Origin: Sulfurimonadaceae bacterium
GTDB taxonomy: Bacteria > Campylobacterota > Campylobacteria > Campylobacterales > Sulfurimonadaceae
Direction of reading: 5' to 3'
Length of the DNA stretch: 10,665 bases
NCBI GenBank assembly: GCA_041571435.1
Contig: JBFFUI010000052.1
Coordinates: forward strand, 1-10,665
Shown: piece by piece, positions 1-10,665 of the stretch
Position numbering within the stretch: the first letter of the stretch is position 1
Layout: the number at the start of each line of letters is the position of its first letter
Translations under genes and position numbers: made by a program
The notes under the pieces: model-generated
The model's input: the letters and a program-made list of their open reading frames with translations, nothing else
The model's database searches: none
Told to the model about the DNA's origin: nothing

Positions 1-1
1 T

Positions 2-58
2 GTTGCTGGTGACACACGCGGATTGCAGCTAGTAGATGTTAGTGCGTTTAAGCGTTAA
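2..58 (+). CDS. 3' end of an upstream CDS (partial), possibly an LVIVD-repeat beta-propeller protein
   Basis: Frame 2 reads VAGDTRGLQLVDVSAFKR then TAA (56-58). It resembles the LVIVD repeat pattern (VA-x(4)-GL-x-I/L-VDVS). Only 18 codons are visible. Confidence 0.45.
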   Translation, partial: VAGDTRGLQLVDVSAFKR

Positions 59-79
59 TGATTTAATAGTTAGAGGGGA

Positions 80-197
80 GCCATACTTGGCAGGTTCTCA
101 CGATCAAGTGAGAGTGACGAAAAAGCAAAGTCGGCACCGACTTTAGGGTTTTAGTTTGTCCTAAGGACTACGCATTCCCATTAAAAAAGAGGGAATG
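80..197. repeat. Cluster of short inverted repeats (REP-like element, structured RNA or terminator region)
   Basis: GCCA/TGGC 80-91; TCTCAC/GTGAGA 96-113; AAAGTCG/CGACTTT 127-144; GTCC/GGAC 158-168; CATTCCC/GGGAATG 173-197. Lies between two apparently convergent genes. Confidence 0.5.
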
Positions 198-206
198 TTG
201 GAAGTA

Positions 207-1538
207 CTATTTCAGTACTTTAGAGAGTATTGCCTCTTCATCGATGTCGTCGCTTAGGTATTTGACGACAACAAGGTTTTCCGTCTCATTGATGTACCAC
301 TCTGCAATGGCGTCATGCTCAAGTGCTTCGAGTTTTTCCATGTCAACCTCGTCGATGTGTTTGAACAGGTGGCTGTGCTTTGCCGGGTTGGAGAGCTTCA
401 CCGCTGTCCAGACCAACCAGAGCACGCCGACAACGCCAAGGCTGATACCGATCATCTTTGGATTGGAGATGCCCAGCATCAGACCCGCGAATGTCCCGCC
501 GAGGAAGGTCATGAAGTAGGCGACTGAGTTTGAGATACCCAGTGCAGCCCCTTTCTGGTGCACTTTTGCGTATTTGGAGATCAGTGACTGCACCAGCGGC
601 TCCATCATGTTAAAGCCGATGAAGAAACTGACGACACCGACAACAAAGAGTGTTGAAGAGCTTGTAAAGCCCATCAGTAAAAATGCGACGATAAAGAGGA
701 CGATAGAGATCAGAAAGATCTGTTTCGCTTTGTTGTACTTCTCACCGAACACCGCGGCCGGTCCCATCGCGATGAGCCCGAAGATCATCGCCGGCAGGTA
801 GGCCATCCAAAGCTCGGACTTCTCCCAGCCGAAACCGCCGTTTGCAACGGTGTCGGTCAGGATAAGCGGAATGAGAACGAAGGCAACGGTCATCAGCCCC
901 TTTTGCATCCCGTTGATGATGATCATCCCCAGAAGGTTCGGGTCTTTGATAATATCGGAGGTCTTTGTCGTGTTGTGGTAGATGTGACGGATGCGCGGCG
1001 GTGTCGGTACCTTGGTGAAGAGAAGCAGCATTGCGACGACAGCCAGTCCGGCGGTCATCCAGAAGAGAAAGTCAACGCCGTATGCCGCACCGAGTACCGG
1101 TCCAAGCCCCATGGCAACGGCAAAGGAGATCGCGATCGTACCGCCCATCATCGCCATCGCCTTGCCGCGCACCTCTTCGGGAACAAGGTCGGAGATCATC
1201 GCTGTGACGACGGCGCCGATCGCACCGGCACCCTGCAGGAAACGACCCAGCATCAATATATAGATATCGCTGCTCAGAGCGGCAATGACCGAACCGATAA
1301 AAAAGATCACCAGGCCGACAAAGAGTGTCGGTTTACGGCCGATCTTGTCACTGATCGTGCCGAACGGGACCTGAAAAAGGGCCTGAGTCAGTGCGTAACC
1401 GCCAACGATGACACCGACTAAAAGCGGCGTTGCCCCTTCCATGCCCATGGCGTAGACTGAGAGAACCGGCAGAACCAGGAAGAGTCCTAAAAAGCGCAGC
1501 GACAAGATAGCTGATAGGGGCATAATCGTTTTGAACAT
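207..1538 (-). CDS. MFS transporter (YajR-like drug/metabolite efflux), 443 aa
   Basis: About 12 hydrophobic segments, MFS motif A (GTISDKIGRKP) and GRFLQGAG. Start moved from 1826 to ATG 1538 (MFKTIMPL): AAAGG RBS upstream, and the longer ORF would overlap rdgB. Confidence 0.92.
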   Translation of the reverse strand: MFKTIMPLSAILSLRFLGLFLVLPVLSVYAMGMEGATPLLVGVIVGGYALTQALFQVPFGTISDKIGRKPTLFVGLVIFFIGSVIAALSSDIYILMLGRFLQGAGAIGAVVTAMISDLVPEEVRGKAMAMMGGTIAISFAVAMGLGPVLGAAYGVDFLFWMTAGLAVVAMLLLFTKVPTPPRIRHIYHNTTKTSDIIKDPNLLGMIIINGMQKGLMTVAFVLIPLILTDTVANGGFGWEKSELWMAYLPAMIFGLIAMGPAAVFGEKYNKAKQIFLISIVLFIVAFLLMGFTSSSTLFVVGVVSFFIGFNMMEPLVQSLISKYAKVHQKGAALGISNSVAYFMTFLGGTFAGLMLGISNPKMIGISLGVVGVLWLVWTAVKLSNPAKHSHLFKHIDEVDMEKLEALEHDAIAEWYINETENLVVVKYLSDDIDEEAILSKVLK

Positions 1539-1596
1539 GAGTAACCTTTTGAGACAAGAGTGTTGGAATTTTCGCATAAACTGCGTTAAAATGCGC

Positions 1597-1602
1597 ATTA
1601 TA
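1597..1602 (-). promoter_or_regulatory. Putative sigma70 -10 box for the MFS gene
   Basis: TATAAT on the minus strand about 60 nt upstream of the 1538 start, in the AT-rich divergent intergenic region. Confidence 0.5.
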
Positions 1603-1674
1603 GTACAGAAGCTGTTTTTTTTATTGCAAAGATAAAAATAATATGCCGAGTTAAAAGTATCATAAGGAATTACA

Positions 1675-2280
1675 ATGCGAATAGTCTTGGCCACATCCAA
1701 CAAGGGTAAAGTACGAGAGATCAAAGCGATGTGCGAGGACTTTGACGTTGTAGCGTTCAGTGAGCTGATCGAGCCTTTTGAGATCGTCGAAGATGCGCCG
1801 ACGTTTAAAGGCAACGCCCTGCTCAAAGCAAAGGCCGTTTATGACGCTTTAGGTGATGAAGAGGCGATCGTTCTCTCCGATGACAGCGGCATCTCCGTTG
1901 ATGCTTTGGACGGTGCACCCGGGATCTACAGTGCGCGCTACGGCGGTGAAAATGCCAGCGACAAAGACAACCTGCAAAAAGTGATGGATGAGGTCAAGGC
2001 CAAAGGTCTTGAAAGCTCACCGGCGCACTACACGGCAGCGATCGCCATTGTGACCAAAGAGGGCGAGCAGGTCGTACACGGCTGGATGTACGGTGATGTC
2101 ATCACGACGCCGCGCGGCGAAAACGGCTTTGGTTACGATCCCTGTTTTATTCCTGAAGGATTTGACAAGACCCTGGGTGAACTGGATGATGAGGTCAAAA
2201 AAGGACTTTCGCACCGTTCCAAGGCCCTCTATCTGGCAAGACTGGTTCTTCATACAATCAAAAAAGCGAGAGAACATTAA
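1675..2280 (+). CDS. rdgB: RdgB/HAM1 family non-canonical purine NTP (dITP/XTP) pyrophosphatase
   Basis: Motifs [32 protein letters not shown] and SHR; RBS AAGGA upstream. Confidence 0.97.
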
Positions 2281-2309
2281 TCTTCAAAATCGTTAAAGCT
2301 TCTCTGGAA

Positions 2310-2315
2310 TATAAT
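2310..2315 (+). promoter_or_regulatory. Putative -10 box for the ncRNA-RT unit
   Basis: Perfect TATAAT predicts a start near 2321-2323, which is where the a2-like arm begins. Confidence 0.65.
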
Positions 2316-2321
2316 GGTTGC

Positions 2322-2506
2322 AAGGCAGTAGCTATTTACGATTTCGATCGTGTTCAGATGCGTTCTTGTAGTGCGTTTCGCCTACTCTTTTTGACGTATC
2401 TACCGAACTCCGTGCTGCCTGATTCATACCCAAACCCCGATGTAGAAAATGCGGACGTATTACTATATATAATAACTCTTGCTGCCTCGAGGTTTGTGTA
2501 TATGAA
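2322..2506 (+). ncRNA. Putative retron-like ncRNA (msr-msd) / structured leader of the RT gene
   Basis: AGGCAGTA (2323-2330) is complementary, with one G-U, to TGCTGCCT at both 2413-2420 and 2480-2487. G2331 follows in an AGC context. Hairpin ACGAT-TTCG-ATCGT 2338-2351. Stem AGATGCGT/ACGTATCT 2356-2401 encloses GTAG-T-GCG-TTT-CGC-CTAC. Long stem 2423-2440/2487-2506. Directly upstream of a retron-type RT. The 3' boundary is uncertain. Confidence 0.7.
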
Positions 2507-2514
2507 AAGGCGGT

Positions 2515-4098
2515 ATGATGAAAAAACAGTACAAGATGATCAAACTTCCAAAAGGCAGAGGAACGTTCCGGACCATCTATGCCCCTTCCAAACCCTACAA
2601 GAGAAAACTCGCATCATTTTTGCTTGACCTGCAGCAAAAAGTCCATAACGCGGATCATGATGAGATCGTCCACGGTTTTATGCGTGGCCGCGGTCCGGTC
2701 AGCAACGCGCTGAAACATGTGGGATACGCCTACACCCTCTCCCTTGATCTGAAAGATTTTTTTGACAGTGTGACCTCAGAGATGGTCGAAGAGTATCTCA
2801 GTGAGGAGGAGCGCGAACTCTGTTTTATAGACGGCATCGCCAGACAGGGCCTTCCGACAAGCCCGCTTATTGCAAACATGGCACTGCTGAAGCTTGACAG
2901 ACAGATCAAGGATGCTATTGCGGAGGAGGGGGTCTTTACCGTCTATACCCGCTATGCAGATGATCTGATCTTCTCTTTCAACCATGAAGCGTTCGCGCCA
3001 ACTCTGGAGACTCTGGTCGAGAAGATCATGACTGAGGGAGGCTTTCAGCTTAACCGTAAAAAGAGAAGACTGCAGAGTGCCAAAAACGGTCGACGCATGA
3101 TCACCGGTATCGCCGTAGACGAACACGGCATCCACCCAAGCCGAAAACTCAAACGCCGTATCCGTGCAGCGGTACACCAAAAAAACAGAGAATCGGCCTT
3201 TGGCCTGCTCTCGTGGGCGGAGTGCAAAGAGCCCAAAGCTTTTTACACCGATCGCGATCTGCTGAACAAAAACATTTTTAGAGAGGAAGCTCTCGACCTC
3301 TCCAATGATTTTTATCTCTCCGATCTGCTTTCGTTTGAGGCGTATGTCGATGCGGTAGAGGAAGATTTCGGCAACTCGGATTTGGCGCATGAACATGACA
3401 GAGAGAAGTGGGAAAGTCAAAAAAGCGCCTTTCTGGCACAGCGTGAAGCGTTTTACCAAAAGGAGAAGCAACTTGCTGATGCGGCTCGAAAAGTGGCTCG
3501 AGAAGATATGGAGAAACATTTTATTGAAGAGGAGGAAGCGGATCAGAAAGAGGAGATGCCGCTTCGCCAGAGAGAGACTGTCCCCAAACCTCCTCCTCGA
3601 CCGGCCACGGCTTTTGAGAAGAAGGAAGAAAAGCAAAAGGAGCTCAACATCGACTTTGATACGTTAAAAGAGATTGAACAGGAAGAGGTGGCAAATTTTC
3701 AAAACGAGAAAAAAGCGCATCGCCGAAAAAGAGAGGCGATCGCAAGTGCCAATGAGGAGAATGAGGCGAAGAGAAGGTCGCTGAACAAAGTGTTTATGGC
3801 CAGTCTCTTGCCGATAGTGCTGTTTCTTGGCGCGATGAGCTACTACTTTTCGGCTACAGAGATTAAGAAAAAAGCAGCGTATCCTCTCTTCGTCAATGTA
3901 ACGCCCTTTGATGCAAAAGTGCAGATTATGAATATTTCTGAAGCGTATGCGACGGGGATTGAGCTAAAGCCCGGAGAGTACGATATACGTATCTCTAAAC
4001 AAGGCTACAACCCCCAACGCTTCTGGATTACGATGGGACAGGAACCGCTTGTCGTAACCCGGGAACTGACCAAGGTCAAGAAACGCAAGGTCTATTAA
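2515..4098 (+). CDS. Retron-type reverse transcriptase fused to a charged linker, a single TM helix and a C-terminal PEGA-like domain
   Basis: RT aa 1-241: LPK..R.IYAP, HGF, NALKH (aa 64-68, retron region X), DLKDFF, QGLPTSP, YTRYADD (YADD aa 147-150), N.KK, ITG (aa 196-198, VTG-like region Y). Aa 242-425 is rich in E/K/R. Aa 426-445 VFMASLLPIVLFLGAMSYYF is hydrophobic. Aa 456-520 LFVNVTPFDAKV...LKPGEYDIRISKQGY matches the PEGA pattern. RBS AAAAGG 2505-2510 is better spaced for ATG 2518. Confidence 0.9.
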   Translation: MMKKQYKMIKLPKGRGTFRTIYAPSKPYKRKLASFLLDLQQKVHNADHDEIVHGFMRGRGPVSNALKHVGYAYTLSLDLKDFFDSVTSEMVEEYLSEEERELCFIDGIARQGLPTSPLIANMALLKLDRQIKDAIAEEGVFTVYTRYADDLIFSFNHEAFAPTLETLVEKIMTEGGFQLNRKKRRLQSAKNGRRMITGIAVDEHGIHPSRKLKRRIRAAVHQKNRESAFGLLSWAECKEPKAFYTDRDLLNKNIFREEALDLSNDFYLSDLLSFEAYVDAVEEDFGNSDLAHEHDREKWESQKSAFLAQREAFYQKEKQLADAARKVAREDMEKHFIEEEEADQKEEMPLRQRETVPKPPPRPATAFEKKEEKQKELNIDFDTLKEIEQEEVANFQNEKKAHRRKREAIASANEENEAKRRSLNKVFMASLLPIVLFLGAMSYYFSATEIKKKAAYPLFVNVTPFDAKVQIMNISEAYATGIELKPGEYDIRISKQGYNPQRFWITMGQEPLVVTRELTKVKKRKVY

Positions 4099-4703
4099 GC
4101 TTTAGAGGCGGTCATTAAAAAGAGCGGGTACTCGCTGCCATTCTCTTTTGTCACTGTGTGGGCTCGTTCAAACCTTACATCGGTAAAACCGTACTTTCTT
4201 GCTATTTCGGCCAACTTCTCCTGATCAAAGCCAAAATGGAAAACCCCTTCATTGCCATGGGCGTGAAAGCTTCCATCCTCCTCTTCAAGATCGGCAATGG
4301 CAATAAACCCTTTTGGCTGCAGTAGAGCAGAGAAGGTCTTGAACAGAGCATCCAAATCCTCGATATGGTGCATGCTCATAGAACTGACGATGCCGTCAAA
4401 CTGTTTTTCAGATGAAAACTGCAGGATGTCACTGTGCACGGTCTCAATCGTACAGTCCTCCCATATTTTGGCATTGACCTCCAACTGGTTCAGCATTTCC
4501 TGTGAGAAGTCAAGTGCTGTCATATGCCCTACGAAGGGGCAGAGGTGTTTGGTCAGAAGGCCGGTACCGGCACCGAAATCCAGCAGATGCATCTCTTTGG
4601 AAAGCGCCAGTGTATTGAGAATGGCATCGGCGATATTTGAGGCAAGCTGCTGTCGGGTCTGAGAGCTGTCCCATTCCTTAGCGACTTTGTCGAAACGTGA
4701 CAT
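4095..4703 (-). CDS. Class I SAM-dependent methyltransferase
   Basis: Motif I LLDFGAGTG, LDFS.EML, FDGIVSSMSMHH, L.PKG.I.I.D; N-terminal FD..A..WD; RBS AAGGAG. Confidence 0.93.
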   Translation of the reverse strand: MSRFDKVAKEWDSSQTRQQLASNIADAILNTLALSKEMHLLDFGAGTGLLTKHLCPFVGHMTALDFSQEMLNQLEVNAKIWEDCTIETVHSDILQFSSEKQFDGIVSSMSMHHIEDLDALFKTFSALLQPKGFIAIADLEEEDGSFHAHGNEGVFHFGFDQEKLAEIARKYGFTDVRFERAHTVTKENGSEYPLFLMTASKA

Positions 4704-4728
4704 GGAGACTCCTTGATGATATCGGCAG

Positions 4729-4737
4729 ATTTTATCA
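4729..4737 (-). promoter_or_regulatory. Putative extended -10 promoter of the methyltransferase gene
   Basis: TGATAAAAT on the minus strand about 25 nt upstream of the start. Confidence 0.5.
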
Positions 4738-4841
4738 TGCTACAGTAAACAGTAGTGGCACAGGTTGACGATTAAAATATCTCGTAAGTTTTATTTAACC
4801 GTCACTGCTGTAATGTTTTGCAATTCAATTAAGGAACGATT

Positions 4842-5309
4842 ATGATCAGAAAAATCGCAACAACCGCGCTGCTTGTCTCAACAATGGCAGTAAATGTATT
4901 CGCGTATGATACGGACAAGGCAAAAGAGTTCGACAAGTTCTATTCCAGCTTTACACAAAAAGCCTGTGCAAACTCCACGCTCTATATCGAGGGTGACGAG
5001 GTGATGAAGATGATGCGCAAACAGAAGAAGTTTATGTTTCTTGACATCCGTACACCGGGTGAATTGGCAGTGGTCGGAATTAAGACATCCAACACGCTTG
5101 AAATCCCGGTAGAGCACCTGTTCGAAGCCAAAAATCTTGACAGACTGCCTAAAGATGAGCCGATAGTTGTCGTCTGTTACTCCGGAACGCGTGCAGTGAT
5201 GGCGGTTGCGAGTCTGAAGATGATCGGGTTTACAAACACGCGTGTTATGAAAGGCGGGGTCATGGGTCTTTCCAAAGCAAGCAATACAAAAACGGCGCCC
5301 GTCAAGTAA
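4842..5309 (+). CDS. Exported rhodanese-like domain protein (sulfurtransferase)
   Basis: Signal peptide MIRKIATTALLVSTMAVNVFA; FLDIRTPGE; LPKDEPIVVVCYSGTRA with the active-site Cys; GFTN...KGG; RBS AAGGA. Confidence 0.9.
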   Translation: MIRKIATTALLVSTMAVNVFAYDTDKAKEFDKFYSSFTQKACANSTLYIEGDEVMKMMRKQKKFMFLDIRTPGELAVVGIKTSNTLEIPVEHLFEAKNLDRLPKDEPIVVVCYSGTRAVMAVASLKMIGFTNTRVMKGGVMGLSKASNTKTAPVK

Positions 5310-5438
5310 GCGTGTTGTTCCGGCTTCCGATAGGATGGGCCGATGTCAACAAGGGTAAACGCTGTTTATACGCTTCTTATTACAATCTTAAATAACGCTA
5401 TTATGCATGGTTGATAGGATTAAGATAAACAAAGCGTC

Positions 5439-5447
5439 TGTTATAGT
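5439..5447 (+). promoter_or_regulatory. Putative extended -10 promoter for rubredoxin
   Basis: TGTTATAGT about 20 nt upstream of the ATG, followed by an AAAGGA RBS. Confidence 0.45.
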
Positions 5448-5467
5448 ACATCCATAAAGGATTCAAT

Positions 5468-5638
5468 ATGGCAAAAAAATATATATGCACTGTCTGCGAA
5501 TGGATCTATGATCCGGAGGTGGGCGACCCTGACGGCGGTATCGCTCCGGGAACAGCTTTTGAAGATATTCCGGACGACTGGGTCTGTCCGGATTGCGGTG
5601 TCTCAAAAGATAGTTTTGAAGAGTACGTCGGCGATTAG
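5468..5638 (+). CDS. Rubredoxin, 56 aa (absent from the ORF track)
   Basis: Manual translation [56 protein letters not shown]. Two CxxC motifs plus [21 protein letters not shown]; good RBS. Confidence 0.97.
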
Positions 5639-5641
5639 CCT

Positions 5642-6403
5642 TTAGAGCAGTAGCAGGATGACCCCGAAAATAATGCGGTAGATACCGAAGGCGACAAAAG
5701 TAAAGCGCTGTAAAAAGACCAGAAAGAGTTTGATGGTCAGGTAGGCGACGACAAAGGCGGCAAGGAAGCCGACGGCAAAGGCGCCCCAGTTGGCATCGGC
5801 AAACTCCTGGTAGTGTTTGAGCAGGTCGTAGCCGCTTACAGCCCCCATGACGGGGATCGCCAGCAGGAATGAGAATTCGGCACTGGTCTTACGGTTCATC
5901 TTTAACAGCATCCCTCCGATGATCGTCGCACCGGCTCGGCTTGTACCGGGGATGAGTGAAAAGACCTGGGCGACACCGACAAGAAAAGCCTGTTTGTAAC
6001 TGACGTTTTCAACCTCATTGGTGTGGCTCTCTTCCTCTTTGTAAAGCTTCTCGACGATCAAAAAGACAATCCCGCCGATTATAAACATGATGGCCACCGT
6101 GTTGACCGTAAAAAGCTCTTTGATGAGGTCTTTAAAGATGAAGCCGATAGCGGCAAGCGGTAAAAAAGCGACAAAAAGTTTCTGCCACAGCTCGATCTTT
6201 TTGAGTGTCAGTTTTTCGCGGTAGACCAGCATTACAGCCATGATCGCAGCAAACTGAATGATCACTTCGTAGGCTTTTGTAAGATTGTCCTGAGAGACGC
6301 CGAGGTACTTGCTGGCAACGATCATATGGCCGGTTGATGAGATGGGAAGAAACTCGGTAAACCCTTCGATAATACCGATAATAATAGCCTGAAAAATATC
6401 CAA
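5642..6403 (-). CDS. uppP: Undecaprenyl-diphosphate phosphatase (BacA/UppP), 253 aa
   Basis: EGFTEFLPISSTGH, IPGTSRAGATI and AEFSFLLAIP motifs. Start moved to TTG 6403 (MDIFQAIIIG), which has an AGAGGGA RBS. Confidence 0.96.
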   Translation of the reverse strand: MDIFQAIIIGIIEGFTEFLPISSTGHMIVASKYLGVSQDNLTKAYEVIIQFAAIMAVMLVYREKLTLKKIELWQKLFVAFLPLAAIGFIFKDLIKELFTVNTVAIMFIIGGIVFLIVEKLYKEEESHTNEVENVSYKQAFLVGVAQVFSLIPGTSRAGATIIGGMLLKMNRKTSAEFSFLLAIPVMGAVSGYDLLKHYQEFADANWGAFAVGFLAAFVVAYLTIKLFLVFLQRFTFVAFGIYRIIFGVILLLL

Positions 6404-6432
6404 AATAGGTCCCTCTGTTGTTTGATTTTTAT

Positions 6433-6441
6433 ATTTTAGCA
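6433..6441 (-). promoter_or_regulatory. Putative extended -10 promoter of uppP
   Basis: TGCTAAAAT on the minus strand about 30 nt upstream of the TTG start. Confidence 0.5.
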
Positions 6442-6539
6442 CGCGGCGGATAAAAGAGCTGTTGTGAACATCTGCCTCTTTTTTTTTCGCAACCCTGAAA
6501 AGCGTCCAAAAATTCATTTAGAGCTAAACACTTATTGGC

Positions 6540-6545
6540 TATAAT
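6540..6545 (+). promoter_or_regulatory. Putative -10 box for the aminotransferase-hisZ-purA operon
   Basis: Perfect TATAAT in the divergent intergenic region, preceded by A/T tracts. Confidence 0.5.
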
Positions 6546-6630
6546 ACGCGGTTTGAAAATTATACGGCATAGGTATCATGTAAGAGACCGGGTGTAGGGA
6601 CTTTACATGATGTTTATCAAAGGAACCACA

Positions 6631-7749
6631 ATGTTACTTTTTACTCCAGGACCAACCCCTGTTCCAGAATTTGCCCGTGTCGCGATGGCAGGAGAGACAC
6701 TTCACCACCGTACACCTGAATTTGAGGCGATCTTTGCCGATGCACGTGCGCTGCTTTTCAAGTTGTTTAAAACGGATGAGGTGATCATGCTCGCCTCTTC
6801 GGGTACCGGTGCGATGGAAGCGGCGGTGACGAACCTCTGTCACGATACACTTTTGAGTATCAACTCGGGCAAGTTCGGTGAGCGTTTCGGCAAGATTGCC
6901 GTTGCAAGCGGACTTAAGAATATCGAGATCAAAAACGAGTGGGACACACCGGCAACGGTCGAGGAGGTGGTGACGGCGCTGCAGGCCAACCCGCATATTG
7001 ATGCGCTGACCATTCAGGTCTCCGAGTCTGCGGGCGGACTTCGTCACAACGTTGAAGAGATCGCAGCAGCGGCTAAAGCGATCAACCCCGCTATCATGGT
7101 GATCGCTGACGGTATTACGGCAGTCGGCGTTGAGCGCATCGATGTGACCAATATCGACTGCCTTATCGCGGGAAGCCAAAAAGCGTTGATGCTGCCGCCC
7201 GGTCTTGCAATCCTTGGTCTGAGCAGTGCAGCTCTCGAAAAAGTGGGCAAAGGTAAAGGGTACTACCTGAACCTGGCTTCCGAGATCAAGAAGCAGTCGC
7301 AGAACACGACGGCCTATACCGCGGCCACAACACTGATCATCGGTCTTCGTGCCGTTCTTCAGCATGTCGAAGACAACGGCGGTCTGGATGCGCTGTATGA
7401 TGACACGGCACGCCGTGCAGAAGCGGTTCTGGCTGCAATGCAGGCGCTCGGGCTTCATGTCTATCCAAGTGCTCCGGCACGTTCGATGACCACGATCGAT
7501 GACGAAGACGCTTCAGAGATTCGCAACCTGCTGAAAAACGAGTTCGGCGTGAATGTCGCCGGTGGACAGGATCATCTTAAAGGAAAGATCTTCCGGATCA
7601 ACCAGATGGGCCTGATCGAGCCGTATGAGATCGTCTGGGTGGTCAATGCCGTCGAACTTGCACTTAAAAAACTTGGCCGTCGTGAATTTGACGGAACGGC
7701 TAGCCGGGTCTTTAACGAGACCTATTTTAAAACAATGCTAGAGAAATAG
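6631..7749 (+). CDS. Class V PLP-dependent aminotransferase (alanine-glyoxylate / serine-pyruvate / phosphoserine family)
   Basis: LLFTPGPTP, HHRTPEF, SSGTGAMEAA, GKFGERF, GSQKALMLPPGL (PLP Lys), AGGQDHLKGKIFRI. Start at ATG 6631 after AAAGGA. Confidence 0.93.
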   Translation: MLLFTPGPTPVPEFARVAMAGETLHHRTPEFEAIFADARALLFKLFKTDEVIMLASSGTGAMEAAVTNLCHDTLLSINSGKFGERFGKIAVASGLKNIEIKNEWDTPATVEEVVTALQANPHIDALTIQVSESAGGLRHNVEEIAAAAKAINPAIMVIADGITAVGVERIDVTNIDCLIAGSQKALMLPPGLAILGLSSAALEKVGKGKGYYLNLASEIKKQSQNTTAYTAATTLIIGLRAVLQHVEDNGGLDALYDDTARRAEAVLAAMQALGLHVYPSAPARSMTTIDDEDASEIRNLLKNEFGVNVAGGQDHLKGKIFRINQMGLIEPYEIVWVVNAVELALKKLGRREFDGTASRVFNETYFKTMLEK

Positions 7750-7757
7750 AGACAATA

Positions 7758-8600
7758 ATGATATTTGAACACGAAATACCGGAGGGTTCCAAGCTCTACT
7801 TCGGCGATTCCGCAAAACGTAAACGCGAGATCGAGCAAGTTGCCAGCGAAGTGCTTTATAGTGACGATTTTGAAGAGATCGTAACACCGCTCTTCTCCTA
7901 CCACCAGGATGACTCTATCGCAGACGTCAAAGAGCTGGTGCGTATAAACGATACCAAAAACAATAAGATGAGCCTGCGCGCGGACTCGACGATCGATGTC
8001 GTCCGTATCATCACCAAACGCCTCGGCCGCAACACGACACACCGTAAATGGTTCTACATTCAGCCGATCTACCGCTACCCTTCAACAGAGCAGTACCAGG
8101 TGGGCGCTGAAGTGATCGGAGAGTCTGACCTGAGTGTTGCACTTAACCAGGCGATGGAGATATTTAAACGTCTGGAAGTCGAGCCGCTGTTGCAGATCTC
8201 AAACATTGCGATCCCGAAAAAACTGTCAAAATTGCTCGATATCGAGTTGGATGATTTCCGTCATATCAATATTCAGAAGTTTTTGGCACTCGACATCGAG
8301 TGGTTGACAAAACTGGTCTACCTGCAGCATCCCGAAGATGTGGATGCTGTTATCGAGATCGTGCCTGAGGAGATCAAGGAAGAGCTTCTCAAAATGAAAG
8401 AGATGTGCGCAAAGATCGCCTATAAAAACAAAGTGATCGCACCGCTCTATTATGCAAAGATGCTCTATTACGACGAGCTCTTTTTCAGAGTAATCGAAGG
8501 CAACGCGATCCACGCACGCGGCGGACGTTACGTCAATGATGATGTGACATCAGTAGGTTTCGCCATCTACACCGACACACTAATCGAAGCAAACAAGTAA
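7758..8600 (+). CDS. hisZ: ATP phosphoribosyltransferase regulatory subunit
   Basis: HisRS-like motifs EIPEG, EEIVTP, LRADST, E.YQVGAE, GGRY, VGFAIY; lies directly upstream of purA, a common arrangement. Confidence 0.88.
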   Translation: MIFEHEIPEGSKLYFGDSAKRKREIEQVASEVLYSDDFEEIVTPLFSYHQDDSIADVKELVRINDTKNNKMSLRADSTIDVVRIITKRLGRNTTHRKWFYIQPIYRYPSTEQYQVGAEVIGESDLSVALNQAMEIFKRLEVEPLLQISNIAIPKKLSKLLDIELDDFRHINIQKFLALDIEWLTKLVYLQHPEDVDAVIEIVPEEIKEELLKMKEMCAKIAYKNKVIAPLYYAKMLYYDELFFRVIEGNAIHARGGRYVNDDVTSVGFAIYTDTLIEANK

Positions 8601-8612
8601 GGAATAGACAAT

Positions 8613-9869
8613 ATGAGTACAAAAGCAGATTTGATCGTAGGGATACAATGGGGTGACGAAGGCAAGGGGAAGATCGTTGATGCCCTCGCATGCAAATATG
8701 ACATGGTGTGCCGAAGTCAAGGTGGTCATAATGCTGGCCATACGATCTGGGTAGACGGTGTCAAATATGCACTTCACCTTATCCCATCGGGTGTTCTTAA
8801 CCCTGATGCTATCAACGTTGTCGGCAACGGTGTTGTCCTCTCTCCGGAGTCGATCATCAAAGAGATGGAACAGTTTGACGGGCTGGAAGGTCGTCTCTAT
8901 ATTTCTGACAAAGCACACCTGAACCTCGGTTACCATGCACTGATCGACCAGGCAAAAGAGCGTCTAAAAGGTGACAAAGCGATCGGTACGACCGGAAAAG
9001 GTATCGGGCCGGCATATTCGGACAAGATCAACCGTACCGGCTTCAGAGTCGGTGAACTACTGGATCCTGCCAAACTATGCCAAGGTATTTTGGACTATTT
9101 TGAGCAGAACCGTGCGATCTTTGATGTCCTTGAGATCGCTACACCAAAAGAGAGTGAACTGCTGGCAGAGCTTGAAGGGTACAAAGCGAAGCTGGCACCG
9201 TTTATCACTGACACGACGCAGATGGTCTGGAAAGCACTCGATGAAGATAACAAGAAAGTACTGCTTGAAGGTGCACAGGGAACACTGCTTGACATCGATC
9301 ACGGCACCTACCCGTATGTCACATCATCATCGACAGTCAGTGCCGGTGCCTGTACGGGTCTGGGTATCAACCCAAAAGATATCGGCAAGGTGATCGGAAT
9401 CGTCAAAGCGTACTGTACCCGTGTCGGTAACGGTCCGTTCCCGAGTGAGGATTTCGGTGAAGACGGTAAACGTCTCGGCGAACAGGGGCATGAGTTCGGA
9501 ACGACAACGGGACGTGCGCGTCGATGCGGTTGGTTTGATGCTGTTGCGACGCGACACGCTTGCCGACTGAATGGTGTAGATGAGCTCGCCTTGATGAAAC
9601 TGGATGTCCTTGACGGCTTTGATGAAGTGAAGGTCTGTGTTGCCTATAGCTACAACGGTGAAGAGATCAACTACATGCCGGCAGACCTGGAAAATGTCAC
9701 GCCGGTCTATAAAACATTCAAAGGGTGGACAGGCTCTGTCGGTGTACGCGAGTTTGATAAACTTCCGCAGGATGCACAGGACTTTGTCAAGACGATCGAA
9801 GAGATCAGCAAGACAAAAGTCGGCATCATCTCGACATCACCTGAACGCGAAGACACGATCCACATGTAA
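8613..9869 (+). CDS. purA: Adenylosuccinate synthetase
   Basis: [64 protein letters not shown]. Confidence 0.99.
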
Positions 9870-10086
9870 AGAGAGCTTCAGTACCGTCTGTACCGGAGTT
9901 CACCTTCTTCTACTCTGTTAAAACAGACGAGTGCACGAAGCACTCTCTCCTCGAAACCTGACGTTTGCAATTCAACCATTTTAAATGGTAATGCCGTTAT
10001 TATTACAATGTCTAGCTTTTTACTTTTACCTCTTTGTAACCAAAATTACAGTATTATCCAAAAAAAATTACACTTAGGGTCTTCGT

Positions 10087-10638
10087 ATGAAAGTAACACT
10101 CTCACATGTACCACGTATTGCTAGCAGAATCGCTATTGAACTTAACAAGAGCGGCCTAGTCACGATGACTAAAGGCCTTGAACCGGTCGCTAAAGAGGCT
10201 GAAAAGATCTTTGTAGAGAGTGTAAAAAAAGAGCAGGAGCTCGAAGAGCGTGTCAACGAGATGCTTGATGATAACGAAGATGATATTGAGGAGATGCTGG
10301 CGGACGAGCGTCAACTATTCTTTATGATCAAAAAGAAGCTGGCTCCGGAATATGGCGTCATCCTTTCGTATGAGGACCGCTACTCCGATATTGCACACAA
10401 AATCCTTGACGAGCTCTATGAAGAGGATTTGATCCATTTTGATGTCACGGAGAACCGTATCAAGAACATCATCTATAATGCGATCACGGGTTATATCGCA
10501 AGTAATGATGAGATCGATGATGCCGTCATGGAGAAGATCCGTTCGTATAAACGCCGCATTATCCCGGGTACGGAAGAGTTCGACATCATCCATGAAAAAC
10601 TTTACAACGAAGAGCTGCAAAAGAGAGGACTTGCCTAA
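10087..10638 (+). CDS. DUF507 family protein
   Basis: Acidic helical 183-aa protein with LFFMIKKKLA and IIPGTEEFDIIHEKLY.EEL.KRG, as recalled for DUF507 proteins preceding carA in Campylobacterota. Confidence 0.85.
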   Translation: MKVTLSHVPRIASRIAIELNKSGLVTMTKGLEPVAKEAEKIFVESVKKEQELEERVNEMLDDNEDDIEEMLADERQLFFMIKKKLAPEYGVILSYEDRYSDIAHKILDELYEEDLIHFDVTENRIKNIIYNAITGYIASNDEIDDAVMEKIRSYKRRIIPGTEEFDIIHEKLYNEELQKRGLA

Positions 10639-10665
10639 TGAACACTGTTTGGATCTACCTTGAAA
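10638..10665 (+). CDS. carA: 5' end of a CDS, probably carbamoyl-phosphate synthase small subunit (partial)
   Basis: ATG overlaps the DUF507 stop (TAATG), GAGGA RBS upstream. MNTVWIYLE resembles CarA N-termini, and the gene order fits. Only 9 codons are visible. Confidence 0.65.

What the first reader, a model, noticed from the sequence alone, without database searches (positions are those of the whole stretch)
2310..2487. Retron msr-msd-like ncRNA directly upstream of the RT
Seen: TATAAT at 2310-2315, an arm AGGCAGTA (2323-2330) at the predicted start, and G2331 in AGC context. These are followed by a UUCG hairpin (2338-2351), a larger interrupted stem-loop (2356-2401) and a complementary arm TGCTGCCT. 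Known: retron ncRNAs are closed by a1/a2 repeats and prime from the 2'-OH of a G just 3' of the 5' arm, often within AGC. Inference: G2331 is the branch point. With the arm at 2413-2420, the msDNA would be about 60 nt or less, complementary to about 2353-2412, with a GCGAAACGC-capped hairpin. With the arm at 2480-2487, the template would start near 2479.
Basis: partly seen in the sequence, partly recalled or inferred. Interest (0 to 1): 0.8.

Follow-up and report, generated by a model that had tools for sequence, protein, structure and literature searches.

The report
Compact retron RNA with membrane-anchored RT
A small, strongly conserved folded RNA of the retron type sits just upstream of a retron-like reverse transcriptase that carries an unusual membrane anchor, and the pair is inherited at one fixed chromosomal spot throughout a genus of sulfur-oxidising bacteria.

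Summary
TATAAT (2310-2315), arm AGGCAGTA (2323-2330), G2331 in AGC, the UUCG hairpin (2338-2351), the interrupted stem-loop (2356-2401) and two TGCTGCCT copies are all there. In 27 distinct homologous loci the ~98-nt element 2323-2420 is better conserved than the RT gene. It folds into an a1/a2-closed structure: 33 pairs, 97% paired, 9 pairs with compensatory changes, 0 of 500 shuffles as good. The real 3' arm is 2413-2420. The copy at 2480-2487 lies in a lineage-specific insert and is exact only in this window.

The RT (2515-4098) is retron-clade: NAxxH, ITG and YADD motifs, best HMM and structure matches to retron RTs. It fits none of the 13 published types, because it is fused to a long helix, one transmembrane helix and a PEGA-like domain. 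RNA and RT occur once per genome in 14 of 15 genomes of one Sulfurimonadaceae genus, always next to rdgB.

One complication: the cap of the large stem-loop (GNGCG-NUU-CGCC) is shared with distant RT relatives. There it caps the first hairpin, and a second long hairpin follows before a2. Verdict: a real retron-type ncRNA, a new variant of a known kind.

The parts
2310..2315 (+). -10 promoter hexamer TATAAT of the ncRNA-RT transcript; predicted start about 2321-2323
   Evidence: Invariant in 27 of 27 aligned sequences, while the 6-8 nt between it and a1 vary. The simple sigma-70 scan does not call it because there is no -35 match. The start site is inferred, not shown.
2323..2330 (+). a1, the 5' arm (AGGCAGUA) of the closing helix
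   Evidence: Pairs with 2413-2420. 8 pairs, 98.6% of cells paired. G-C to A-U double change in L035; U.G to C-G in L013 and L016. RNAalifold finds 7 of the 8 pairs on its own.
2331..2331 (+). Candidate branching (priming) G, in A-G-C, first unpaired base after a1
   Evidence: Invariant in 27 of 27. It faces invariant G2412. In 5 of 8 distant relatives a1 is also followed by G-C. The priming role is inferred from retron biology (Mestre 2020, PMC7736814, passages read).
2337..2351 (+). SL1, a short hairpin with UUCG loop (5 bp in the window, 6 bp in most relatives); msr-type short stem-loop
   Evidence: 6 pairs, 100% of cells paired, 2 pairs with double changes (L014, L035).
2353..2407 (+). SL-A, a long interrupted stem-loop: outer 2353-2355/2405-2407, main 2356-2364/2393-2401, cap hairpin 2368-2385 (GUAG-U-GCG-UUU-CGC-CUAC). 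Either the msd template or an RT-recognition hairpin.
   Evidence: Main stem: 6 of 9 pairs show compensatory double changes. The cap is nearly invariant in the family. The same cap motif lies upstream of 13 of 47 distant RT relatives.
2408..2412 (+). 5-nt linker ending in G2412, the G opposing the branch G; first template base if priming is canonical
   Evidence: C2411 and G2412 invariant in 27 of 27. G precedes a2 in 5 of the 8 relatives as well.
2413..2420 (+). a2, the 3' arm (UGCUGCCU) of the closing helix
   Evidence: Conserved in all 27. In 23 of them the RT start codon follows within about 15-30 nt.
2421..2514 (+). Lineage-specific spacer between a2 and the RT start. It holds a second TGCTGCCT (2480-2487), a TATAAT (2468-2473) and an a1-like AAGGCGGTA (2507-2515) over the RBS and start codon.
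   Evidence: Present only in the window, L004, L006 and L007. Homologous at both ends; L006 and L007 carry an extra ~80-nt hairpin. The second arm copy is TGCTACCT in L004 and further changed in L006 and L007.
2515..4098 (+). Retron-clade reverse transcriptase (aa 1-~242) fused to a conserved domain of unknown function (aa ~243-320), a charged long helix, one TM helix (aa ~422-440; nt 3778-3834) and a PEGA-like beta-sandwich (aa ~456-517; nt 3880-4065)
   Evidence: RVT_1 E 1.5e-17. PADLOC retron RT models E 1e-43 to 1e-32. NAxxH (64-68), YADD (147-150) and ITG (196-198) conserved in 24 homologs. Foldseek top hits are retron RTs Eco7, Ec86, Ec83, Eco2 and Ec78. TM in all 50 family proteins. PEGA 14.8 bits here, 25 bits in homolog P0029.

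Best explanation
Positions 2323-2420 encode a compact (~98 nt) retron-type non-coding RNA. It is probably transcribed from the invariant TATAAT at 2310-2315 together with the downstream RT gene.

The RNA folds into a three-way junction. Helix a1/a2 (2323-2330 with 2413-2420) closes it. Inside lie a short UUCG hairpin (SL1, 2337-2351) and a long interrupted stem-loop with an almost invariant cap (SL-A, 2353-2407).

The retron-clade RT encoded at 2515-4098 is inferred to bind this RNA. It would prime DNA synthesis from the 2'-OH of G2331, the first unpaired base after a1 (opposite G2412), and copy the template leftwards from 2412 into SL-A. The DNA is therefore at most about 60 nt. It may be much shorter (roughly 20-25 nt) if the RT stays bound to the conserved cap.

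The RT is not soluble. Its C-terminus carries a long helix, one membrane-spanning helix and a periplasmic PEGA-like domain. The RT-RNA(-DNA) complex would therefore sit at the inner face of the cytoplasmic membrane, and the fused tail takes the place of the separate effector of other retrons.

Shown here: the sequence elements, the conserved fold with covariation, the retron affinity of the RT, the fusion architecture, single copy, and genus-wide synteny. Inferred: transcript ends, branching at G2331, the extent of reverse transcription, and any defence or other function.
For: 1. Conservation. All 16 loci first retrieved around RT homologs have the element upstream. With metagenome and genome contigs added it is found in 43 loci giving 27 distinct sequences. 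Mean column identity is 89%, against 59-91% protein identity for the RT.

2. Structure. 33 pairs, 97.1% of 888 cells paired, against 29.5-49.8% when partners are slid by 1-3 columns. 9 pairs and 25 cells have changes on both sides. 0 of 500 shuffles reach any of the five measures. RNAalifold predicts the same helices independently, 29 pairs, 9 of them compensatory. The single-sequence MFE is identical, z -3.58.

3. Retron hallmarks. The a1/a2 closure co-varies (L035 AGACAGUA/UACUGUCU). G follows a1 and G precedes a2 in 27 of 27, matching the 'two opposing G residues' and 'conserved branching G' described in Mestre 2020 (PMC7736814, passages). There is one short hairpin and one long hairpin.

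4. The RT. Best PADLOC hits are all retron RTs (RT_II-A 1.6e-43, XIII, III-A). In NCBIfam, retron St85 scores 148.8 bits, against group II intron 52 and Drt2 38. NAxxH, YADD and ITG are conserved. Foldseek ranks 1-17 are all retron RT structures.

5. Co-occurrence. The RT is in 14 of 15 other genomes of the genus, and the covariance model hits once per genome in the same 14, with 0 of 135 genomes of 22 other genera. The one miss is a 56%-complete genome. There is one hit in the window's own genome, at 2321-2422, 107 bits.

6. Relatives. Eight distant RT relatives have canonical a1/a2-closed ncRNAs with the same cap motif, so the RNA type belongs to this RT clade.
Against: No Rfam family matches the region, even at E up to 10.

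The RT scores below the curated cut-off of every NCBIfam retron model (148.8 vs 235 bits for St85). PADLOC models cover only the RT core.

The long hairpin next to a2 that defines the msd in the relatives is missing. Only 30-31 nt lie between the cap motif and a2 here, against 74-129 nt in the 8 relatives. The only possible template is a hairpin whose cap looks like an RT-recognition element.

The DNA copy of the window's own SL-A is not stably folded (-5.2 kcal/mol, z -0.59, 55 of 200 shuffles as good). Over the family the RNA fold is somewhat better supported than the cDNA fold (mean z -2.58 vs -2.25). In the core stem pairs there are 8 G.U cells and no A.C cells, which is the signature of selection on RNA rather than on the DNA copy.

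In the window, a2 has a competing partner at the RBS.

No transcript or RT-DNA data exist for this organism.
Confidence: 0.8

Rival explanations
1. Retron RNA that has lost its msd. SL-A is the homolog of the RT-recognition (msr) hairpin of the relatives, and the classical template hairpin was deleted in the ancestor of this genus. The RT still binds the RNA and the a1/a2-G junction is kept, but it makes only a very short DNA (a few to about 25 nt) or none. The conserved complex then works as a ribonucleoprotein at the membrane rather than as an msDNA producer.
For: The cap motif G-N-GCG-NUU-CGC lies upstream of 13 of 47 distant RT relatives. My estimate of the number expected by chance is about 0.02.

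In the 8 relatives where a1/a2 could be assigned, the motif caps the first hairpin after a1, and a second, variable long hairpin lies between it and a2.

In a FastTree tree of the RT domain, motif-bearing relatives fall in the sister clades and outside the family, so the motif is ancestral and the second hairpin was lost (support values not inspected).

Stem pairing is maintained at RNA level even where the DNA copy would not pair (window, L009, L031, L035).
Against: The catalytic YADD and the NAxxH and ITG motifs are invariant or nearly so in 24 homologs. The two opposing Gs and a1/a2 are invariant or co-vary. Those features are needed only for priming.

SL-A has about 19 bp of stem, within the 10-50 bp range given for msd hairpins, and SL1 fits an msr hairpin (Mestre 2020, passages).

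In most family members the cDNA of SL-A would fold well.
Confidence: 0.3
2. The functional 3' arm is the second TGCTGCCT (2480-2487), so the ncRNA is about 165 nt and the template starts near 2479.
For: There is an exact second copy in the window, and with the preceding T it could form 9 pairs with AGGCAGTAG. In L006 and L007 the homologous insert carries a long hairpin that resembles an msd.
Against: The insert is absent from 23 of 27 sequences, including the earliest-branching ones (L014, L035, L028). The copy is TGCTACCT in L004 (91% identical RT) and further changed in L006 and L007. Using it would bury G2331 in the helix, and no G precedes it. Region 2421-2479 has no stable hairpin.
Confidence: 0.04
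3. The element is only a cis-regulatory leader (an attenuator or translational switch) of the RT mRNA, or an unrelated small RNA, and is not a template for reverse transcription.
For: It lies in the 5' UTR. In the window and L004, a2 can pair alternatively with the RBS. There is no Rfam hit and no expression data.
Against: The a1/a2 + G/G + hairpin architecture matches the retron definition. It recurs, with different sequences, upstream of distant members of the same RT clade. The RBS-pairing alternative exists in only 2 of 27 sequences. No terminator-like site lies in 2150-2650.
Confidence: 0.06

Closest known systems
Canonical retron msr-msd ncRNA + RT (e.g. Retron-Eco1/Ec86, Retron-Sen2/St85; Mestre et al. 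2020 classification)
   Same: The ncRNA is upstream of the RT on the same strand. Terminal inverted repeats a1/a2 close the fold. A conserved G follows a1 and faces a G before a2. There is a short hairpin followed by a long one. The RT has NAxxH, YADD and V/ITG motifs, and its fold is closest to solved retron RTs.
   Different: The RNA is very small (~98 nt), with only one long hairpin, and that hairpin's cap is conserved across the RT clade instead of being the variable part. The RT lacks about 20-45 N-terminal residues of the reference models (model positions start at 22-47). There is no separate effector gene: the flanks are rdgB and, in the window, a convergent methyltransferase gene that many loci lack. 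The RT is only 24-29% identical to solved retron RTs.
Single-gene retrons with RT-fused effectors (types I-C RT-Toprim/Eco2, VII-A1 RT-DUF3800, XI RT-protease, XII RT-TIR)
   Same: One ORF combines a retron RT with a C-terminal module and has an upstream ncRNA. PADLOC models of these types hit the RT core at E 1e-41 to 1e-35.
   Different: The fused module here is a conserved alpha domain, a long helix, one TM helix and a PEGA-like periplasmic domain. None of the four published fusion domains is detected.
Type IV retron (Retron-Eco6/Ec48) with a membrane effector
   Same: A membrane-inserted component is the presumed output.
   Different: [quoted passage not shown] Here a single TM is fused to the RT and is followed by an extracytoplasmic domain.
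Unclassified retron-like RT clade found here (relatives of about 300-450 aa at 40-51% identity; loci L038-L078)
   Same: Same RT clade, and the same ncRNA cap motif GNGCG-NUU-CGC on an interrupted hairpin next to the a1-G junction.
   Different: The relatives have a second long hairpin before a2, lack SL1, lack the TM/PEGA tail, and come from varied metagenomes rather than one genus.
Myxobacterial retrons (Mx162/Mx65 group), reported as vertically inherited
   Same: A retron kept at genus or higher level rather than scattered. The claim about myxobacteria is recalled; I read no paper on it here.
   Different: Different RT clade (type XIII), with a large msDNA and separate accessory genes.

Membership tests
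Retron (RT + msr-msd ncRNA) | RT of the retron clade with region X NAxxH, catalytic YADD and region Y VTG | tested here: met
   N64-A65-L-K67-H68, Y147-A-D149-D150 and I196-T197-G198 (I for V), invariant or at least 90% conserved in 24 homologs. Best HMM hits are all retron RTs. Foldseek ranks 1-17 are retron RTs. Scores are below the NCBIfam cut-offs of the specific retron families.
Retron (RT + msr-msd ncRNA) | Structured ncRNA next to the RT, closed by complementary a1/a2 ends | tested here: met
   8-bp a1/a2, 98.6% of cells paired, with one double and three single compensating changes. Found independently by RNAalifold.
Retron (RT + msr-msd ncRNA) | Conserved branching G at the 3' end of a1, opposite a G before a2 | tested here: met
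   G2331 and G2412 are invariant in 27 of 27. Only position and conservation were tested; 2'-5' branching itself is not testable here.
Retron (RT + msr-msd ncRNA) | msr with 1-3 short stem-loops (3-10 bp) | tested here: met
   SL1, 6 bp, UUCG loop, 2 compensatory pairs.
Retron (RT + msr-msd ncRNA) | msd as a long, variable hairpin (10-50 bp) adjacent to a2 | tested here: inconclusive
   SL-A has about 19 bp and lies 5 nt from a2. However, its cap is conserved and homologous to the a1-proximal hairpin of the relatives, whose separate a2-proximal hairpin is missing here.
Retron (RT + msr-msd ncRNA) | Production of multicopy branched RNA-DNA (msDNA) | not testable with these tools
   No RNA run holds the locus and only assembled contigs are on offer. 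Needs expression and RT-DNA purification.
Retron types I-XIII (Mestre 2020) | A type-defining effector protein or RT-fused domain (Toprim, DUF3800, protease, TIR, 2TM protein, NDT, PRTase and so on) | tested here: not met
   Pfam finds only RVT_1 plus a weak PEGA. The neighbouring genes are rdgB, a methyltransferase, an MFS transporter and a rhodanese. No PADLOC retron model exceeds 147 bits or covers the C-terminus.
DRT2 / DRT9-type defence RTs with upstream ncRNA | RT of the UG2/UG28 clades | tested here: not met
   NCBIfam Drt2 scores 38.4 bits against a cut-off of 390. DRT9 and DRT2 structures rank below all retron RTs.
PEGA domain (PF08308) | Score above the Pfam gathering threshold | tested here: inconclusive
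   Window protein 14.8 bits, below 20.8. Homolog P0029 scores 25.0 bits and P0048 17.0. AF2 gives a confident beta-sandwich at 456-517. A PEGA protein of the same genome matches this region at 34% identity.

The most novel reading that the evidence does not exclude
A domesticated retron. In one genus of Sulfurimonadaceae a retron has become a fixed, vertically inherited chromosomal gene. Its RT is tethered to the inner membrane and carries a periplasmic PEGA-like domain. Its RNA has lost the classical msd hairpin, so the enzyme either copies its own recognition hairpin or makes only a very short primer-like DNA. The complex would couple an envelope or periplasmic signal to reverse transcription, or the reverse. 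That would be a retron mode without a separate effector and without a conventional msDNA.
Probability: 0.25. Interest if true: 0.8.

Novelty: new variant of a known kind. Interest (0 to 1): 0.6.

Why it matters
Retrons are valued both as anti-phage systems and as in-cell DNA writers.

This family offers one of the most compact closed retron-type RNAs I am aware of (about 98 nt). Its structure is defined by covariation, and the conserved cap motif probably marks the RT-binding site of a whole unclassified RT clade.

The family also shows an RT fused to a membrane anchor with an extracytoplasmic domain. I found no such architecture in the 13-type classification, or in a 2026 metagenome survey whose main text I checked by term search only.

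Its fixed position next to rdgB in 14 of 15 genomes of a genus is unlike the patchy, island-borne distribution expected of defence retrons. The flanking genes are of similar divergence. Together these raise the question of a non-defence, housekeeping-like role.

Because the usual template hairpin is missing, measuring what DNA (if any) this RT makes would show how template choice and termination are set in retrons.

Tried and rejected
- **Rfam:** scan of the whole window at E up to 10 found nothing in 2300-2520; the only hit is an irrelevant lncRNA match at 9632-9697.
- **Sigma-70 and terminator scan of 2150-2650:** the TATAAT at 2310 is not called (no -35 match), and no terminator-like site was found.
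- **18-nt cap pattern across genome contigs:** 116 stretches, about what I estimate chance would give. Among those shown, only the records titled Sulfurimonadaceae, Helicobacteraceae or Campylobacterales also matched the ncRNA by blastn (13 loci). One Sulfurimonadaceae hit (L112) is a chance match inside other sequence. The pattern alone is therefore not specific.
- **CM R1 over 60 loci of distant relatives:** only two weak partial hits, L074 at 13.4 bits and L040 at 10 bits. These gave the lead to the shared cap motif but are not significant themselves.
- **Sequencing runs:** no RNA holder listed, and all holders are kept as contigs. Read laying was therefore not used. Expression, transcript ends and RT-DNA remain untested.
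- **Supplements:** a search of the one held supplement of the retron census preprint (PMC10849725) for the cap motif gave 0 occurrences. Its Supplementary Table S1 and Figure S1 (ncRNA consensus structures per clade) could bear on whether this RNA type or RT clade is already catalogued.
- **ESM Atlas:** residues 236-527 gave no usable hit.
- **Earlier findings of this scan:** nothing for this genome or sequence. The word search gave two unrelated Ec48 notes.
- **Literature:** searches for retron with PEGA, Sulfurimonas, or 'type XIV' found nothing relevant. The term search in the 2026 SPIRE retron survey (PMC13712802) found 0 occurrences of transmembrane, membrane or Campylobacterota.
- **Tree:** the treekit run did not return. 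It was repeated with mafft and FastTree. Support values were not inspected, and two relatives (L038, L040) were mislabelled 'fam' by my 50.5% identity threshold.
- **G.U versus A.C counts and RNA versus cDNA folding** as a way to tell msd from msr: only a weak lean towards RNA-level selection.
- **Second arm at 2480-2487:** considered and rejected.
Full report
**1. The observation**

- TATAAT at 2310-2315.
- AGGCAGTA at 2323-2330.
- G2331 inside A-G-C.
- The hairpin ACGAT-TTCG-ATCGT at 2338-2351.
- An interrupted stem 2356-2364 / 2393-2401 around a cap hairpin at 2368-2385.
- TGCTGCCT at 2413-2420 and again at 2480-2487.

Those are the only two copies of the octamer in the window (0.28 expected; 7 of 200 shuffles give two or more). 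RNA 2322-2421 folds as its MFE into exactly the proposed architecture (-32.3 kcal/mol, z -3.58, 0 of 200 shuffles as stable).

When the longer stretch 2321-2514 is folded, the MFE instead pairs 2414-2420 with AGGCGGT at 2508-2514, over the RT ribosome-binding site. That competitor exists only in the window and its nearest relative.

**2. The neighbourhood**

- ORF 2515-4098 (+) encodes a 527-aa protein with an RVT_1 domain at residues 12-187.
- Upstream lies rdgB/Ham1 (1675-2280, +).
- Downstream lies a convergent methyltransferase gene (4095-4703, -).
- Further out are an MFS transporter, a rhodanese and uppP/BacA.

No defence-type neighbour is present. No terminator-like site separates the RNA from the RT gene.

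**3. Comparative evidence for the RNA**

RT homologs of 58-91% identity are known only from Sulfurimonadaceae and Campylobacterota records and metagenomes.

All 16 loci first retrieved around RT homologs carry the element upstream. After metagenome and genome contigs were added, blastn finds it in 43 loci, which give 27 distinct sequences. These align with 89% mean column identity over 2321-2422. That is higher than the RT protein identity of 59-91%.

The TATAAT is invariant, while the 6-8 nt after it vary.

On the alignment, the structure I wrote down has 33 pairs in 5 helices:
- 97.1% of 888 cells are paired, against 29.5-49.8% when partners are slid by 1-3 columns.
- 9 pairs and 25 cells carry changes on both sides.
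- 0 of 500 shuffles reach the observed value on any of the five measures.

RNAalifold, which was not given the structure, returns the same helices: 29 pairs, 9 of them with compensatory changes.

The most telling cases:
- a1/a2 becomes AGACAGUA/UACUGUCU in L035, whose RT is 51% identical.
- The main stem AGAUACGU/ACGUAUCC is replaced by GAAGUAUU/GAAUACUUC (L021), GAUGUAUC/GGAUGCAUC (L009) and GGAGUUGC/GGUAACUCU (L035).
- SL1 changes U-A and A-U pairs to A-U and G-C in L014.

G2331 and the opposing G2412 are invariant in 27 of 27.

A covariance model of the element finds one copy in the window's own genome, at 2321-2422 (107 bits). It finds one copy per genome in 14 of 15 other genomes of the genus and none in 135 genomes of 22 other genera of the family. 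Those 14 sequences helped build the model, so the informative parts are the single copy and the absence elsewhere.

**4. Which 3' arm**

In 23 of the 27 sequences the RT start codon follows the first TGCTGCCT within about 15-30 nt.

The window, L004, L006 and L007 carry an insert between this arm and the RT start. The insert is homologous at both ends, and L006 and L007 have an extra ~80-nt hairpin inside it.

The window's second TGCTGCCT aligns to TGCTACCT in L004 and to a further changed sequence in L006 and L007. The insert-bearing lineages are not the early branches of the family tree.

The conserved arm is therefore 2413-2420.

**5. The RT**

- All the best PADLOC hits are retron RT models (RT_II-A 1.6e-43, XIII 1e-42, III-A 2.5e-42, and so on).
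- The NCBIfam order is retron St85 (148.8 bits), Ec67, retron-TIR, then group II intron (52) and Drt2 (38). All are below the curated cut-offs.
- NAxxH (64-68), YADD (147-150) and ITG (196-198, in place of VTG) are invariant or nearly so in 24 homologs. These are the retron RT hallmarks named in Mestre 2020 (PMC7736814, passages).
- An AlphaFold model (mean pLDDT 70.5; RT core mostly 80-93) has its best PDB matches in retron RTs Eco7, Ec86, Ec83, Eco2, Ec78 and Eco8. DRT9, DRT2, group II and DGR RTs rank lower.
- The protein starts at model positions 22-47 of the reference RTs, so it lacks their N-terminal extension.

**6. The C-terminal half**

- Residues about 243-320 are strongly conserved but unexplained, and the AF2 confidence there is low.
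- A long charged helix follows (296-346), then a disordered linker, then a helix 381-444 that contains a hydrophobic segment at 422-440. That segment is present in all 50 family proteins and in none of the 71 more distant relatives at that position.
- Last comes a confident beta-sandwich at 456-517.
- Pfam PEGA scores 14.8 bits here (cut-off 20.8) but 25.0 bits in homolog P0029. A bona fide PEGA protein of the same genome matches this region at 34% identity.
- Basic residues precede the TM helix, which suggests an RT-in, PEGA-out topology. This is inference.

According to the Table 1 passages I read, the published RT fusions are Toprim (I-C), DUF3800 (VII-A1), protease (XI) and TIR (XII), and the membrane effector of type IV is a separate 2-TM protein. 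None of these fits.

I found no paper describing such a retron. The searches were retron with PEGA, with Sulfurimonas, and with 'type XIV'. The main text of the 2026 SPIRE survey holds no occurrence of transmembrane, membrane or Campylobacterota (term search). Supplements of Mestre 2020 could not be read.

**7. Distribution**

The RT is found in 14 of 15 other genomes of the genus. The one miss is 56% complete.

In 185 genomes of 22 other genera of the family, only three ~30%-identical RTs turn up.

The order MFS(-) - rdgB(+) - ncRNA - RT(+) - [methyltransferase(-)] - rhodanese(+) is kept in nearly all loci long enough to show it. Protein identities to the window are RdgB 82-99%, RT 59-91% and rhodanese 52-72%.

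The element thus behaves like a vertically inherited chromosomal gene of this genus, not like an island-borne defence cassette.

**8. The complication: what is the template?**

The covariance model picked up the cap of SL-A upstream of two distant RT relatives.

A motif scan then found G-N-GCG-NUU-CGC within 320 nt upstream of 13 of 47 distant relatives, whose RT domains are 34-51% identical. My estimate of the number expected by chance is about 0.02.

In eight of them I could assign an outer inverted repeat of 8-16 bp. For L038, L054 and L075 I took the second- or third-ranked helix, because the top one was the hairpin's own stem. Folding a1 to a2 gives the same plan in all eight: a1, often followed by G-C (5 of 8); then an interrupted hairpin capped by the motif; then a second long, sequence-variable hairpin; then a2, preceded by G in 5 of 8; then the RT.

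By the retron rule, the a2-proximal hairpin is the msd, and the motif-capped hairpin is on the msr side. The distance from motif to a2 is 74-129 nt in these relatives but 30-31 nt in the window family. The family has the extra SL1 instead.

In a FastTree tree of the RT domain, rooted on three distant RTs, the family is one clade, and motif-bearing relatives lie in its sister clades and outside (support values not inspected). The motif is therefore ancestral, and the second hairpin was most simply lost.

Two readings remain:
- (b) SL-A is still the RT-recognition hairpin, and the RT makes only a short DNA or none.

For (a): the catalytic and priming features are under strict conservation; SL-A has about 19 bp, within the msd range; and its cDNA would fold in most members.

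For (b): the cap is conserved across a clade that shares only the RT core. In addition, pairing is kept at the RNA level where the DNA copy would not pair:
- window cDNA z -0.59;
- L009, L031 and L035;
- 8 G.U cells against 0 A.C cells in core stem pairs.

I put (a) somewhat ahead of (b), but only sequencing of the RT-DNA can decide.

**9. Verdict**

The finding is real. It is a conserved, covariation-supported, retron-type ncRNA with its promoter, a1/a2, candidate branch G and RT.

It is a new variant of a known kind for four reasons: the unusually compact RNA lacking the separate msd hairpin of its relatives, an unclassified RT clade, a TM/PEGA-like fusion, and genus-wide vertical inheritance.

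Branching at G2331, the transcript ends, the DNA product and the biological role are inferred, not shown. No expression data were available.

Noticed in passing
window 2480-2515: In the window (and, with one mismatch, in L004) the spacer holds a2-like TGCTGCCT (2480-2487) and a1-like AAGGCGGTA (2507-2515) over the RBS and start codon. These can pair with each other, or the RBS copy can pair with the true a2 (MFE). This may be a translational switch for the RT. It is limited to 2 of 27 sequences.
   Followed up: partly
L006:3082-3285 (-) and L007:3079-3270 (-): The homologous spacer in two other genomes carries an extra ~80-nt long hairpin (GGGGGCTTGAG...CTCAAACCCCC). I did not check whether it is a small mobile repeat or an msd-like remnant.
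   Followed up: partly
window 2290-2309 and the same place in the other loci: A conserved GTTAAGCTT-like element lies about 10 nt upstream of the -10 box in most loci, too close for a standard -35. It may be a regulator site or a Campylobacterota-type promoter feature.
   Followed up: no
RT residues ~243-320 (window 3241-3474): Strongly conserved stretch after the RT core (F243 Y244 T245 D246 ... W299 ... F313 Y314 invariant in 24 homologs). It has no Pfam match, and the AF2 confidence is low over most of it.
   Followed up: partly
proteins P0079, P0087, P0103, P0117; PADLOC hit for P0079: Other members of the same unclassified RT clade are fused to a DarT-like domain (P0079, PADLOC DarT 8.6e-36) or to HAD and phosphoribosyltransferase domains (P0087, P0103, P0117). 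A large group of about 430 aa has a C-terminal domain without a Pfam match. The clade swaps C-terminal modules freely.
   Followed up: no
L003:718-2025 (-) (G000 contig C37): The same genome encodes a 435-aa protein with PEGA (27.4 bits) and Lcl_C domains. Its PEGA region is 34% identical to the RT's C-terminal domain.
   Followed up: partly
window 4095-4703 (-): The methyltransferase gene between the RT and the rhodanese is present in only some loci (for example absent in L005, L008, L010-L013). It is a variable insertion, not part of the retron.
   Followed up: no

Follow-up and report, generated by a model that had tools for sequence, protein, structure and literature searches.

Can a retron carry its third component, the part by which retrons are classified, as a membrane-anchored tail on the reverse transcriptase (RT) itself, and if so, what is such a tail for? 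This question is raised by a 10,665-nt stretch of DNA from a Sulfurimonadaceae bacterium (GCA_041571435.1, contig JBFFUI010000052.1, positions 1-10,665, forward strand; hereafter called the window). The plus-strand ORF at 2515-4098 encodes 527 aa without interruption, and combines a retron-type RT with a single membrane helix and a C-terminal transthyretin/PEGA-like beta-sandwich. As the frame runs only three codons upstream of the start before an in-frame stop (an open frame of 530 aa), there is no hidden N-terminal extension. We read the locus as a retron, i.e. an RT with its cognate ncRNA, that has a membrane-anchored tail, and give this reading a probability of roughly 85%. That it is also a complete and self-contained single-gene retron of undescribed architecture, with the membrane tail in place of a separate effector, we hold to be an even bet. 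The features of the locus are collected in Table 1.

Table 1. Features of the RT-tail locus in the window, in order of position.
Feature	Position (nt)	Strand	Basis or remark
Putative -10 box, TATAAT	2310-2315	+	Invariant in 15/15 aligned genome loci; 7 nt upstream of the 5' repeat of the ncRNA
Structured ncRNA with retron msr-msd anatomy, 98 nt	2323-2420	+	MFE, covariation, covariance model
a1 repeat	2323-2330	+	8-bp duplex with a2
Invariant G after a1	2331	+	29/29 loci
Hairpin P2, UUCG loop	2336-2352	+	
Long stem-loop P3/P4	2357-2400	+	15-bp, interrupted; invariant P4 tip at 2368-2385
Conserved single strand	2401-2412	+	
a2 repeat	2413-2420	+	Terminal inverted repeat of a1
Lineage-specific spacer, ncRNA to RT start	2421-2514	+	Only in the window and L003
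Spacer hairpin	2426-2448 / 2479-2501	+	
Second copy of the a2 octamer, in the spacer	2480-2487	+	
Ribosome-binding region, near-copy of a1	2508-2515	+	
Retron-type RT domain, aa 1-240	2515-3234	+	Pfam, PADLOC, NCBIfam, motifs in A1, Foldseek, PDB matches
Acidic, aromatic-rich conserved module, aa 241-320	3235-3474	+	26 positions invariant across 46 sequences
Variable E/K/A/R-rich linker, aa 321-422	3475-3780	+	Identity, composition and predicted helices
Single transmembrane helix, aa 423-446	3781-3852	+	Hydropathy, K+R bias
C-terminal beta-sandwich, PEGA/carboxypeptidase-regulatory (transthyretin-like), predicted extracytoplasmic, aa 456-517	3880-4065	+	Pfam at family level, fold
Basic C-terminal tail KVKKRKVY	4072-4095	+	R524, K525 and Y527 invariant in 46 sequences

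Several lines of evidence identify the N-terminal part as a retron RT. Pfam RVT_1 matches aa 12-187 (E 1.5e-17), and the best profiles are PADLOC RT_II-A (1.6e-43) and NCBIfam retron_St85_RT (1.9e-43), while profiles of non-retron RTs were far weaker, e.g. group II intron RT (5.8e-14) and Drt2 (8e-10). All 14 sequence matches in the PDB were retron RTs, as were the 17 top-ranked chains listed by Foldseek. The assignment to the retron RTs made in the initial annotation thus holds. The three motifs that it had pointed out in the uninterrupted ORF, namely NALKH (aa 64-68, nt 2704-2718), YADD (aa 147-150, nt 2953-2964) and ITG (aa 196-198, nt 3100-3108), proved exact to the nucleotide and are conserved in the family alignment (A1, 46 sequences): A65, H68, Y147, D149, D150, I196 and G198 are invariant, and N64 and T197 each occur in at least 90% of the sequences. 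Together with YxDD, the protein therefore has both of the regions outlined for retron RTs in the available text of PMC7736814, i.e. region X (NAxxH, between RT2 and RT3, with H as the most conserved residue) and region Y (the VTG triplet, with G as the most conserved residue and here with I for V). The AlphaFold pLDDT of the domain is mostly >90.

The retron type models of PADLOC are poorly separated on this protein (II-A 147.1, XIII 144.8, III-A 143.1, III-A 142.9 and XI 140.1 bits), and the score against NCBIfam retron_St85_RT, the RT of type II-A, is 148.8 bits and lies under the curated cut-off of 235, which leaves the protein outside that family. The N-terminal extension of typical retron RTs is absent, the PADLOC RT_II-A alignment beginning at profile position 38, and no PADLOC model extends past the RT part of the ORF. 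As for sister RTs, one (P0078) had no match in viral contigs, and another (P0052), searched against 401 genomes of the phylum, matched only the RT part of the RT-tail family, in the two genus genomes included.

The stretch between the RT and the membrane helix had been described as a charged linker of about 185 aa, a description that had to be divided. It does not suit aa 241-320, which are as conserved as the RT itself (mean pairwise identity 0.74 vs 0.73), with a dN/dS of 0.02-0.12, a net charge of -9 and 12 aromatic residues. No Pfam domain matches this module, and its pLDDT is 45-66. A profile of aa 236-322, searched against 1.84 billion representatives, found a single protein, itself a family member, and the ESM Atlas queried with aa 236-527 gave no usable match; at the sequence level the module appears to be family-specific, with no detectable homologue outside. 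The description does suit aa 321-420, which are variable (mean pairwise identity 0.41) and rich in charged residues and alanine (E 22, A 13, K 13 and R 9 of 101). Helices are predicted at aa 296-346 and 381-446, the last of which continues into the membrane helix, and the pLDDT is <50 at aa 343-385. Besides the conserved module, the first reading from sequence alone had missed the upstream ncRNA and the genus-wide distribution at a fixed site.

The single hydrophobic helix and the basic KRRSLNK directly before it were found as first described. Kyte-Doolittle windows of 19 aa with values >1.6 begin at aa 422-427 only, the highest of them (1.84) being that of aa 426-444 (nt 3790-3846), and the hydropathy of the helix is up to 2.28 in other family members. 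Since the first 60 windows (19 aa each) peak at just 0.11, the N-terminal signal peptide is absent, again in agreement with the initial annotation. The protein thus has the marks of a single-pass N-in/C-out membrane protein as judged by hydropathy and charge, i.e. one helix, no signal peptide and an excess of K/R on the N-terminal flank. The proposed placement of the RT in the cytoplasm and the PEGA-like domain in the periplasm fits the positive-inside rule, with a mean K+R of 4.6 in the 15 aa before the helix vs 1.6 in the 15 aa after it (46 members). Still, the C-terminal domain has a net charge of +6 and a very basic end, which is unusual for a periplasmic domain and makes this predicted topology less than certain.

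The C-terminal domain itself is only weakly recognized as PEGA in the window protein (PF08308, aa 458-507; 13.9 bits where the gathering score is 20.8, E 0.051). The identification gains its strength at the family level, where 22 out of 46 members match PF08308 at E <= 0.01 and the best of them (P0029) reaches 25.0 bits, over the cut-off of 20.8. The beta-sandwich is modelled with a pLDDT of 86-92 in the full model and 81 in the domain-only model. In fold, it is best matched by the transthyretin-like domains of carboxypeptidase D (Foldseek E about 1e-3; VIA-align Z 7.8, rmsd 1.8, 67 aa aligned, a Z that lies in the tool's 'common' range), which we take to correspond to Pfam CarboxypepD_reg, related to PEGA by clan. 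Matches to the tail as a whole (aa 421-527) are confined to the RT-tail family (31/31), and Pfam finds no Toprim, DUF3800, trypsin-like protease, TIR or nuclease domain in it. We know of no toxic activity for the combination of a single helix and an 80-aa beta-sandwich.

Enzyme, stalk, helix and small outer domain follow each other here as in a single-pass sensor protein. The same layout is found in single-pass bacterial Ser/Thr kinases, where a cytoplasmic enzyme is connected by one helix to a small extracytoplasmic PEGA or similar sensor domain. By analogy, the protein could be a receptor-like RT, in which the periplasmic beta-sandwich would sense a cue from the envelope, e.g. damage to the peptidoglycan or outer membrane, or the adsorption or injection of a phage, and would switch cDNA synthesis or the release of the RT-msDNA particle via the helix and stalk. 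Purifying selection on the outer domain (dN/dS 0.05-0.21) argues that it does something, and among its fold matches is PpkA, a kinase whose periplasmic part was matched in complex with a partner (9k1u_B; Z 5.2, Foldseek E 9.7e-3). This match is weak, however, and beyond the generic fold there is no sequence relationship to the kinases, from which the protein also differs in that its enzyme is an RT with its own predicted template RNA. An 80-aa beta-sandwich is moreover a common and mostly structural module, with many unrelated fold matches at Z 5-8 in this case; neither a ligand site nor a partner was identified for it, and we know of no RT that is regulated in a receptor-like manner through an outer domain. 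All in all, we find a receptor-like RT distinctly unlikely.

Upstream of the ORF lies a structured ncRNA with an MFE of -32.3 kcal/mol (z -3.5). Its RNAalifold consensus has the same four helices, and in a MAFFT alignment of 29 loci (25 distinct sequences) 99.2% of the cells pair. Compensatory changes occur in nine pairs among the 29 loci, as compared to 2.3+-1.1 in shuffles, none of which (0/500) reached nine, and to at most four in slid controls. Rfam has no family at 2323-2420, and over the whole window at E <= 1 its sole match, to an lncRNA family at nt 9632-9697 (E 0.3), is at chance level. The RNA has the parts expected of a retron ncRNA, i.e. terminal repeats that pair, a number of msr hairpins within the usual one to three and a long msd stem-loop, all beside an RT gene. 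The TATAAT sequence may be a promoter element, as suggested by its conservation and position; a generic sigma-70 scan detected no full -35/-10 promoter at this site, and terminator-like sites were at chance level. From a2 to the start codon the distance is 12-30 nt in most loci, and two further loci (L005 and L006) have a longer homologous version of the spacer listed in Table 1.

When 200 nt of the window are folded, a2 pairs with the ribosome-binding region and not with a1, as it would in a translational switch. This could be taken to mean that the RNA is no retron template at all, but belongs to the RT mRNA as a leader or regulatory element, or is bound by the RT for another use, as in DRT-type systems, with no branched msDNA being made. 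Its shortness and the lack of an Rfam family would fit, and so would the tip of P4, in which six of the seven pairs never vary, the only change in the seventh being to G-U in two of the 25 distinct sequences. A hairpin resembling this tip is also found upstream of one sister RT (L088). Such near-invariance, together with the hairpin at the sister RT, agrees better with an RT-recognition element than with an msd that is free to vary, making it uncertain which part would be copied. The pairing of a2 with the ribosome-binding region is however confined to the window and L003, regions X and Y, which are specific to retrons, are present in the RT, and the succession of a1/a2 duplex, invariant G right after a1, small hairpin and long stem-loop is the retron pattern as presented in the accessible part of PMC7736814. 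We consider a non-template RNA highly improbable, and a retron ncRNA remains our reading.

In 15 out of the 16 genomes of one Sulfurimonadaceae genus, the protein and the ncRNA are found together, each in one copy, the ncRNA as a single match per genome to its covariance model (R1). The sole genus genome without the RT-tail gene is only 56% complete. Among the other genera searched, the protein was found in none of 185 genomes and the ncRNA in none of 135; the covariance model also matched all 14 metagenome loci of the family with upstream DNA. A full-length frame without stops is present in 12 of the 15 genus genomes, which shows that the fusion is neither limited to this assembly nor an assembly artefact. 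Another 45 full-length clusters come from several sources, and 10 metagenome loci span the full length. Two genomes might by themselves have suggested a chance fusion, misassembly or frameshift that joined an RT gene to an unrelated membrane-protein gene: in one (G115, 72% complete), codon 244, at the junction of RT and tail, is an in-frame TAA, and in the other (G064) the gene is split over two contigs. Against the number of intact frames, and with both halves under purifying selection, we regard this explanation as already refuted and its probability as negligible. The dN/dS is 0.09-0.12 overall and <0.3 in every region of three close pairs (0.07-0.09 in the RT domain), save for the linker of one near-identical pair.

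The genomic position is also conserved. Directly upstream, 13 of 15 genome loci have rdgB, as do 13 of 14 metagenome loci, and the neighbors are housekeeping genes (Ham1/RdgB, BacA/UppP, an aminotransferase, hisZ and purA). The RT-tail gene is the only RT in its genome, and RT distances follow those of rdgB (r 0.78, Mantel 0/5000). In three out of five other genera examined, rdgB adjoins uppP directly, which fits one ancient insertion that was then retained. Type VII-A1 retrons have a patchy distribution in the same bacterial family, being found in at most three of 185 genomes (two of three typed). No conserved separate effector gene was found at the RT loci, neither in genomes nor in metagenomes. 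The sole always-adjacent gene, present in every locus with enough flank, encodes a rhodanese. It was not retained as an accessory gene, as a 51%-identical copy occurs at an unrelated site in a genome of another genus without the RT, and as in the window a methyltransferase gene on the other strand separates it from the RT. This methyltransferase was rejected as part of the system, since only some loci have it and several either lack it or have mere remnants.

Being genus-wide, vertically inherited and situated at a fixed housekeeping site, the gene does not lend itself well to a simple 'defence island' reading. It could instead be a domesticated retron, i.e. a core gene with a host role unrelated to phage defence, where the membrane-tethered RT-msDNA particle would take part in envelope biology through anchoring, scaffolding or msDNA-based regulation. 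Presence in 15 of 16 genomes of the genus, the conserved rdgB flank among housekeeping genes, the single RT per genome, the purifying selection on all parts and the co-divergence with rdgB all speak for domestication, as does the rdgB-uppP adjacency in other genera. Yet the RT evolves faster than rdgB (distance range 0.03-0.43 vs 0.01-0.25), no link to any host pathway was found, and vertical inheritance does not exclude defence. To our knowledge, those retrons that have a tested role act in phage defence, and the part of PMC8632793 available to us mentions no roles other than defence. Phage defence is accordingly the role that we favor over domestication, with an anti-phage function in which the tail acts as effector put at slightly less than even odds, and domestication being possible though doubtful. 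A variant of the latter, a host-adopted transmembrane device in which the beta-sandwich would read the state of the envelope and control the RT-msDNA particle through the stalk, or the reverse, seems unlikely.

Among known systems, type IV (Ec48) comes close in that a retron RT and an upstream ncRNA are accompanied by a membrane-embedded third component without enzymatic effector domain; according to the available text of PMC7736814 and PMC8632793, this component is a separate membrane protein with two transmembrane helices, through which cell death has been proposed to occur. In the RT-tail protein, by contrast, the RT and the membrane part form one polypeptide; the latter has a single helix where type IV has two, bears an outer beta-sandwich and follows the acidic module and the long stalk, and the gene is found at a fixed housekeeping site and not in a variable island. 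Not a single locus has a separate membrane-protein gene flanking the RT, which sets the family apart from type IV. Single-gene retrons with fused effectors, i.e. types I-C (Toprim), VII-A1 (DUF3800), XI (trypsin-like protease) and XII (TIR), share the organization of one ORF for RT and C-terminal third component with the ncRNA alongside, as far as the available text of PMC7736814 goes, but the RT-tail protein has no nuclease, protease or TIR domain and belongs to none of them. The PADLOC models of fused types align to aa 3-251 at most, with RT-Protease_XI covering aa 3-225 by profile positions 31-265 of 506. As a positive control, type VII-A1 genes of this bacterial family align from end to end with 270-309 bits, vs 147 bits for the RT-tail protein.

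Vertical inheritance within a bacterial group has been reported for the myxobacterial retrons (Mx162/Mx65, type XIII) as well. Their msDNAs are long, however, and membrane anchoring is not described for them; type XIII also differs in having separate accessory proteins (PMC7736814, in the available text). The non-canonical type XI-like groups TXI_C2like as well as TXI_noncan_h (Toro 2026, PMC13712802) resemble the RT-tail family in that their RTs keep NAxxH and VTG and have non-protease C-terminal extensions and newly modelled ncRNAs, but are defined by accessory proteins containing WYL and DnaB_C, and the main text of that paper nowhere uses the terms membrane, transmembrane, PEGA or Campylobacterota. 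The architecture, for which the initial annotation named no precedent, is absent from the 13 retron types of Mestre et al. 2020 (PMC7736814, in the text available), and with PADLOC models reaching the RT part only, it does not coincide with an assigned type. Nor is it described in the literature covered on retron classification, fusions, membrane anchoring, PEGA and Sulfurimonas, although members might appear among unclassified RTs in the supplementary tables that accompany PMC7736814 and PMC13712802.

The way in which the RT-tail retron most likely works, with phage defence as the favored role, is the following. The TATAAT promoter would drive a single transcript with both the 98-nt msr-msd-like ncRNA and the coding sequence of the 527-aa protein. 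The N-terminal 240 aa of this protein are predicted to be an active retron RT, and its C-terminal half would consist of the acidic module, the long charged stalk, the one membrane helix and, at the outer side of the cytoplasmic membrane, the PEGA/transthyretin-like domain. After binding the ncRNA, the RT would prime on the 2'-OH of G2331, beside the a1/a2 duplex, and use the stem-loop region (within about 2353-2412) as the template for a short msDNA, no longer than about 55 nt. RT and msDNA would form a particle tethered to the membrane on its inner side. What is a separate third component in other retrons would here be replaced by the fused tail. If type IV (Ec48) is taken as the analogue, loss or modification of the msDNA in the course of a phage infection would then release the tail, which would disturb the membrane and abort the infection.

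The RT-tail retron would add a type to the retrons, namely one without enzymatic effector, in which the RT continues into a membrane anchor and an extracytoplasmic domain. With one protein and an RNA of roughly 100 nt, it is a compact system for asking how an RT-msDNA particle couples to a membrane output, and the 240-aa RT core and the short, covariation-supported ncRNA may interest retron engineers. At least one family member (P0024) comes from a named isolate, so that genetics in the native host may be possible. As the gene is vertically inherited, genus-wide and at a fixed site, the family also offers a test of whether retrons can be domesticated. Should the protein be an envelope-reading device, it would be the first receptor-like reverse transcriptase, and likewise the first case of a retron that a whole genus keeps for a core, non-defence or envelope-coupled function.

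By searching 5.8 billion clustered proteins with the 527-aa product of the open frame at 2515-4098 (+), whose start is preceded by only three in-frame codons and then a stop, we obtained 432 matches at E <= 0.001 among 7999 scored candidates. Among the best 120 of these, 45 clusters besides the window's own covered 100% of the query, with 51-72% identity and lengths of 517-569 aa among the matches listed; their source names there were Campylobacterota, Sulfurimonadaceae, Helicobacteraceae and one named Sulfurimonas isolate. In a survey of 201 Sulfurimonadaceae genomes, the full-length protein was found in 15 of the 16 genomes of one genus, the window's genome included, and in none of the 185 genomes of 22 other genera. 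The sole genome of the genus without it is 56% complete. The window's genome holds no other RT. The initial annotation knew the fusion from this assembly alone; it is not confined to it, as 12 of the 15 genomes have full-length frames without stops, and an artefact is a negligible explanation. Among the remaining genomes, one has the RT gene on two contigs and in another it is cut by a contig end. In the orthologue of genome G115 (L016:1501-2304; 72% complete genome) an in-frame TAA replaces the conserved Tyr244, exactly at the junction of RT and tail, which may reflect a sequencing error, a pseudogene or a gene naturally split in two.

The alignment of 46 sequences of this membrane-anchored RT family (A1) divides the protein into five parts (see table). 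RVT_1 was matched by all 46 members, in the window protein at aa 12-187 (E 1.5e-17, Pfam). AlphaFold2 on A1 modelled most of the RT at pLDDT >90 and aa 456-517 at 86-92, with low values at aa 244-273 and 343-385 and a predicted helix at aa 381-446 that continues into the membrane segment. The motifs NALKH (2704-2718), YADD (2953-2964) and ITG (3100-3108) lie exactly where they had first been placed, and hydropathy likewise agreed with the proposed single helix and missing N-terminal signal peptide: only one segment exceeds 1.6 (windows starting at aa 422-427, peak aa 426-444), and the N-terminal maximum is 0.11, i.e. not hydrophobic. Since the mean K+R count in the family is 4.6 in the 15 aa before the helix versus 1.6 after it, the predicted topology of a cytoplasmic RT and an outside C-terminus fits, although the latter is somewhat doubtful because the C-terminal domain is itself basic (net charge +6). 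A receptor-like RT, the boldest reading of this layout, appears quite improbable. The PEGA domain that had been proposed for the C-terminus stood at the level of the family, with 22 of the 46 members matching at E <= 0.01 and one (P0029) above the cut-off at 25.0 bits, but was weak in the window protein itself, where the Pfam match at aa 458-507 is sub-threshold (13.9 bits, cut-off 20.8; E 0.051). A model of the domain (pLDDT 81) matched transthyretin-like domains of carboxypeptidases D and N in Foldseek (E about 1e-3), and its best VIA-align match was 5aq0_B (Z 7.8, rmsd 1.8 A, 67 aa aligned). Because Z below 8 is common, the model supports no more than a generic beta-sandwich of the PEGA/CarboxypepD_reg type. 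All 31 matches of the tail (aa 421-527) were family members, and a profile of aa 236-322 retrieved one protein only from 1.84 billion representatives, itself a family member, making this acidic module an orphan by sequence.

The identification as a retron RT was borne out by regions X (NAxxH) and Y (here ITG for VTG) and the YxDD motif, by the PDB sequence matches (14 of 14 retron RTs) and by Foldseek on the full model, where the 17 top-ranked chains listed were all retron RTs. Non-retron models gave 5.8e-14 (group II intron RT) and 8e-10 (Drt2). The PADLOC retron models were confined to the RT part and did not discriminate between types, with 147.1 (II-A), 144.8 (XIII), 143.1 and 142.9 (III-A) and 140.1 bits (XI), while NCBIfam retron_St85_RT reached 148.8 bits, below its cut-off of 235. 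As a positive control for typing, two of three other RT genes from Sulfurimonadaceae scored 270-309 bits over full-length RT-DUF3800 type VII-A1 models. By its sequence, the window RT is thus a retron-type RT that fits none of the assigned types. Mestre et al. (PMC7736814) distinguish 13 types, and the features they describe for each published type are absent here: their RT-fused types carry Toprim, DUF3800, protease or TIR domains, whereas the window RT is fused to a stalk, a helix and a beta-sandwich, and the membrane retron type IV has a separate 2-TM protein instead of a fused membrane part. A 2026 survey (PMC13712802) describes two further type XI-like lineages, whose partners are WYL and DnaB_C proteins, its main text mentioning neither membranes nor the phylum Campylobacterota. 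A term search of the retron literature, supplementary tables aside, where members may stand as unclassified, returned no similar architecture. In the other genera, weak RT matches occurred in only 3 of the 185 genomes; the two examined are type VII-A1, which is patchy in Sulfurimonadaceae, as is usual for defence genes.

Among the matches listed, the nearest RT relatives share 40-53% identity over aa 1-240 only, others being ~300-aa stand-alone RTs and some RT-PRTase fusions. A large group of these sister RTs (P0051-P0121; metagenome loci L053-L117) are ~430-aa proteins that, like the window RT, lack an N-terminal extension and of which PADLOC recognised the RT part alone. Their conserved C-terminal domain of ~190 aa is unlike the window tail and has no Pfam match; its Atlas look-alikes, viral hypothetical proteins scoring <0.9, are leads only. 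These proteins look like another undescribed RT fusion.

A conserved element encoding a candidate ncRNA (see table), matched by no Rfam family, lies in the 234 nt that separate rdgB from the RT gene. Its single-sequence fold (MFE -32.3 kcal/mol, z -3.5) has the same helices as RNAalifold gave. When 29 loci, 15 from genomes and 14 from metagenome contigs, were aligned with MAFFT (25 rows distinct), pairing held in 99.2% of cells and nine pairs showed compensatory changes, compared with 2.3+-1.1 in shuffles, 0 of 500 of which reached nine, and with 28-52% pairing and <=4 compensatory pairs in slid controls. The picture was unchanged in the 15-locus set; the model-fitted alignment A7, which includes two weak non-family matches and inflates the counts, was left out. 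The basal part of the long stem holds six of the nine covarying pairs, and the ends, a1/a2, are compensated also in L050, the most divergent member. A covariance model found one match per genome in the same 15 genomes, none in 135 others, and matches in each of the 14 family loci from metagenomes in which upstream DNA is present; 64 sister-RT loci gave only two weak matches (E 0.081 and 0.98). With ends that pair, one msr-like hairpin, a stem-loop resembling an msd and a G where the branch would lie, the element corresponds to the msr-msd anatomy described in PMC7736814, and a non-retron leader RNA would be a very unlikely identity for it.

The tip of the long hairpin has seven pairs, six of them without any variation and one that changes to G-U only. 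The first of the weak matches (L088:919-1004), directly upstream of a 48%-identical sister RT, holds a hairpin almost identical to this tip, with the closing pair changed from G-C to C-G. Given both observations, the tip may be an RT-recognition element, and there are hints that the hairpin is recognised by the RT clade of the window and L088. Between ncRNA and RT start lies a lineage-specific spacer (2421-2514), shared with L003 and longer in L005 and L006, where an extra ~100-nt insertion has a G5/C5-capped hairpin. In the window it contains a hairpin and repeats the a2 octamer (2480-2487), and the ribosome-binding region (2508-2515) is a near-copy of a1. In a 200-nt fold, a2 pairs with this region and not with a1, so that the spacer could be a translational switch.

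Features of the RT locus and of related loci (nucleotide positions refer to the window unless a locus or aa is given)
Feature	Position	Strand	Remarks
TATAAT	2310-2315	+	invariant; 7 nt before ncRNA
ncRNA	2323-2420	+	98 nt
a1/a2 duplex	2323-2330 / 2413-2420		8 bp between ncRNA ends
G	2331		invariant; directly 3' of a1
Hairpin	2336-2352		7 bp, UUCG loop
Stem-loop	2357-2400		15 bp, interrupted
Single strand	directly before a2		12 nt, conserved
RT	aa 1-240		A1
Acidic, aromatic-rich stretch	aa 241-320		strongly conserved; 26 invariant positions in A1
E/K-rich stretch	aa 321-420		variable (A1)
Helix	after E/K-rich stretch		A1
C-terminal domain			conserved, basic tail at end (A1)
SAM-dependent methyltransferase	4095-4703	-	stop overlaps RT stop at 4095-4098
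Rhodanese-domain protein	4842-5309	+	hydrophobic signal-peptide-like N-terminus, CYSGTR active-site loop
Glycine-rich ~410-aa protein gene	L006:3468-4580	-	
Glycine-rich ~410-aa protein gene	L020:3-1250	+	
Type VII-A1 retron (RT-DUF3800)	L017:568-2376	-	one of two examined
Type VII-A1 retron (RT-DUF3800)	L018:1351-3087	+	one of two examined

The gene neighborhood appeared to be conserved, with rdgB directly upstream of the RT and in the same orientation in 13 of the 15 genome loci, and also upstream in 13 of the 14 metagenome loci. In the other two genome loci, the gene for a glycine-rich protein, which from its sequence looks like an outer-membrane beta-barrel, takes the place of rdgB next to the ncRNA, and in the metagenome exception, L050, a rhodanese gene lies upstream and uppP downstream. 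Wherever the flank is long enough, the rhodanese gene adjoins the RT, even in the rearranged L050; a genome that lacks the RT carries a 51%-identical copy at an unrelated site. The opposite-strand methyltransferase occurs in some loci of the genus but not in others, and L010 and L012 retain remnants of it; within the inserted block it is a variable passenger. The long MFS transporter ORF at 207-1826 (-) overlaps the rdgB start (1675) by ~150 nt; its first ~75 codons have a non-membrane appearance, and translation probably starts at an internal ATG. As rdgB directly abuts uppP, without the RT/methyltransferase/rhodanese block, in three of five other genera examined, and RT distances track rdgB distances (r 0.78, Mantel 0/5000, 11 taxa), the data point to a single insertion into the genus ancestor and vertical inheritance thereafter.

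In three pairs with unsaturated dS, dN/dS was 0.09-0.12 overall. By region, the RT had 0.07-0.09, the acidic module 0.02-0.12, the helix region 0.12-0.16, the beta-sandwich 0.05-0.21 and the linker 0.15-0.28, plus 1.29 for the linker in one near-identical pair with very few changes. Every part of the protein is maintained, the outer domain included.

Because RT and ncRNA have retron sequence features and those of the published types are absent, we read the locus as a putative new retron variant, whose third component would be the fused tail of stalk, helix and beta-sandwich. The core-gene-like behavior, the housekeeping neighborhood and a tail without any known toxic activity speak against a defensive role exerted through the tail, and domestication for an envelope-linked host function is the main alternative, possible if rather unlikely. 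We tentatively favor, at a probability of about 0.45, a retron whose RT-msDNA would be held at the inner membrane face and whose tail would damage the membrane when infection disturbs the msDNA, as proposed for type IV.
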